Part shown: positions 1 through 64,000 of the stretch, in pieces
Layout of the letters: each line of letters begins with the position of its first letter
Position numbering within the stretch: position 1 is the stretch's first letter
NCBI GenBank assembly: GCA_044229845.1
Contig: JBGASG010000003.1
Span: forward strand, 352,001 to 416,000
Source of the DNA: Candidatus Obscuribacteraceae bacterium
GTDB taxonomy: Bacteria; Cyanobacteriota; Vampirovibrionia; Obscuribacterales; Obscuribacteraceae
Reading direction: 5' to 3'
Length of the DNA: 64,000 bases
Position numbers and translations under genes: made by a program
Notes under the pieces: generated by a model
The model's database searches: none
Told to the model about the DNA's origin: nothing
What the model saw: the letters and a program-made list of their open reading frames with translations, nothing else

Positions 1-647
1 GAACGGCTGCCGATCGGGAAGTCGTGCTGCACAGCCGTCGTCACTGAGTTGATATTGGTGTTGAGCTTGATGTTGTGGGCCAGCGAATCTCGCAGGAAGA
101 AATAGTTGACGTAAGCCCGAGTACGCGGCGTGAAAGTCCATCCCGCAGTAACGTTGGGCAAGATACGGAAGACCGTATCTTCGCGGCTGGCGAGAGCCAA
201 AATGCTCGACACTTGATTTTTCTGGAATGCCGAAAGGCGGAAAAAGTCATTGCCCTGCGGCAAGGTGGTGATCAAGTTGCGCTTGGTAGGAAACTGGAAA
301 ACGTTGGTTTCGACACGCACCGATGTTTCGGCGGTGCCGGTCAGATAGAGCCGGGAAGGCAGAGCTTGCAACAATCGCAACTGGAGATTTTCTCCGACCG
401 TCATACGATTGCCGAGCGACTGAGCCGGCAAAGTATCGGTCGGCAAGATGGTCGTGCCAGTGGGCGCCTGCACGTTGGGCAGGTCGACACGGGGAGCGGG
501 AGTTGTAGTTGTAGGAGGGGCGATCTGCGCCACCGCCGGCGAAGCCACAAAACCGGCCAGCAAAATGCCGATAGTGCTTGCGCGCTTCACCACGTCATCT
601 GTCAGCCGAGGGGCTATTTTTCTCGCCGATGCCACCGGGTTACCCAT
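1..647 (-). CDS. Exported hypothetical protein, partial (runs off the window start); possible outer-membrane beta-barrel
   Basis: Not in the ORF track. Manual translation from ATG at 647: MGNPVASARKIAPRLTDDVVKRASTIGILLAGFVASPAVAQ (signal-peptide-like, AVA-Q), a Pro/Thr linker, then strand-like segments (RILPNVTAGWTFTPRTRAYVNYFF). The frame stays open to position 1. Start codon uncertain. Confidence 0.7.
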   Translation of the reverse strand, partial: MGNPVASARKIAPRLTDDVVKRASTIGILLAGFVASPAVAQIAPPTTTTPAPRVDLPNVQAPTGTTILPTDTLPAQSLGNRMTVGENLQLRLLQALPSRLYLTGTAETSVRVETNVFQFPTKRNLITTLPQGNDFFRLSAFQKNQVSSILALASREDTVFRILPNVTAGWTFTPRTRAYVNYFFLRDSLAHNIKLNTNINSVTTAVQHDFPIGSR

Positions 648-757
648 TAGTAAGCGATCGCTCCCAGCAGCCCTCGCTAGTGCTCTTTGGAACACAGCCG
701 TGAACTACACTGGGAGCAATCCTACATGTCGTCCTGTGTAGAAGCAAGACGTTATCA

Positions 758-930
758 TTGACCTCCTCACTTTCTTGAGAGGAAAGTGATCCCGACTCGG
801 AGTCCGACATGAACGCCGACACGGTGGGTTCCTGCTTCATCGAGGTTGCCAGAATTTCTGGTCTTAAGTCCTCTCCACAGGCTCATCGGGCGAGCCCCGC
901 CCTGCAGTCCCTGCGTGGTTCAGCAGGGAC
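758..930 (-). ncRNA. Orphan IS200/IS605 TnpB-type omegaRNA (reRNA)/right-end scaffold
   Basis: Minus strand reads AGGGCGGGGCTCGCCCGATGAGCCTGTGGAGAGG...AAGACCAGAAATTCTGGCAACCTCGATGAAGCAGGAACCC...GGGATCACTTTCCTCTCAAGAAAGTGAGGAGGTCAA. It translates as the typical TnpB tail RAGLAR*ACGE..RP....SMKQEP. A subterminal hairpin and terminal TCAA are present; there is no tnpB ORF upstream. Confidence 0.75.
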
Positions 931-1195
931 CATACATACGTATCTCATAGTTGAGTTTCCGTTTGCAACTCCAGTTTCTAACTGCCGACTCCGCCGGCGG
1001 TGCTCTCTCCTCCATCGCGCCCCTGAACTCAATGGTCAAGATGTAGCTGAGAGAATCCGATGACTGATATCGTTCGAATAGCCATCTGTGTTTGAGAAAG
1101 CGGCGAATCAGGTATGTACTTGACGGGGTTTCCAGATTCCCGTAACGTAGCGGGCAAGACATTTTCAGGAATTCCGCCGTCGGCCGCAGCGGCGT

Positions 1196-1204
1196 TGTTA
1201 CAAT
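1196..1204 (+). promoter_or_regulatory. Extended -10 promoter element (TGnTACAAT) upstream of the response regulator
   Basis: TGTTACAAT about 50 bp upstream of the start at 1257. Confidence 0.5.
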
Positions 1205-1256
1205 AGAGCGGTGACTACCAAAGACGAAGTTCGTCTAAATCTTATCCGGAGCAACT

Positions 1257-2108
1257 TTGGAAACTATTCCGACCGGCAGTCAGCCTCGACCGACGGTATT
1301 CCGTCCGAAAACAGTCATCTGCGAAAGACATGAACTGATTCGCTTTGGCTTGAAGCGGGTGGTATCGGAGGTGCTCGAGATTGTCGGCGAAGCTTCCGAC
1401 GGCATGGCTGCCACCGAGGTGATTCGCCGGTTGCAACCGCATTTCGTCATACTCGACGTCGACCTGGATATTCTCAACGGCGTTGAAGTAGCGCGCCGGG
1501 TGTCGCAAGAATTTCCCAACAGCAACATCCTCTGCCTGACTGATTCTTATCACGCCACCAAATATCACAACCAGCTCATCCGCTCTGGTGTGCGCGGCTT
1601 CTGCCTGAAGAGTTCAGGACCGCGCACGCTGTTCGAAGCCATCGAACAGGTAACTCGCGGATTGCCTTATTGCGACCCGAAGATCACACAGTTGGTCAAG
1701 CAAACGCCATCGAATGCGATGCCCAACACCAACCTCACGGATCGCGAAATCGAAGTCTTGATTCGTCTGGATTTGCGCAACAAAGAAATCGCCGAAGAAC
1801 TGGACATGAAGCTGCGCACGGTGGAGAAACATATCGAGTGCATCCTGGCAAAACTGAAGGTTCCCACTCGCACGGCGGCTGCACTTAAAGCTGTGCAGTT
1901 GGGTTATGTGCTCTTGCCGAAGATGCCCGGCCGCGACCCGGTGACCGGCGTCACTTACGAGCAGACTGTCGCCGAACTGCAGGCCGAACTGGCCATCGCC
2001 AACGAGCACTTGAAGGCACTTTTGAAGCAAAACGAACTCCTGAAAGACGCGTTGCACGATCGGATGCGGCAGCAGCAGAACAAACCGCCGGACAATCCGT
2101 CGACATAG
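1257..2108 (+). CDS. NarL/LuxR-family response regulator with C-terminal coiled-coil extension
   Basis: REC domain (IVGEASDG, VILDVDL, LT, CLKS), LuxR HTH (LTDREIEVL...NKEIAEEL....RTVEKH...ILAKL), then a heptad-rich tail. Confidence 0.9.
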   Translation: METIPTGSQPRPTVFRPKTVICERHELIRFGLKRVVSEVLEIVGEASDGMAATEVIRRLQPHFVILDVDLDILNGVEVARRVSQEFPNSNILCLTDSYHATKYHNQLIRSGVRGFCLKSSGPRTLFEAIEQVTRGLPYCDPKITQLVKQTPSNAMPNTNLTDREIEVLIRLDLRNKEIAEELDMKLRTVEKHIECILAKLKVPTRTAAALKAVQLGYVLLPKMPGRDPVTGVTYEQTVAELQAELAIANEHLKALLKQNELLKDALHDRMRQQQNKPPDNPST

Positions 2109-2187
2109 CCTCAAGGCAGACACGCGAAAAACATCAGTCCTTCGCATGCGTGCGCCCGTGCGGCTCGACTGGCGTCTCGAATAGAAG

Positions 2188-2196
2188 TGCTATGCT
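2188..2196 (+). promoter_or_regulatory. Extended -10 element (TGnTATGCT)
   Basis: TGCTATGCT 30 bp upstream of the CDS at 2227; the identical 9-mer occurs at 28885-28893 upstream of another gene. Confidence 0.45.
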
Positions 2197-2226
2197 TTAG
2201 GTGGTTAAGCCTGTAAGGTTTTTGCG

Positions 2227-3237
2227 GTGAAGATCGCGCATATCGCGGCGGTACTGATTTCTGTCTCTTTTGCCACGTGTCCCAAGCTGGCCATCGGCAA
2301 AGAGATGTCTTCCAACGGGCATTTTCAGATCGCCGGCAAAACCAGTCGCACCATTCAGAAATACACCGGACTGACTTGGGTCGGAAACCATCTGGTTAGC
2401 GCCGGAGCCGGTCTGGCACTGAAGTCCAGGCTCGGCGGCAAAGTAAAAGTAAAAGCACGCAGCTACAGTTTCACCGACATGCTGCAAGGCAAATTCGAAA
2501 CTGTCGAAGTGCACATGAAAAACTCCAAAGTCAAAGGAATTCCGATGGGTACGGTGATCGCCCGCACAGACCAGCCTGTCAAGGTTCGGTACTTCAAAAA
2601 GAATGGTCAGCGGGCCGGGGTTGAGACACCAGTTCTGGTATCACTGTCCGGGTCAATAAATGAAGAGCAAGTGACGCGCGCTCTCAACTCGAAAGAGATA
2701 TCGCAAGTCCTGAGAATTCTCAAACTGGACCTACCTGGACTTGGCGAACAGCAGCTCCAGATCTTAGATCCGGAGGTTTTGCTCGAAAAAGATCAGATTA
2801 CTTTAAAAACGGTGATGATCACAAAAGGGGCCGCGAAAGAAACCGGCGTGCCACTCACCATAGTGGCGCATCCGGTGCTGGAAGGGGATCGCCTGATTGT
2901 CCTTAAAGAGACGAAAATCGACTCCAAGATCATCGAAAAGCCAGAGCTGTTCGCCCAGTTCGCTGAGGAACTGCTCAACCCGCTCTTCGATTTCGGCCGA
3001 TTAGACAGGCAAAGCCATGCTTTGCGAGTGCAGAAATTGAATTTGTCCGACAAAGAAGTCTCATTTGATGGTAAATTGTTGCTGGCACCGAAGCCCAAAG
3101 CAGCGGCGCCGTCCCAGGCGGAAGCCAAAACAGGAAACGCCCAGGCAGGAAACAGCAATCCGCTACCACCGGCAAACAAAGCAGAAGAGACTAAACCTGT
3201 CGACGGCGGCAAGCACGTTTCCGAAAACAAAAACTAG
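2227..3237 (+). CDS. Exported LmeA/DUF2993-like protein
   Basis: Signal peptide; pattern KVKVKARSYSFTDMLQGKFETVEV...INEEQVTRALNS...LLNPLFDF resembles DUF2993; low-complexity tail. Confidence 0.6.
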   Translation: MKIAHIAAVLISVSFATCPKLAIGKEMSSNGHFQIAGKTSRTIQKYTGLTWVGNHLVSAGAGLALKSRLGGKVKVKARSYSFTDMLQGKFETVEVHMKNSKVKGIPMGTVIARTDQPVKVRYFKKNGQRAGVETPVLVSLSGSINEEQVTRALNSKEISQVLRILKLDLPGLGEQQLQILDPEVLLEKDQITLKTVMITKGAAKETGVPLTIVAHPVLEGDRLIVLKETKIDSKIIEKPELFAQFAEELLNPLFDFGRLDRQSHALRVQKLNLSDKEVSFDGKLLLAPKPKAAAPSQAEAKTGNAQAGNSNPLPPANKAEETKPVDGGKHVSENKN

Positions 3238-3251
3238 AAAGTCTGGTTTCT

Positions 3252-3776
3252 ATGCAAAAATCGATGAGTCTGGCTCTGGCAGGGATTCTCTGTGCTTTCC
3301 TGCCTCTCTGCGGCTGTACCCAGCGAACGATTCTCACAGGTAACTCCAGCACCGCAGACAGTATCGCTCCAGAAAAGAACCAGGTGATCGTATGGTTTGT
3401 GCGTACAACCGAGGGCGGTACCAGGTTTGTGGCGGTCAAACGCCCCCAGCGCGGCAACGACAGGCTGGCTTCCGCCCTGCAGGAACTGCTTTCCGGTCCC
3501 AGCGACAAAGAATCCCTGCAAGGGCTGGGCAGTGAAATTCCACGCGGCACCATTTTGCTGGGCGTCAAACATAAGAAAGGCAATCTCGAGGTTGATCTTT
3601 CGCGCCGCTTCGCATCAGGTGGTGGCAGCGATACGATTGAGGCAAGGCTTTCGCAGTTGCAGCGGACCGTAGAATCGAATGACGAAAAAGGCGACGTTTA
3701 TCTGAATGTCGAAGGACAGCGACTGACGATGACGATGGGCGAGGGAATTGAAGTGCCGCAACCGATAAATCGCTGA
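3252..3776 (+). CDS. GerMN-domain lipoprotein
   Basis: Lipobox-like [14 protein letters not shown]...[12 protein letters not shown]...[13 protein letters not shown]...RLSQLQRT. Confidence 0.85.
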
Positions 3777-3859
3777 ATTTCGCGTGTTCGCGACCGATCA
3801 TCTCGTCCCAGCCCTGAATTGGCAGTTCTTAATAGATCCGGAAGGGGACGCTCCCCATC

Positions 3860-3868
3860 TGGTAAGAT
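3860..3868 (+). promoter_or_regulatory. Extended -10 element upstream of rpmE
   Basis: TGGTAAGAT about 70 bp upstream of the rpmE ATG. Confidence 0.45.
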
Positions 3869-3939
3869 GTCGTTTTGGTCGCGTTTTTAAGCGACCGACG
3901 TACTCGGAAATCAAAGACAGTCATCAAAGAAGGATTGCC

Positions 3940-4164
3940 ATGAAAGAAGGCATTCACCCCAAGTATCAAGAAGTCATCGCCACTTGCGTCTGCGGAAACA
4001 AAGTAGAGCTCGGCTCGACCAAACCGCAAATCAAGGTGGAAATTTGCTCGAACTGCCACCCGTATTACACCGGTCAACAGAAGATTGTTGACACCGAAGG
4101 TCGGGTTGACCGCTTTGTCAAGCGCTACAGCAAGAAGAAAGACGAAGCCGCTGCTAAGAGCTAG
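3940..4164 (+). CDS. rpmE: 50S ribosomal protein L31 (zinc-binding type)
   Basis: [14 protein letters not shown]...[26 protein letters not shown]; start reassigned to ATG 3940 after AAGGA. Confidence 0.98.
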
Positions 4165-4172
4165 GTGCCACT

Positions 4173-4910
4173 TTGCAATCTGCCAGAGAGAAACTAATCC
4201 TGGCGGTCGATACTTCATCATTGGAAGAAGCTCGTGCGATCGTCGACGAGCTTCATGATTCTGTAGGTATTTTTAAGGTCGGACTGCAGCTGCTGTCCAA
4301 TCACGGACCGAAGATTATCGAAGAACTGGTGTCCGGCGGACTGAAAGTCTTCTGCGACGGCAAGTTTCACGACATCCCCAACACCGTCGAGCAGGCAGCC
4401 GAAGGCATCGCCGGTCACGGCGCTTTCATGTTTACGGTCATGACCTGCGGCGGGAAAAAGATGCTGGAAGGCGCGGTCAAAGGCGCGACACGCGGCTCCG
4501 CGCGCGGCGGACACGCAGCGCCGATTGTGCTAGGAGTAACTGTTCTTACCAGCCTCAGCCAGAAAGTCGTTAATGAGGAGCTGAAAGTAGACCTGCCGGT
4601 CGACGAGTACGTGCTCCATCTGGCTGAACTGGCGCGCGATTCGGGGGTCACAGGCATCGTGGCGTCCGCAGAAGAAGTGGCTCGCTTGCGCCACGCATTG
4701 GGCAAGGAGATGGTGCTGGTGACACCGGGCGTCCGACCGTCGTGGGCGGGAGCAGACGACCAGGCACGCATTGTGACCCCGGCTGATGCCATGAAACGTG
4801 GTGCCGACTACATTGTAGTCGGGCGCCCAATCACGGCTTCGGACAATCGCAAAGCAGCCGCCCAGCGCATTGTGGACGAGATGGAATCAGCCCTGGCGCA
4901 TACGGGTTGA
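4173..4910 (+). CDS. pyrF: Orotidine-5'-phosphate decarboxylase
   Basis: LILAVD, FKVG, DGKFHDIPNTV, VTVLTS, VTPGVRP, DQAR, IVVGRPIT. Confidence 0.97.
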   Translation: MQSAREKLILAVDTSSLEEARAIVDELHDSVGIFKVGLQLLSNHGPKIIEELVSGGLKVFCDGKFHDIPNTVEQAAEGIAGHGAFMFTVMTCGGKKMLEGAVKGATRGSARGGHAAPIVLGVTVLTSLSQKVVNEELKVDLPVDEYVLHLAELARDSGVTGIVASAEEVARLRHALGKEMVLVTPGVRPSWAGADDQARIVTPADAMKRGADYIVVGRPITASDNRKAAAQRIVDEMESALAHTG

Positions 4911-4917
4911 ACCGGAG

Positions 4918-6009
4918 CTAAACAGGTTCAGGCGTTGTTGTTTGCGGGCGAATGTCGTCGTCCGTTTCGATGCTGCCTCCGGGCGGCGGAGCATCAGGAA
5001 GCGCATCAGGAGTGGTATCTATAGAAGTGATGCCGCTCGGCGGCTGTTTGGTCGGCACCACCGGCAGTTTATCTTGAGTGACCTCATTGCTGGCAGCACT
5101 GGCGCGAGCAGTATCACCCCTGGTGGCAGGCATGCGACGTCCGAACATAGACAGGAAGGAATGAAACGGCGTATCTTTGGCTCCAGAAGCCTCAACCGTG
5201 CCATGGTAATAGACATAGGAAAGCGGATCAGCCAGATCCTCGGCGGTATTGTATTTGACCAGCATGCCCCGGTTGGCGGCCGATATGGCACCAGTTTCTT
5301 CCGACACCACCACGCACAGTCCGTCGTAGACCTCGGAAAGTCCGATGGCCGCCCGGTGGCGCGTGCCATAGCGTTGACTGAGTTTTGGGGCTTCAGTCAT
5401 CGGCAAGATTACTCCGGCTGCCACGATTTTGTTTTGCCTGATGATCACGGCACCATCATGCAAAGGCGATGTCGGCAGGAAAATCGCCACCAGCAAAGGC
5501 GCCGAAACATCAGCATTGATGGTCGTCCCCGGGCTCAGGTAATCGCGCTCACCTTCCGGTGGTTCAATCACGATCAGGGCACCGGTTTTGGTGCGCGCCA
5601 ACTCACGCACCGCTGAGATGATCTGTTTGATGACAGCGGCACCACGCTCCTTATCGCTTTCACCCAGCGAAAGATCTACTCGGAATGCCGATTTCCCGAG
5701 ATAGCCCAGACCGCGCCGAATCTCTGGTTGAAACACGATCAGCAAGGCCAAAACAAAAACTGGAATCAACTGCTGGAGAACGGCCGTGATCAAAGTCAAA
5801 CCTGTCACCCATGACAGGATGCAGATGATGAAGAGTACCATGACGCCTTTGACGAGACGCTCAGCCTGTGTGCCTTTGATGCGCGACCAGATCCACATGG
5901 CCGCGTAGCCGATGATAATCAGCTCGAACGTTACTTTGATCAGTCCAACCCAATCAATAACGCGCGCGGCGCCCCAGAATCCGTTGAATTCGAGCCAGAC
6001 TTTGTCCAC
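4918..6009 (-). CDS. cdaA: Membrane-bound diadenylate cyclase (DisA_N domain) with Pro/Thr-rich tail
   Basis: Three N-terminal TM helices, FQPEIRRGL, PLHDGAVII, YGTRHRAAIGLSE, VVSEETG; probable start GTG 6009 (ORF open to 6057). Confidence 0.95.
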   Translation of the reverse strand: MDKVWLEFNGFWGAARVIDWVGLIKVTFELIIIGYAAMWIWSRIKGTQAERLVKGVMVLFIICILSWVTGLTLITAVLQQLIPVFVLALLIVFQPEIRRGLGYLGKSAFRVDLSLGESDKERGAAVIKQIISAVRELARTKTGALIVIEPPEGERDYLSPGTTINADVSAPLLVAIFLPTSPLHDGAVIIRQNKIVAAGVILPMTEAPKLSQRYGTRHRAAIGLSEVYDGLCVVVSEETGAISAANRGMLVKYNTAEDLADPLSYVYYHGTVEASGAKDTPFHSFLSMFGRRMPATRGDTARASAASNEVTQDKLPVVPTKQPPSGITSIDTTPDALPDAPPPGGSIETDDDIRPQTTTPEPV

Positions 6010-6028
6010 AGATTTCCCTGTCAGAGCA

Positions 6029-7378
6029 TCAGAGCAGGCTTTCAGGCACGCGATCAAAACGCAGCAGGTCTTCGTCTGTCTCGCGGTCGATGATGATCTC
6101 CGCTTTGCCGTCTGCCACCAACACGCAGGCTGGGCGCCCGGTACGGTTATAGTTTGACGCCATACTGTAGTTGTAAGCGCCAGTGCCGAAGACAGCGATT
6201 AGATCACCGGTTTCTGCTTCAATATAGGTTTCTTCTATGATTATATCGCCCGACTCACAGTACTTGCCGGCCAGGGTCAGCGCCGGGACCGCGCCGGGGT
6301 GCGAAGACGCGCCATTCATGCGGTTGGCGACCGCAGCGGTATATTGCGCCTGGTAGGTTATCGGCCTCGGGTTATCAGCCATTCCACCATCGACCGCCAG
6401 ATGCACTGTGCCGTTGGGAAGGTGTTTCTTAAATCCGGCGCGATACAAGGTAACGCCCGCAGTGCCCACAATCGTCCGACCTGGTTCGACCAAGAGTTGC
6501 GGCAGCGGCTTGCCGCTTTGCTGGAAAGCGTCCTTCACCTTCGTCGCCACCGCCCGGCTCCACTCCTCGAGATCGGTAGGCCTATCTGAATCGACATAAG
6601 CGATCCCCAACCCGCCGCCCACGTCGAAAACGCTCAGTTGAAACCCCCACTTGTCCTGCAGGCGGTGAAAGCACTCGGCGACGACACGCAGGCTTTCCAA
6701 AAATGGACCCATTTCGTGCGACTGGCTACCGATATGGGCATGCAACCCAATCAAGCTGAGCGACCCACCCGCTTCTTTGATGCGCTGAGCGACTGCGTCC
6801 AGTTGTTCCGGCGCCAGACCGAACTTGCTGCCGGCGTGTCCGGTTTTGATGTGCTTATGCGTATCGGGCTCGACATCGGGAGTCAGACGCAAAAGGACAT
6901 TGGCAGTCTTGCCCAAACCGGCTGCCACCGAGGCGACCAGAGCTACTTCCGGCAAGCTGTCTACGACAATGCGCACATCGCCATAACTGAGCCCTTCGCG
7001 AATTTCCTTCTCCGACTTGTTGTTGCCGTGCATGTAGATCAGCTGGGCAGGAAACTCCGCCTGCCTGGCTGTCAAAAGTTCGCCAGGGGAAACGACATCG
7101 AGTCCGGTTCCCAGTTTCTTCAGCAAATGGCACATAGCCAGACACAAGAACGCCTTGCCTGCATAGAGTATCTGGGCGTCGCCATACCCCGCCAGCCCGC
7201 GCCTGTAGGCGGCAACGGCCTCTTCAATGGTGCGGCGATCGAGCACATAGAGAGGGGTACCGAATTTTTCGGCCAGGTCCACGGTGTCGCAGCCGCCAAT
7301 CACCAGATGGTTTTGGGCATTGATCTGCGCCGAGGTAGGTTGAATGCTCGTGTTGGGGGATTGCACGCGCGCTGTCAT
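6029..7378 (-). CDS. lysA: Diaminopimelate decarboxylase
   Basis: FGTPLYV, YAGKAF, HGNNKS, SKFG, HAHIGSQ, EPGR, GKYCESGD, GAYNYSMASNYN; probable start ATG 7378. Confidence 0.97.
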   Translation of the reverse strand: MTARVQSPNTSIQPTSAQINAQNHLVIGGCDTVDLAEKFGTPLYVLDRRTIEEAVAAYRRGLAGYGDAQILYAGKAFLCLAMCHLLKKLGTGLDVVSPGELLTARQAEFPAQLIYMHGNNKSEKEIREGLSYGDVRIVVDSLPEVALVASVAAGLGKTANVLLRLTPDVEPDTHKHIKTGHAGSKFGLAPEQLDAVAQRIKEAGGSLSLIGLHAHIGSQSHEMGPFLESLRVVAECFHRLQDKWGFQLSVFDVGGGLGIAYVDSDRPTDLEEWSRAVATKVKDAFQQSGKPLPQLLVEPGRTIVGTAGVTLYRAGFKKHLPNGTVHLAVDGGMADNPRPITYQAQYTAAVANRMNGASSHPGAVPALTLAGKYCESGDIIIEETYIEAETGDLIAVFGTGAYNYSMASNYNRTGRPACVLVADGKAEIIIDRETDEDLLRFDRVPESLL

Positions 7379-7546
7379 GAAGGTTACCGGGAAGAAGAGC
7401 CGGTATGGTAACACGCTGCGGTGGGCGCAGCCCCGGGGCTTGCCAACATTCTCGCAAATCGTCACAGGCAGCGGCGCGCGACAGTGATACCGCCTGTGAT
7501 ATCACAGCCGATTGACTGATTGAAATTATCCGGTCTCGGTCTGCAC

Positions 7547-8461
7547 TCAGGGCTGAATCGCGAATGTCTGCTGCGCTCTGGGCGCACTGGGCTGAGTTTT
7601 CCAACCGGCCGGCAGCAGTCCCAAAAGATGGGAGTAGGTGCTGATCGTCGGCAGGTAATCTGAGTGATAGACCAGGTCATCAACCGCTTGCAACTCCAGC
7701 ATTCTTTCCTGAAATCTCTGACGATCGGCCAGCCCGGTAAGGCTGAAGCTCAATCTCGTCAAACTCTCGAAGTCATCATCCATGAGCACGCAGGCCGAGA
7801 TCTGCACCGGAAACGACGCACCTTTGATGATGTTGTGAGCTGATTCCGGTTTGGGCTGCATCCAGCCGGTCGCTTCGTTGTAGACGCCGATGATTCTGCC
7901 TTGAGAGGCATAAACCACGGCCGCCATTTCGGCGGGTAAGGCACCAATCACAACGCATCCGGGTTTGCCGGCAGCGCAGACTTTGGCCAGAGCCCAGTCA
8001 AACTGCCAGTTGGCTTTCACTTTGGGAGGCGGTGGCAGTACCGTTCCATGAAAGAGGGCAGCGGTAGCCAGAGCCAGATCGTCCGGCAGCGGATAGAGAT
8101 CAACGAGATTGCCTCCGGTTGCCAGGTCGGCAACGGAGCACCGGTGGGCCTCGCAGTGCATGAACTGCCCGTTCTGTCCCTTTCGTCCATAGATGCAGCC
8201 AAGCACTCGGCCGCGGTAAATAAGGATGCCTGCACGCGACCGACGTTTGGGATTGATGACTTTCAAAACACCGGTCTTCTTGTTGCCTTCAAGGGTAATC
8301 AGCAACTGGTGATACTTGAGTCCGGTAGTGTTCACAACTTCTTGCTGCCCTGGAGCTGGGCTGGGGAGCAGATTAATGGCTCGACGACTGAGGGCGGTTT
8401 TGGAAGCTGTTTTCGCGGAGATGCTTTGAGCGAACTTTTTAGCGGTGTTCCAAACAATCAT
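7547..8461 (-). CDS. Hypothetical protein with tandem DUF4388/PATAN-like domains (paralog B)
   Basis: Clear paralog of 8616-9527; LLITLEGNKKTGVLKV...GILIYRGRVLG; SD AGGAG before ATG 8461. Confidence 0.7.
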   Translation of the reverse strand: MIVWNTAKKFAQSISAKTASKTALSRRAINLLPSPAPGQQEVVNTTGLKYHQLLITLEGNKKTGVLKVINPKRRSRAGILIYRGRVLGCIYGRKGQNGQFMHCEAHRCSVADLATGGNLVDLYPLPDDLALATAALFHGTVLPPPPKVKANWQFDWALAKVCAAGKPGCVVIGALPAEMAAVVYASQGRIIGVYNEATGWMQPKPESAHNIIKGASFPVQISACVLMDDDFESLTRLSFSLTGLADRQRFQERMLELQAVDDLVYHSDYLPTISTYSHLLGLLPAGWKTQPSAPRAQQTFAIQP

Positions 8462-8558
8462 AATGCTTCTCCTTGAGACCAAGGCGATTGTCCAGAATGT
8501 TGTTCCATCTGCATCCTATCACGCAGCCACAGAGCCTGCTTAAGCATATCTGCAACAG

Positions 8559-8588
8559 AAAAACGAAGGCGGTGTTGCCACCGCCTTC
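8559..8588 (-). terminator. Rho-independent terminator between the two paralogs
   Basis: GAAGGCGGTG-GCAA-CACCGCCTTC followed by GTTTTT on the minus strand. Confidence 0.85.
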
Positions 8589-8615
8589 AGTATCACTTCT
8601 TATTTTGCTGCGCCG

Positions 8616-9527
8616 TTATGGCTGGATGGCAAACGTTTGTGTGCCCTTGGTGATTGGCGCCGTTTTCCAGCTGGCCGCAGTCAGTCCGCGCATTGCGGAG
8701 TAGGTGCTGACGGTCGGAATATAGTCCGACGAGTAGCCCATGTTGTCGATTTCGATCAATTGCGCCGGCATAAGCTGATAGCGGTCTCTGTCCGCCAAAC
8801 CGCTGAGGCTGACACTCATGCTGTCGACGGTTTCAACGCTGTCTACATCGAGAACGCTGGCCGACACCGATACCGATTGCTTGGCGGCGCGGATTATCTT
8901 GTGAGCCGACTCCTGATTGGGTTCAACCCAGCCTTTTTGAGCGCAGAACACGCCCATAATCTGTCCCTTCGCCACATACACCATGCTCTTCATTTCGGAG
9001 TCCGAGGTGCTGACTACGATGCAGCCTGGCTTTTGCGCTGCTTTCAGTTTGGTGAGGGCGGTGTCGAACTGAGCTTGACCGTCGCCCGATTGATTGATTT
9101 CCAGGACTTCGCCGTGGAAGAGCGAAGCGGCCGCCAGGACGATGTCTTCTGAAAGTTGATAGGCATCTACCAGGTTACCCGTGGTGGCAAGGTCAGAAAG
9201 AGTGGCTTCGTGGGCGTCACTTTGCATGACCTGCCCGTCCAGACCTTTTCTTCCGTACACGCAGCCGAGTACGCGTCCGCGATACATAAGGATGGCGGCT
9301 CGAGAACGGCGCTTGGGATTGACTACTTTTACGACGCCGGTGCGCTTGTTGCCTTCTAGTGTGACGAGCAACTGGTGATACTTGAGCCCGGTGGTCTGCA
9401 GGATTTCACGGTGTCCGGGAGCGGCGCTCGGGAGCATGTTGATGGCTCTGCGGCTCACACCAGTACCGTGGGTCTTGGTGAGGGATGTTACATCGTCCGA
9501 ATTTTTGGTCTTTTTCCAAACAAACAC
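8616..9527 (-). CDS. Hypothetical protein with tandem DUF4388/PATAN-like domains (paralog A)
   Basis: LLVTLEGNKRTGVVKV...ILMYRGRVLG and a second repeat LKAAQKPGCIVV...VYVAKGQIMG; GGAG upstream of GTG. Confidence 0.7.
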   Translation of the reverse strand: MFVWKKTKNSDDVTSLTKTHGTGVSRRAINMLPSAAPGHREILQTTGLKYHQLLVTLEGNKRTGVVKVVNPKRRSRAAILMYRGRVLGCVYGRKGLDGQVMQSDAHEATLSDLATTGNLVDAYQLSEDIVLAAASLFHGEVLEINQSGDGQAQFDTALTKLKAAQKPGCIVVSTSDSEMKSMVYVAKGQIMGVFCAQKGWVEPNQESAHKIIRAAKQSVSVSASVLDVDSVETVDSMSVSLSGLADRDRYQLMPAQLIEIDNMGYSSDYIPTVSTYSAMRGLTAASWKTAPITKGTQTFAIQP

Positions 9528-9995
9528 TGCTTCTTCTCCCTAAAACCGCTCTACCGAATGTCCAGAACGTCCCTGTTGGGTGGTGGCTAAGCTGAAATTT
9601 ATCAAAGGAAGTGCCCACAGTCACTGGGGGAATTACGTACCTATGATTAACCAGCTGGGGTGCAAATAGGCAGGACCAAGGTCCAAAAGCACCTAATCTC
9701 GCCGAACAGTCGCCAAACGATGTTGACTAGACCCGCGCGCGTATATATTAACGCCAAAAATTGCTGGTGAATCATCTGTTGGAGCAAATATGTATGGTGC
9801 CAGCCATTTTTAATGCCGCTTTTTGGGCGAGACGCCTGCTTTTTACCCCTTGTTAACTGTGTTTCACGTAAACAGGCTGCCGTTTTTGCCCACTTGCACC
9901 GTATGCGGTGCAGCGGCGAGCACTGTCGGCACCACGGGTGGTTCAGCAGCGGCAGATCGCCACCTTCGCCGGCATAAATGTACACGCCCGGCAGT

Positions 9996-10433
9996 TTATA
10001 CGGACAGTCCTCTGCCTGAGGGCAGAAACGCTGATGGCACGTGGGTGATGGCCAACCTGTCGAGTTGGCAATCTGACAGATCTCGCGCGGATTCGAACTC
10101 TACAAGCGCCACGTCAAAACGCATCTGGTGTCCTACCGGCAGATGATGGCTGGCGGCATAGCAGCGCGCCGATGTAACAATCTTTTGCTGTTTACGCCAA
10201 TTTATCGTCTCCGTCCCAGATTCAGGAAAACCGGCTGTCATGCGCCTCTTGCGTCTGGTCTTCACCTCCACGAAAACAAAGGTACCGAACTGGTCAAGCA
10301 AAATCAGATCGATCTCGCCAAAGCGTCCCCAGCGCCAGTTGCGCTCAAGCACGCTGTAGCCTTGAGTTTCCAAATAGCGGGATACCGCCTGTTCGCCCAG
10401 ACGCGCGATAGATTGGTTCCATAAGTTGCCCAT
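9996..10433 (-). CDS. YraN-family (UPF0102) endonuclease-like protein
   Basis: GEQAVSRYL...GYSVLERNWR...GEIDLI...VFVEVKTR...RFDV. Confidence 0.92.
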   Translation of the reverse strand: MGNLWNQSIARLGEQAVSRYLETQGYSVLERNWRWGRFGEIDLILLDQFGTFVFVEVKTRRKRRMTAGFPESGTETINWRKQQKIVTSARCYAASHHLPVGHQMRFDVALVEFESARDLSDCQLDRLAITHVPSAFLPSGRGLSV

Positions 10434-10499
10434 TTTTAGCCCTTCCTTGATAATGACCATCTATCTCTAATACGTTTCATACGATCAAAAGGTTCAATC

Positions 10500-11792
10500 A
10501 TGCTCGACCTGAAACTTCTCCGCGACCGTCCCGAAGAGCTGAAAAAGGCTCTCGCACGGCGCAATCCAGATTTAATTCCGCAGATTGAAGAAGTGATCAC
10601 TGTGGATGGTGAATATCGTCAAACGCTCTCTGAGTGGGAAACGGTAAGGTCGAGAAGCAATGAGATTTCGCAACTCTTCAAAACCTCAAAACAAGCGGAC
10701 GACCAAAAGGAAGCCCTGCGTCAGGAGACAAAGGGACTGAAAGTGCGCGAGAAAGAGCTCGAAGACGCCAAACGCCCACTTGAAGAAACACGCGATAAAC
10801 TCCTGCTTTCCATACCGAATCCGCCCGATGAGTCGGTGCCTGACGGTCCGGATGAAACCCACAACAAAGAGATCAAGCGCTGGGGCGAAATTCCCAAAAT
10901 CGCCAATCCCAGACCGCACTACGAAATCGGCACGGAACTGGGAATTTTCGATTTCGAGCGCGGGGTGAAAATCTCACAAAGCCGCTTCACTGTGCTGATG
11001 GATATGGGCGCAAAAATCGAACGCGCCCTCATGAACTTCATGCTCGACCTGCAAACCAAACGGGGTTACAGAGAGGTTTTTCCACCAATACTTGTAAATC
11101 GCGATTGCCTGCAAGGCACCGGACAGTTGCCTAAATTCGAGGGCGATTTCTACAAGACCGAGGAAGAAGATCTCTACCTGGTGCCAACGGCCGAAGTTCC
11201 ACTAACAAATCTCTATCGCGAAGAGATTCTCGATGAAGAGCACCTGCCTATCCACCACACGGCATACACACCGTGCTTCAGACGCGAAGCCGGTGCCGCT
11301 GGCAAAGATACGCGCGGTTATATTCGGCAGCATCAATTCAACAAAGTAGAACTGGTGAAGTTCTGCGTTCCCGAGAGATCCGACGACGAACACGAGAAGA
11401 TGACCCAAGATGCGGAGGCAGTGCTGGAAGCGCTTGGTCTGCCGTATCGACGCGTACTCTTGTGCACAGGCGACATGGGTTTTTCGGCTCGAAAATGCTA
11501 CGACATCGAAGTCTGGATGCCTGCTCAAGACAAGTATCGCGAAATCAGTTCCTGTTCGAATTGCGGTGACTTTCAGGCACGCCGCGCTAACCTGAAATAT
11601 CGCCCGAAAGACGGCGGCAAGCCGCGATTGGTGCACACGCTCAATGGCTCGGGGCTGGCGATCGGGCGCACTCTCTGCGCCATTTTAGAGAACGGGCAAC
11701 AGTCCGATGGTTCGGTGGTGATTCCGGATGCTCTGGTGTCTTACCTGGGCGGTGTCCAAATCCTGAAGAATCCGGCTCGCAACGGCGAATAA
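10500..11792 (+). CDS. serS: Serine--tRNA ligase
   Basis: MLDLKLLR, LVPTAEVP, CFRREAG, RQHQFNKVE, EISSCSNCGDFQARR, HTLNGSGLAIGR. Confidence 0.99.
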   Translation: MLDLKLLRDRPEELKKALARRNPDLIPQIEEVITVDGEYRQTLSEWETVRSRSNEISQLFKTSKQADDQKEALRQETKGLKVREKELEDAKRPLEETRDKLLLSIPNPPDESVPDGPDETHNKEIKRWGEIPKIANPRPHYEIGTELGIFDFERGVKISQSRFTVLMDMGAKIERALMNFMLDLQTKRGYREVFPPILVNRDCLQGTGQLPKFEGDFYKTEEEDLYLVPTAEVPLTNLYREEILDEEHLPIHHTAYTPCFRREAGAAGKDTRGYIRQHQFNKVELVKFCVPERSDDEHEKMTQDAEAVLEALGLPYRRVLLCTGDMGFSARKCYDIEVWMPAQDKYREISSCSNCGDFQARRANLKYRPKDGGKPRLVHTLNGSGLAIGRTLCAILENGQQSDGSVVIPDALVSYLGGVQILKNPARNGE

Positions 11793-12580
11793 TGCAGAAG
11801 CCGGGCAAGAAGCAGCGGCACGTCATGACCACGCACTACGTGCTCAGCTGGGCTTGTCTGCTCGCTGTCATCGCGGTGCTCGCCAGCGTCGGCTTTGACA
11901 TTGCCGTAGCGCAAAGTCACAGCTTGAACTCGCCGACACCAATCAAAGTCATCCAGTATATTTCCGACAACATCTTGCTCTGGCGGGCGACCTGCGCTCT
12001 GCATGCGCTTTCCACCATCATGTTCGTGTTCTTTTGCGTGGCGTTCGTGCAGACGCTGGAGCGCCGCTATCGCCCGCTCACTACTTTTGCACTGCTGCTG
12101 GTGGCAATTGCCGCCAGCTCATCGTTAACAGCCGAATTCAACTTACTGGTTCTGGCTTCGGACCTCGCCCGAGATCAGCTTAACGGACTCAATTACATGC
12201 CCGCCGACGCCTTCCAGTCAGCCTGGTTGATAATCGCGGGAGCAATCACACACTATATATTGATAGGCAACACATTAAACGGCATCGCCGGAATAATTTT
12301 GACCGGATGTTCGCTTGTGCACCGCAACTTCCCGAAAGCGCTTGCTTGGCTGGGACTGCCCGTCTGGGCGCTGACAATCGGCGCCAGCCTGGTTGGATCG
12401 ACCGGCCGACTGGAAATGGCGCTGCTCCTGATGGGGGCTGCGTCTCTAGCCTTCGTCGTCTGGTCGTCCTCAATAGGTATCGCCATGCCTTTCGTTGCGA
12501 AACAAAGGTTCGCGCCGGCCGTCGACAAATCTAGTGAGACAGAGACCATCACTGACACTCTGTCTCACCCACTACAGTAG
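11792..12580 (+). CDS. Multi-pass membrane protein (DUF4386-like), translationally coupled to serS
   Basis: About six hydrophobic segments; TAATG stop/start overlap with serS. Confidence 0.7.
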   Translation: MQKPGKKQRHVMTTHYVLSWACLLAVIAVLASVGFDIAVAQSHSLNSPTPIKVIQYISDNILLWRATCALHALSTIMFVFFCVAFVQTLERRYRPLTTFALLLVAIAASSSLTAEFNLLVLASDLARDQLNGLNYMPADAFQSAWLIIAGAITHYILIGNTLNGIAGIILTGCSLVHRNFPKALAWLGLPVWALTIGASLVGSTGRLEMALLLMGAASLAFVVWSSSIGIAMPFVAKQRFAPAVDKSSETETITDTLSHPLQ

Positions 12581-12634
12581 AGCCTATCCGAACGATGGCG
12601 GAAGGGCGGGATTTCTGCTGCACCACTTATGGTG

Positions 12635-13603
12635 CTAGTGCGATACCGCCAGCAAATCAGGATAGTCTTTCATCAATTGAAAAATCTCTTCGTCTTCGCC
12701 TCTGGCGATGCCGCTGGCCACCTGCATGACCACATCTTTGCCGGTGGCGTCGGTTGCCAGCGAGGCTTTATCGAATTGGGTTGCCATCGAGAAGAAGAGA
12801 ATCAAACCGTGATCGCGGGTTGCCAGAACCGATGCGGCTTCGGTGTTCTGTACGTTGACACAATTGACCACCAGATCGCAATCACCGACGAAGCTTATCA
12901 GCGCCTCGGCGTTGACTGCATCAAGCACGCTCAGACGATCGCTGAAGCCAAATTGTCTGATGCGCGCGAAGTTAGTCTCATTGACGTCGACACCGTATAT
13001 CTCTACATCGGGCTTGTACTTCTTGATGGTCGCCATAGCGGCTATGCCGGCATTGCCACAGCCGATAACCAACGCACGCGACATCGGGCGCCGCTCCAGC
13101 ACCACCCGTTTCACTTGCACAGCCAGACTGGCTATGTCGAGGGCTGTCGCCGCCAGACGCCAGTCCATGCCATCCGGCACCGGAGTAAAGTAATAGCTTT
13201 CGAACAAGACAGCCGTGCCGACAACATCGATTTGCTGCCCGTGCACTGCCCCGATGCTCTCCAGATGCAATGGAATTGCACTCAGAGACGTCCATGGCAC
13301 AATGGCTTTACCCTCGTATTCGGCCAGCAACACGCCACCGGAATTGGTGACCGGATTATGCATCTTGCCGCGCTGTTGCACAATTTCCCAGACGCGATCG
13401 GTGATTTTGGCTCCCGACTCGCTGATCTGCCGAGTGCTCGTCGAGTCAAGGTTGAGCAACTTGACCTGCACCAGTTTTTCGCTTGGGTGCAGTTGCTTAG
13501 GCGTATTGTCTACGCGCTCGGCCGCTTGCGGCACCACTCCGCGCGGTGCAATCACTCTGTGAAATCCATACCTGCTCATACTCGTCGCCGCCTTGACACT
13601 CAT
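12635..13603 (-). CDS. kdd: L-erythro-3,5-diaminohexanoate dehydrogenase-like protein
   Basis: YGFHRVIAPRGVVPQAA, LNLDSTS, RGKMHNPVTNSGG, DLVVNCVNV, FFSMATQF are characteristic of Kdd; Rossmann GCGNAG. Confidence 0.85.
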   Translation of the reverse strand: MSVKAATSMSRYGFHRVIAPRGVVPQAAERVDNTPKQLHPSEKLVQVKLLNLDSTSTRQISESGAKITDRVWEIVQQRGKMHNPVTNSGGVLLAEYEGKAIVPWTSLSAIPLHLESIGAVHGQQIDVVGTAVLFESYYFTPVPDGMDWRLAATALDIASLAVQVKRVVLERRPMSRALVIGCGNAGIAAMATIKKYKPDVEIYGVDVNETNFARIRQFGFSDRLSVLDAVNAEALISFVGDCDLVVNCVNVQNTEAASVLATRDHGLILFFSMATQFDKASLATDATGKDVVMQVASGIARGEDEEIFQLMKDYPDLLAVSH

Positions 13604-13726
13604 GTTCGTTTCCTTGTTCCGCGTGCTGCAATTGCATCACACTGTAGTCCACATGGGCGCGGGTTTAAATTATTCTCTCCCCTTTGAGTCTGGCATGGTC
13701 ACGCCGGAATGCGCTAACTTAGGCGC

Positions 13727-14869
13727 GTGGAAAGACCTCACTGGCTGATCGCAGGAGCCGGCATCGGCGGGCTGACCTTGGGTGCAGCCCTGTCCAAGGC
13801 AGGTCACAGCTTTACTATCTTTGACCAACAGCAGGGTCCGACTGCGCTCGGCGCGGGCATCGCCATGGCACCAAATGCGATGAACGCCCTCTCGACGCTT
13901 GACCTGGCAGACAGCGTCAGACAGAGCGGTGAGGTTATTCGCACCACCAGGCTGCTGTCTGACAAAGGACGCTCATTGCTGACCGAGATCGATCTGGGCT
14001 TTCTAGAGCGTCAGTACGGATGCCTGCCGGTTGCCATTCACCGCAAAGCACTGCTCACTGCATTGCTCGCCCGCGCCGGCGAATCAAACGTCAAGTACGG
14101 ATACAGATTGATTGGCACAGATCAATCGCCGACTTCTATCACCGCCCAGTTTGAAAATGGCGAACAGTCTGCGGGTTCCGCGCTGATAGGCGCAGATGGC
14201 ATTCACTCACAGGTGGCGCGATCGGTTGTCGGACAGCAAGCTTTGAATTACCAGGGATTCGTCGCCTGGCGGGCTATCGCTCCCAATCGCAACCAACTGG
14301 TGGCGCGCGGCACCACCACACAAATCTGGGGACCAGGCACCGTATTTGGCGTTGCCCCAGTCAACGAAGAATCCATTTACTGGTACGGCACTTGCCTGGC
14401 ACCAGCGGACTTTGCCGGCCAAGCAACCCGCGAAGATGCTCTCAAACACTTCGCCGACTGGGAAGCGCCGGTAGCGGAGATTATTCGTTCGACACCGGTA
14501 GAGTCGATACTTTGTCATGCAATCTACGACCATGACACCCTCGCGTCCTGGTGCAAAGGGCGCATCGCTTTGCTTGGCGATGCAGCACACGCCATGCCGC
14601 CCAATCTGGGACAAGGCGGCGCGCAAGCGATTCTTGACGCGGTGTCGCTCGCCAATCAGATCGACCGCAACCCTGATTTTCAGTCGGCATTCGCCGCGTA
14701 TGAGAAAGACCGCCTGCAGTCAGCCAACAGCATGGTTGAAAAATCGCGGCGCGCCGCGCGCACGGATCACTTGAGCAATCCGCTATTCTCGTTCGGCAGA
14801 GACATGGTGATCAAGCTGACACCAACATTCCTGCTGGAGAAACTCCTGCGTCCTCCGGCTCACAACTGA
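13727..14869 (+). CDS. FAD-dependent monooxygenase (group A aromatic hydroxylase family)
   Basis: IAGAGIGGL, LIGADGIHS, LLGDAAHAMPPNLGQGGAQAI. Confidence 0.92.
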   Translation: MERPHWLIAGAGIGGLTLGAALSKAGHSFTIFDQQQGPTALGAGIAMAPNAMNALSTLDLADSVRQSGEVIRTTRLLSDKGRSLLTEIDLGFLERQYGCLPVAIHRKALLTALLARAGESNVKYGYRLIGTDQSPTSITAQFENGEQSAGSALIGADGIHSQVARSVVGQQALNYQGFVAWRAIAPNRNQLVARGTTTQIWGPGTVFGVAPVNEESIYWYGTCLAPADFAGQATREDALKHFADWEAPVAEIIRSTPVESILCHAIYDHDTLASWCKGRIALLGDAAHAMPPNLGQGGAQAILDAVSLANQIDRNPDFQSAFAAYEKDRLQSANSMVEKSRRAARTDHLSNPLFSFGRDMVIKLTPTFLLEKLLRPPAHN

Positions 14870-14914
14870 ACTCCACTAAACTGGGCATGCGTCGCAATGC
14901 GAGGTTGAAGCTGA

Positions 14915-15358
14915 ATGAAACTCGTCTATCTGATAGCACTGGCGGCAGGAACGTTCTCGGCGTTGCAGAGTGCGGTAAACACACGCCTCTCGCAATATGT
15001 CGGCGGTCCCGTCATGTCTGCGACGATTTCCGTGCTGATCACAACTGTTTGTTTGATCATCACAACTTTGATCACGCGAGCGCCGCTGCCCACCGCCTCG
15101 GCACTCAGTGCGGCTCCCTGGTGGTCGTGGGCGGGCGGCATTATCGGGGCAGCGTTTCTGGTGACAGTCATTTTCGCAATTCAAGGGCTGGGCGTGGCGG
15201 GAGCTATTTCCCTGGTGATGGCGGCGCAAATCGTCACTTCGATCATCCTCGACCAGCTAGGGGTGCACGGCGGCACGCCGGTTCCATTCACAATCTGGCG
15301 CGGAGTCGGAGCAGTCCTTTTAATTGCGGGCGTCTGGCTAATCAACCGGCAAGGATAA
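14915..15358 (+). CDS. DMT-superfamily transporter (YdcZ/DUF606-like)
   Basis: ALQSAVNTRL, PWWSWAGGIIGA, AQIVTSIILDQLG; about five TM helices. Confidence 0.85.
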   Translation: MKLVYLIALAAGTFSALQSAVNTRLSQYVGGPVMSATISVLITTVCLIITTLITRAPLPTASALSAAPWWSWAGGIIGAAFLVTVIFAIQGLGVAGAISLVMAAQIVTSIILDQLGVHGGTPVPFTIWRGVGAVLLIAGVWLINRQG

Positions 15359-15374
15359 GGATACAAACCATCAA

Positions 15375-15496
15375 CCAACCAAATTGGCTTGTTGCAGACA
15401 TGCCAATTGATTGGTAATCTAGCGATTGGCAGGCTTAATTGGTTTGTTCACCCAAATTGGTTGGATGCATTTAATGAATTGGCAGGAACTAATTGG
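15375..15496. promoter_or_regulatory. ATTGG/CCAAT motif array, candidate MocR-family operator
   Basis: ATTGG at 15383, 15410, 15425, 15438, 15456, 15478 and 15492; near-perfect inverted repeat 15375-15387/15452-15464. Confidence 0.6.
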
Positions 15497-17069
15497 CGTT
15501 GTGAAGGCGGAAAAACCCCGTGGCGTGCCCATGTACGCCGAATTGGCCCGCGCCCTGAAGGAAAGCATCGAGAGCGGTGAGCTGGCCGCCGGCGAAAAAC
15601 TACCAACAGATCGCGCGCTCGCATCATCCCTGCAAGTCGACCGCTCGACGGTTTCGCGCGCTTACGACGAACTGCAAGCACTCGGACTGATCAGCAGCCA
15701 CGTCGGGCGCGGCACATTCGTGACCGCTGCTCCAATCAACTTACGTCCGGATGACAGTCCGGTCGAAGCCGGCCGCAGCAGACGCCCATCGGCATCGACT
15801 CTATCCTCTTCGTCTACGCGTTCGGTGCTCTGGCACGAAAAATTCTCGCGATTCAGTCAGTCTTCGGCCAATATCCTCAATAGACAGCCAGTGCCGTACG
15901 CAGCACCTGAGTCGATGATCTCTTTTAGTGGTGGCACACCTACTCGCGAGTTTATTCCCCACGAAGACTTCCAAAACATGGTTGGTGATCTGGTTAGAAA
16001 ACCCGATGCGTCCGACATGTTCGAATACAGTCCGCCCGACGGACATCCTCTTCTTCGCGAACAAGTTCGCTCCTATCTGAAAAGAAACGGGATCGACGCA
16101 GCAGAAGACGAACTCTTGATTCTCAGCGGTTCACAGCAAGGTATCGATCTCGTTGGTCGTACATTTGTCGACGCCAACGACGCGGTGGCTCTGGAAGATC
16201 CGACGTACTTCTGGGCTCTCTGCAACTTTTCTTCGCTTGGCGCTCGCTGCCTGCCAGTCTCTGTCGACGACAACGGACTGCGCCTGGATGTGCTGGAAAG
16301 CGTCATCTCCAGACAGCGCGTCAAGCTCGCTTACGTAATGCCTTCATTCCAGAATCCGACTGGGGCGTCCATGCCCATCGAAAACCGCCGCCAGCTGCTC
16401 GAGTTGGCAGGCATCTACAATGTCCCGATTCTCGAAGACAATTTTGTCGGCGACCTCAGCTACGATGGTGCCCCCTTCCCGACGCTGAAAGCGCTGGACG
16501 AACATGGCGTGGTTATCCATCAGGGCACTTTCTCCAAAGCCCTGTGCCCGGGACTGCGTCTGGGTTGGCTGGTCGCCCCGCGCGAAGTGATCTCGCGGCT
16601 ATTGCTGGCGAAACGCACCATCGATCTTTCCACAAACTCCATGGCGCAAGTAATCGTCGCCAGCTACCTGAACAATGGTTTGTACGAAAAACATCTGGAC
16701 ATCGTACGACGAGCCTACCGAAGCCGACGTGACACCATGGACCAGGCGCTACGCGCCAGCATGCCTAGTGATGTCACCTGGACGAAACCGCAGGGCGGCA
16801 TGTTCATCTGGGCGAAACTTCCCAGCGGTGCCTCCGCGCGAGAAATGCTGGCACTGGCTGAAAGCGAAGGAGTTACGTACAGCCCAGGAGACATGTTTTT
16901 CTTCGCCGCCGACCGCCCCGAATATTTCCGACTGACTTTTATTCAACAGAACGAACAGCAAATCGAAGAAGGCATTGCCCGCCTGTCACGCGCCGTCAAA
17001 AAATATCTCGCCACCCGCTCCAGCGTTGCGTCACGCGCCGCCAATCAAGCACACCGCACTCTCATCTGA
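15474..17069 (+). CDS. MocR/GabR-family GntR regulator (wHTH plus PLP aminotransferase-like domain), probable PdxR-like regulator
   Basis: GEKLPTDRALA...VDRSTVSRAYDEL...GRGTFV; GSQQGIDL, FQNPTG, GTFSKALCPGLRLGW; lies directly upstream of pdxST. Confidence 0.92.
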   Translation: MNWQELIGVVKAEKPRGVPMYAELARALKESIESGELAAGEKLPTDRALASSLQVDRSTVSRAYDELQALGLISSHVGRGTFVTAAPINLRPDDSPVEAGRSRRPSASTLSSSSTRSVLWHEKFSRFSQSSANILNRQPVPYAAPESMISFSGGTPTREFIPHEDFQNMVGDLVRKPDASDMFEYSPPDGHPLLREQVRSYLKRNGIDAAEDELLILSGSQQGIDLVGRTFVDANDAVALEDPTYFWALCNFSSLGARCLPVSVDDNGLRLDVLESVISRQRVKLAYVMPSFQNPTGASMPIENRRQLLELAGIYNVPILEDNFVGDLSYDGAPFPTLKALDEHGVVIHQGTFSKALCPGLRLGWLVAPREVISRLLLAKRTIDLSTNSMAQVIVASYLNNGLYEKHLDIVRRAYRSRRDTMDQALRASMPSDVTWTKPQGGMFIWAKLPSGASAREMLALAESEGVTYSPGDMFFFAADRPEYFRLTFIQQNEQQIEEGIARLSRAVKKYLATRSSVASRAANQAHRTLI

Positions 17070-17138
17070 TCCAATTTTCTGATCCAATCACCCAACTCAA
17101 TCTTTTCCCAGCTTAATCTCATCCCAACTCAATCAACT
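17065..17138 (+). repeat. Direct-repeat array upstream of pdxS
   Basis: TCTGATCCAAT twice (17065, 17078); CCCARCTYAATC three times at 16-bp period (17091, 17107, 17123). Confidence 0.8.
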
Positions 17139-17157
17139 TTATAAAGAGGTACTAGAT

Positions 17158-18069
17158 ATGGTGACTACAGTCAAAACCAATGACACGCCGAAGACCGGCA
17201 CCGACCTGGTAAAAAAGGCGCTGCCGCAAATGCTGAAAGGCGGCGTCATCATGGACGTCGTCACCGCCGACCAGGCCAAAATAGCTGAAGAAGCCGGCGC
17301 CGTTGCCGTCATGGCGCTCGAGCGCGTGCCGGCCGATATCCGCGGTTCCGGCGGCGTCGCTCGCATGAGCGACCCCGAGTTGATCATCAAGATCAAAGAA
17401 GCAGTCAGCATTCCCGTGATGGCAAAAGTTCGCATCGGACATTTCGTCGAAGCGCAAATTCTCGAATCGATCGGCGTCGACTGCATCGACGAGAGCGAAG
17501 TGCTGACGCCGGCTGACGAAGAGTTTCATATCGCAAAAAACAAGTTCACGATTCCCTTTGTATGCGGCTGCCGCAACCTCGGTGAAGCTCTGCGCCGCAT
17601 CGGCGAAGGCGCAGCCATGATTCGCACGAAAGGCGAAGCCGGCACCGGCGACGTCGTCGAAGCCGTCCGTCACGCTCGCACCGTACTCGGCGAAATCCGC
17701 AAACTCACCGTCTTGCCCGAAGAAGAACTGATGACCTACGCAAAAAACATCGGCGCACCGTTCGAACTTGTAAAACAAGTTGCAGAAACCGGCAAACTGC
17801 CGGTCGTCAACTTTGCCGCCGGTGGCATTGCCACGCCGGCTGATGCAGCATTGATGATGCAAATTGGTGTGGAAGGCGTCTTCGTAGGCTCCGGCATTTT
17901 CAAATCCGGCGATCCGCAAAAGCGCGCACAAGCGATTGTGAAAGCCACAACCTTCTACAACGACCCCAAAGTGATCGCCGAAGTCAGCCGCAACCTCGGC
18001 GAACCCATGGTCGGTCGCAACTGCTCCAGCCTCACTCCGCAAGAAACGATTGCTACCCGGGGGTGGTAA
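17158..18069 (+). CDS. pdxS: Pyridoxal 5'-phosphate synthase lyase subunit
   Basis: [53 protein letters not shown]. Confidence 0.99.
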
Positions 18070-18071
18070 AC

Positions 18072-18752
18072 ATGCCGCTAATCGGAATCCTGTCACTGCA
18101 AGGCAGCTTTGCCGAACACGAGGACATGCTGAAACGAGCCGGTGCGAAAACCCGGCTCGTCAGGCGCGCCGATGAGATTGAAGATCTCGACGGACTCGTC
18201 ATTCCCGGCGGCGAATCGACAACGATCGCTAAACTGACTGAACGAGCCGACGACACCATTTTCGATACCATCATCCGGCGCGCCCGAGCAGGCATGCCTA
18301 TTTACGGCACCTGCATGGGCTCAATTTTTCTGGCTAGAGAAATTGAGGGTTCAGCTCAAGGGCGCCTGGCTTTGATGGACATCAAGGTGCGTCGCAACGC
18401 GTTTGGACCGCAAAAGTTCAGCAGCGAGCAACTGGTAGAAATTCCCGCTCTCGGTGAGCAGCCGTTCAATGTTGTGTTCATCCGCGCGCCAATCATACTT
18501 AATTGCGGCGAGAATGTATCCGTGCTGGCTCAGGTCGAGGAAGGGATTGTCATGGCACGCCAGGACAATCTATTGGTTACCTCTTTCCATCCGGAGCTGA
18601 CCGAAGATCTGCGCGTCCACAAATATTTCCTCGATATGGTCAACCAGAGCCTTTCGGCGAAGGCAGACTCAACCGTCTGCGCATCGGCAGAAACCTCTCA
18701 AACCTCTCACTGCGCTACAATTCCCATTCCCCGAACCGTAGCGCCCATGTGA
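18072..18752 (+). CDS. pdxT: PLP synthase glutaminase subunit
   Basis: LSLQGSFAEH, PGGESTT, GTCMG, RRNAFG, FIRAP, FHPELT. Confidence 0.98.
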   Translation: MPLIGILSLQGSFAEHEDMLKRAGAKTRLVRRADEIEDLDGLVIPGGESTTIAKLTERADDTIFDTIIRRARAGMPIYGTCMGSIFLAREIEGSAQGRLALMDIKVRRNAFGPQKFSSEQLVEIPALGEQPFNVVFIRAPIILNCGENVSVLAQVEEGIVMARQDNLLVTSFHPELTEDLRVHKYFLDMVNQSLSAKADSTVCASAETSQTSHCATIPIPRTVAPM

Positions 18753-18766
18753 CAGGTCAAATCAAG

Positions 18767-20239
18767 ATGCCGCAACAACATTACATTGACGGAAAGTTCA
18801 CCAAAGGTCAGTCTAAAGAAACAATCGAGGTCATCGACCCGGCGACCGAAAAAGCAATCGACTCGGTTCCAAAAGGTACTGAAGCCGATGCACACGCGGC
18901 CGTAGCGGCAGCCAAAGCAGCGTTCGATAAATGGCGCCGAACATCGGCCAATGTCCGCGCCACCATGCTGCACGAGGCGGCAGCAAAGATGCGCGCTCGC
19001 CAGCACGAAATCGTCAACCTGTTGACTCGCGAGCAGGGCAAACCGGTTCCAGAGAACGACGAAGAGTTCGAATGGCTGTGCAACACCTTCGACTACTATG
19101 CCGAACTGGGTCGCCACGAGCGCGGTCGAGTGCTGCCCTCTGGCGAGTATTCGCAACTCAATCTCGTCATCAAAGAGCCTTACGGCGTTGCCGCGTGCAT
19201 CATCCCGTGGAACTATCCGCTTTTGCTGCTGGCCTGGAAAATGGCTCCCGCACTGGCTGCCGGCAACACTATCGTAATCAAACCGAGCGAACTAACACCT
19301 TTGACGACGATGTTTCTCGCCGAACATTGCTGGGATCACTTCCCACCCGGCGTCATCAACATCGTGAACGGCTACGGGCAGGATGTCGCTGAACCGCTGG
19401 TGGTGCATCCTGATGTTCCCGTGATTGCCTTCACCGGCAGCCTGGGCATCGGTCAACGTATTGCATCTCTCGCCGCGCCGATGATGAAGAAACTGCACCT
19501 GGAGCTGGGCGGCAAAGACGCTTTCGTCATCACCGAAGATGCCGATCCCGAAATGTCCGCGCGCGCTCTCGCCTACGCCGCCCTCACAAACGCGGGACAA
19601 GTCTGCACGTCCACCGAGCGCGTCTACTTGCCGAAATCCAAGGCAAAACAATTCACAGAAGCGCTGGTCGAGCACGTGCGCAAACTGAGACTCGGCCCCG
19701 GACTGGAATCAGAAACCGATGTCGGCCCGATGATCGGTGATCGCTACCGGCAAAAGGTCGAGCAACACATCTCCGAAGCCATCAACAAAGGAGCCAAGTG
19801 CCTGGTCGGCGGCGGACGCCCGCAGCACCTCAAGCAAGGCTACTTCCTCGAGCCCACAGTGCTCAGCAACGTCAACCATTCAATGACGATCATGAGGGAA
19901 GAAACCTTCGGTCCAGCCATTCCTTTGATGGAATACCAATCATTCGAAGAAGCAATTCAACTGACCAACGATTGCCAGTTCGGTCTAGGCGCGTGCCTGG
20001 TCACCAACGATCCACTGAAAGCCAAACTCTTCATGGAAGAAGTGAAGGCTGGAACCGTGTGGATCAATGATCCGCTCACGGACAATTATGCCGGTCCTTT
20101 TGGAGGCATGAAGTTCAGCGGCGGAGCACGCGAACTTGGGCAAGAAGGACTCGACGAGTTTCGCGAGACTAAGCATGTGCACTGGGACTTTTCACCAGGA
20201 ATCAAGTCCTGGTGGTACCCCTACGGCAATTCTAACTAG
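18767..20239 (+). CDS. NAD(P)-dependent aldehyde dehydrogenase
   Basis: PWNYP, KPSELTP, FTGS, LELGGK, GQVCTS, EETFGP; start ATG 18767. Confidence 0.95.
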   Translation: MPQQHYIDGKFTKGQSKETIEVIDPATEKAIDSVPKGTEADAHAAVAAAKAAFDKWRRTSANVRATMLHEAAAKMRARQHEIVNLLTREQGKPVPENDEEFEWLCNTFDYYAELGRHERGRVLPSGEYSQLNLVIKEPYGVAACIIPWNYPLLLLAWKMAPALAAGNTIVIKPSELTPLTTMFLAEHCWDHFPPGVINIVNGYGQDVAEPLVVHPDVPVIAFTGSLGIGQRIASLAAPMMKKLHLELGGKDAFVITEDADPEMSARALAYAALTNAGQVCTSTERVYLPKSKAKQFTEALVEHVRKLRLGPGLESETDVGPMIGDRYRQKVEQHISEAINKGAKCLVGGGRPQHLKQGYFLEPTVLSNVNHSMTIMREETFGPAIPLMEYQSFEEAIQLTNDCQFGLGACLVTNDPLKAKLFMEEVKAGTVWINDPLTDNYAGPFGGMKFSGGARELGQEGLDEFRETKHVHWDFSPGIKSWWYPYGNSN

Positions 20240-20302
20240 TCGACGAGTCGTCGCTCAGGTCAAAGACAAACACGCGAAAAACCTTCGTTCTTCGCGTAGC
20301 CG

Positions 20303-20680
20303 TTAAGGCATGACTTTGCACTCAACCTTTGCCGAGCCGCTGGGATAAATTCCAAGAGTCTTTGCCGCACCCTCAGAAAGATCGATGACGCGATGTTTCA
20401 TTGGTGCACACCGATCGTTTATTTCAACGATGGCACTCTTACCTGACTTTGGATATGTCACTTTCACTTTGGTGCCAAATGGCAGATTTGCGTGCGCCGC
20501 TGTCATCAGATTTTTGTCGAAAACCTTACCATTGGCAGCCCGCTTGCCGTGGAAGCCGGGTCCATACCAGTGAGCGGTTCCCGCAAACGTGCCATCTGCG
20601 GCCTGGGCTGTTGAGGCACCCACGCCGGACGTCAACGCAATAGCTGCAGCAACTGCCAATAATCCCAAAGTCTTTTGCAT
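20303..20680 (-). CDS. RlpA-like double-psi beta-barrel lytic transglycosylase, exported
   Basis: Signal peptide; AHWYGPGFHGKRAANG...TAAH.NLPFGTKVKV...INDR...IDLSEGAA. Confidence 0.92.
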   Translation of the reverse strand: MQKTLGLLAVAAAIALTSGVGASTAQAADGTFAGTAHWYGPGFHGKRAANGKVFDKNLMTAAHANLPFGTKVKVTYPKSGKSAIVEINDRCAPMKHRVIDLSEGAAKTLGIYPSGSAKVECKVMP

Positions 20681-20989
20681 AGAGCACCTGACCAGTCAAA
20701 CGGGGTCATTGTTGCATATGAGGGACCTGCCGTGGCTCAGGAGGCGCTGTTAGACATCGCTCAGGCAAATCAGTCCATACAAGCAACGACCGCACCAGGC
20801 GAACCCGGTGCGGTTGTGCGGCTGACGAAATGCTGCGGCTGATTTTCTACTTAAGTTGTAGAGGACCCTCCGCGGCATTAACGAACAGAACACCCAGCGC
20901 GTAAAGTTCATACTAAAAGGAAAATTTCCAACAAGGGAATTGGAAACGGATTGTCTGCAACTGTGCATCTATCCAGCGTATATAAAGGT

Positions 20990-21056
20990 GGAGCGCGCCC
21001 CGCCGACGCGCTCCCTCGCTTCATACTATGTGCCCGCACCGAAAACGGTGACGGGC
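20990..21056 (-). terminator. Two tandem hairpins downstream of the ECF sigma gene
   Basis: GCCCGCACCG-AAAA-CGGTGACGGGC (21032-21056) and GGAGCGCG/CGCGCTCC (20990-21014). Confidence 0.5.
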
Positions 21057-21066
21057 TAAACTCAAC

Positions 21067-21717
21067 TCAAGCCGCCCGCATATCAACGTAAGGCGCGAGC
21101 ATTTGCTGCACCTTCGAACGAGCGCGGGCGATGCGAGATTTTACAGTTCCCATTTCGGAATGTGTGACCGCAGCAATCTCTTCGTAAGACAATCCCTGCA
21201 ACTCGCGCAGAACAATGGCGGTGCGGAAGTGACCCGGCAACTGCAACATCGCTTCGCGTATGGCGATCGATAATTCTTTGCGTTGGTAACATTCATCGGG
21301 GAGCGCCGACAAATCCGCTATATCCCGGGTCGGGCACTCTTCGTTGTCTTCATAATCCCAGGGCTCGTCCATGGAAACAGTCGGCAGTTGCTTCGGCCGC
21401 TTCCTCAGTTCGTCATAAAAGAGGTTAGTCGTAATGTGGTTCAACCAGGAGCGGAAAGCCCTTGGATTTCGCAAGGTGTCTATCGACTTCCAGACACGGA
21501 TGAAGACTTCTTGCGCCAGATCGGCGGTTGTATTCCAATCTGGAGCCAGTTGATAGAGAAGATTGTATACGGAGCGTTGGTGCCTCTTTATCAATTCCTC
21601 GAATGCAACTGGATCTTTTCTCTGGCAGGCAAGCACCAGTTCAGACTCGCTGCGATGAGAGGTGCCGCCGCTCAAGACGGTCAGGGATGGTCTCTCTTTA
21701 TCTTCAGAAGTAACCAT
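21067..21717 (-). CDS. ECF sigma-70 factor (cyanobacterial SigG/RpoE-like)
   Basis: DLAQEVFIRVW, FRSWL..ITTNLFYDELRKR, LRELQGLSYEEIA...GTVKSRIARAR. Confidence 0.95.
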   Translation of the reverse strand: MVTSEDKERPSLTVLSGGTSHRSESELVLACQRKDPVAFEELIKRHQRSVYNLLYQLAPDWNTTADLAQEVFIRVWKSIDTLRNPRAFRSWLNHITTNLFYDELRKRPKQLPTVSMDEPWDYEDNEECPTRDIADLSALPDECYQRKELSIAIREAMLQLPGHFRTAIVLRELQGLSYEEIAAVTHSEMGTVKSRIARARSKVQQMLAPYVDMRAA

Positions 21718-21984
21718 AATTACAGTCTCCGAAGTGACGGATACCGTTTTAGTGCGCAGAAAACTCAGTCGGGTGAAGGGTCTACATACTCATTGTCTTC
21801 CTCAATGCGGCTGAGTTGTAGATGGGAAAACATATAATCGACTCGGGTTTCATTCAGCAAAAGGCATCTGTAGACTAGGCGTAAACGCTCTCTCCGTCCG
21901 GGACTCCAATTGCAATGTTGGAATAATGTTTGCTTACTTAACCTTAGGACACATGTAACTAATTCGACCAAAGAGGTACATCCT

Positions 21985-22596
21985 ATGATTCCAGAGGAAG
22001 TTGGAAACTGGCTTCTTCTCTGGCAACCAGAGCAGGACCTCACAGCTATATTCAAGTTCGATTGGGCTGACACAGCTGTACTGAGAGAAGCCGTAACCTT
22101 TCTGCTCACCACTCACATGGACGCTATAAACGGGCTAGACATCGACGTTTTGGACGACGTTAACTTCCTGCGCGTGAAGATGCTGATTGCCAGTAATCCG
22201 GAAACACCAAATGCGGTGCTGGAATACCTGGCTAAGAGAAGTGGTCCTTGCGTGCTGGAGCGAATCGCTGAGAACCCCAATACCCCGGCATCAGTGCTGG
22301 AAGATTTGGCCGGCAGCGATTGGCCGAATGTCCGTTCGGCCGTCGCCGAGAATTCGCATTCTCCTGCCGATCTGATCAAAGATCTGTCAGGTGACGAGAA
22401 CCCGGACATTCGCTATACCGTAGCCGAGAACGCTGGTACCCCCATAGAAGTTTTGCAGCTTCTTGAACTTGACGAGAATCCATATGTATCGCATCGCGCG
22501 CATACAACGCTTTCACGCCTCTCAGGAGGATTTGTGCAACAGGGCAATTTTCGCCAGGATTCTCGCCGCGGACTTAACGCCCGTCCCGCGTACTGA
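21985..22596 (+). CDS. Leucine-rich-repeat-variant/HEAT-like repeat protein
   Basis: Four repeats of [IV]A[SE]N..[TS]P...L..L (IASNPETP, IAENPNTP, VAENSHSP, VAENAGTP). Confidence 0.85.
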   Translation: MIPEEVGNWLLLWQPEQDLTAIFKFDWADTAVLREAVTFLLTTHMDAINGLDIDVLDDVNFLRVKMLIASNPETPNAVLEYLAKRSGPCVLERIAENPNTPASVLEDLAGSDWPNVRSAVAENSHSPADLIKDLSGDENPDIRYTVAENAGTPIEVLQLLELDENPYVSHRAHTTLSRLSGGFVQQGNFRQDSRRGLNARPAY

Positions 22597-22926
22597 GGTA
22601 ACTGACTATCCAAAAGACGCGATAAACAGCGGAATTTCAAAGTTCGCTTTCAGGTGAGCACTGGCCCGGTCGACGCCTCCAGTTGCCGGGCCCTCACCTG
22701 ATTTTGGTGCCGATTTTGATCTCGCTTCCGTCCTCGCCATGCCGACTTTAGAAGACGCCAGCTGGGAAATTTACGATACGGGCGGGAATTCCCCCAATCG
22801 ACTCTCCTCATGCAAAAACCTATCATCGCAGCATGATCGACCTGGGGTGATTGTCTGAGCTGCCGCCGTCCGGCACCTTGGAGAACAGGTTGCGTCTGGC
22901 ATCCATCCACAAAGGACTCCCGCCAT

Positions 22927-25572
22927 ATGGCCCACGGTTTCGACGCTCTTGGAGCTTCGCATTCTGAAGCACAGGAATTGAAATTATCCCAGGGCATCGC
23001 CGACAACGTTCTTTTGTCGTCGGCAGAGATTTGGGCGAACGGTGGCACTAGCGCTGCCGGACGATTCAACGGCACGCTCTTCAACGGCACGATGCAAGGC
23101 ATCGAAAATCGTGTCCACGAAATGGGCGAAAATAAGGCAGAAACCGCAGCCGAATTTACCATTGCCACCAGTATCGGCATAGGACTGGGACTGATGAACA
23201 AAGCGGGCGGACGCTACGCAACCATTGCCAAATGGGGCGGGCGCGCCATGCTCGGTCTGATGGGCGTTGACCTGACGCGACGCGTGGGAACATCCGTATA
23301 CCTGGCAGGTGACTCAGTGTTCAATCCACAAAATTATCAGTCCAACACCGACGCCGTAGCAAACAACATGGGTGTAGTAGCGGTTGACTATCCGCTCATG
23401 GCGCTGGGCGGTTATGGCACAGCCAAAGTTATGAGCGGCGGCAAGTTCTCGATGAGAGAGTTGCTTGGCTTCAAAGGAAAATCCACTGCAGCTGGTGAAG
23501 CTCCAGTATCGGAATCAGCTGTCGGCGAGTTGGCTATTTCTACCGGTGCAGACCTGCATGCCGGTGAACGCCTAACCACGCAAGCAATGCGGCAGCGGCT
23601 AACTTTTGCGGAGCAGGGTCAGGACAAGAAAGGAGTGAGTGGTTTCGGCGACCTCTTTAAGGTCATGGCTGAACGCACTAACTTAAAAGAAAACCCGGCT
23701 CTATCAACCGAGCGCGTCCAACTGCTGAACGACCTGAAAGCGGTCGAAGCCGCCCAATCGGAACTGGCTGGTCTGAATAACACAAGACAGGGACTAGTCC
23801 GACAACGCTCAGCTCTGGACGGAGCAGTTCAGAGCGCCGAGCAGCATCTGGCGCAATTGGAACAAGTAAAGACCGAACTGGCCGCTAAGCGAGCCGACAT
23901 GGACGCCGCTCGCGCCGATGTAGGAGCCGCCAGAAAAGCGGCACGCGCCAAGGAAACAGGCACGGGCGTCGTCGAAGGCGAGCCGCCCACAGCCCCCAAA
24001 GGCAAAAGCAACCAACCCGGTGCGCGCGGCGAGGGCGATGAATCGCCATTGACGATCGAAGAATTGCAAGCCAAATTCGATCAGGCAAAGCAAGAAGTTG
24101 AAGGTCTGCAAGGTCAGCTGGATAGCCGGCCGCGATTGGAGCAAGCGGTAGAGTTTGCGAAAACCAACCGGGAAGCGAACGCCGGCGGACTCGATGCGCA
24201 GATTGCCGCTTTAAATGAAACCATCGCCGCCAAACAAACGCAGGTCGATGCTCTGCAAGGTAGTGTCGAAGCCAGGTTCCGTACTTGGACTGAACAAGCC
24301 GACGGACTGGTGCAAGTGCAAACGGCAGCCGCCGAGACAGGCAGTTCCGGAGTGCGGTTGGAAGAACTACCCGCCGGGTCTGAGGTCACCGCCAAATCTC
24401 CTGCAAAGACGGGGGCTCGGGCATTCGAACTCGGCGCGGTCACCGAGAAGGCTGCCACCACAGGCAGAGGCATAACCGATCCACTGGTGATCGAACCAAT
24501 CGCTAAAATCGTCGAACCGCCGGTGAAGGTAGTCGAACCGCCGGCGAAGGTCGTCGAGCCACCAGCAAAAGTGGAGCCGGCGGTCAAAGAAAAGCCTGTC
24601 CGCCCGACCGAAACATCCGAAGTTCCAGTTACCGCCAAAGATGTATCCGAATCGATCGGGGCCGCAGAGAAGGCTCTGAAAGACCGCCGATATGTTGTCG
24701 GGATGCGTGAGACAGCCAAAGCAATTGCTCAACATTTGGAACTCTTCCGCACCGACCCCTCTGTCGACAACAAGGCATTTCTTGCACGCATCCAGGGATT
24801 GCTCGGACGAATCGATGTCTGGGAAGCCCCGACGAGATGGTTGCGTTCAGATCCCGGTCGCAACGAAATTGCCACCATTATGCAGCGCACCGGCATCGAC
24901 GCCGATGTGATGGCAGCGAATCGCAACTGGGCACGCAGCACACAGACCTTCGACAATACCGCAGGTAGAGCAGTGCAGGGCTTCCAGGCTCGTCCCGGTG
25001 AGATGCCGGAGTTGACCTTGTCGCGCATTCAACAACACCTGGAAGCAAGAGTGCGCGTCGAAAACGGCAAGAACTTCCTCAACAAACTGTCTGACGCCGA
25101 CCGCCTCGACCCGGTGATCGTCAAAGGCATGGAGATGATGCGTTCCGGAAAGCTGCCCGACGGCACCCCCATCCCGGAAGATGCCAGTTTGCTAGCGCTG
25201 GGACGACGCACGATCGGCGGCAAAGAAGTGGTAATGGCACTGGGCACCAACAGACCCAACTACATCGACAAAGCCGCATACGATCGCTGGTTCGTCGAGA
25301 GCCAGACAGTTCGTCAGAAAGGACTGGGCGCACTTTCGGAAGAACAACAACTCGCACTGCGACATCATCATGGACCGGAGAGATTCACAGGCACGAAACC
25401 GGACGGCTTTGCGATTCTGTTCCCAGGCAAGGGGGGCAAGGTGATCAAATTCGTCGATCTGCCGCAATCTTTGCAAGGAGAGTTGTCCGGCGGTTTCACC
25501 AAAGGCAGCAACACGCTCCGCATTCACAGCGACTTCCAGCGCCTCATGTCGCTGGCCAATCGGGGAGGCTAG
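22927..25572 (+). CDS. Large hypothetical protein (Gly-rich hydrophobic N-terminus, coiled coil, Pro-rich linker, unknown C-terminal domain)
   Basis: 881-aa ORF with SD AAGGA; no family recognised. Confidence 0.8.
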   Translation: MAHGFDALGASHSEAQELKLSQGIADNVLLSSAEIWANGGTSAAGRFNGTLFNGTMQGIENRVHEMGENKAETAAEFTIATSIGIGLGLMNKAGGRYATIAKWGGRAMLGLMGVDLTRRVGTSVYLAGDSVFNPQNYQSNTDAVANNMGVVAVDYPLMALGGYGTAKVMSGGKFSMRELLGFKGKSTAAGEAPVSESAVGELAISTGADLHAGERLTTQAMRQRLTFAEQGQDKKGVSGFGDLFKVMAERTNLKENPALSTERVQLLNDLKAVEAAQSELAGLNNTRQGLVRQRSALDGAVQSAEQHLAQLEQVKTELAAKRADMDAARADVGAARKAARAKETGTGVVEGEPPTAPKGKSNQPGARGEGDESPLTIEELQAKFDQAKQEVEGLQGQLDSRPRLEQAVEFAKTNREANAGGLDAQIAALNETIAAKQTQVDALQGSVEARFRTWTEQADGLVQVQTAAAETGSSGVRLEELPAGSEVTAKSPAKTGARAFELGAVTEKAATTGRGITDPLVIEPIAKIVEPPVKVVEPPAKVVEPPAKVEPAVKEKPVRPTETSEVPVTAKDVSESIGAAEKALKDRRYVVGMRETAKAIAQHLELFRTDPSVDNKAFLARIQGLLGRIDVWEAPTRWLRSDPGRNEIATIMQRTGIDADVMAANRNWARSTQTFDNTAGRAVQGFQARPGEMPELTLSRIQQHLEARVRVENGKNFLNKLSDADRLDPVIVKGMEMMRSGKLPDGTPIPEDASLLALGRRTIGGKEVVMALGTNRPNYIDKAAYDRWFVESQTVRQKGLGALSEEQQLALRHHHGPERFTGTKPDGFAILFPGKGGKVIKFVDLPQSLQGELSGGFTKGSNTLRIHSDFQRLMSLANRGG
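24490..24573 (+). repeat. 21-bp coding tandem repeat (IEPIAKI/VEPPVKV/VEPPAKV/VEPPAKV)
   Basis: Four degenerate units, e.g. GTCGAACCGCCGGTGAAGGTA and GTCGAACCGCCGGCGAAGGTC. Confidence 0.85.
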
Positions 25573-25578
25573 GACAGC

Positions 25579-26646
25579 CTAAGTCTGGGGCAACGCCTGA
25601 GAGCGCGGCGCTCCGTAAGTCACAGGTTTATGCGGGAACGTATTCTTGCCGCGCAAGGTCGCGGCAAGAATGCGAATTTCTTCGACTATCTCGCTCAACG
25701 CTTGCGGCGTGATAGCTTGCTCACGGTCGCTCATGGCTTCAGCCGGCTGGTTGTGCACTTCGATCATGACACCATCAGCACCACAGGCAATGGCAGCCAT
25801 GGACATGGGACGCACCAGCTCAGGACGCCCTGTGCCATGACTGGGATCGACGATCACCGGCAACTGGCACATTTGTTTAACGGCCGCTACACCAGCCAGA
25901 TCGAGCGTGTTTCGCGTGTGCGTTTCGAAGGTGCGAATGCCGCGCTCGCAAAGAATCACTTGCAGGTTTCCTTCCAGCATGATGTATTCCGCTGAGCTCA
26001 ACCACTCACCAAGAGTGGCTGACATCGCGCGTTTGAGCAATACAGGCTTGCTGGCTCTTCCCACTTCTCGCAGCAGGTCGTAGTTGTACATATTGCGAGC
26101 GCCAATTTGAAATACGTCGAGAAACGGCTCCGACTCTGCAACTTGATGTGGTGCCATGACTTCGCTGACCACTGGTAAGCCGGTGGCGGCTCGCGCGACA
26201 GACAGATGCTGCATGCCGGCCAGACCCAGTCCCTGGAAATCATACGGGCTGGTGCGTGGCTTGAAAGCGCCGCCGCGCAGAACCGTAGCTCCACATTCTT
26301 TGACTTGATGCGCGGCATGCACGATGTGCGCTTCGCTCTCGACCGAGCAGGGTCCCGCGATAATCACCGGTTCGGCGCCGCCGATCACAGTGCCGTTGGC
26401 GAGCGTGACGGTGGCGGCCGCTTTCTTCAAAGTCAGCGATAGCTGGCTGTCCACTCGTACCGCTTTCTCAACCCCTGGCAGCTGGGTGAAGATGTGCGAC
26501 GCCATCGTGCTCACATCATCGAGAATGACGAATTGGGTGGTTTTCTCAGTGCGCACCGATTGATGCGCCAGTCCGAGCGCATTCAATCGCTGGCTGGCTT
26601 GCTCGATGTCTTGCGCGGAAGCGCTTTGGCCGAAAACCAGAATCAC
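25579..26646 (-). CDS. aroF: 3-deoxy-7-phosphoheptulonate (DAHP) synthase, type I-beta with N-terminal regulatory domain
   Basis: [50 protein letters not shown]. Confidence 0.95.
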
Positions 26647-26828
26647 ATCGGATACCTGTTACTTGCTTACCAGATTCTAGTAGATAGAGCCGCCAGTAGT
26701 GCTGAATTTAGGACATCCTTCAGGATGAAACAATTTACAACCTCGCTTCCTTATGAGGTTCTTTTAACGCTACCGCTGCAATTTCCGCACTCCGTCGACA
26801 GTCCCCGGACTCAAGCTCGCCCTATTTA

Positions 26829-27755
26829 ATGAAACTCTGCACACAGATGACCAAAAAACGTGCCAATCTGGCACAAATGGAGCCAGTCAAACCGCTGTTC
26901 CCCGACAAAGACCTGGGCTTTCTCACCTCGGTCTCGTGGTGGCAGGCAGCGTTTCAGATATCTCGACGTTTTTCGCGCCTTTGCATCTTGCCGGCAGCGC
27001 TGCTCTTCGCGGGGCATTGCCTGATTCTCTCAGCCGTCATTCCGTTCCAGATGAAAATCGACGCGACCTCGGGCGAGGCGCTGCAAATGCTCTTGTTTCT
27101 GCTCATCGGAGTTCTGGTGGCCTTGCTCGTTGGACTGACGCTCAGTCTATGCGCGCTGACCATCTGGCTGTACCGCCTGACTGAATTCACCCATACGTGC
27201 CTCGCCGTTTCATCCACACCGGAGGAAGCGGCTTTCAAAGAATCGCTGGTCTGGCTGAAGGAGCGCAAGAGCTTTATAAATAAGCTCTGGGTGTACGGCT
27301 CGATGTTCATGCTGTTGCCGCTGATTCCGCCCGCACTAATCTACGCGTTAAATTACACATCGTCGTTCTACATACAAATAGGAATTCCGCTGCCCCGGGT
27401 GCCACAATGGTTGTATCTGTGCATCTCCTTCTTGGGTAGCCTGGTCGCGTTCGCATACATGTTTACGCTGCAAGTCTTTTCCGTGCATTCCGCGCTCACC
27501 CCCGGCGCCACCGCCACCCGAGCGATTTTGGAAACGATTAAAGCAGCACCACAACTGGCGGCGGTCACAGCAGTGATTATAGTGCTCAACATCCTCATCT
27601 CTGCTCCCCAGTCCCTTTTGCCGATACCAGATGCGGTATCGCATAATTTGCTGTTCGCCTACGCCTCGCAAGCCTGGCTGTCGATTACGAGCTGTATTCT
27701 CTGGCCTCTCTCCACGACGCCCTATTTGAAGTTAGCGGGGTGGTCGAACAGATGA
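26829..27755 (+). CDS. Multi-pass membrane hypothetical protein
   Basis: About six hydrophobic segments; ATGA overlap with the next gene; start uncertain. Confidence 0.7.
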   Translation: MKLCTQMTKKRANLAQMEPVKPLFPDKDLGFLTSVSWWQAAFQISRRFSRLCILPAALLFAGHCLILSAVIPFQMKIDATSGEALQMLLFLLIGVLVALLVGLTLSLCALTIWLYRLTEFTHTCLAVSSTPEEAAFKESLVWLKERKSFINKLWVYGSMFMLLPLIPPALIYALNYTSSFYIQIGIPLPRVPQWLYLCISFLGSLVAFAYMFTLQVFSVHSALTPGATATRAILETIKAAPQLAAVTAVIIVLNILISAPQSLLPIPDAVSHNLLFAYASQAWLSITSCILWPLSTTPYLKLAGWSNR

Positions 27756-28882
27756 GCACATCTATCTCCAGTTCCGTCCTCATTTTGCATAATCCGGAAA
27801 ACCGCACCCAGGCATTTCTCGATCGCTGGCAAGCGGCTCTGGGCAAACGCGGACTGTTCGCGCTTTGCGTCGGCTCAACCGAATGCAGCGATCTGGACGG
27901 CATCTCGGCTGCCGGCGCCGATGGTCCGGCGCGTCGCCTGACTCCAGCTGTGGATGCAGAAGCGCTCGTCAGCGGGCGCACCAGCACCGCGGCTAAGATT
28001 CCAGTTTCTCCCACCGGCATCGCATCACCAGTAGTGCTATCACGAGCGGCGCTTTCTTTGCTCGACTGCGATGTCGAAGTATTTGACTGCGGCTGTTTCG
28101 TTTCTCCCCAGGTCAATCACGTGAAAGCCGGTGGACACCCGGCGGCTCCCGTCGCCACCGGTGCCGCCTTGCCGGAGCAGACGGTGCGCCGGCTTTTCGA
28201 AGCCGGTCGTCGCCGCGGCGGCGAATTGAGCCGCGACCATGCTTTCCTCTTCATTGCCGAGTGCGTGCCGGCGGGAACGACCACCGCGCTGGCCGTTTTG
28301 AGCGCCATGGGGCATGCCTGCCACACGTTCGCCTCGTGCAGCATGCCGCACAGTATCAACGATTTCCGCTGGCAGATGGTCCAGGAAGGCCTGGCAAAAA
28401 TCCAGCACAGCGTCGAAGACCTGCTGCGCGATCCGCTTCTGGCAATTGCCGCAGTCGGCGATCCGATGCAAGCCTTTGCCGCCGGTCTGGCTTTTGGCGC
28501 CAGCGAGCATGTACCGGTGGTGCTATCGGGCGGCACCCAGATGCTGGCCGTCTGGTCGGTGCTTCGCCAGTTGCTGGCGTCTGAATCTATCGAGCGCGCA
28601 CCGGATGCAGTGGCAGTGATAACCACGCGCTGGGTCGCCTTTGACAAAAACGCCAACGTAAAAAGCATTGCCCAGCTGGTCGATGCTCCCTTTGCCGCGT
28701 CCGGCTTCGCGCTCTCGCAGTCACGTCACGGTGGACTGCGTGCGTATGAAGAAGGAAATGTTAAAGAAGGCGTGGGTGCTGGCGCTCTTCTTACAGCGGC
28801 GCTCTTAGCAGGTACGGCGGAAGACGCGCTTCTGAGCTTGATCGACGACACGTACGCCGACATGCTCGGCGTCGAAGACTAG
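27752..28882 (+). CDS. cobT: CobT-like nicotinate-mononucleotide-dependent phosphoribosyltransferase (cyanobacterial/archaeal type)
   Basis: GISAAGA, TPAVDAE, SPVVLSRA, ECVPAGTTTA, VGDPMQ, GGTQM, YEEGNVKEGVGAG. Confidence 0.85.
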   Translation: MSTSISSSVLILHNPENRTQAFLDRWQAALGKRGLFALCVGSTECSDLDGISAAGADGPARRLTPAVDAEALVSGRTSTAAKIPVSPTGIASPVVLSRAALSLLDCDVEVFDCGCFVSPQVNHVKAGGHPAAPVATGAALPEQTVRRLFEAGRRRGGELSRDHAFLFIAECVPAGTTTALAVLSAMGHACHTFASCSMPHSINDFRWQMVQEGLAKIQHSVEDLLRDPLLAIAAVGDPMQAFAAGLAFGASEHVPVVLSGGTQMLAVWSVLRQLLASESIERAPDAVAVITTRWVAFDKNANVKSIAQLVDAPFAASGFALSQSRHGGLRAYEEGNVKEGVGAGALLTAALLAGTAEDALLSLIDDTYADMLGVED

Positions 28883-28953
28883 CATGCTATGCTGAGTGCT
28901 CAGTGCCGGTCAGTTAATTACACATAGTGCATTTACTAAGAGAGGGCTATCTC

Positions 28954-29163
28954 ATGGTCTTGAGAACAGTGGAAGAACAAGAAGTCAGCATGGACGAATT
29001 GGTCCTTGAACAGCTTGTCACCTGGGTGAAGAAACTGAAAGAAGTCGGTGTCTCCCCAGACAAAGCAGTTGAAGTCGCACAGAATTTCATGCTGGCCTCG
29101 ATGGCTGTCGCCTGCGAAGAAGAAGGCGAAGACGACGACTTCGAAGACGACGACGAAAACTAA
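28954..29163 (+). CDS. Small acidic hypothetical protein
   Basis: 69 aa, GAGGG SD, upstream TGCTATGCT extended -10, D/E-rich tail. Confidence 0.7.
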   Translation: MVLRTVEEQEVSMDELVLEQLVTWVKKLKEVGVSPDKAVEVAQNFMLASMAVACEEEGEDDDFEDDDEN

Positions 29164-29183
29164 ATCAGCACTGAGTTAGCCGG

Positions 29184-30653
29184 CTAACCGGCTACGCAGT
29201 TGCGACCTTTTTCTTTTGCGCGACCGAGGGCTAACTTCGCGTCGCGCAAAACTGTTTCTGGGTTGATGTCGCGCGTTTTGTCGAACTCCGCGCACCCGAC
29301 GCTGATAGTCACTTTGTAGCCGCCGTTGACGCCGGGGACTTGCAGACTTTCCACACCGGCGCGCAGTTTCTCGCCGACCAGTTTTGCGCCTTCGAGATCA
29401 CTGTTGGGAAGCACAACGGCAAACTGATCGCCGGCATAACGCGCCACAAGGTCACTGGAACGCACTATCGTGGACAGTTTTTGCGCCACGTTTTGCAATA
29501 CCCGATCGCCGATCTCGGTGCCGAGGTTGGTGTTGAACTGCAGGAAGTTGTCCACATCGACAATGATCACGCCGACCGGCAGCCCATGTCGATTGGAGAA
29601 CAACAACTGCTGGTTGAGGAAACCCATCAAGAATTCCAGGTTGTACAAACCGGTAATCTGGTCAGTCGACGACCAGTACTGTTGCTGCTGCTGCAAAGCC
29701 TGCACTTCCTGCCGGTGCTGCAGCACTCGCATCACAGACTGCATGTGCAACTTCAATTGTCCGAGGGTTTCTTTGGAGAGATCGTCGAGGTCGCCCTGAC
29801 CGGTCGGCCAGCCAAGCAGCAATGCGCCTACGACCTGCGGTCCGCCCATGCGAATGCACAGCACCTCGGTGACTTTCACTTCGGTTCCTTTTTCTTGCAG
29901 ATCGCAACTGACGATCATGCGCTGGTTGGCACGCATCTCGACAATTTTGGCGGCGTTCAAAACATTTTCTTCGAACGAACTTCTGGCGACGGTGGGTTTG
30001 ACTTGGTACATCCCCCAGGGGGCCACGGGATCGTTGAAGATCAATCCGATCAAATCAGCCTGGAACGTCTTCTCGAGAAACGTGAAGAAGCGCCGCATAA
30101 ATTCGACGCGATCGTCCATAGATTCGATTAAGCCGCGGCAATAGGTGGCGACGGCGCGATCGACAAGCAGTCCGCTGATCAAGTTTCGTTGCGAGCGAAT
30201 CAGATCCGAACCCGAATATTCACCGGAAACAACTGCCGAATCATCGACTTTGTCGAACGGAGGCGCTTTCTTGGCGGCTTCATCCAGAAGTTTCTTCAAA
30301 GTGGTTAGCGTCTTGGCTTCGTCAAACTCGACTTCGCGATAGTCAACGACCGCGCTCGGCTGGGCGGCGCGGAACCAGAAATCTTTCTCGTCGCCCTTTT
30401 CAGCGACCAGGATAATCGGCAAGGTCTCGGTGGCGCGGCTGGAACGCAGAAGCGCCGACAACTCGCAGCCGGTCATGTCAGGCAGTTTGACTGCCGCAAT
30501 CACGCCATGCGCGCCTTCCATGTTCAATTCGTCCAGCGCATCGAAAGCGGTGGTGACAACTATGACATCGTAGCCCTGTTTCTTGAGAGCATCGCGCAGC
30601 ACCCTCATCGGTGTCTTCTGGTCTTCGACAAGCAAAATCTTTTGCTCGGGCAT
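29184..30653 (-). CDS. Receiver-domain/GGDEF-domain protein with degenerate motifs
   Basis: KILLVED REC start; DQITGLYN, VDVDNF, RSSDLVARYAGDQFAVVLP, TISVG, AKEKGRN; probable start ATG 30653. Confidence 0.9.
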   Translation of the reverse strand: MPEQKILLVEDQKTPMRVLRDALKKQGYDVIVVTTAFDALDELNMEGAHGVIAAVKLPDMTGCELSALLRSSRATETLPIILVAEKGDEKDFWFRAAQPSAVVDYREVEFDEAKTLTTLKKLLDEAAKKAPPFDKVDDSAVVSGEYSGSDLIRSQRNLISGLLVDRAVATYCRGLIESMDDRVEFMRRFFTFLEKTFQADLIGLIFNDPVAPWGMYQVKPTVARSSFEENVLNAAKIVEMRANQRMIVSCDLQEKGTEVKVTEVLCIRMGGPQVVGALLLGWPTGQGDLDDLSKETLGQLKLHMQSVMRVLQHRQEVQALQQQQQYWSSTDQITGLYNLEFLMGFLNQQLLFSNRHGLPVGVIIVDVDNFLQFNTNLGTEIGDRVLQNVAQKLSTIVRSSDLVARYAGDQFAVVLPNSDLEGAKLVGEKLRAGVESLQVPGVNGGYKVTISVGCAEFDKTRDINPETVLRDAKLALGRAKEKGRNCVAG

Positions 30654-30804
30654 CGGTACTCTCTTTTCTTCTACTGTCTGGCAACTGGGCGGCTTAGGCG
30701 CTGACAATTCTAGTACATCGGGCAAATCGGCGCAGGCGACAACGCTATGAGTCTCCAGCGCCTGCGGGCATAACATATGTGCCACAGTAAGGCACTCAAC
30801 AACA

Positions 30805-32181
30805 ATGCCCGATAAGAAAGCTGACGCAGTCGAATGGCTAAGCGAGGCGACTGATTCCGAAATCGCCGAAGCTGGATTTCGCCTGGCTGACATGTACTTT
30901 CAGGGGCAGGGGCGTCCGAAAAACACCGAAAAAGCTTTCGAATGGTACCTGAAGGCCGCTGAAAAGGGACATCCGGAGGCCCAGTTGCGTCTGGGCGAAA
31001 TACTTCTCAACGGCACAATCCACAAAAAGAGCTATACCGAGGCTTTCAAATGGTTCGAAAAGGCGGCTGTGAACGGCATGGCTCGCGCTCAGTACCGCCT
31101 GGCCCAGATGTATCTGCAAGGCATTGGCGTGCCCCAGAGTTATGAGAAGGCCGCCGCGTATTACGAACAAGCCTGCGCCCTGGGCATTGCCGACGCGATG
31201 TCTGAGTTGTCGCAGATGTACTTTGACGGCACGGGGGTGCGGCGGGACATTCCAAAGGGTTTGGAGCTGTGCGAGCAAGCCGCGGAGTTGGGTGTGGCCG
31301 ATGCACAACGTCTTTTAGCGGAGCTCTACTTCGAGGGGACGGTGGTCGAGCAAAACTACAACACTGCCCACAAGTGGTTCGGCGAAGCCGCCGTTCAGGG
31401 GGATGTGCGCGCCCAGATTCGCCTGGCTGAAATGCACTATGCCGGGGTTGGCGTACAGCGAGACCTGCGCCAGGCGTCCGAGTGGTACAAGAAAGCCGTA
31501 GACAAAGAATCTCCCGAGGCGATGTTCGAGCTGGCGGTTATGTATCTCCACGGGGAGGGCGTCTCCCAGGACGTGCCGCGAGCCGTACAACTGCTCACGG
31601 AAGCAGCCAAACAGAACGTACCGGGAGCGCAAGCGCGGCTGGGACTTCTCTACCTGTCCGGCGAGGGAGTGACCGAGAACCTGAAAAAAGCGTTCAACTA
31701 CTTGAGACAAGCCGCCGAACAAGGCGTGCCCGAGGCGCAGCAGGAATTAGCCAATCTTTACCAGACCGGGCGCGCCGTTCCAAAGAACTCCAAGTTAGCC
31801 TTCCACTGGTACCACAAAGCCGCAGACAACGGCATCGCCGAAGCCCAGGAACGCATCGCCTATTACTATCTTTCCGGACGATCCGGTCCGCGCTCCATCG
31901 AACAGGCGCTCAAATACTACACTCTGGCAGCCGAGCAAGGCCGGCGCGAATCGCAGGAGAAGCTGGGCGCGATATATGCAGAAGGTATAGGAACCGCTTG
32001 CGACCTGGTAGAAGCCCACAAATGGTTGAGCATTGCCGGCACGGGTGACAGCGAACCCGCGCTGGAGGCGCGTCGCGAGCGAGACCGGGTTGCCAGTCGT
32101 ATGACCGCCACGCAATTGACTCAAGCGCAGCGAAACGCGCTTGCCTGGTGGGAACGCCGACACAACGGAAACGGCGCTTAG
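30805..32181 (+). CDS. Sel1-like repeat protein
   Basis: More than ten repeats of AQ..LA.MY..G.GV..D...A..WY.KAA..G; no signal peptide seen. Confidence 0.95.
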   Translation: MPDKKADAVEWLSEATDSEIAEAGFRLADMYFQGQGRPKNTEKAFEWYLKAAEKGHPEAQLRLGEILLNGTIHKKSYTEAFKWFEKAAVNGMARAQYRLAQMYLQGIGVPQSYEKAAAYYEQACALGIADAMSELSQMYFDGTGVRRDIPKGLELCEQAAELGVADAQRLLAELYFEGTVVEQNYNTAHKWFGEAAVQGDVRAQIRLAEMHYAGVGVQRDLRQASEWYKKAVDKESPEAMFELAVMYLHGEGVSQDVPRAVQLLTEAAKQNVPGAQARLGLLYLSGEGVTENLKKAFNYLRQAAEQGVPEAQQELANLYQTGRAVPKNSKLAFHWYHKAADNGIAEAQERIAYYYLSGRSGPRSIEQALKYYTLAAEQGRRESQEKLGAIYAEGIGTACDLVEAHKWLSIAGTGDSEPALEARRERDRVASRMTATQLTQAQRNALAWWERRHNGNGA

Positions 32182-32264
32182 GCAAGGCAGTTTTCAGTAG
32201 GCTATGATCTCATCCCGTAAATGGCGACGGCGACGCTAAATAGAGGTTCGCCAGCGGAGTCAAA

Positions 32265-33443
32265 ATGCTCACGGATACCAGTTTGAAAGACTCTCCTCTT
32301 TCCTTTCAGTTAACTCAAGAACAAAGCGACATTCAAGAGATGGTGCGCGAAATTGCGCAGAAAGAATTCGCTCCCCGCGCGGCGGAAATAGACCAGAAGC
32401 ACAAGTTTCCCAGAGAAAACTGGGACCTCATGGCCGCATCAGATCTATGTGGTCTGATCTTCCCGGAGGAATACGGCGGCGTCGGGCTCGACCACACCTG
32501 TTATTCCATTGCTGTGGAAGAAATTGCCAAAGCCTGTGCCACCACTTCGGTGATGTATTCAGCGCACGTTTCTCTCACAGCTGCACCCATTTATAAATGG
32601 GGCAACGAAGAGCAGCGCCAGCGCCTTCTGACACCCATGTGTCGGGGTGAAAAAATGGGCGCGTTCTGCCTTTCAGAGCCGGGCTCCGGTTCCGACTCGG
32701 CGGCGGCTAAGTGCATGGCGGTGCGCAAGGGCGACAACTTCATCGTCAATGGTGTCAAAAACTGGATCACCAACGGCATCGAAGCCGACTACTATCTGGT
32801 GATCGCTCAGACCGACACAGCCCTCAAACACAAAGGTCTTGTGGCACTGATCATCGAAAAAGACTCGCCCGGATTCACATTCGGCAAGCTCGAAGACAAG
32901 CTGGGCATCAAGGGATCATCAACCACTCAGGTGATCTATGAAGATACGCCGGTGCCGGTCGAGAACATGCTCGGACAAGTAGGCGACGGCTTCAAAGTAG
33001 CGATGAGCACCCTCGATGGTGGCAGAATCGGCATTGCGTCACAGGCGGTCGGCATCGCGCAAGGCGCGTGGGATCATGCATTTAAGTACGCAAAAGAGCG
33101 CGAAGCGTTCGGCAAGACAATCAATAAACTGCAAGCCATTCAGTTCATGCTGACGGAAATGCAGACCGAAATAGACACGGCGCGCCTGCTCACCTACGAC
33201 GCCTGTGTTGCGCAAGATCGCGGCGAAAAATTCACCAAGCAGGCTGCGATTGCCAAGCTATACGCCGCGGAAGTAGCGATGCGCTCCACCGTAAAGTGCG
33301 TGCAAATCTTCGGCGGATACGGGTATGTAACTGATTATCCGGTAGAGCGCTACATGCGTGACGCCAAAATTACCGAGATCTACGAAGGGACTTCGGAAAT
33401 CCAACGGTTAGTGATAGCGAGCAATCTGTTAAAGGGGCAATAG
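32265..33443 (+). CDS. Acyl-CoA dehydrogenase (short-chain/butyryl-CoA type)
   Basis: FCLSEPGSGSD, KNWITNG, LDGGRIGIA, QIFGGYGY, EIYEGTSEIQR. Confidence 0.95.
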   Translation: MLTDTSLKDSPLSFQLTQEQSDIQEMVREIAQKEFAPRAAEIDQKHKFPRENWDLMAASDLCGLIFPEEYGGVGLDHTCYSIAVEEIAKACATTSVMYSAHVSLTAAPIYKWGNEEQRQRLLTPMCRGEKMGAFCLSEPGSGSDSAAAKCMAVRKGDNFIVNGVKNWITNGIEADYYLVIAQTDTALKHKGLVALIIEKDSPGFTFGKLEDKLGIKGSSTTQVIYEDTPVPVENMLGQVGDGFKVAMSTLDGGRIGIASQAVGIAQGAWDHAFKYAKEREAFGKTINKLQAIQFMLTEMQTEIDTARLLTYDACVAQDRGEKFTKQAAIAKLYAAEVAMRSTVKCVQIFGGYGYVTDYPVERYMRDAKITEIYEGTSEIQRLVIASNLLKGQ

Positions 33444-33446
33444 ACT

Positions 33447-34142
33447 ATGTCGTATCAGCAGCCACCACCGCCGCCACCCGGCTATGGTCAGCAACCATCA
33501 GCACAAGCAACTGCGGAACCCAAACCGCAAACCCTGTACACGCTTTTGCAAGTGGACCCGTCCGCCCACCCGACGATTATCCGCTACGCTTATCGGTACC
33601 TGGCAGGCATCTATCACCCGGATAACGCCGACACCGGAAATGCGGAAGCTTTTCGCGTGATTCAGGAAGCGTGGAAAACGCTTTCGGATACAGGAAAACG
33701 CATGGCGTATGACGCGCAGATCGGTTTGTCGGCGCAGCAGCAAGACGCGCAAGCAGCTCTAGAAAAGGCCGCCGGCGTCAAGTCTAGTGCTCCGCGATTC
33801 ACGTTCGACCGCAATGCCAACGCGCTTTCTTACAACGAAGTTGAGTTGCGCCTGGCGATTCTGCAATTGCTGCTCGATGCCCGCAAAAAACGCGTACAGA
33901 CCGGCGGTATGTCGGCGAAAGCGCTCATGGATGTGCTGAACATCGATATTCACGAGATGGAGTACTCACTCTGGTATTTGCGCGAAAAACATCTGGTTAT
34001 CCGCGAAGAAGCTCAGTTCATGATCTCCGTCCAGGGCGTCGACTATCTGGTCGATTCGCTCACCAAGTCACAAATCGTCGACCAAACAACGAAAACGCCA
34101 CTCACCAGCGCCGGCGTCCAGTTGCCTGCGAAGATTCAGTAA
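33447..34142 (+). CDS. J-domain protein with probable C-terminal winged helix
   Basis: LYTLLQV...YHPD...F..IQEAWKTLSD..KR.AYD; C-terminal LMDVLNI...LWYLREKHLV...ISVQGVDYL. Confidence 0.85.
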   Translation: MSYQQPPPPPPGYGQQPSAQATAEPKPQTLYTLLQVDPSAHPTIIRYAYRYLAGIYHPDNADTGNAEAFRVIQEAWKTLSDTGKRMAYDAQIGLSAQQQDAQAALEKAAGVKSSAPRFTFDRNANALSYNEVELRLAILQLLLDARKKRVQTGGMSAKALMDVLNIDIHEMEYSLWYLREKHLVIREEAQFMISVQGVDYLVDSLTKSQIVDQTTKTPLTSAGVQLPAKIQ

Positions 34143-34178
34143 TAGTCTTCCGGACTTCAGTTCACAACGATCATCAAA

Positions 34179-34213
34179 GAGAACGGGATGCAAAAAATAT
34201 GCATCCCGTTCTC
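34179..34213. terminator. Perfect 14-bp inverted repeat between convergent genes
   Basis: GAGAACGGGATGCA-AAAAATA-TGCATCCCGTTCTC. Confidence 0.8.
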
Positions 34214-34236
34214 GCGTTGACTTTAAATTTGGTGTG

Positions 34237-35427
34237 CTATTTGATCAACTTGATTGGCTTGACCATGGCAATCTTATTCTGCAGTGTGGAAACAGCTACT
34301 TTCATTTGCTGGTCCTGGTCGTCGACCGCAACATCGGGCGTGATGCCAATTTTGTTGATGTCGATGCCGGCTGGCGTGTAGTAGTGGGCGACGGTGATGT
34401 GGACGCCGCTGCCGCCGGGCAGGCGGCTGACTTCTTGCACCAGTCCTTTTCCGAACGTGCGCGTGCCGATCAACGTGGCGCGGCCGTTATCCTTGAGTGC
34501 TCCGGCCAGAATTTCGCTGGCGCTGGCGCTGTCTTTGTCCACCAGCAAGACGATCGGCTGACGGCACATCGCGGCACCGTCAGCGGTGTCGGTAATGGCG
34601 CCACGGCGGCTGACCGTGCTGACAATTTTGCCTTGCGGCAGAAGCATGTCGGCGATTTCGATGGCATTGGCGAGCAGCCCGCCCGGATTGCCGCGCAAGT
34701 CGATGATCAGTCCATCGGCGGTGCTCAATTTGTTGAGTGCATTTCTGAACTCATAAGCGGCGTCGTCAGCCATAAAGGTCTGCAAGTTGATGTAGCCGAT
34801 GTTGTTATTCATGAGCTTGGACGTAACCGAGGGGATGGTTATCTGTTCGCGGCCGATGACCATTTGTTTGGTGGCACTGGCATGGCTGACATTCAACGAA
34901 ACTTTGGATCCGACCGGTCCGCGAATTTTCTTAGCAGCCTGTTCCGGTGTGAAACCCAAACAGGGCTGTCCGTCGATGGCCACGATTTTGTCGCCGCCGA
35001 TCAAACCAGCACGAGCAGCCGGACTGGTGGGAATGACTTGGTTGATTACCAGACCTTCTTTCGAATCGTTTGGCTTGATGCTGATGCCGATGCCGACAAC
35101 CTTGGAGTTGATGGCGTTGTCTTCGTCTTTGAAGGCCTGAGGATCCAGAAATCGAGAATATGGATCCTTCAGACTTTTGAGCATGGTATCGATCGCTTTG
35201 TGAGCGTCTTCAATACTGCTGAGCTTCCCGTCATAGCGATGGCGCCACTGTTCGAAGTCTTGTCCACCGTAACCCGTGTCGACATACGTGTCGCGGACCA
35301 GCTGCCAGGCATGGTCGTAAACTTCTTGAGCGCTAAATCCGGGGCGACTCTGCGCTGAGGATCCCCATGAGGACATAGCAATGATGAGGGCTGCAACAAA
35401 AGCCCCCATGCGTTTAGTTTTTTGCAT
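34237..35427 (-). CDS. ctpA: Carboxyl-terminal processing protease (S41A, PDZ)
   Basis: Signal peptide, L.DPYSRF, GIGI, SPAARAGL, DLRGNPGGLL, SASASEI, TFGKGLVQ, YYTP. Confidence 0.93.
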   Translation of the reverse strand: MQKTKRMGAFVAALIIAMSSWGSSAQSRPGFSAQEVYDHAWQLVRDTYVDTGYGGQDFEQWRHRYDGKLSSIEDAHKAIDTMLKSLKDPYSRFLDPQAFKDEDNAINSKVVGIGISIKPNDSKEGLVINQVIPTSPAARAGLIGGDKIVAIDGQPCLGFTPEQAAKKIRGPVGSKVSLNVSHASATKQMVIGREQITIPSVTSKLMNNNIGYINLQTFMADDAAYEFRNALNKLSTADGLIIDLRGNPGGLLANAIEIADMLLPQGKIVSTVSRRGAITDTADGAAMCRQPIVLLVDKDSASASEILAGALKDNGRATLIGTRTFGKGLVQEVSRLPGGSGVHITVAHYYTPAGIDINKIGITPDVAVDDQDQQMKVAVSTLQNKIAMVKPIKLIK

Positions 35428-35627
35428 GTAGCTGGTTTCTCGGTGGTGTGTGGCGCTGTGAAACGCCTTGCCCAAGGGGTGAAACAAGACGTCTCTAACT
35501 AAACTTAGTTATGCCATAACATCCTTGTTTCTACTAATTAGGCTTGGCTATTGTGTAGAAGTTTTGCAAAAACAATACCGTATAACCCGGTATTCATCAG
35601 GGTTTTCCTAGCTCAGCAATAACAAGA

Positions 35628-37217
35628 TCAGGGCGACTTTTTCGCAGGGGCTGCGGTTGAATCCGCTCCGCTCGCTTCGTGCTGTTGTTTCTCGTCCGGC
35701 TTCACATCGCCATTTGCACGCAGGAAAATAGTGGCGGTATCATCGGCGTATGCCTTAGTCCAATGCGGATCGTCAGACAACAGGAAGGTGAGCGGGATAC
35801 TGCTGGGAATCATGATGTACTCGAATTTGTACTTATCGATGATCTTCCGCCACTCAGGATAAGTGAGATAAAGAGCGGCGTAATCGTTTACCACCTCAGG
35901 CGGGTAGAAGTCCGTTTTGTCATCGAGAAAAATCTTGTCGGTCGTCTCCAGGTTGACGTATCCGCCCCAGTTGTCGCGCGTAAAGCCGAGTCCATGAATG
36001 TTTTTCTGTTCCAGAAACGCCACGGCGCCGACCGGCAAAGAGAACTTGTCGAAGCTTGGCAGCTTGAAGCTCGGCAGTATCAAAAACGCCACAGCCGCAG
36101 CCAGTCCAATCGCACCACCACTGATAGACAGAAACCGACCAAACTTCAAATCATTGTCGAAATCTGCGTCGGTGCGCAACAGGTTTTTGACCGGTGCCCA
36201 TAAATTAGAGTCCGCCAGTTGTGCACGTAAAGCCGGCCAGCAATAGGCGGCGGCGGGCACCGCCAGGAGCGCAAAGTAAGGAATGATGCGCATGGCGTAC
36301 AGCCCGCCGAATCCCAGAGTCAGCACGAAAAGAAACTCGCTCAGACGCGGCTTACGCGGGGAGAAGGTCCAGACCGTGATTAAGATCGCAAAGAGTACGA
36401 GAAACGTCCAGACGGCGAATCCCAGTGAGAAATCCAATGAACGCCATTCGTCGCTCTGATTGCGAATCGAGGGATGAAAAAAGTAATTCACCACATACGA
36501 TACCAGCCCCAATCCCCGCACCGTAAAGAACGATCCAACAGCCGCGGCCAGCAACAGAAGTCCTGCTTGCTTGACGCCGGTTTCTTTCACATCAGCCTTG
36601 AGAGCACGTTTTATGCCGGCTTCGATCAGCAAATAGATGAGCATCAACAATCCGAGTATGGTGCTGCCGTGCACGTTCGACCAGAGCACGAACAAAACGA
36701 AGCAATTGAAAGCGCGCCGCTTGATCGAAGTCTCCGAGACATAGACCAGCCAGTAGAGCCAGGCAAGCATGACATAGCTGAACAGATGTGCGCGAGCCGA
36801 CCAGTGCAACGAACAGGCGGCCAGCGCCAACAAAGTAGTCACGGAGCCGAACAGCAAACCGGCACCGCGCCTGGACGCTGCCGACACCACAACATAGAAG
36901 GCTAATCCGATGGAGACGGCGCCCAGCACCACCACGCCGTTCAGTCCGCCCCACTGGTAGGCTGCCGCCAGCAATATGTCGCCTACAAGTTCATGCGTTG
37001 TCCACGGCGCATCCGGATTTAGCGCCCACACATAGTTGGTGGTCGGGATTTTGAGATGACCGAACATGTAATTGCCGGTGGCGATGTGCCTGGCAGTGGC
37101 ACCGTCTCCGAGCATCAGGTAGGGTCTCATAAAAAACAAAAACAAGAGGCACAGAAGCGCGAAAAAGGCAGCCAGTCCTTTGTGGTGTACTTTTGCGCCC
37201 GCCACTTCTTCAGCCAT
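35628..37217 (-). CDS. Polytopic membrane protein, possible GT-C-fold glycosyltransferase
   Basis: More than ten TM segments; GDGATARH..TG loop, HE, LWSNVHG, EW and FLDDKTDFY motifs; soluble C-terminal domain. Confidence 0.65.
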   Translation of the reverse strand: MAEEVAGAKVHHKGLAAFFALLCLLFLFFMRPYLMLGDGATARHIATGNYMFGHLKIPTTNYVWALNPDAPWTTHELVGDILLAAAYQWGGLNGVVVLGAVSIGLAFYVVVSAASRRGAGLLFGSVTTLLALAACSLHWSARAHLFSYVMLAWLYWLVYVSETSIKRRAFNCFVLFVLWSNVHGSTILGLLMLIYLLIEAGIKRALKADVKETGVKQAGLLLLAAAVGSFFTVRGLGLVSYVVNYFFHPSIRNQSDEWRSLDFSLGFAVWTFLVLFAILITVWTFSPRKPRLSEFLFVLTLGFGGLYAMRIIPYFALLAVPAAAYCWPALRAQLADSNLWAPVKNLLRTDADFDNDLKFGRFLSISGGAIGLAAAVAFLILPSFKLPSFDKFSLPVGAVAFLEQKNIHGLGFTRDNWGGYVNLETTDKIFLDDKTDFYPPEVVNDYAALYLTYPEWRKIIDKYKFEYIMIPSSIPLTFLLSDDPHWTKAYADDTATIFLRANGDVKPDEKQQHEASGADSTAAPAKKSP

Positions 37218-37298
37218 CCCACAATAATACAGGCAGCGCCCGAAGTTTGCGCTGCCTGTATACGATTAGGAGATTTGGCGACTCCTAGTAGTAACTTT

Positions 37299-37550
37299 CT
37301 AGTGGACTCGTACGTGCATGGCGACGATTATGCCGGTCCAGATCATCGCCAGAGGCAGGAACAGGGCAAGGGTCAAGGTCAGGTTTTTGAGCAGCGAATT
37401 GCAAGCGTTTTTCGCTTGTTCAAGCTTGTAAGCCCCTTCCACGCGGGCTGTCCAGACTTGAGCTTCGAGGTCCTTCGCGGTGCGCTGGCAGGCCCGGGAA
37501 ATATTCAGGGACAGGGAGACGCTTTGAAGGGTGGAAGTCAGAGCCGTCAT
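37299..37550 (-). CDS. Small hypothetical protein with C-terminal TM helix
   Basis: 83-aa ORF filling the intergenic gap; hydrophobic C-terminus. Confidence 0.5.
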   Translation of the reverse strand: MTALTSTLQSVSLSLNISRACQRTAKDLEAQVWTARVEGAYKLEQAKNACNSLLKNLTLTLALFLPLAMIWTGIIVAMHVRVH

Positions 37551-37654
37551 TCAGTTCACCTATACCAACCTTGATGCAGCTGAGCATAGATAGAAATTCT
37601 TGAAAAGTTGTGTAAGGGTCGTGGAATTTTCGTGAAATCCGGCGGCGGAAAACG

Positions 37655-38419
37655 CTAAGTCAGACGCTTTTCTTCGACCGTAATCACTGTCCCAGCTTCG
37701 GTTTCCCCCACTGGAGCGGAGCTCAATCCCAAATTAAATGACAATCGGTGCCAGGAAGTAGGTCCGAACAGATCAAGAGCCTGATAGTGAGCACGAGACT
37801 GGTAACCTTTGTTCGATTCCCAAAAGTAATAGGGGTGACGTTCAGCTAGTCCGCGCATCAAATCGTCGCGGTAGACCTTGGCGATAATGGAAGCGGCGGC
37901 GATCGAGGCGGAACGGCTGTCGCCGCCAATGACTGTGGTCTGCCGCATGCGCAGATTAGGGACTTGCTTGTTGCCGTCAACAAGCAGCACCGCCCCTGGT
38001 ATCGGTCCCAGCTTCATCACCGCCCGTTTCATCGCCAGCAAACTGGCCTGCAAAATATTGATCTCATCGATTTCTTCGGGCGTCGCTTCCGCGATGGCAT
38101 ACCGGCAGCATTCCATCAGGATCGCCGACATCCGCTCTCGTTCCGGCGGGGGCACCAATTTGGAGTCGTTGAGCAGCGCCAGCTGTTTCTCCAGAGCAGA
38201 CCTCGGAGCGATTCGTGGCAGCACCACCGCGCACGCGACTACGGGACCCGCGAGGCAGCCACGCCCCACTTCATCTGTACCGATGATTGTCAGCGCCGGA
38301 TTTGCCTGATCGGCGCCGGTGAGTTGTTGCCCATCGAAAGCTAAGAGCTTTCGAACATGGCGCAATGAAACTCCGGCTTTCTTAGCCGGTTTCTTCTCTT
38401 TGACAGTAGCTGGTGTCAC
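37655..38419 (-). CDS. rnhB: Ribonuclease HII
   Basis: GTDEVGRGCLAGPVV, NDSK, INILQAS, LVDGN, SIAAASIIAKVYRD, NKGY. Confidence 0.97.
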   Translation of the reverse strand: MTPATVKEKKPAKKAGVSLRHVRKLLAFDGQQLTGADQANPALTIIGTDEVGRGCLAGPVVACAVVLPRIAPRSALEKQLALLNDSKLVPPPERERMSAILMECCRYAIAEATPEEIDEINILQASLLAMKRAVMKLGPIPGAVLLVDGNKQVPNLRMRQTTVIGGDSRSASIAAASIIAKVYRDDLMRGLAERHPYYFWESNKGYQSRAHYQALDLFGPTSWHRLSFNLGLSSAPVGETEAGTVITVEEKRLT

Positions 38420-39246
38420 TTGCGAATTTCGTCCAAAACGAAGGGCCCGAGCTTGCCGGACCTCAATTCATTCAGGAATACCGCGCCGGCTCTGCGAGTG
38501 TCGAGTCTTCCGCCTGAACTGAGGAACGACCTCATCTTAGCGAGATTCTCCAGTGTCGGCTCGGTTTCAGCAAGGTCCAGTCCGTAACGTTTCAGCATGT
38601 CGCGTCGCGTTGAAGCTATATGCACAAGAGCCCATTCCGATATCTCTTCGAGATCGTACCGATCATCCGGAAGCAGATTACAGACGGCCAATTTGTTAGC
38701 CACATCCGGATCAAAATTGACCGGAGGCAAAAGTCCGGGCGTGTCTAAAAGTTCGATTTGGGGATGGATGCGCACCCACTGGGTTCCTTTAGTAATTCCA
38801 GGTTTGTCGCCTGTTTTGGCCCGTTTGGTGCCGATCAGCCAGTTGATCAAACTCGATTTGCCGACATTCGGCAGCCCGACCACAGTCGCGCGCATCGGTC
38901 GAGGCAACAGACCTTTTGCCTCCCAGGCCGCTCGACGTTCTTTGGTGAGCTTCAGGGCTTCGTCGAATAATCGCTTTTGTCCCTTGTTTTGCTTCAGCGA
39001 AACAGCCAGGGCGGTGACGCCATCAGTAGACAACTGGCGAAGAAACTGTTTGAGTGCGTACGGCTCAGCCAGATCCTCTTTGGACAGAACAATCAGCCTC
39101 GGCTTGTTGCCGAAGATTTGACCAGCCGCCGGATGCCGGCTTGAGTCGGGAATGCGGGCATCGCGGACCTCCAGAAGCAAGTCGACCACCTGCAACTGCT
39201 CTTTCAGGATGGTGAAAGGCGTGCGGCGTGCTGGCTTTTGAGGCAC
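38416..39246 (-). CDS. rbgA: Ribosome biogenesis GTPase RbgA/YlqF
   Basis: EVRDARIP, SKEDLA, GLPNVGKSSLIN, PGITKG.QW, LLDTPG; in rplS-rbgA-rnhB order. Confidence 0.93.
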   Translation of the reverse strand: MPQKPARRTPFTILKEQLQVVDLLLEVRDARIPDSSRHPAAGQIFGNKPRLIVLSKEDLAEPYALKQFLRQLSTDGVTALAVSLKQNKGQKRLFDEALKLTKERRAAWEAKGLLPRPMRATVVGLPNVGKSSLINWLIGTKRAKTGDKPGITKGTQWVRIHPQIELLDTPGLLPPVNFDPDVANKLAVCNLLPDDRYDLEEISEWALVHIASTRRDMLKRYGLDLAETEPTLENLAKMRSFLSSGGRLDTRRAGAVFLNELRSGKLGPFVLDEIRK

Positions 39247-39254
39247 TGGTCAGC

Positions 39255-39713
39255 CTAGGAAACGGGTTGCTCGGCCGGCTCGGGAGCTTCTTGCTGCTGT
39301 TCGACAGCTTGAGTCGGCTCTTTGGCGGCTGCTGCAGGAGCGTTAGCTTGCTGCAAGTCTTTCCGGGCGCCGACTTTCTCTTTGATACGAGTGGCTTTGC
39401 CGGTGCGCTTGCGCAGGTAATACAGCTTGGCGCGACGTACATCACCACGGCGGAGAACAGTGATTTTCTCAACACGGGGCGAGTGAATCAAGAAGACACG
39501 CTCGATGCCGATGCCCTGGAAAACTCTGCGCACTGTCAGCGTTTCGTTGACGCCTGAGCCGCGGCGCTTGATGATTACGCCTTCGTACCCTTGAGTACGC
39601 TCTTTGCCGCCCTCGCGAATCTTGACGAACACTTTGACGGTGTCGCCGACATTGAGCTGAGGGACGTTGCTCTTGATGTAAGAGGCTTCTATGTCTCTGA
39701 TGATCTGGTTCAT
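39255..39713 (-). CDS. rplS: 50S ribosomal protein L19
   Basis: [38 protein letters not shown]. Confidence 0.99.
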
Positions 39714-39750
39714 GGCTCTAAAAACTTAGGTGTAAGAAAGGCAGCCGACA

Positions 39751-39759
39751 ATTCTAGCA
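39751..39759 (-). promoter_or_regulatory. Extended -10 promoter of the rplS operon
   Basis: TGCTAGAAT on the minus strand about 40 bp upstream of rplS. Confidence 0.55.
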
Positions 39760-39844
39760 TTTCGCCACGCGGCCTAAGCCAGTTTAACCCCCAAAGAGAC
39801 GCCCCTGCCATATTCGCCAAACATATCTTAATTTGCTCAGGCTT

Positions 39845-39868
39845 AAGAAAGGCTCATACAGCGAGCCT
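39845..39868 (-). terminator. Probable terminator downstream of nrdR
   Basis: AGGCTC-GCTGTAT-GAGCCT followed by TTCTT. Confidence 0.5.
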
Positions 39869-39929
39869 CTCACGGACCTCCAGGTTCACCCTTGCAGCCC
39901 GAAAGCCGCTGCCAGGGAGCCGGGAGGTA

Positions 39930-40445
39930 TCAGAGCGAACTGACCGGCGGAGCAGCCGTAAGGGAGATCGCCGGCACCGAGCTGCCGGCTGAAGGCGATG
40001 TCAAAGACTCCAGCCCGTCCAGGGCGGAGACAAAGTCGGAAACGGATTGGAAGGCGCGATAAACGGAAGCAAATCGCACATACGCAACCTGATTCAGTCC
40101 TTTCAAGCGGGACAGAGTCAGTTCTCCAATCATGCTGGAAGAAATTTCTCGACGACCGTTCAGCTCCACTTCCAGATCATCGACTAATTCATCGACCTGA
40201 TTGGCGGTGACTGAGGTTTTGGCACAAGCTCTAGCAACACCGGCACGCAATTTTTCGCGCGTGTAAGGTTCGCGATTTCCGGAAGATTTGACCACCAGTA
40301 GTTGCATCGCCTCGATGCGTTCGTATGTGGTGAACCGCTTCTGGCAAACCTCACATTCGCGACGACGACGAATTGAAGAATTTTCCGAGGTCAATCGGGA
40401 TTCAAGAACGCGGCTGTCTCTGTTGTTGCAGAAGGGACAATTCAT
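39930..40445 (-). CDS. nrdR: Transcriptional repressor NrdR
   Basis: MNCPFC...SRVLESR...IRRRRECEVC.KRFTTYE, ATP cone, VAYVRFASVYR. Confidence 0.98.
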   Translation of the reverse strand: MNCPFCNNRDSRVLESRLTSENSSIRRRRECEVCQKRFTTYERIEAMQLLVVKSSGNREPYTREKLRAGVARACAKTSVTANQVDELVDDLEVELNGRREISSSMIGELTLSRLKGLNQVAYVRFASVYRAFQSVSDFVSALDGLESLTSPSAGSSVPAISLTAAPPVSSL

Positions 40446-40663
40446 ATTGAGGCCGATCATACATGACACTACTTGCAGTTGCAAATGCTTCGGCCGATCG
40501 ATTTGATATACACACCATATGCGGTGATTAGATCGGCGATCTTCAGCAGAGATCCAGTTGGTGTCAAATATGGTGCCAATTGATCAAAATGCTCCCTGAT
40601 TCGGCACTGGTTTGGAAAACAGCTCCGGTTTGGGTAAAAGATGATAGTTGCCGCCGCTGCCGT

Positions 40664-41830
40664 ATGAAACCATTCGAGAGCAAAACCCAGCAAACCAGCA
40701 GCCTCAAAGAAGGTGAGGCTGGGGAAGCCGCGCCATCGCTGCCGGCCGAAGCCCAATCGTCGCAGCAGCCGCAGCCCACAGGTGGTGCCGCAAAAACGAG
40801 CGGCACCGGCAGCCCGCAGCGCCCCGCGCCGGCTTACTTTTCCTGGCAGATCTTGTTGTGCGCGCTGGCTATAGCCATGGTTTTCATGGTCGCTATCAGC
40901 ACGAGAGACATGGCGCCTGCATTCACAATCGGCGATTCCTTCCACGACTTACCTAAGAGCGATGAGGGGCTGGTGGCGCTGGCACTGCGCATGCAGCTGG
41001 CACGCGCCGAATTGCAGCACAATAACGCCGCCGTCCAGGTGTCCTTAAGGTTGTTAGCGGATTTCTCTCTGCACCAGGGAAACGACCAGAATGCTGCAAA
41101 GTATTTGCAGCGCCTCCTGGACTCGCCGCCGCTCCCGCTCGAAGATCAACGCATGTACGCAGCACCAATGCTGATGCAGATTTATTTCGATCACGGACAG
41201 TTCAAAGAGGCCAAAAAAGTCTTTGAAAACAATCGAAAAAGCTTTTTCAAATTCCGCCCACAAATGCGCATCTATGAGCTGGCATCGCGTATCTACCAAA
41301 AACTGGGAGAGGACGAAAACCGGCAAGCGGTGGAGAACGTGATGAAAGGAATTCGCCTGAATGAAAGCGGACTGATGCCCAGCAATCCCAACAGTCCCGA
41401 TCCGATTCCATCAATGTATTACTCGGCGCAATCATGCATGGCGCAGGGAGAGTATGCTCAAGCACGCAAGCTTTTGCAGATACTAAGTGACGAAAATCTG
41501 GTGGCAGCGCATCCGGAGATGCCATTGCGAGTGCAATTGATGCTGCCGGTGGTGACAGGTCTGCAAGGTGACTATGAAAAGGCCGCTGAAGAATTTGCCA
41601 CTTCAGTGAAAATTTGGAACCAGGCGAAAGCATGGAATTCCTTATCGATGAGCGAATCCTACGCCTATTTGAACACATACGCCGACGTGCTTCGCCATAC
41701 CGGACGAGAAGAGCGAGCCGACGCCGTGCAGCGTCAAGCGGATGCATTGGAGAAACAAATGCAAGCAAGGCTGCCAGATATGCTTGTTGGTCCGATTCGC
41801 TGGTGGAACACCAAAAAGGAATCACCTTGA
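40664..41830 (+). CDS. Single-TM TPR-like protein (paralog 1 of 4)
   Basis: Disordered N-terminus, TM helix, helical repeats, LMLPVV motif. Confidence 0.75.
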   Translation: MKPFESKTQQTSSLKEGEAGEAAPSLPAEAQSSQQPQPTGGAAKTSGTGSPQRPAPAYFSWQILLCALAIAMVFMVAISTRDMAPAFTIGDSFHDLPKSDEGLVALALRMQLARAELQHNNAAVQVSLRLLADFSLHQGNDQNAAKYLQRLLDSPPLPLEDQRMYAAPMLMQIYFDHGQFKEAKKVFENNRKSFFKFRPQMRIYELASRIYQKLGEDENRQAVENVMKGIRLNESGLMPSNPNSPDPIPSMYYSAQSCMAQGEYAQARKLLQILSDENLVAAHPEMPLRVQLMLPVVTGLQGDYEKAAEEFATSVKIWNQAKAWNSLSMSESYAYLNTYADVLRHTGREERADAVQRQADALEKQMQARLPDMLVGPIRWWNTKKESP

Positions 41831-43137
41831 TGGGACCGGAGCCAGGCAACACCGATACCATATCTAGTGGCGAACAGATCGAACTGACCGTCCATGAACA
41901 AACCGCGGAAGATCAAGCTCCGGAGACGGTGGACGATCAGCCTGCATCGCAGCCGACAGACGCTCGCGATGCCGGCAGCGAATCCGGACCTGCGCCTGCA
42001 CACGGAAATCTGTGGCGTCGAGTGGGACTCGGCTCGCTTATATCAGTTTTGATCATCAGCTGCCTTTTGGCACTCTTCAACGAATTGATTGTCGCTCCGC
42101 ACTACCCGTCGCCCTTTACCGACCTTGGGGGCGCGTCGGGCAGGGTCACTCTGTTTCCAGATGATGAACCCGGACAGGTCGTCTACGATCCAAACCACTT
42201 CCCCGACCTGCGCGTAATCGTGCGAGACCCCACCTTGACTCCAAGCTTGCCGATTTTGCAGTTGCGCGCACTTTACGGCAACGAGAAAACAAAAAAGCGC
42301 ACAATTCTGGATACTGCCCTCTGGCACCTGAATCGCAACGAAGAAGCAAAGGCTGCCCCGCTTCTGGAGCAGCTTTTGCTGTCATCGGACGGACTCGATG
42401 ACGAACAAACAGCCGTCGCTGACACGCTGTCTCAGATTTATTACAACCAGGGACGCTATCAGCAGTCACTCGACATCTATTCCAGGTACGTCGATAAAAA
42501 CCGAGTGATGTATCAGCTGGAAGCGTCTAAGCTGCGTGCCGCATCCTGCCTGGAAAAGCTCGGGCTGACGGAACAAGCTGCCGGCGTCCGCGCTGAGGCG
42601 GAAAGGTTGGCACTATTTCCAAACGACGGTGATCTAGATAACTTTCCGGGTCAGTCTTTCAGGGACACCGATGCCAATTCAGCGTTAGAAAGTCTCTACA
42701 ATGCGGCAAGGGTTAACGCAGCCCAGGGCAATCTCGCCACCTCCCGAAAATACTTTGAGATCATCAAATCCAGCGGACTGGCAAAACCGAATTCAGTGAT
42801 TCTCTTGCGCACCACCATGTTCGCCCCTGTATTGAGCATGCTGGAAGGAAACACAGAGCGCGCGGGCAATGAGTTTAAGGAAGCGCTAAAAGTCCACGAC
42901 GAGCTCGACCGCATCAAGCCGACCGACGGCAGCCCGGCGCCGAGTGATTACAACGATTGGGAAATTGTTTGCCGGTCGTACGCTGACTACCTGGACCGGC
43001 AAAGAGATCCGCAGCAAGCCAAAGTTTGGCGCCGCAAAGCCGACATCGTGCGCGAGATACTCAGACAAAAGCACTTTCGCGGCACATGGTGGAGCAAATC
43101 ACCAGTAGAAAAAAGCCCTGCCACTAAGGAACATTAG
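41830..43137 (+). CDS. Single-TM TPR-like protein (paralog 2 of 4)
   Basis: TGATG coupling to the previous gene; acidic N-terminus, TM, LSQIYYNQGRYQQS, MFAPVL motif. Confidence 0.75.
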   Translation: MGPEPGNTDTISSGEQIELTVHEQTAEDQAPETVDDQPASQPTDARDAGSESGPAPAHGNLWRRVGLGSLISVLIISCLLALFNELIVAPHYPSPFTDLGGASGRVTLFPDDEPGQVVYDPNHFPDLRVIVRDPTLTPSLPILQLRALYGNEKTKKRTILDTALWHLNRNEEAKAAPLLEQLLLSSDGLDDEQTAVADTLSQIYYNQGRYQQSLDIYSRYVDKNRVMYQLEASKLRAASCLEKLGLTEQAAGVRAEAERLALFPNDGDLDNFPGQSFRDTDANSALESLYNAARVNAAQGNLATSRKYFEIIKSSGLAKPNSVILLRTTMFAPVLSMLEGNTERAGNEFKEALKVHDELDRIKPTDGSPAPSDYNDWEIVCRSYADYLDRQRDPQQAKVWRRKADIVREILRQKHFRGTWWSKSPVEKSPATKEH

Positions 43138-43206
43138 GCGCCTGAGACAGCGTCTGGCATAATTGTTTCATTGCTGAATACTCCGTGTGCTGCGCCAGGG
43201 GCAAGG

Positions 43207-43887
43207 ATGAAGCGCGAGAAAAACCACTACCAGGTGTTGGGGCTCGAACCCACTGTCACAACCGCGCAAATCAAGCGGGCATATCGCGAACTGGTGAAGG
43301 AGCGGCACCCAGACTTGCACGAGTCCAACGGCAACAGAGCTCGCCAATCAGCGACAGAAGACATGATGCAGCTCAACGAAGCATACGAAACCTTAATGGA
43401 TGCCGGTCGGCGTGCCGAATACGACATCAAGATGGGAATCCGCAAGGGACGCACCACGGGCAAAGCTACTTTTGCGTCAGGCAGCGAAGATGAAGCGCGA
43501 GAGCGTTATCTGTCTCGTATCTTCTATCCCGCCCGCACAACCGTGGTGCGCGTCCTCAACAAGTACAAGAAAAATCTGCGCGAGCTGTCTCTAGATCCGT
43601 TCGACGACGAGTTGCTGGGGGCATTTCAGCAATACGCCGACGAGGTGGAATCGACGTTGCGCAAAGCCTCTGACGACATCAGCCTCAATCCATCACCGCG
43701 CTCGCTGAAAGCGTCGGTGCACATGATGCGCAACAGCCTGGCTCAGGCCGCCGACGGACTGGAAGAAATGCGCACATTTTGTTTGAACTACGACTATAGC
43801 CATCTGAATATGGCTGAAAACCTCTTCAAGATTTCGGTCGATCTGGCCAAACAAGCTCTCGACCTGACCAAGACAGGTCAGTTCTAA
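43207..43887 (+). CDS. J-domain protein (cyanobacterial-type helical C-terminus)
   Basis: NHYQVLGL...IKRAYRELVKERHPD...LNEAYETL.D..RR..YD; LSLDPFDDELL. Confidence 0.9.
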   Translation: MKREKNHYQVLGLEPTVTTAQIKRAYRELVKERHPDLHESNGNRARQSATEDMMQLNEAYETLMDAGRRAEYDIKMGIRKGRTTGKATFASGSEDEARERYLSRIFYPARTTVVRVLNKYKKNLRELSLDPFDDELLGAFQQYADEVESTLRKASDDISLNPSPRSLKASVHMMRNSLAQAADGLEEMRTFCLNYDYSHLNMAENLFKISVDLAKQALDLTKTGQF

Positions 43888-43952
43888 TCCAGTAAAACCC
43901 CTGTGGCATTCGATGTCGAACTCTCCGATTATGACAGTGGAGGATTCAAACG

Positions 43953-45002
43953 ATGCCCCAAGATGCGCCATCACCGACCACCGATGCCACCACCACCGGC
44001 GCGACCACTGCTGCGGACGCCCCGAAAAAGCGCCGCCCGATTTTTCGGGATCCACTCGCCATTATGGCGGTGTGCCTGGCTATAGTCGTCAGTGTCGCCA
44101 ACTATTTGATCGGCGGCTATCCGGAGATGTATGTACTCGAAGATTTCCAGCAAATGCCGAAATCTCAGCTTGCCACCATTGAAACGCAGTTGCAGTTGCG
44201 GGTTGCAAAAGAACAGATTTTACGACCGACTGGGCAACCGCTCTCATGTGCACTTGGCAGTCTTGGCTTCTTGAAGCTGAATCAGGGCAACAGGAAGGAG
44301 GCAATCAGGTTTTTCGAAAAAGCAATCGCTAATCAAGATTACGGAGTCTACGATGACCCTGTTCGCTACTATCTGGGTCGCCTCTACCTGTCGGAAGGTC
44401 GAATAGATGATGCTGTTGCACTGATGGTGAAGTGGCGAGGACAACTCAACACCAACGTTCGCGATGCCACGGGCGAACTGGTGGCATTTCATCAGCTCGA
44501 TGCAGACATAATGCAGGCAGCCGGCAAGAAAAACGCCGCCAACCAAGCAAGGGCTCTGGAGGAGCGATGCTTGCGAACACCGCTATATTTGTCTTTCAAC
44601 ACCGACTCTCAGTACTCGCCGTCTTCTTCAGTCTTGCGCTCGCTGTTCGAACAAGGATGCGCCTTGCTCGCGGCCGATCGCTATGCCGAAGCAAAGCGAG
44701 TATTCAACATGACGATCAAAGGACTACCTGACGTAAAAGAAGACCTGCAAGCCCGAAGCGAAGCCATTCTCATGCTGCCCGTAGTAGATTATTGCGCGGG
44801 CGACTGGTCGGCAGCAGAAAAGGATTTTGCAGTCGCTGCCACTCAACCTGAGGATGGGACCAACACGGCGGCCGCAGTTTTCTACCATTACTACAGCGAG
44901 TATCTGCGGCGCAAAGGATTGACCAAGCAAGCCGCCGAGTTCGCCGCCAAAGAACTGGCTGTCAGACAACAGCGGAACCGCTTCTATACAACCCGTATCT
45001 AG
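43953..45002 (+). CDS. Single-TM TPR-like protein (paralog 3 of 4)
   Basis: Thr/Ala-rich N-terminus, TM, LGFLKLNQGNRKEAIRFFEKAI, LMLPVV motif. Confidence 0.75.
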   Translation: MPQDAPSPTTDATTTGATTAADAPKKRRPIFRDPLAIMAVCLAIVVSVANYLIGGYPEMYVLEDFQQMPKSQLATIETQLQLRVAKEQILRPTGQPLSCALGSLGFLKLNQGNRKEAIRFFEKAIANQDYGVYDDPVRYYLGRLYLSEGRIDDAVALMVKWRGQLNTNVRDATGELVAFHQLDADIMQAAGKKNAANQARALEERCLRTPLYLSFNTDSQYSPSSSVLRSLFEQGCALLAADRYAEAKRVFNMTIKGLPDVKEDLQARSEAILMLPVVDYCAGDWSAAEKDFAVAATQPEDGTNTAAAVFYHYYSEYLRRKGLTKQAAEFAAKELAVRQQRNRFYTTRI

Positions 45003-45898
45003 TTGGGTGCGGCTTCCGGCATCGCATTGTCTGCAACGGCTGTGGCGGAGTTAGAAAACTCGATAATTCGCAGCGGCGCTTGCTCCGGATCTAGTGTCCG
45101 CAAAAGCGGCATAGCCACGTTATAGACCGGTATGCCATTACTAGTGGTGCCATGCGGGCTGCCGGCATGGGCATGCCCGTGAAAGACCGCACTGACAGGA
45201 TATCTCAACAGCGGCTCTTCCAGCCTCGTGGTGCCCAGAAATGGGAACAATTCGGGAGACTCACCCTGCACGGTTGCGGCAATCGGCGAGTAGTGCAGAA
45301 CTGCAATGCGATGCGGATTATGCAGCTTAGCCAGTGCGCCTTCAAGCTTGAGCGCCTCCTCAATGGCTTCATGCACAAAGTTCTTGATGATGGTTTCGCC
45401 CCAGGCACCGAGAGTGTAACGCCCGAATCCACCGGCAAAGCCCTTCACTCCGGCAAAACCTATGCCATCGATCTCCACAGCCTCGCCATCAAGAATTTTG
45501 ATGCCTGCGTGACAGAGTATTTCAGTAATCGCGGCAGGCTGACCAGACTCATGATCGTGATTGCCGAGCACACCGACAACCGGCAACGGACAACCGGCGT
45601 CAGCATATTCACCGGCCAGTATATGAGCTTCTTCAATCGTTCCGTAGTCTGTCAAATCGCCGGCCAGAATCAGAATGTCGGCTTGCTGTGCCGCTGCTTC
45701 GAAAAGAGATTGGAGCACTCCCTTCGAGCGCTTGGTGCAATGGATGTCGCCGACGGCGGCGATACGCACGGTCTCCTTTTGACGCATATGCTGGCTAGAC
45801 TCCAGAAGCTCTACAGAACACACGACTGAATCCTCCGCAGGAAGTGCCGGCCCTGGCTCAGCCATATGCGATTTGTTTGCCGGCGGCACAACAGGCAC
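44999..45898 (-). CDS. Calcineurin-like metallophosphoesterase
   Basis: GDIH, AGDLTD, GNHD, VLH, HGHAH; the true start may be ATG 45787. Confidence 0.93.
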   Translation of the reverse strand: MPVVPPANKSHMAEPGPALPAEDSVVCSVELLESSQHMRQKETVRIAAVGDIHCTKRSKGVLQSLFEAAAQQADILILAGDLTDYGTIEEAHILAGEYADAGCPLPVVGVLGNHDHESGQPAAITEILCHAGIKILDGEAVEIDGIGFAGVKGFAGGFGRYTLGAWGETIIKNFVHEAIEEALKLEGALAKLHNPHRIAVLHYSPIAATVQGESPELFPFLGTTRLEEPLLRYPVSAVFHGHAHAGSPHGTTSNGIPVYNVAMPLLRTLDPEQAPLRIIEFSNSATAVADNAMPEAAPN

Positions 45899-45987
45899 TC
45901 TATTCGAATTTTATCGTCGAGGTTTTGACCGCGCCAATTTCCAGATCAGCAGTTTTTTGCACTACTTAGGAGTCTACAAGAGTTAAC

Positions 45988-46827
45988 ATGAGCACCATCG
46001 ACCCTCAAAAGATCAATACGAACGTACCCGGTGCCACCTGTCTGGACCCGCGCGCCGTGCGCTTCTACACCGATGCCATGCGCACGCTTCAGGAGGCTGA
46101 CATTGACTTTCTCGTAGGCGGCGCCTATGCATTTTTTCGCTATACAGATATCGAAAGGCACACATGTGACTTCGACATCTTCGTACGCCAACAAGACTGC
46201 AAACGCGTTCTAAAAATTCTGAGCGCTAAGAGCAAATTCCGATCTGAGCTGAGCTTTCCCCACTGGCTCGGCAAGGTCTACTGGGAGACACTCTACATCG
46301 ATGTAATCTTCAGTTCCGGCAACGGCATCGCCCGGGTGGACGACGAGTGGTTTACCAATGCCACCCATGATGAAGTTCTCGGAGTGCCGGTCAATCTGGT
46401 GCCGGCTGAGGAGATGATCTGGTCCAAGGGATACATCATGGAGCGTGAGCGTTATGATGGTGCAGACATAGCGCACATCATCCATGCGCGCGGTGAATCA
46501 CTCGACTGGGAGCGCTTATTGCGCCGCTTTGGCGAGCACAGTTCGGTTTTGCTGAGTCACCTGGTGCTCTTCGACTTCATCTACCCCGGTGAGTCCGACA
46601 AGATACCAGATACGGTGATGAATGAATTGCTCCAGAGAGCGAAGAGAGCGCACCAAGAGCCCAGCAAGTCGATGGGCAAGAAACAAATTTGCCAGGGCAC
46701 TTTGTTGTCGCGTGAACAATACCTTACCGATCTCGATGTTTGGGGCTATAAAGATGCCCGCATTGAACGTGGTTTCATGACGGCAGCCAGCACCAGGCAC
46801 TGGACGGCCGCCATTCAATTCAAATAG
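45988..46827 (+). CDS. Nucleotidyltransferase (Pol-beta superfamily)
   Basis: FLVGGAYAF...R.TCDFDIFV, later IDVIF acidic residue, K....ER.RYDGAD, LDWERLL. Confidence 0.85.
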   Translation: MSTIDPQKINTNVPGATCLDPRAVRFYTDAMRTLQEADIDFLVGGAYAFFRYTDIERHTCDFDIFVRQQDCKRVLKILSAKSKFRSELSFPHWLGKVYWETLYIDVIFSSGNGIARVDDEWFTNATHDEVLGVPVNLVPAEEMIWSKGYIMERERYDGADIAHIIHARGESLDWERLLRRFGEHSSVLLSHLVLFDFIYPGESDKIPDTVMNELLQRAKRAHQEPSKSMGKKQICQGTLLSREQYLTDLDVWGYKDARIERGFMTAASTRHWTAAIQFK

Positions 46828-46832
46828 ATACT

Positions 46833-48557
46833 CTACGGGTCCGGCGGATCAGTCGGATCGGCGTGTTTCTTGCCTTCTGCGATGGCGTCCTGCAGTTTCT
46901 TTCGGGTTGATTCATCGTCCATGATCGCCAATGCCTTTCGGTATTGCGCAGCAGCGAAGTAGTGGCGGTGTAAGTGGTCCAGCATATCGCCGTAGTTGAC
47001 GAAGCGATGGAAAATTCGACCGTCGTCCTTGAGACTACGATCTACTTCGAGAGCTTCTTCCATCGCAGCTCGCATCTTTTTCACATAGCCGACGCGGGCG
47101 TAGGAATCAGCCAGGTTTCCCAATGCGTCCGAAAGCGGTGCCGGACGTCCAAGCTGGCGAAGCAGTTCGACTCTCATCTCGGCCCGCTGAATCGCCTTCT
47201 TAGGATGTCCGGTCTCAAACTCGACCTTCGCTAAGTGTCCATAGACGGTGGCCAGGTATAGAGTTTGATGTCCGTCCTCCTCGAATTGATCGCGAGCTGA
47301 ATCCAGCGCACTGCGAGCCGTGGCCCAGTCTCGATCGCTCATAGCCGCCGCTGCCAGGTTGTAGTAAAGCTCGCCCATCTGAACATGGGTCAGCGTATCC
47401 TGCCCTGCTAGTTCGATTGCCTTTTTTGAATGAAACGCGGAGGTCTGGTAATTGGTGTTTCTGAATTCTTCGCCGGCGATGGCGGCCTCTTTTTGCCAGG
47501 CAGGAGTGAACGCCTGGCGGTTCACCGCAAAATATCCGACCGAAATCAAGCTGCCGGCGAAGATCAACGCCATCACAGCAGTGACGACAATGACGGTGCG
47601 CGAAACGCGTTTCGGTTTCTTCCTCTTGATGGCAATTTGGATGGGGTTGCCGGCGCGCAAAGCATCCATCAGATCCGCTATTTCCTGAACTGATTGCGGA
47701 CGCATCTCCTTCTGCTTTTCGAGGCACCAGAGACTTATGGACTCCAGGTCTGACAGCAGCGGTGTATTCAATGCCAACGGTGTCGGCGGCTTATCGACGT
47801 GCGACGACATGTAACCAAATGCGGTGTCATGCACAAAAGGTTTCTTACCGGAGAGTGCCTCGTACATGCAGCAACCAAGAGAGTACAGATCGGTTCGGAA
47901 GTCGACACGCTCGCCTTTGCATTGTTCGGGGCTCATGTAAGCGGGTGTGCCTAGAGACGCACCAGTCTGGGTGAGATTGGCACCGGAATCGTTTTCGGGC
48001 GAGACGAATTTAGCCAGTCCAAAGTCGAGCACTTTTACGCAGCCCTTCTCTGGACCTTCGTCGACGATAAAGATGTTGCTGGGTGTCAGATCGCGGTGCA
48101 CGATATCGGCACGATGAGCGGTTGCAATGCCTTTCGTCACCTGCTGGAATATCTCCAGAAATCGATCACTGGAGAGTCCATTGGGTGCCGCTTTGATCTC
48201 ATCAGCCAGTGTGTGCCCGCCTAGATAATCCATAACCAGGTAGGGACGTCCGAACCAGTAGCCATAGTCCTTGACGCTGAGGATGTTCTGGTGCGACAGC
48301 ATGCTGGCGGCTTGAGCCTCTTGCTTGAATCGCGCCACCTTGCTGGCATCCCAGGCGAGGTGAGGGTGCAACAGCTTGAGCGCACAATAGCGCTCCAGCT
48401 GCAAGTGCCAGGCCTTCACGACTGAGCCCCAGCCTCCGCTGGCAATTATGGTTTCGACCCGGTACTGCTCGTTGATCACCGCTCCGGGCAGTGTTTCCGA
48501 GTCGGGGGCTGGTCCTTGATCTTCTTTGCCTAGAAGGATGTCGGGCTCGACGTCCAA
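46833..48557 (-). CDS. Hanks-type Ser/Thr protein kinase with TM helix and C-terminal TPRs
   Basis: SGGWGSV, ALK, HRDLTPSN, DFGLAK, GTPAYMSPEQ, DLYSLG; TM; TPR-like repeats. Confidence 0.93.
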   Translation of the reverse strand: MDVEPDILLGKEDQGPAPDSETLPGAVINEQYRVETIIASGGWGSVVKAWHLQLERYCALKLLHPHLAWDASKVARFKQEAQAASMLSHQNILSVKDYGYWFGRPYLVMDYLGGHTLADEIKAAPNGLSSDRFLEIFQQVTKGIATAHRADIVHRDLTPSNIFIVDEGPEKGCVKVLDFGLAKFVSPENDSGANLTQTGASLGTPAYMSPEQCKGERVDFRTDLYSLGCCMYEALSGKKPFVHDTAFGYMSSHVDKPPTPLALNTPLLSDLESISLWCLEKQKEMRPQSVQEIADLMDALRAGNPIQIAIKRKKPKRVSRTVIVVTAVMALIFAGSLISVGYFAVNRQAFTPAWQKEAAIAGEEFRNTNYQTSAFHSKKAIELAGQDTLTHVQMGELYYNLAAAAMSDRDWATARSALDSARDQFEEDGHQTLYLATVYGHLAKVEFETGHPKKAIQRAEMRVELLRQLGRPAPLSDALGNLADSYARVGYVKKMRAAMEEALEVDRSLKDDGRIFHRFVNYGDMLDHLHRHYFAAAQYRKALAIMDDESTRKKLQDAIAEGKKHADPTDPPDP

Positions 48558-48672
48558 GTTTTGACCATCCTGAGCTGTTTCGACCCCAATTTTATACCCG
48601 GGGCAGCGGTTTTGGGCACAATGGAGATAGCAATTGCGGCAGTCCTTGCCACAGGCGGTGCAAGAGAGCTAT

Positions 48673-49890
48673 ATGGCAGCCACCGACGACCTAGACGCCA
48701 GGACAACCACACGCGAGGCGGATCCGACGATAGACGTGACCTGCTCGTCAAATGATGAGCAGCAACTGCCGTCCATGACTGATCCGCTTCAGTCCGATGC
48801 CGCGACCGATAGCGAGACCAGCGCGCCGGAACAGGTTCAGATGAAGGCGGTTGGTGCAAAGAAGCCCTGGTTCAATCCGGTCTTTTTCTTATCGGTCGCG
48901 GCACTGGCCATGGGCGTAATCTACTTCGATGCCTGGATAGGTCCGGATACCAGATTTGTCGCTCGCGAGTATGCAAAAGAAGAGCCGGATCGTCAGGAGC
49001 TGATTGCCACCAAAATCGAGTTCAGACTGCGTCGCGCCGAGATGTTCTTTCACAACGACGAAAAGATCTATCAAGCTCGGCTCAATCTGGCCAAGCTACA
49101 GTTTTATCGAGGAAACTACGACCGCGCCGTGCGACTACTGGAGATCGCCAATGAGAACGTACCGAAGGCCAGTCCTGTAAGTGGTGCATTCTGGGCGCAG
49201 GCTCGCGCCTACGAAGACAAATCCCGATATTCGGATGCGGCCAATTTGATCAAGATGTGGAAGAGGAAGATGCCACCCGGCTACGATGTCGCATTCGATC
49301 TGGTGCCTTTCTATGAATACTCAGCCAGAATATACAAAGCGCTGGGAGATCAAGAGAACTATGCTCGCAGCATCGACTTGGCTGAAAAATCGAGATATGT
49401 GCCTCGCGATTACTGGGAGCCATTGACTCCCAACTCGACCAGCGCGGTCATGACGGACGCGCTACCGACTGAGTACAAGCAGGCACTCAACGCCATGATG
49501 AAGAACAATCTGCCTGAGTCCGAGCGCCTGTTGAAACAAATCGTCGGCGACAGCCGCTACGGTTTTCAGGGACGGCTGCGAGCGGAGGTGATGCTGCCAG
49601 TGGTGCTGGTCATGCAGGACAAATTCGACGAATCGAACGATCACTTTCTCAGAGCCTACCGCTCTCTGGCGCTCTTAGATCGCGACGACCCCTTTGCCCG
49701 CAGTTCACAGGCAGTGCTCGTCCACGCCAAACTTCGTGCGGCCCGAGCGGTCGGAGACAAGCGCCTTCTCAAAGCCCTTCCAACTTCAGAATGTTCCGGA
49801 CGAATGAACTTCGAGCACATGGCAGAAAGCGATGAGCCACCACTCTGGAAGACCATACGCGCCGCCGGCGGCACTAACCTGAGACAATGA
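48673..49890 (+). CDS. Single-TM TPR-like protein (paralog 4 of 4)
   Basis: Acidic N-terminus, TM, LAKLQFYRGNYDRAVRLLE, VMLPVV motif. Confidence 0.75.
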   Translation: MAATDDLDARTTTREADPTIDVTCSSNDEQQLPSMTDPLQSDAATDSETSAPEQVQMKAVGAKKPWFNPVFFLSVAALAMGVIYFDAWIGPDTRFVAREYAKEEPDRQELIATKIEFRLRRAEMFFHNDEKIYQARLNLAKLQFYRGNYDRAVRLLEIANENVPKASPVSGAFWAQARAYEDKSRYSDAANLIKMWKRKMPPGYDVAFDLVPFYEYSARIYKALGDQENYARSIDLAEKSRYVPRDYWEPLTPNSTSAVMTDALPTEYKQALNAMMKNNLPESERLLKQIVGDSRYGFQGRLRAEVMLPVVLVMQDKFDESNDHFLRAYRSLALLDRDDPFARSSQAVLVHAKLRAARAVGDKRLLKALPTSECSGRMNFEHMAESDEPPLWKTIRAAGGTNLRQ

Positions 49891-51259
49891 CCGGGATTCC
49901 CGCAACCGCCGGAGACTCGTCGTCAGTCAGCCAGCCTACGGCCTTTCCAAACAGATCGTAAGGTTTGGCAGAGGTGATTTCGACTTTGACGATTTCAGCA
50001 AACGCGCGATCATCGAGCGAGTCGGCGCTGATATACACCTGGTTGTCGATTTGTGGCGCGTCCCATTGAGTGCGTCCGTAGAATAGTTTTTTCGCTTCGT
50101 CGAAGCCTTCAACCAACACGTCCACAGTCTGTCCAACCAGACGCAGATTGCGCTTGGAAGATATCTCGTGTTGCGCTTCCATAATTTTGCGGCGGCGCTC
50201 TTTTTTCACGCGTTCGGGAATCTGATCTTCCATGTTGCCGCTTGGTACTTCGGTTTGTCGCGAATAAGTAAAGACACCGAGGCGGTCGAATTCATGTTCA
50301 CGAATGAAGTTCAAAAGGTGCTCGAACTGCTCGTCCGTTTCTCCAGGGAAACCAACGATGAAGGTGGAGCGCAGTGCGGACTCCGGAAGAATCTCGCGTA
50401 TCAGCTTAACGGCCTTCTCAGGCTTCTGTGGTCTAGCCATGGAGGAAAGCACCTCGGGATGGCTGTGCTGCAAGGGAATATCGACGTACTTAACGACTTT
50501 CGGCAGGCGTGCCATTGCCCGGAGGAGCTGTTCGTTGGTCTCGGTCGGATAGAAGTACATGATGCGTATCCAATCGAGTCCCTCGATTTCGTGGAGCGCC
50601 TCGAGCAGTTCCGGCAGCGCCATGCGCCCGTATATATCCAGACCATAGTAGGTCGTGTCTTGCGAGATCAGGATAATCTCTTTAGTGCCTGATGCCACCA
50701 GAACGCGCGCCTCTTTGACCAGAGACTCGATGGTGCGTGAACGGAACTTGCCGCGCAGCATCGGAATGATGCAGAACGAACAGGTGTGATCGCAGCCCTC
50801 TGCTACTTTCAGGTAAGCAGATGCACCGATGCCGGTCTGCATGCGAGGCTGGACCTCATCAATATGGTCGTTCGGCGTTGCCGAGACTTGCACCACGCGC
50901 AGTGACGAATCTTCCGCAACGGCTTTCACCACATCGACAATCTTATGAATATCTCCGGTGCCTACTACGGCACGAGCCTCCGGCAGCTCCTTGAGCAGTT
51001 CCTCGCGGAAATGCTGCGCAAGGCAGCCGGCGATAATCAATTCTTTGCCATCGCAAGCCAGTTCAACCAGGTTGCGCACCGACTCGCGGCGGGCATCCTC
51101 GATGAACGAACAAGTGTTGACGAGGCACATCTCAGCTTCGTCATTATCGAAAGTGATTGTAAATCCGGCTTCCCGCAGAAGTCCGAGCATCACTTCCGTA
51201 TCAGTTTGATTCTTCGGGCATCCCAATGAAACGATGCCAATCTTTGGACTGTGCAACAT
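49874..51259 (-). CDS. rimO: Ribosomal protein S12 methylthiotransferase
   Basis: SLGCPKN, VNTCSFI, AEGCDHTCSFCIIP, FIVGFPGET, C-terminal TRAM domain. Confidence 0.96.
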   Translation of the reverse strand: MLHSPKIGIVSLGCPKNQTDTEVMLGLLREAGFTITFDNDEAEMCLVNTCSFIEDARRESVRNLVELACDGKELIIAGCLAQHFREELLKELPEARAVVGTGDIHKIVDVVKAVAEDSSLRVVQVSATPNDHIDEVQPRMQTGIGASAYLKVAEGCDHTCSFCIIPMLRGKFRSRTIESLVKEARVLVASGTKEIILISQDTTYYGLDIYGRMALPELLEALHEIEGLDWIRIMYFYPTETNEQLLRAMARLPKVVKYVDIPLQHSHPEVLSSMARPQKPEKAVKLIREILPESALRSTFIVGFPGETDEQFEHLLNFIREHEFDRLGVFTYSRQTEVPSGNMEDQIPERVKKERRRKIMEAQHEISSKRNLRLVGQTVDVLVEGFDEAKKLFYGRTQWDAPQIDNQVYISADSLDDRAFAEIVKVEITSAKPYDLFGKAVGWLTDDESPAVAGIPVIVSG

Positions 51260-51295
51260 ATTTTTCGACTGTGACTGACTGAGACTCTGACCGGT

Positions 51296-52372
51296 TTAGT
51301 CGGTATCAAGTCGACCGTCGTAGCGATAAGGCACATCGATAGATCTGCTACCGCCGCCGCCACCACCGCCGTCAATAGACCTGGTCCCTTCGCCGATAGA
51401 GCGATAAGTTGGGCTACTGCGCTTGGTCGAACTTGCCGTCTTGCGAACTTTCGGTGCGCTGATGGTGGTCGTTGAGGCTGTCTTCGTCGGAGTAGCCGCA
51501 GCATCTGCCGGAGTAGTGGGAGATGCACCGGTGGCGACGAAGGCGCGCTCTGTGACCTTACCAGCTGCGCCGAGGGTTTCTATTTTACCCTTATAGTCCA
51601 CTGACAAGCTGCCGCCGTTGCCGGCCCGAATTCTGAAGCCCTGCGAGTCCGAAAAGTCACGCCTGTCGCCCTGTTCGAGATATCCAGTGTATAGACTTTC
51701 GCCCGAAGAGACTGCCTTAACTTCTACCCATACATGCTGGTTGGCCGATACGGTGATTTTGCCGCCATCGGGTTCTGGTGCGGCTTGCGTGGTGGTGCCG
51801 GTAGCGGGCATCGTCTGTCCCGGTCCGCCACTAGCCGGATTGTTGGCAGCAACCCGTTGCGCAGAATCTCTTAATGAAAGAACCGCGGGATCTTGCTGAT
51901 TGTTGTTGTTGCTCTGTCCCATCAGAAACGTGAACAGACATAGCACCATGACCACCAGAACCGTATTGAACACCCAGGTCTTGTAGTTAGGCGGTGCCGT
52001 ATTGATGCGGGCCTTGTTCAGATATTCGGGATGGACGTAGACCGGTTGGTTCTGCGGATAACGACCATTGCCGTTGTTGCGACCGTTGCTCTTACCGTTG
52101 CTGCTGCCCTCCTGCGAGGCAACCCGCTTGAACTCATCGGATAGCACAGAGCCATCCAAACCTACAGTCTCTGCATATCGCTTGATAAAGCCGGCCACAT
52201 AAACGACTTCCGGCAATCCTTCGGTATTGCCTTCATCGAGCGCCTGCAAGTGATTGATTGGAATTTTCGTGCGCTCGCAGACTTGCCGCAGAGACAGCCC
52301 ACGCGATTCCCGCGCAGATTTCAGTTTCTGTCCAATGGCAGCAAAGGTAGTAAATGATTCGGAGTTTGTCAT
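51296..52372 (-). CDS. rodZ: RodZ-like protein (HTH, TM, DUF4115)
   Basis: GQKLKSARE..GLSL...L.ALDEG...LP..VY..GFIKRYA; TM; WVEV...IRAGNGG. Confidence 0.88.
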   Translation of the reverse strand: MTNSESFTTFAAIGQKLKSARESRGLSLRQVCERTKIPINHLQALDEGNTEGLPEVVYVAGFIKRYAETVGLDGSVLSDEFKRVASQEGSSNGKSNGRNNGNGRYPQNQPVYVHPEYLNKARINTAPPNYKTWVFNTVLVVMVLCLFTFLMGQSNNNNQQDPAVLSLRDSAQRVAANNPASGGPGQTMPATGTTTQAAPEPDGGKITVSANQHVWVEVKAVSSGESLYTGYLEQGDRRDFSDSQGFRIRAGNGGSLSVDYKGKIETLGAAGKVTERAFVATGASPTTPADAAATPTKTASTTTISAPKVRKTASSTKRSSPTYRSIGEGTRSIDGGGGGGGSRSIDVPYRYDGRLDTD

Positions 52373-53160
52373 AGAGCGGACTTCAATAGCTTCACTTCTG
52401 CGTCATCGAGATAACGCCAAGATCCAAGAGGCATCCCTCCCAATTGTAACGCACCAACTGCCAGGCGCACCAAGCGAGATACCGGATATCCAAGATGATC
52501 ACACATCCGACGAACTTGCCTGTTTCGTCCCTCGCGCAGGGTGATCTCCAGCTCACTATAAGATTTATTGCGGTCGACAAGGGTCACGCCGGCGGGCAAA
52601 GTCAGCCCATCGCTGAGCTCAACGCCCGCCCGCAGCTGCTCTATCGCCTTTTCTGTGACTTCTCCTTTGACCTGCACCCAGTAGAGCTTGGTCATCTGAT
52701 GCTGCGGATGAGTCAGCTTCTGAGTCAGTTCTCCGTCGTTAGTAAGTATCAAGAGCCCCTCTGAATACATGTCAAGACGTCCTACCGGACGTAAATGCCG
52801 AAGCTCTGCCGGCAGCAGATGCAGCACATCCTGTCGCCCTTTTTCGTCTCGCGTGGTCGTCACGACACCGGGCGGTTTGTGGAGTGCCACGTAGAGATAT
52901 TGCTTAATGGAGAGCGGCTTGCCGTCCACGCTCAGGCGGTCTTGGTCCGGATCTACCGGCAGCCAAAACTCGTGTGTCACTTGCCCATTGACGCTGACGC
53001 GTCCGGCTTCGATCAGCTCGTCGGCCTGACGGCGAGAGCAGAAGCCGGTCTTAGCCAGCGCCTGGTTGAGGCGCAGCGTACTTTTTGTACTTTGCGCACT
53101 TTCGGCGTTTTTCGTACTTTTTGTACTTTTCTGGGACTTGCCTTTGGGGGACTTGGTCAA
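52369..53160 (-). CDS. rluB: rRNA pseudouridine synthase (RsuA/RluB family)
   Basis: S4 domain SRRQADELI..GRV.VNG, HKPPG, PVGRLD, EGRNRQVRRM. Confidence 0.9.
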   Translation of the reverse strand: MTKSPKGKSQKSTKSTKNAESAQSTKSTLRLNQALAKTGFCSRRQADELIEAGRVSVNGQVTHEFWLPVDPDQDRLSVDGKPLSIKQYLYVALHKPPGVVTTTRDEKGRQDVLHLLPAELRHLRPVGRLDMYSEGLLILTNDGELTQKLTHPQHQMTKLYWVQVKGEVTEKAIEQLRAGVELSDGLTLPAGVTLVDRNKSYSELEITLREGRNRQVRRMCDHLGYPVSRLVRLAVGALQLGGMPLGSWRYLDDAEVKLLKSAL

Positions 53161-53189
53161 AAAACTTACGTCGACTTTACGTTGGTCGT

Positions 53190-53522
53190 TTACGTATTGT
53201 TGTTATCAGGATCTTTGAGTCCTACTTTCTTGCCCTGCAGATCTTGCAGCTTGCTGGTGATCTGGTCACGCGTTTCCTGCAACTGCTCTTTGGTCTGCTT
53301 GAGCATTGTTTCGCTCTTGTTCTGGAAATCGGTGAGAGCTTGTTCGGAGCGTTCGCGAATATCGGAGACCTGGGTGCTGGCGCTGCGATAAATTTCGTCG
53401 GATTGGTCGGCCAGTTGGCGGCGCAGTTCAGCACCGGATTTCGGCGCTGTCAGCATGCCGAACAAGAAGCCCAGGAAGCCGCCGACCAGCAGCCCTTCAA
53501 AGAACCGGTTCGAGTTAGCCAT
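53190..53522 (-). CDS. YtxH-domain protein
   Basis: FFEGLLVGG...LTAPKSGAELRRQL followed by a coiled coil. Confidence 0.9.
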   Translation of the reverse strand: MANSNRFFEGLLVGGFLGFLFGMLTAPKSGAELRRQLADQSDEIYRSASTQVSDIRERSEQALTDFQNKSETMLKQTKEQLQETRDQITSKLQDLQGKKVGLKDPDNNNT

Positions 53523-53967
53523 GTTTTTCTCCTTTCAGGGGTGCATCCGCGGTGACATCACCGGCGGTGCGATCGGCTGTGATTTGATGTGCGTGATCGT
53601 GGTTTCCTTCAAAGAAGGCTTGAATGCCGGCGAAAAGACCGGCGCCGAAGATAGAGGTCTGCTTCGAAGCCGAATTCACAGCATGGTTGACCGAGCCCGA
53701 GACGTCTTCGATCTTGGTACTGACTTGCGTGATGTTTTTGGCGGCGGAACTGCGAATCTGATCCAGTCCATCCATGACTGATCGCACTTCTACGAGCGTT
53801 GGCGGAATCTCCCGCTTGACGGTCTCGGAGAGATCTTCGATGGCATTCAACGTGCGCACCGATTGCGAAATCAGCGGCATCACGGAAGTGACGAGAATCA
53901 GAGCTGACACCGCCAGTAGAACCAAAGCGATGATCAGGGCCGCATTTACAACCTGCGTTTGGTCCAC
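53515..53967 (-). CDS. DUF948-like membrane protein
   Basis: N-terminal TM, REIPPTL motif, amphipathic helix; lies between two YtxH genes. Confidence 0.7.
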   Translation of the reverse strand: MDQTQVVNAALIIALVLLAVSALILVTSVMPLISQSVRTLNAIEDLSETVKREIPPTLVEVRSVMDGLDQIRSSAAKNITQVSTKIEDVSGSVNHAVNSASKQTSIFGAGLFAGIQAFFEGNHDHAHQITADRTAGDVTADAPLKGEKHG

Positions 53968-53979
53968 GAGTTCAGCCCT

Positions 53980-54339
53980 TTATCTGTGCTGGAACGGCAA
54001 TACGGAGGAGCCGCCGGTCTCGATCTCTTCGCGCTTCTTGGCGGCGGCCAGTTTGTAGGCGCCGACAGCGCGCTTGAGACGGAGTGTCTGTTCTTCCATC
54101 AAAGCTTGCAGGTAGTTGACGCCTGTCGCATAGAGATCGAGGGAATCGTCAACAACGTTGGTGACACGGTCTGGCATGGTGCGCGCGGTTTCTTTCAGAT
54201 GCCCACGCATTTCCGTACCGGATTTAGGCGCTGTGAGGACGGCGATGGTGGCACCACCTACGGCACCGAGAAGCAATCCGATTAGCCACAATCCCAAGCC
54301 GGAATCGCTGGAATCATTGCGGTCGTCGTTTGAGCTCAT
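53980..54339 (-). CDS. YtxH-domain protein
   Basis: GLLLGAVGGA..AVLTAPKSGTEMR. Confidence 0.88.
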   Translation of the reverse strand: MSSNDDRNDSSDSGLGLWLIGLLLGAVGGATIAVLTAPKSGTEMRGHLKETARTMPDRVTNVVDDSLDLYATGVNYLQALMEEQTLRLKRAVGAYKLAAAKKREEIETGGSSVLPFQHR

Positions 54340-54502
54340 TAGTTACTCCCCACCTGTGTTACGAGTGTTCAGAAACTTCAAGATCGCTCGTCACAGATGA
54401 CGACGCCCATGCAGCCCTTACTTACCACAGTGGAGTATATCACCTATAGGGTTGTCACCGATTTGCTCGGTTACGACTGTTTTACGCCCGCCGACGACCG
54501 AT

Positions 54503-55792
54503 TTACTGGGCGACTACAGACTTTTCGTTGTGCGAGAAACGCTGCGCCAGAAGGTTGCAGATGTGCTCGGCGATGGAGCGCTTGGGCATGCGGGGCAGGT
54601 TTTCGCGGGTGCCTTCCGCCGACAAGATGACAACCGCATTGTAGTCGCTGCCGAAGCCTATGTCCGGCACGGTGATGTCATTACCTACGATGATGTCGAG
54701 TTGTTTGCGTTTCAGCTTCGCCTGGGCGTTGTTCATCAATTCTTCCGACTCGGCGGCGAAGCCGATGATGACTTGATTTTTGCGCTTAATTTGCCCGAGC
54801 AAGTCCAGAATATCGGGGTTCTTGGTCAACTCGAGCACCAAATCTTCTGATTCGCTCTTCTTGATTTTTTTGTTGGAAACGTGAATAGGTCGGTAATCAG
54901 CCACCGCCGCCGTCATGATCAATCCATCACAGGTGTCGAACTCTGCTTCCACCGCTTCCTGCATTTCCTGCGCGGTTTCGACGAAGATGGAGGGATAGGG
55001 TCTGTCGACTTCCACAGTTGTGATCAAGGTGACATCGGCTCCGCGCGCATAGGCGGCATCGGCAACGGCAATGCCCATTTTGCCCGACGAGCGATTGCCT
55101 ATGAAACGCACAGGATCGATGGCTTCGCGTGTACCCCCGGCGGTCACCAGTACTTGCCGCCCCGTCAACGAACGGTGCGCGGCGAGGCGCTCGGCAACTG
55201 CCTGCACGACAGTCTCCACGCCGGCCATCTTGCCGACTCCCCAATCGCCGCAAGCCATCTCTCCGGCTTCCGGTGCGATTACTTCGTAGAGATAACGATG
55301 CTGCACCAGTGAAAGGTTGTGCTGCGTGGCGGGATGCTCCAGCATCAGCGGGTTCATGGCGGGCGCCAGCATAATCGGCGCCTGGCTGGCCAGAACCATC
55401 GTCGTCAAAAGGTCATCGCAGATGCCGCCGGCCAGCTTAGCGATGATGTTGGCGGTAGCCGGCGCAATCAAAATCAGGTCGGCATTCTGAGCCAGTTCGA
55501 TGTGTTCGGGGCGCCAGTTGCCCTGTGAATCTTCATACTGCTCGCAGTGCACCGGATTGCGTGTCAGTGTCTGCAAAGTCAAGGGAGTGATGAATGCCTT
55601 CGCGTGCGGCGTCATGACGCAATGGATGTCGGCGCCCGTCTTTCGCAGCTTGGAGGCCAGGTCGCAAGCCTTGTAGGCTGCGATGCCGCCTGAGATGCCC
55701 AGGATTACGGTTTTACCGGCGAGCAATCCCGAACCTTCTTCGGGAAGGTCATCGAATGGTTGCTTGCGGACTGACATGTCTTCTTTGCTCAT
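54503..55792 (-). CDS. coaBC: Bifunctional phosphopantothenoylcysteine decarboxylase/synthetase
   Basis: GGIAAYKA, APATAN, PAMN, TAGGTREAIDPVRFIGNRSSGKMG, AAVADY, GFAAE. Confidence 0.97.
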   Translation of the reverse strand: MSKEDMSVRKQPFDDLPEEGSGLLAGKTVILGISGGIAAYKACDLASKLRKTGADIHCVMTPHAKAFITPLTLQTLTRNPVHCEQYEDSQGNWRPEHIELAQNADLILIAPATANIIAKLAGGICDDLLTTMVLASQAPIMLAPAMNPLMLEHPATQHNLSLVQHRYLYEVIAPEAGEMACGDWGVGKMAGVETVVQAVAERLAAHRSLTGRQVLVTAGGTREAIDPVRFIGNRSSGKMGIAVADAAYARGADVTLITTVEVDRPYPSIFVETAQEMQEAVEAEFDTCDGLIMTAAVADYRPIHVSNKKIKKSESEDLVLELTKNPDILDLLGQIKRKNQVIIGFAAESEELMNNAQAKLKRKQLDIIVGNDITVPDIGFGSDYNAVVILSAEGTRENLPRMPKRSIAEHICNLLAQRFSHNEKSVVAQ

Positions 55793-55892
55793 GGCCTGTA
55801 TTTACCTGATTCGTCTTCCAACTGCTTATTCTATATCGTTTCTGGCTCGCGGCTGCGGTAGAATTTCCCACTATTGCAACTGGGAGATCCGC

Positions 55893-57458
55893 ATGGAAAG
55901 GTACTATCTGACCACCGCCATTGACTACGCGAACGCTGCGCCGCACATCGGGCACGCGTACGAGAAGATAGCTGCCGACATTATCGCCCGTTTTCACCGC
56001 ATGAGCGGACGCGAGGTCTTCTATTTGACCGGGCTCGATGAGCACGGCTCCAAGGTTGAGAAGGCGGCAATTGCGGCCGGCAAGACGCCGCAGGAATTCG
56101 TCGACGACATCTCAACCAAGTTCAAAGAAGCCTGGCAATTGCTCCAGATATCGAACGACCGCTTCATTCGAACTACTGAACCCGACCACGCAAAAGTGGT
56201 GCAGGAAGTATTCAGGCGCATGCGCAACAAAGGCGACGTTTATAAAGGTCGCTATGCCGGACTCTATTGTGAAGGCTGCGAAGACTATCTGCGGGAGCGG
56301 GACCTGGTCGACGGCATGTGTCCCAATCACAAGAAGCCTCCGCGCGAGATGGGCGAAGAGAATTTCTTTTTCGCGCTTACGAAGTACAAAGAACCGCTGC
56401 GCAAATGGATCCAATCGGAAAAGGTTGTGATGCCGGAGTTTCGTCGCAACGAAGTGCTCAACCAGCTCGATGATGAGGAATTCGGCGACTTCAGCATTTC
56501 ACGTTCGAAGCAGTCGCTGACCTGGGGTATTCCCGTTCCCGATGACGACGACCAAGTCATCTACGTGTGGGTGGATGCGCTCACCAACTACATCACCGGC
56601 GTCGGAGCGTTTGACGAAACAAAACAGGCAATGTGGAAGAAATTCTGGCCCTGCGACTTGCATTTGATTGGCAAAGACATCGTTAAATTTCACGCCATCT
56701 ATTGGCCGGCAATGCTCATGTCAGCTGACATAGAGCCACCGCGCCTGGTCTACGGTCACGGCTTCATAACGGTCGAAGGGCAGAAGATGAGCAAGTCGGT
56801 AGGAAACGTCCTGGAGCCCGCCGATCTCGTCCACGACTACACCGCTGACGGTGTCAGATATTTCCTTTTCCAGAGCAACACTTTCGAGATGGACGGTGAT
56901 TTCTCCGGCGAACAATGTGTCGCCACCTTGAACAGTCACCTGGCGAATAATCTGGGCAACTTGCTCAATCGCACCTTGACTCAGATCGCCAATAAATTCG
57001 ACAGCAAAGTTCCAGATGGCGAATGCGAGTCCGACAAGCTTGCCACCGCCCATGATGCCCACCAGAAGTATTTGAAGCACATGGCAGACTTCGATTTCAA
57101 AAAAGCGCTGGAAGAAGCCTTTGCCCCGGTCAACGAAGCCAACAAATACCTGACCGAGAAGGAACCCTGGAAGCTGGTAAAAGAAAACCCGTCCGCCGCG
57201 GCGCCGATTTTGCGCACCGCCCTCGAGTTGCTCAAGCAAGGCGCCGTCATGTTAGCGCCGTTTACCCCGACGCTCTGCGACGCCATCTGGAACCAGATGG
57301 GATATGACGGTCAACTTTCGACGGCAAAGTTTGATGATGCGCGTTGCCGCGAGCCCATAGCGTCCGGCCAGGCCATTCGCAAAGGCGACCCGGTGTTTCC
57401 GCGAATTGATCCGGTCAACTGTCGCACCTACCCAAAGAGTAAGACGCCCGTCGCCTGA
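55893..57458 (+). CDS. metG: Methionine--tRNA ligase (short form without C-terminal tRNA-binding domain)
   Basis: HIGH (PHIGHAY), GLDEHG, CxxC...CxxH knuckle, YVWVDAL, KMSKS; start ATG 55893. Confidence 0.97.
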   Translation: MERYYLTTAIDYANAAPHIGHAYEKIAADIIARFHRMSGREVFYLTGLDEHGSKVEKAAIAAGKTPQEFVDDISTKFKEAWQLLQISNDRFIRTTEPDHAKVVQEVFRRMRNKGDVYKGRYAGLYCEGCEDYLRERDLVDGMCPNHKKPPREMGEENFFFALTKYKEPLRKWIQSEKVVMPEFRRNEVLNQLDDEEFGDFSISRSKQSLTWGIPVPDDDDQVIYVWVDALTNYITGVGAFDETKQAMWKKFWPCDLHLIGKDIVKFHAIYWPAMLMSADIEPPRLVYGHGFITVEGQKMSKSVGNVLEPADLVHDYTADGVRYFLFQSNTFEMDGDFSGEQCVATLNSHLANNLGNLLNRTLTQIANKFDSKVPDGECESDKLATAHDAHQKYLKHMADFDFKKALEEAFAPVNEANKYLTEKEPWKLVKENPSAAAPILRTALELLKQGAVMLAPFTPTLCDAIWNQMGYDGQLSTAKFDDARCREPIASGQAIRKGDPVFPRIDPVNCRTYPKSKTPVA

Positions 57459-57517
57459 TGTGGCGGGCGACTCAGTCGATGAGGACGTCAGCCCTCGACG
57501 CAGTGCCGGCGAATTTC

Positions 57518-59350
57518 TTAGCGAACTTTCCGCCAGACAATGATTTCTTTGTACTGCTGGTCGTAGAGCTTCGCTTCGCTCTCCGTGGTCATGATGCCCT
57601 TGATGCTGCTGTTGTTGAAGATCATGCCGTGTCCCATGTAGACAGCCGCATGTGACTTTTCGCCGGGATTGCGGTGAGCGACCATGATGTCGCCGGCCCG
57701 ACGATCCTCCCAACGCACCTGGACGAAGCCCATGTGCGGCAGGTCTTCCTCCAATTTGGCATTGCCGATTTCTTTCATTTTGTCCGGAATGCCGTAGGCA
57801 TTGCCAGCCAGAAGCGTGACAGCCCGGGTGCAACCAAGGTCGGTCGTAACCTGTTTATCGTAGTCGGTGATCACTTTACCTTCGAGTTGGCGCGCAATCT
57901 GTTGCATGCGCGCATACACCTCGGGATTGGTCGGACTGTCGTCACCGCTGCGTGCGCCGCGCACATCGTTGCCACTGGGGCGATGCTCTTTCGGCGGACG
58001 CTGTCTGCGCATGCGTTGCTCTGGACGCGGCACGCCGCCATCTTCCGGAGCCCCGGAATAATCATAAGGATCGCGGCCCTGATCGCGAGGCAGGTCGGTG
58101 CGCGGAGGCATGACGACTCGATCGTTAGGCGGATACGGCTGATTCCAGCTGCCATCCGGCGGATAGTCTCCTTGATCCGGATACGGGTATTCACCGTCGA
58201 CCGGACGCGGACGGTTGCGATTGAAGAATCGCGGGTCACCACCGCTCGCTCTATACATGATGCGAAATTCGCGTTCAGTTCGCGACATCGGTCCGTTCAT
58301 CCAGCAGCGTTCACCGGACATCGGATCGTAGCCCCAATGTCCTCTGCGGCTGGGATGCAAGCGATCCATGTTGCCGCCGCCCATGAAGAAACGCGGACCA
58401 CCCTGTCCGAGCGAAATACCTATATCCATACCGCCGAGGTTGAACCGCAGACCGCCATTCATCATCGGACCCATGCCGATTGGGTTGCCCCAGCGGTCGC
58501 AATCCTGTCCGGGAATTCGTTCGTCCCATGGATAGCGTCCTTCGTCCCAGCGACCGCCCTGGTTCCAGCGACCGCCCTGGTTCCAGCGACCACCCTGGTT
58601 CCAGCGACCGCCCTGATTCCAGCGACCGCCCTGATTCCACTGATCCGGACAATCTTCCCAATCAGCTTGGTCCCATTGTCTCTGGTTCCACTGACCGCCC
58701 TGGTTCCAGCGGCCGCCTTGGTTCCAGCGCCCTCCCTGATTCCAGCGACCACCCTGGTTCCACTGACCTTGCTCCCATTGATCTTGTGACGACCATACAG
58801 AAGGTTGTTGATGCGGATAAATCAGACGTCCGGACCCATCGCGGTTGCAGGGGCGGTGCATCCGGTTGAACTGTCCATCACCCATGCTCAGCTGGATACC
58901 GAATTGCGATGCGAACTGACCAAACTGCGCGGCGATCTGGGCTTCGTTGTTACGCCGTCCCTGGTGGGGATAGCGCAAATGCTGTTGTTGCGGACTCCAA
59001 GTCTGACCCTGATTCCAGGTCTGAACAGACCCTGTGTCGTTGTTGTGCCAACGGCGACGTTGCTGCTGATGGGGGTAAACCAGCTGAGAGTGCGAGACAG
59101 GTATGACCATGGAGCCGTCATCGGACATGCGAGCCCGCGTCATTCGGACGCGCTGCTGACCGTGGTCCGACTGCCAACGCGGCTGTCCGGAATCGTCCCG
59201 CCGGTGGGGATACATCATGCCCGTGTGTCCGGGCTGGTCGCCGTGACGATGCCGCGGACCGCCCTGTTCGTGAACGAACTCTTGTCTGAAGCGCCCGCCC
59301 TGGATTTGACTTTCGTCAGATCTCCGGTGAATTACTCTGTCATGTGTCAT
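57518..59350 (-). CDS. Low-complexity Q/G/W/R repeat protein with C-terminal NlpC/P60-like domain
   Basis: GGRWNQ repeats; C-terminal LGCTRAV...AGDIMV...SHAAVYMG.GMIFNNSS. Confidence 0.8.
   Translation of the reverse strand: MTHDRVIHRRSDESQIQGGRFRQEFVHEQGGPRHRHGDQPGHTGMMYPHRRDDSGQPRWQSDHGQQRVRMTRARMSDDGSMVIPVSHSQLVYPHQQQRRRWHNNDTGSVQTWNQGQTWSPQQQHLRYPHQGRRNNEAQIAAQFGQFASQFGIQLSMGDGQFNRMHRPCNRDGSGRLIYPHQQPSVWSSQDQWEQGQWNQGGRWNQGGRWNQGGRWNQGGQWNQRQWDQADWEDCPDQWNQGGRWNQGGRWNQGGRWNQGGRWNQGGRWDEGRYPWDERIPGQDCDRWGNPIGMGPMMNGGLRFNLGGMDIGISLGQGGPRFFMGGGNMDRLHPSRRGHWGYDPMSGERCWMNGPMSRTEREFRIMYRASGGDPRFFNRNRPRPVDGEYPYPDQGDYPPDGSWNQPYPPNDRVVMPPRTDLPRDQGRDPYDYSGAPEDGGVPRPEQRMRRQRPPKEHRPSGNDVRGARSGDDSPTNPEVYARMQQIARQLEGKVITDYDKQVTTDLGCTRAVTLLAGNAYGIPDKMKEIGNAKLEEDLPHMGFVQVRWEDRRAGDIMVAHRNPGEKSHAAVYMGHGMIFNNSSIKGIMTTESEAKLYDQQYKEIIVWRKVR
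58547..58759 (-). repeat. 18-bp tandem repeats encoding NQGGRW, in two blocks
   Basis: Plus-strand unit CCAGCGACCGCCCTGGTT: five units at 58547-58636 and four at 58688-58759. Confidence 0.95.
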
Positions 59351-59530
59351 GGATGAAAAAACCGTTGCCCTGAAACCCGCACTGCAGATATTAGGCTAAG
59401 TCGACAACCCCGTCTGCACGGTTTCTCCCACGCCCTGCGTGCAATACGCGTGAAACCGTCAGGCTCTCAGCCTTCGACCGGCTCTTGAAAAGTGGAATAA
59501 TGCAATATGCCTTAACCACAGCGGTCAACC

Positions 59531-60709
59531 GTGATGTCCAAGAACCTACCCCCTGGAGCTTTTACGGTCATACTTATGACGTCACTGGTTTGGGCGTGCC
59601 TTTGCTTGCAGCCAGCAGTTGGCGACACAGCCATGGACGAGGGCATGGCACAACTACGCAACAAGAATTACACCCAGGCTTTCTATTCCTTCGAAACCGC
59701 GAAGCGCAATCCGTCCAGCGCTCCCGAGGCCAGCTATTATCAGGCGATGTGTTATTACGGACTGGGCAAGGTCGATTACGCTCGCACAATGCTGCGGACC
59801 ACCATCGACCGCTATCCGCAAGCTCAAATTGCCGGCACCGCCAGGGAAGCCCTCGACCGGATCAATCGAGAAGGGACGGGCACCGCGGCCGGCTCGGCGG
59901 CCAACACCCCGGCAGGCACGGCGTCCGAGGATTCCGGACAGTCAGCTGAAGTTTCTTATAAAAGAGACCGCTCGGGACGCATGATTGTGAACGTCCTTCT
60001 GAACGGCAAGACCCCTTACCCGATGCTGGTCGACACCGGCGCAGACGTTTGTTCGATGACACAAGAGCAAGCTGTCGCAGCCGGCATCGACCTGTCCAAG
60101 CCGCTGCGTCGAACGCGTCTGTATGGCGCCGCCGGTGAGACGGCCGCCAAAATCTATCGCACGCGCATACAGATCGGGCGTATCGCAAATGACGTCGAGG
60201 TCTTCGTAGAGGATTCAGCGCGCAACGACTATGCCATTTTGGGGCGAAACTTTTTTGGCAATCTGGCGCTGGAGGTGGATGATACTCGCCACACCCTGCG
60301 TTTTTGCAACCAGAAAGACATGCGGGTAAACCAGCAGGCGGCACAGATTCCCTACCGCAGCAATGGGCATGGACTGTGCGTGACGGTCAAGATCAACGGT
60401 CGTGAGTGCGAGATGATTTTTGACACCGGATGCAGTACCACCAGTTTTACCGACAAACAATGGTCGGCGCTGGGCATGACCACACCGACCAGCGCCAATC
60501 AAGGCACCTCTGCCGGACTGGGCGGCTCCCGCGAGGCGCGCATGTTTCCCATCGGCAGCATGGAGTTGGGCGGCATCATCAAGTACAACGTACCGGCCCA
60601 CGTCTCCATATACGGTACCACCGACAGACCGCTCCTGGGCATGAGTTTTCTGCAGGGACTCAGGTACGTCATCGATCCCTACAGCCAGCGCATCTACATA
60701 TCCAAGTAA
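59531..60709 (+). CDS. Exported TPR plus tandem retropepsin-like aspartyl protease
   Basis: Signal-peptide-like N-terminus; TPR-like segment; MLVDTGAD...ILGRNFF and MIFDTGCS...LLGMSFL. Confidence 0.9.
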   Translation: MMSKNLPPGAFTVILMTSLVWACLCLQPAVGDTAMDEGMAQLRNKNYTQAFYSFETAKRNPSSAPEASYYQAMCYYGLGKVDYARTMLRTTIDRYPQAQIAGTAREALDRINREGTGTAAGSAANTPAGTASEDSGQSAEVSYKRDRSGRMIVNVLLNGKTPYPMLVDTGADVCSMTQEQAVAAGIDLSKPLRRTRLYGAAGETAAKIYRTRIQIGRIANDVEVFVEDSARNDYAILGRNFFGNLALEVDDTRHTLRFCNQKDMRVNQQAAQIPYRSNGHGLCVTVKINGRECEMIFDTGCSTTSFTDKQWSALGMTTPTSANQGTSAGLGGSREARMFPIGSMELGGIIKYNVPAHVSIYGTTDRPLLGMSFLQGLRYVIDPYSQRIYISK

Positions 60710-62545
60710 TCAGTGTCCTCGTTTTTTCGGCTTCGGCTTACCGGGCGCAGCGGCCAGTTGCGCGTTGGCCGGGGTGATATTGAAGAAACGCTCCAGCACC
60801 TTTTTGGCAATCGGAGCGGCGTCCGAGCCGCCGTGTCCACCGTGTTCGACGAAACAGCACATGGCGATGCGCGGCTTGTCCGCCGGGGCATAGCAAGCAA
60901 ACCAGGCGTGGCACTTGCTGCCGATCGGTGGCGCTTCGGCGGTTCCGGTTTTGCCGGCAACCTCCACCTGTCCGAGCCTGGTGGCGCCCGCGGTGCCTGA
61001 TGCCACCACTGCCTTCAGCCCTTTCGCCACTACATCCATGTATTCTTTTTTGATCTTCACGTGTTCAGGACGCGGCGGCGGAATCTGCCTGTCACCAATC
61101 TTGATGGCGAAGTGCAAATTGGGCACCTGTCCCCGCATACCCAACCCTGCATACATGCGGGCCGCCTGCGCCGGTGTCACCTGGCAGTAGGTCTGTCCGA
61201 TCGAGTAGTGCAAAGTGTTACCCGGATACCACTTCTCGTGATAGACACGTTCTTTCCATTTCGAATCAGGAACCAACCCATTACCTTCATGGAGCAGTTC
61301 GATGCCTGTCGGTCGTCCGGCTCCCATCAGGTTGCCCCATTTTTTGATGTCTTCCGGTTTCATCTTCAAAGCCATTTGATAGAAGGCGGAATCGCGAGAC
61401 CAGGCAAGACACTTTACCAGGTCAAACAGACCGGAGGCGCCCGTCCAATCGTGGAAGAAGAAACCGCCCAGGGCGATGCCACCAGAGACGTGCAATTTGG
61501 TATCAGGCTTAACGGCCTTCACATCGAGCGCTGCCAGAAGTGTAATCGCTTTCCAGATCGAGCCCGGCGGAAATCCCGAGAGCGCGCGGTTATATAGGGG
61601 GTGGTCGGGAGCGTTCAATCGCTTCCAGACGGCAGGCGTGATGCGGCGAGTGAAAGCGTTGGGATCGAAACTGGGACGGGAGACCATAGCCAGTACTTCG
61701 CCGGTTTGCGGATCGACAATTACAACAGCCCCGCGGCGCTCGCCCAGGGCATCATAAGCAACTTTCTGCAGTTCGACATCAATCGAGGTGACGATCGGCA
61801 AGCCGGCTTTTGCCTCCGACGTGACGACCGGGCGCGCCGTTTCTGCAGACAAAGTCGTACCGGCCGCGTTGACGCGGACGCGCTGCTCTCCGTCGACGCC
61901 TCGCAGCTGATCGTCGTAGATGCGCTCCAGTCCGTCTTGTCCAACGACATCACCCATCCGCCTTTCGGGACGGCGCTTCAATTGCCCTTCGGTGATTTCG
62001 CCGCAATAGCCAAGCACGTGAGCCGTCAGCTCGCCATAGGGATAGTTGCGGCTGATATCCGGCAAGATGTCGATGCCCGGCAACCACATTCTTTGCTCGT
62101 AAAACTTGCTGACGACACGCACATCCACGTCGCGCTCGATAACTACGGGCAGTACCGATTCCGATTCGCGCGCTTCTTCTAAACGTTTTTTGATCTCCTC
62201 AAACTTCACCTCAGGCAACAGTCTGTGCAGCCGCAGTCCTAGTTCTTCGATATTGTCGATCTGGGCCGGAATCGCCACCAGCGACAGTGTCTGCTTGTTG
62301 GTGGCCAGCATGTTGCCGCGCCGGTCATAAATAATGCCGCGCGGTGCGCGCAAGAAAGTGACGCGCGTGGAGTTTTCCACAGCCTTGGCTTTGTAATAGC
62401 CATTCTGCATGATCTGCAACCAGACCAGGCGCGCCAGAAGCGCCGCCATGGCTCCCACAACCAGAATCAGGACCAGCGTCGCCTTCTGTCCGGCATTCTG
62501 GACAGCGGGCAATCGTTCTTGTTGGGGAGGTGTTTGGGTCTGCAT
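60710..62545 (-). CDS. mrdA: Penicillin-binding protein 2
   Basis: LQI...APRGIIYDR, PGSIWK (SxxK), SRD, KTGTAE; downstream of mreCD. Confidence 0.95.
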   Translation of the reverse strand: MQTQTPPQQERLPAVQNAGQKATLVLILVVGAMAALLARLVWLQIMQNGYYKAKAVENSTRVTFLRAPRGIIYDRRGNMLATNKQTLSLVAIPAQIDNIEELGLRLHRLLPEVKFEEIKKRLEEARESESVLPVVIERDVDVRVVSKFYEQRMWLPGIDILPDISRNYPYGELTAHVLGYCGEITEGQLKRRPERRMGDVVGQDGLERIYDDQLRGVDGEQRVRVNAAGTTLSAETARPVVTSEAKAGLPIVTSIDVELQKVAYDALGERRGAVVIVDPQTGEVLAMVSRPSFDPNAFTRRITPAVWKRLNAPDHPLYNRALSGFPPGSIWKAITLLAALDVKAVKPDTKLHVSGGIALGGFFFHDWTGASGLFDLVKCLAWSRDSAFYQMALKMKPEDIKKWGNLMGAGRPTGIELLHEGNGLVPDSKWKERVYHEKWYPGNTLHYSIGQTYCQVTPAQAARMYAGLGMRGQVPNLHFAIKIGDRQIPPPRPEHVKIKKEYMDVVAKGLKAVVASGTAGATRLGQVEVAGKTGTAEAPPIGSKCHAWFACYAPADKPRIAMCCFVEHGGHGGSDAAPIAKKVLERFFNITPANAQLAAAPGKPKPKKRGH

Positions 62546-62564
62546 ATAAGTGGATAGTACCTAA

Positions 62565-63176
62565 TTATCGACCCAGATGGTTGTGTTCGAGTTTAAACGA
62601 GTATTCGTACCAGGACCGCAGCGGCAGGTAGATGAACGGCGCCACCAGAGCATTGAGCATGGCTTCCGGCACGACAATTTGCAAAAGGTGCCCAAGCACA
62701 TCCGGTCTACCCATGATGAACAGCTGAGCTGCCATCACCATTTCAGCAAATGCAGTGAGAATTAGAACCAGCGGCACAATCAAAATTGTCTGGCGCCCGA
62801 AGCTGCGCAAACAGAAATACCCCGCCACCCAGCCGACAATTGGATAGGCGACCGGATAGACCGGCAAAGACGATGACAGCAACGCCCCGAACAGCGCACC
62901 GACTGTGGCACCACTGATCGAACCCGACGCCAACTGACGAAAGAAGATCTGCCCGATGCTGCTCATGCGCAGCTCATCGGCGGTAATAGTGCCCAGCGGG
63001 CTGCCGAAGACGGCGCCCCAGATAATCGCCACAGTTAAAGGCAGATTGCAAATGACGTGATGGTAGGAAAAGCGGTTGAGCAAGCAAATTTGCAGAATCA
63101 GCGCCGCCAGGCAGAGGAACCCGGTCAGCCCCAGGTCGGCCAATCGCTTTTGCGAACGCATAGAGAGAATACTCAA
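62565..63176 (-). CDS. mreD: Rod shape-determining protein MreD-like
   Basis: Hydrophobic multi-TM ORF between mreC and mrdA. Confidence 0.75.
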   Translation of the reverse strand: MSILSMRSQKRLADLGLTGFLCLAALILQICLLNRFSYHHVICNLPLTVAIIWGAVFGSPLGTITADELRMSSIGQIFFRQLASGSISGATVGALFGALLSSSLPVYPVAYPIVGWVAGYFCLRSFGRQTILIVPLVLILTAFAEMVMAAQLFIMGRPDVLGHLLQIVVPEAMLNALVAPFIYLPLRSWYEYSFKLEHNHLGR

Positions 63177-63188
63177 GGCACGCCGCTC

Positions 63189-64000
63189 CTAGTCTTCAAT
63201 GGGAGGGACGATCAATACGTGCGTCAGGTCGTAAAAATTCTCCGACGGCTTCACATCAATAGATAAGGTGGTGCCGTTGGTATCGCGTTTCACCATGGTC
63301 ACCACGCCCACAGGGTGCCCCGGCGGGAATGTGCCGCCATTGCCCAGGCAGGTCACCTTATCGCCGATTTCGACGTTGGTGCCGACCGGTATATGTTCGA
63401 TGATCGGCGGATCTTTGTGTCGCCCGACCAGAATTCCAGGTTGATTAATACGGGCTATCAACACACCGATGCGCTCATCCGGATCGCTGATCAGCTTCAC
63501 GACGCTGGCATCAGGAGAAACTTTCATGACTTGCCCGACCACGCCCAGCGAGGTGACGACCGCCGACCCTGGGCGCACCGCGTCTTTCTCTCCGCGGTCG
63601 ATGATTACTTGCTCGAACCAGTTGTCGGCGTTTCTTCCCACGACATCGGCAGCCACTGTCCGGCGGTCGATCTTGCGTTTCAACCCGAGCATGGCGCGCA
63701 GTTTGTCGGTGTCTTTCGCATCCTGCTTGTACTTAGTCAGTTCCAGTTCAGAATCTGCAAGCTTCTTCTCCAGAGTGACAATCCGCTCGGAAGCTACCAG
63801 CAGTTGCTGAGCCAGATCGCGCGTCGACTGCACGCCGTTGGCGCCCTTCATGAAGACTCCGGAGATCCACGCGTACGAAGTGAGCACCGTTCCCGCCAGG
63901 ATGGGCAGAGCCAGCAACACGATGAGAATCAGGATGAAGATGAACTCGGCAATACTTTCGGAACCCAGTGGATTCCGACCTTCTGAAAGTCGACTCTCAA
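63189..64000 (-). CDS. mreC: Rod shape-determining protein MreC, partial (start lies outside the window)
   Basis: TM, coiled coil, IIDRG...GVVGQV...TFPPGHPVGVV; frame open to position 64000. Confidence 0.93.
   Translation of the reverse strand, partial: ESRLSEGRNPLGSESIAEFIFILILIVLLALPILAGTVLTSYAWISGVFMKGANGVQSTRDLAQQLLVASERIVTLEKKLADSELELTKYKQDAKDTDKLRAMLGLKRKIDRRTVAADVVGRNADNWFEQVIIDRGEKDAVRPGSAVVTSLGVVGQVMKVSPDASVVKLISDPDERIGVLIARINQPGILVGRHKDPPIIEHIPVGTNVEIGDKVTCLGNGGTFPPGHPVGVVTMVKRDTNGTTLSIDVKPSENFYDLTHVLIVPPIED

Follow-up and report, generated by a model that had tools for sequence, protein, structure and literature searches.

Elements that carry a guide RNA and no gene have already been described, both PATEs with omegaRNAs and standalone omegaRNAs being in print, and the element reported here adds a member to them. 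The preprint of Meers et al. (2023, PMC10055086) states of PATE elements in Geobacillus stearothermophilus that they 'often encode omegaRNAs', which would need TnpB in trans, and a PATE with IStron ends is the subject of a figure in the preprint of Zedaveinyte et al. (10.1101/2023.11.20.567912). OmegaRNAs that stand alone and have been mobilised are active in trans with OMEGA effectors, according to the summary given by Altae-Tran et al. (PNAS 2023, PMC10691335), who cite their 2021 work. RAGATH-18 is described by Ren et al. (Cell Res 2024, PMC11061315) as the core of a TnpB guide RNA comprising a 5′ flank, core, 3′ flank and guide, and in the sections of that paper drawn on here RAGATH-18 RNAs were found only with IS607 TnpB.

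The DNA analysed here (the window) is a stretch of 64,000 nucleotides, positions 352,001 to 416,000 of contig JBGASG010000003.1 from a Candidatus Obscuribacteraceae bacterium (GCA_044229845.1). We consider it very probable that positions 758-1034 of its minus strand are a 277-nt non-autonomous element of the IS200/IS605 family, a PATE- or MITE-like derivative with a guide that would act in trans. As in the PATEs, so far as the preprints portray them, there is no ORF, the two ends are similar to the ends of IS605-family elements resident in the genome, insertion is beside a short target motif, and an omegaRNA is retained while TnpA and TnpB must come from other elements. Compared with the G. 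stearothermophilus PATEs reported there, the host lineage (Obscuribacterales metagenome-assembled genomes) and the scaffold type (RAGATH-18-like) are different, and the family appears as one tnpB-less lineage spread over several genera with a conserved promoter-like motif and a 5′ hairpin of its own. Like the standalone omegaRNAs, as summarised in the PNAS article, the element is without effector or transposase in a genome which also holds effector-containing loci. Activity in trans was demonstrated experimentally for the standalone omegaRNAs, whereas for the present element we infer it.

The extent of the element follows from comparison with a genome of the same genus (G001), in which exactly these 277 bases are missing, the gap falling between G001:C1:50751 and 50752 and the flanks being 93% and 90% identical to the window. 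The empty site reads CTTGAC/TGATAATG..., beginning CTTGAC/TGATAA, and the filled site is CTTGAC/element/TGATAACG.... Hence the element was inserted precisely 3′ of TTGAC; there is no target duplication, and such an insertion is the signature of IS200/IS605 elements. The preliminary description had seen a lone orphan scaffold with its 5′ edge at 930, whereas the G001 junctions place the edge at 1034 and make the scaffold the 3′ two-thirds of a complete unit comprising a left-end remnant, a conserved promoter-like motif, a 5′ hairpin, the omegaRNA and a right end (Table 1). No ORF, TnpB or TnpA of its own was found inside the 277 nt.

Table 1. Features of the tnpB-less element and its flanks (positions in the window)
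Feature	Positions	Strand	Basis
Target/TAM pentanucleotide TTGAC, host flank directly 5′ of the element	1035..1039	-	G001 empty site; flanks of other copies
Whole PATE-like IS200/IS605 element, 277 nt, ORF-less	758..1034	-	Missing from G001; paralogue homology
Left-end remnant: CATTGAG, loop TTCA, 3′ arm GGGGCGCG, then GCACCGCCGGCGGAGTCGGC	984..1034	-	Alignment with tnpB-less copies and IS605-type left end
Promoter-like motif: TTGCAA (968-963), 18-nt spacer, GATACG (944-939), then TATGTATGG	939..968	-	Conservation
5′ hairpin GTCCCTGC/GCAGGGAC, specific to the tnpB-less lineage	907..930	-	Alignment of tnpB-less copies
Hairpin GGGCG-GGGCT-CGCCC; homology to tnpB 3′ ends begins here	888..902	-	Alignments
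RAGATH-18-like core: stem CCUGU/GCAGG, loop GGA/GAUGAA, stem GAGG/CCUC, terminal hairpin CCAGA-AAU-UCUGG	829..881	-	Rfam RF03064; covariation
Stem-loop CCG..GGCGUUC-loop-GGACUCC..CGG	792..824	-	Helix 4 of alignment A2
Right-end subterminal hairpin TCACTTTC/GAAAGTGA	767..789	-	Helix 6 of alignment A2; DNA fold
Right-end terminus GGAGGTCAA	758..766	-	Shared by copies, then divergence
Predicted 20-nt guide, host flank 3′ of the right end, TGATAACGTCTTGCTTCTAC	738..757	-	Analogy with TnpB omegaRNAs; length assumed

As had been proposed from the sequence, positions 758-930 carry on the minus strand a TnpB omegaRNA scaffold whose fold is intact and whose guide slot is correctly placed. The motifs on which that proposal was founded are all there: GGGCG/CGCCC at 902-888, the nested stem CCTG-TGGA-GAGG...CCTC-GATGAAG-CAGG at 881-831, the right-end hairpin at 789-767, the terminus ending at 758 and the flank at 757-738. 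The 5′ hairpin is also present, at 930-907 and thus one base off from the 908-930 first given. In the frame RAGLAR*ACGEDLRP...SMKQEP a remnant of the C-terminus of TnpB survives, its counterpart in the 397-aa tnpB of the same genome being ...AAGLAVIACGGDIRPEAIPAASLKQEPTVSAV*. Over its 3′-most 150 nt the element is alignable with tnpB 3′ ends from this genome; the alignments took in four tnpB-linked copies from it and 13 distinct tnpB-linked scaffolds overall. The stretch of the 5′ hairpin encodes ADFNAARNIL in the tnpB-linked copies, that is, the RuvC-III coding region of tnpB.

A search of window positions 1-6000 with Rfam models (cmscan, E≤10) gave a single match, to the full RAGATH-18 model (RF03064, 1-71) at 881-829 on the minus strand, and no other family. 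The covariance-model check that had been suggested hence found a family, at a score (30.8 bits, E 0.0077) under the gathering score of 44.9; five RAGATH-18 matches in the genome score 24.2-35.9 bits and none reaches 44.9. The core is RAGATH-18-like, and not a member by the Rfam criterion. Its 5′ CCUGUGGAG and 3′ CGAUGAAGCAGGAA strands match the conserved strands of the consensus, with posterior symbols of '*' or 7-9 in the cmscan alignment, and as in RAGATH-18 they close an internal loop and a hairpin; the terminal hairpin has 24 nt versus 42 in the model. The internal loop GGA/GAUGAA may be a kink-turn. The layout of the scaffold, 49 + 53 + 71 nt plus the flank, resembles that of the guide RNA (reRNA) of the IS607 TnpB of ISFba1 as Ren et al. 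outline it, with a 5′ flank, a core bearing the two conserved strands, a 3′ flank and a guide. In contrast to ISFba1, a serine-recombinase IS607 element with AGGAG/GAGGG as TAM in the same outline, the present element is of Y1/HUH type (hairpin ends, TGAC target, no duplication) and its TAM is TTGAC. A RAGATH-18-like guide-RNA core thus occurs in elements of Y1-transposase (IS605) type, having previously been seen, within the account of Ren et al., with IS607 TnpB only.

Over 23 distinct scaffolds, 29 consensus pairs are formed in 96.7% of cases versus 87.6% in shuffles, none of 500 shuffles reaching the observed value; pairing was counted on the same alignments from which the structure was derived. 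Twelve of the 29 pairs are changed on both sides, slid controls pair at 39-61%, and the window copy retains 28. The 10 tnpB-less scaffolds by themselves give 45 pairs, 94.4% paired versus 89.6% in shuffles (0/500), with 12 compensated pairs, some of them in helices away from the transposon tip. Neither structure alignment includes L076/C3, a further tnpB-less copy, because of its internal deletion, and identical sequences were represented by one row. Together with the Rfam match and the homology to tnpB 3′ ends, this covariation bears out the identification of the scaffold. Covariation is seen in several helices. The inner stem of the core shows GC, AU and CG at columns 61-91 and 62-90; the GGGCG/CGCCC hairpin (helix 1 of A2) has a pair, 28-43, that is CG in 13 rows and GC in 9; helix 4 of A2 has 8 pairs, 4 with compensatory changes, and 98.9% of its cells are paired. 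The 5′ hairpin, helix 1 of the tnpB-less alignment, has 8 pairs, 3 of which are changed on both sides.

When the region was compared with its own genome by BLAST, 10 matches besides itself were obtained; two extend over about 250 nt, with identities of 81% and 77-78%, and the homology of the paralogues spans approximately 1007-755. The terminus of all 10 aligned genome copies is GGAGGA[G/A/C]GTCAA, and the sequences diverge directly after it, so that the boundary between scaffold and guide at 758/757 had been correctly placed; a GGAGGAnGTCAA-like terminus followed by divergence was found in 10/10 genome copies and at 27/28 distinct related places. Five copies in the genome are tnpB-less (that of the window and the copies C7, C3, C19 and C13). 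They lie in unrelated contexts and are polymorphic: G001 has clean empty sites for the window (277 nt), C7 (294 nt) and C3 (220 nt) copies, all inserted directly 3′ of TGAC, it shares the C19 copy, and its site for C13 is not cleanly empty (384 nt here versus 154 nt there). Presence or absence between sister genomes is evidence of past mobility only. Among 107 genomes of the order, tnpB was absent within 1500 nt upstream at 12 of 27 related loci, a count made after dropping L058 (no right-end terminus), L066 (same place as L057) and L070 (core not found). The searched Obscuribacterales genomes with tnpB-less copies number six and belong to several genera, and eight metagenome contigs found by pattern all show the same layout.

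The locus itself has neither tnpB nor tnpA, as first noted; Pfam TnpB models match at four places elsewhere in the genome above cut-off and nowhere in the window. Three of these four loci carry D/E/D and one is frameshifted, and they represent only two families, one with the RuvC-aligned D/E/D and one frameshifted. At 88% completeness, the assembly may have missed other TnpB genes. The first family belongs to three IS605-type elements of about 1758 nt with at most 6 internal differences, each encoding a TnpA of 138 aa (Pfam Y1_Tnp, 4e-43) and a TnpB of 403 aa (Pfam OrfB_IS605, TNB and HTH). Their left-end flanks are TTGAC, TTGAC and GTGAC, and their ends and target motif are very similar to those of the tnpB-less copies. 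The 403-aa TnpB aligns end to end with the solved ISDra2 TnpB (E 3.5e-51). Its D, E and D and both CxxC pairs stand opposite the corresponding ISDra2 residues, of which we take the aligned D, E and D to be the catalytic ones. The target of ISDra2 is TTGAT, which the TTGAC of the window resembles. With its Y1 TnpA and a TnpB alignable over the full length, the IS605-type element is like the ISDra2 TnpB-omegaRNA system (PDB 8bf8/8exa/8h1j). The ISDra2 omegaRNA is encoded with its own tnpB whereas the window RNA is not.

The TnpB genes elsewhere in the genome make action of the window scaffold in trans possible. The scaffold of the intact 403-aa TnpB is only 74% identical to that of the window over the last 90 nt and has a shorter inner hairpin. 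Among tnpB-linked scaffolds the most similar, at 82% identity and with the long inner hairpin in common, is that of the 397-aa tnpB, which is frameshifted at about codon 12 in this genome, and the target motif of that element is TTAC, not TGAC. Both G001 copies of the 397-aa family have other frameshifts or a stop.

Upstream of the 5′ hairpin is a promoter-like motif. The pattern TTGC-spacer-[T/G]ATAC[A/G]TAYGTATGG is common to all 12 tnpB-less copies and the motif is also present in all eight metagenome copies; TTGC is invariant (12/12), the spacer is variable, and the −10-like hexamer is TATAC[AG] in 10/12 and GATACG in 2/12 including the window. A sigma-70 consensus scan of positions 600-1300 gave no promoter and a terminator scan of the same region no terminator, and we infer promoter function for the TTGC/GATACG motif from its conservation alone. 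The persistence of this motif in an old gene-less lineage suggests selection for making RNA, beyond the keeping of transposon ends. In Logan contigs of RNA libraries X15, X16 and X19, a search with 728-1137 found one contig, in X16, of 306 nt, which belongs to the C19-type paralogue and has a depth of 8.35 compared with 2.5-3.7 on the neighbouring gene. The contig is unstranded and could reflect DNA carry-over, and we take it as a weak hint of expression for the C19-type paralogue only; such contigs cannot show absence, strand or ends, and have no bearing on expression of the window copy. The joined (empty-site) form was not among the contigs of DNA run X14, which is uninformative because contigs drop rare variants.

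The ends of the window copy have fared differently. At the right end both hairpin and terminus have been retained and are homologous to those of the other genome copies, where the hairpin is TCCCCTTC/GAAGGGGA; the differences in the window are compensated, two pairs being changed on both sides relative to the paralogues (CCCCTTC/GAAGGGG to CACTTTC/GAAAGTG), which argues, as far as the sequences can tell, for selection on pairing in the recent ancestry of this copy. The left-end hairpin retains its loop and 3′ arm and is missing its 5′ arm. Its sequence is kept in 9/12 tnpB-less copies, among them C7, C3 and family members of other genera, and the 5′ arm is lacking in the window and in C19/G001:C9. 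The DNA fold of the window left end is −7.1 kcal/mol (z −0.30) compared with −17.5 kcal/mol (z −2.31) for C7. With the 5′ arm lost, the window copy probably cannot be excised by TnpA and is probably stuck, and without excision there would be no vacated site in the same cell for its guide to cut. This copy has thus probably been immobilised recently, while its guide-RNA part still looks intact.

The most serious alternative is a dead young fossil, in which the descent is the same and the window copy is inert, non-excisable and without useful transcription, the good fold reflecting recent insertion. The defective left end fits this, as do a −10-like hexamer beginning with G, a closest tnpB family that is a pseudogene, and an insertion which postdates the split from G001, the flanks being 90-93% identical, and so left little time for decay. 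The retention of all scaffold pairs except one and the two doubly changed pairs of the right-end hairpin speak against it, GATACG also occurs in one other member of the lineage, and the genome has three intact TnpB genes. We regard the fossil as somewhat unlikely, although it stays a serious contender.

Two alternatives give the RNA a role in the host. One makes it a 5′ leader or regulatory RNA of the exported-protein gene that lies downstream (ORF 695-3 and beyond), a leader having been considered in the preliminary description. The element is oriented toward this ORF, 62 nt separate its end from the first possible start, and an outward-reading promoter could incidentally drive the gene. However, the same divergent gene pair stands in G001 without the element, at each of the four other tnpB-less copies the next gene downstream lies in convergent orientation, and the conserved features of the family are transposon ends and omegaRNA, so a leader is very improbable. 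Even less credible is a stand-alone guide RNA domesticated by its host, perhaps to repress a gene together with a nuclease-dead protein like TldR, an idea prompted by an intact scaffold with no effector gene alongside and by the precedent of the TldR systems, so far as published descriptions of these were consulted. No TldR-like, nuclease-dead homologue was seen among the four TnpB-family loci of the genome, the orthologous site in G001 is empty, and the copies are polymorphic and scattered. The guide itself is a plain insertion flank that directly follows TTGAC in G001. Its 16-nt seed matches 35 places in the genome with ≤3 mismatches, of which only its own flank is exact, and the search for a second target flanked by TGAC returned none, which counts against the leader as well. 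The best non-self match has 2 mismatches (C1:755382) and is preceded by TTGAT; we take it as chance.

In the tree of scaffolds a branch with support of 95/94 separates the 10 tnpB-less ones from the rest, and they are thereby shown, at the level of sequence, to form one lineage, a separate clade. The recurrent short architecture and the single scaffold lineage indicate that tnpB was deleted once, long ago, and that the short form then spread. A scar left by a full-length element of IS605 or IS1341 type that lost its tnpB at this very locus, to which the relic of the TnpB C-terminal frame might point and which had been offered as the null explanation, is as hard to credit as domestication, since the same short form (left end, promoter, scaffold) recurs at 12/27 loci, in six genomes and on 8 metagenome contigs, its scaffolds are of one lineage, and the G001 site is cleanly empty.

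Our preferred reading, a mobile gene-less element with a guide acting in trans, suggests the following scheme. TnpA supplied in trans would move elements of this kind, and the element's own promoter would make an RNA running through the scaffold into the host flank. TnpB, also supplied in trans, would bind this RNA and, guided by the flank 757-738, cleave the vacated site (TTGAC plus flank), after which recombination would restore the element. This would be the homing or retention mechanism described for IS605 TnpB, here serving a gene-less hitch-hiker. That the window copy in particular still yields a TnpB-loaded RNA is a tentative proposition, which we rate slightly under an even chance.

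The window provides a clean, well-bounded natural case of a mobile element reduced to its guide RNA, with three empty sites and a defined TAM and guide, in a little-studied host from sludge, the Obscuribacterales being non-photosynthetic relatives of cyanobacteria. With it one could readily test if a single TnpB accepts diverged guide scaffolds in trans, a question relevant to the origin of CRISPR-array-like multi-guide systems. For annotation, such elements would be better labelled as mini-IS/omegaRNA than left as blank intergenic DNA.

We propose, no less tentatively, that the tnpB-less elements might be a self-sustaining lineage of mobile guide RNAs, a hyperparasite of RNA-guided transposons. 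In such a lineage tnpB would have been replaced by a promoter and a protective 5′ hairpin, TnpA and TnpB would be taken from unrelated IS605 elements across Obscuribacterales genera, and the TnpB partner may have been switched. If true, a single nuclease would here work, in nature, with several guides that move independently of one another. The lineage could even survive what would be its original TnpB partner, of which both genomes of this genus carry a pseudogene.

The element at this locus is a mobile, gene-less IS200/IS605 derivative with a structurally conserved omegaRNA (TnpB guide RNA). A 2.2-kb query across the locus matches the same-genus genome G001 in two abutting pieces, C1:49589-50751 (93% identity) and 50752-51501 (90%), and what is missing between them is exactly window 1034-758. 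In G001 ...CTTGAC is followed directly by TGATAATGTATTGCG..., and in the window by 277 nt and then TGATAACGTCTTGCTTC.... The preliminary description had placed an orphan TnpB-type omegaRNA scaffold at 738-930; the scaffold stands but its extent does not, as the empty site gives a larger unit, 758-1034. Clean empty sites exist in G001 for two other tnpB-less (orphan) copies, named here by contig, C7 (294 nt, inserted after TTTGAC) and C3 (220 nt, after CCTGAC); the C19 copy is common to G001, and the G001 site of the C13 copy is not a simple empty site. Insertion at an exact point 3′ of a short motif, with the target left unduplicated, is described as the signature of Y1/HUH IS200/IS605 elements in the text of Meers et al., and on this established knowledge of the family we attribute the insertion to such transposition.

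BLAST of the region against the window's own genome, G000 (5.16 Mb in 22 contigs, 88% complete; the window is C18:352001-416000), gave ten further matches. All ten aligned copies share the ending GGAGGA[G/A/C]GTCAA, past which they diverge at once, hence the scaffold/guide boundary lies between 758 and 757, as predicted. Four copies sit at tnpB 3′ ends, one belonging to a 397-aa tnpB at C14:121342 and the others to three near-identical elements. Five are orphans with no tnpB within 3 kb upstream: the window copy, C7:43444, C19:309452, C13:73439 and C3:318827. No TnpB-family match above cut-off was found inside the window, in agreement with the earlier claim that the locus has no tnpB. A copy at G000:C1:561996 (L016) is a truncated remnant of the 403-aa type described below, with only the final ~95 nt of its scaffold left; its G001 counterpart on C23 (L075) still has TnpB matches upstream. 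A look-alike of the L016 flank/guide, mismatched at 3 of 16 positions, occurs 197 nt downstream and has GTTGAC before it.

Features of the 277-nt unit and positions of the tnpB-linked elements
Feature	Position	Strand	Basis
Host TTGAC	1039-1035	-	
Left-end remnant	1034-984	-	
Promoter-like motif: TTGCAA, 18-nt spacer, GATACG, then TATGTATGG	968-963 (TTGCAA); 944-939 (GATACG)	-	
5′ hairpin	930-907	-	motif located in window sequence
Scaffold	902-758	-	
GGGCG/CGCCC hairpin	902-888	-	motif located in window sequence
Nested stem CCTG-TGGA-GAGG...CCTC-GATGAAG-CAGG	881-831	-	motif located in sequence
TCACTTTC/GAAAGTGA hairpin	789-767	-	motif located in sequence
Right-end terminus GGAGGTCAA	ends at 758	-	motif located in sequence
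Flank/predicted guide	757-738	-	
Near-identical tnpB-linked elements (n = 3)	C14:174139, C14:113400, C8:29233		

The motifs listed in the preliminary description are all present on the minus strand of 738-930. An Rfam scan of window 1-6000 (E ≤ 10) returned RAGATH-18 (RF03064) as its sole match, at 881-829 on the minus strand over the full model (E 0.0077); at 30.8 bits against a curated cut-off of 44.9 bits, the core is RAGATH-18-like and not a member by Rfam's own threshold. Ren et al. 2024 (PMC11061315) describe RAGATH-18 as the core of a TnpB guide RNA ('reRNA') laid out as 37 nt of 5′ flank, 73 nt of core and 64 nt of 3′ flank before the guide, and the window scaffold has the same order of parts (49, 53 and 71 nt, then the flank). 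Core and layout together bear out the identification as a TnpB-type scaffold. Sub-threshold RAGATH-18 matches in G000 are restricted to two groups of scaffolds, the 397-aa type and the tnpB-less ones, whose hairpin ends and target (TGAC or TTAC) are of the Y1/IS605 type; RAGATH-18 co-occurs only with IS607 TnpB according to the text of Ren et al. In the C3 orphan (G000:C3:318608-318827; L076:1353-1572) the whole RAGATH-18-like core is deleted, between CAGGGC and GGAACCC, and despite this the copy is cleanly inserted at a site that is empty in G001; it either moved without the core or lost the core after insertion.

The window copy is homologous to the C7 and C19 copies over approximately window 1007-755. 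Where orphans have the 5′ hairpin, tnpB-linked copies encode the RuvC-III motif (ADFNAARNIL), and homology between the two starts just past it, at ...GGCGGGGCTCGCC.... The reading frame quoted previously is indeed present, and because homology begins there it is a relic of the TnpB C-terminus. A 66-aa ORF at window 640-840 (minus strand) begins in the element with the relic MKQEPTVSA and continues past the right end into flanking sequence; in all likelihood this ORF is no real gene. The orphan left end is homologous to that of tnpB elements (TGAC, the boundary, C-AATGGTGCGGCAAG, a hairpin, then GGAAGGATAGCACCGCCGGCGGAG). Only the loop and 3′ arm of this hairpin are left in the window copy, whose left end is no more stable when folded than its shuffles (-7.1 kcal/mol, z -0.30); the C7 left end folds into a long hairpin (-17.5 kcal/mol, z -2.31). 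The -10-like hexamer and following bases, window 930-944, form a near-perfect palindrome, ATACATATGTAT in most tnpB-less copies and GATACGTATGTATGG in the window copy. Conservation of this palindrome extends to other genera and to the metagenome copies, and it may serve as an operator or processing site, instead of or besides a promoter element.

RNAalifold on 23 distinct scaffolds predicted 29 pairs, 12 with compensatory changes, and 28 of the 29 are kept in the window copy. Paired cells amount to 96.7%, against 87.6% in shuffles (0 of 500 reached the observed value) and 39-61% in slid controls, figures that come from structures derived from the alignments being counted and that kinship of the sequences inflates. 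The orphan scaffolds alone (n = 10) gave 45 pairs, 94.4% paired against 89.6% shuffled (0/500), with 12 compensated, subject to the same two caveats. To our knowledge only the subterminal hairpins matter for TnpA, yet among the compensated orphan pairs are some in the 5′ hairpin peculiar to orphans and in internal helices away from the transposon tip, a pattern that points to selection acting on the RNA.

When 107 genomes of the order were searched at the DNA level, nine had matches, the window's genome included, and these nine belong to 4 of the 38 genera. Among the 27 loci with a right-end terminus (L058, L066 and L070 were dropped), 15 had a TnpB match within 1500 nt upstream and 12 had none. 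All 12 orphan loci carry a -35-like TTGC, a spacer of variable length and an invariant GTATGG; the -10-like hexamer is TATAC[A/G] in ten and GATACG in two (the window and one copy in genome G109). At the left boundary TGAC is aligned in 7/12 and shifted in 2/12, with TTAC in 1/12 and an ambiguous boundary in 2/12. A strict pattern search added eight loci of the same layout in metagenome contigs, some identical to known loci. In an unrooted tree of a short, 150-nt alignment a branch with support 95/94 separates the ten distinct orphan scaffolds from 13 tnpB-linked ones; the short form therefore has a single origin, from which it spread. For PyrF, a housekeeping protein encoded in the window, a MAG labelled Candidatus Obscuribacterales has a counterpart with 98% identity.

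In addition to the orphan element, the genome encodes the TnpA and TnpB of a related one, both intact. Each of the three near-identical elements (~1758 nt, at most six internal differences) carries a gene for a 138-aa TnpA (Pfam Y1_Tnp, 4e-43) and, on the other strand, one for a 403-aa TnpB with OrfB_IS605, Cas12f1-like TNB and HTH domains. This TnpB aligns end to end with ISDra2 TnpB of solved structure (8bf8/8exa; E 3.5e-51); both CxxC pairs are kept, and its GIDMG, VIEDL and ADLNAARNI stand opposite GVDVG, GTEHL and RDENAALNI of ISDra2, columns which we take to be the RuvC triad. The left-end flanks are TTGAC, TTGAC and GTGAC. Both ends closely resemble those of the orphans, which could therefore draw on this element in trans for TnpA as well as TnpB. 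A TnpB 99.5% identical in protein to this 403-aa one (C8 and C14 copies), with an identical scaffold tail, occurs in a genome of another genus (g45; L059, G106:C243), which points to horizontal transfer in the very recent past or else to a mix-up in binning.

The scaffold nearest to the orphans (82% identity, same long inner hairpin) is that of the 397-aa tnpB. Judged by the left-end flank at the two G001 loci, it targets TTAC, against TGAC in the other families. In G000 (C14:120052-121347, L010) this gene has lost one base near codon 12, and of its two G001 copies (L048, L049) one has a frameshift and a stop and the other a frameshift; both genomes of the genus hold it as a pseudogene, through different lesions.

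The element is of a known kind, since both PATE-like elements (short, gene-less and IS200/IS605-type), which 'often encode omegaRNAs' and need TnpB in trans (Meers et al., PMC10055086), and standalone mobilised omegaRNAs working in trans (Altae-Tran et al., PMC10691335) are in print. Judged against the main text of these papers and of Ren et al., three points may be new: the conservation, in more than one genus, of an orphan lineage that has a promoter-like motif and a 5′ hairpin of its own; the presence of a RAGATH-18-like core in Y1-type (IS605) elements, against the IS607-only statement; and the decay of the closest tnpB while gene-less copies multiply.

Sequencing runs with the locus are sludge and bioreactor metagenomes, with partial word shares in six metatranscriptomes. 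One 306-nt RNA-library contig (depth 8.35, against 2.5-3.7 on a neighbouring response-regulator gene) matches the element and has the six substitutions and the three-base insertion by which the C19-type paralogue is told apart, its loose ends fitting the C19 copy. It is a weak hint that this sister copy is present in RNA, the contig being unstranded and no firm guide to the window copy.

Following the excision and re-cutting mechanism of Meers et al. (PMC10055086), from which we infer the steps for the orphans, TnpA in trans would excise the elements and insert them 3′ of TGAC, and the predicted internal promoter would transcribe the scaffold into the flank. TnpB in trans would then bind this RNA and cut the rejoined empty site (TTGAC plus flank), and recombination would restore the element. 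We regard the element's identity together with this family-level mechanism as highly probable. The lost left-end arm probably prevents excision of the window copy, which is hence likely a recently trapped one; that it still gives a TnpB-loaded RNA is possible but somewhat doubtful. The empty target of the window copy in G001 (L036, near 2663) differs from the guide at two of the first ten positions after TTGAC (TGATAATGTA vs TGATAACGTC), and that of C7 (L081, near 2162) from the C7 guide at three of the first ten. These alleles might escape cleavage by the two guides.
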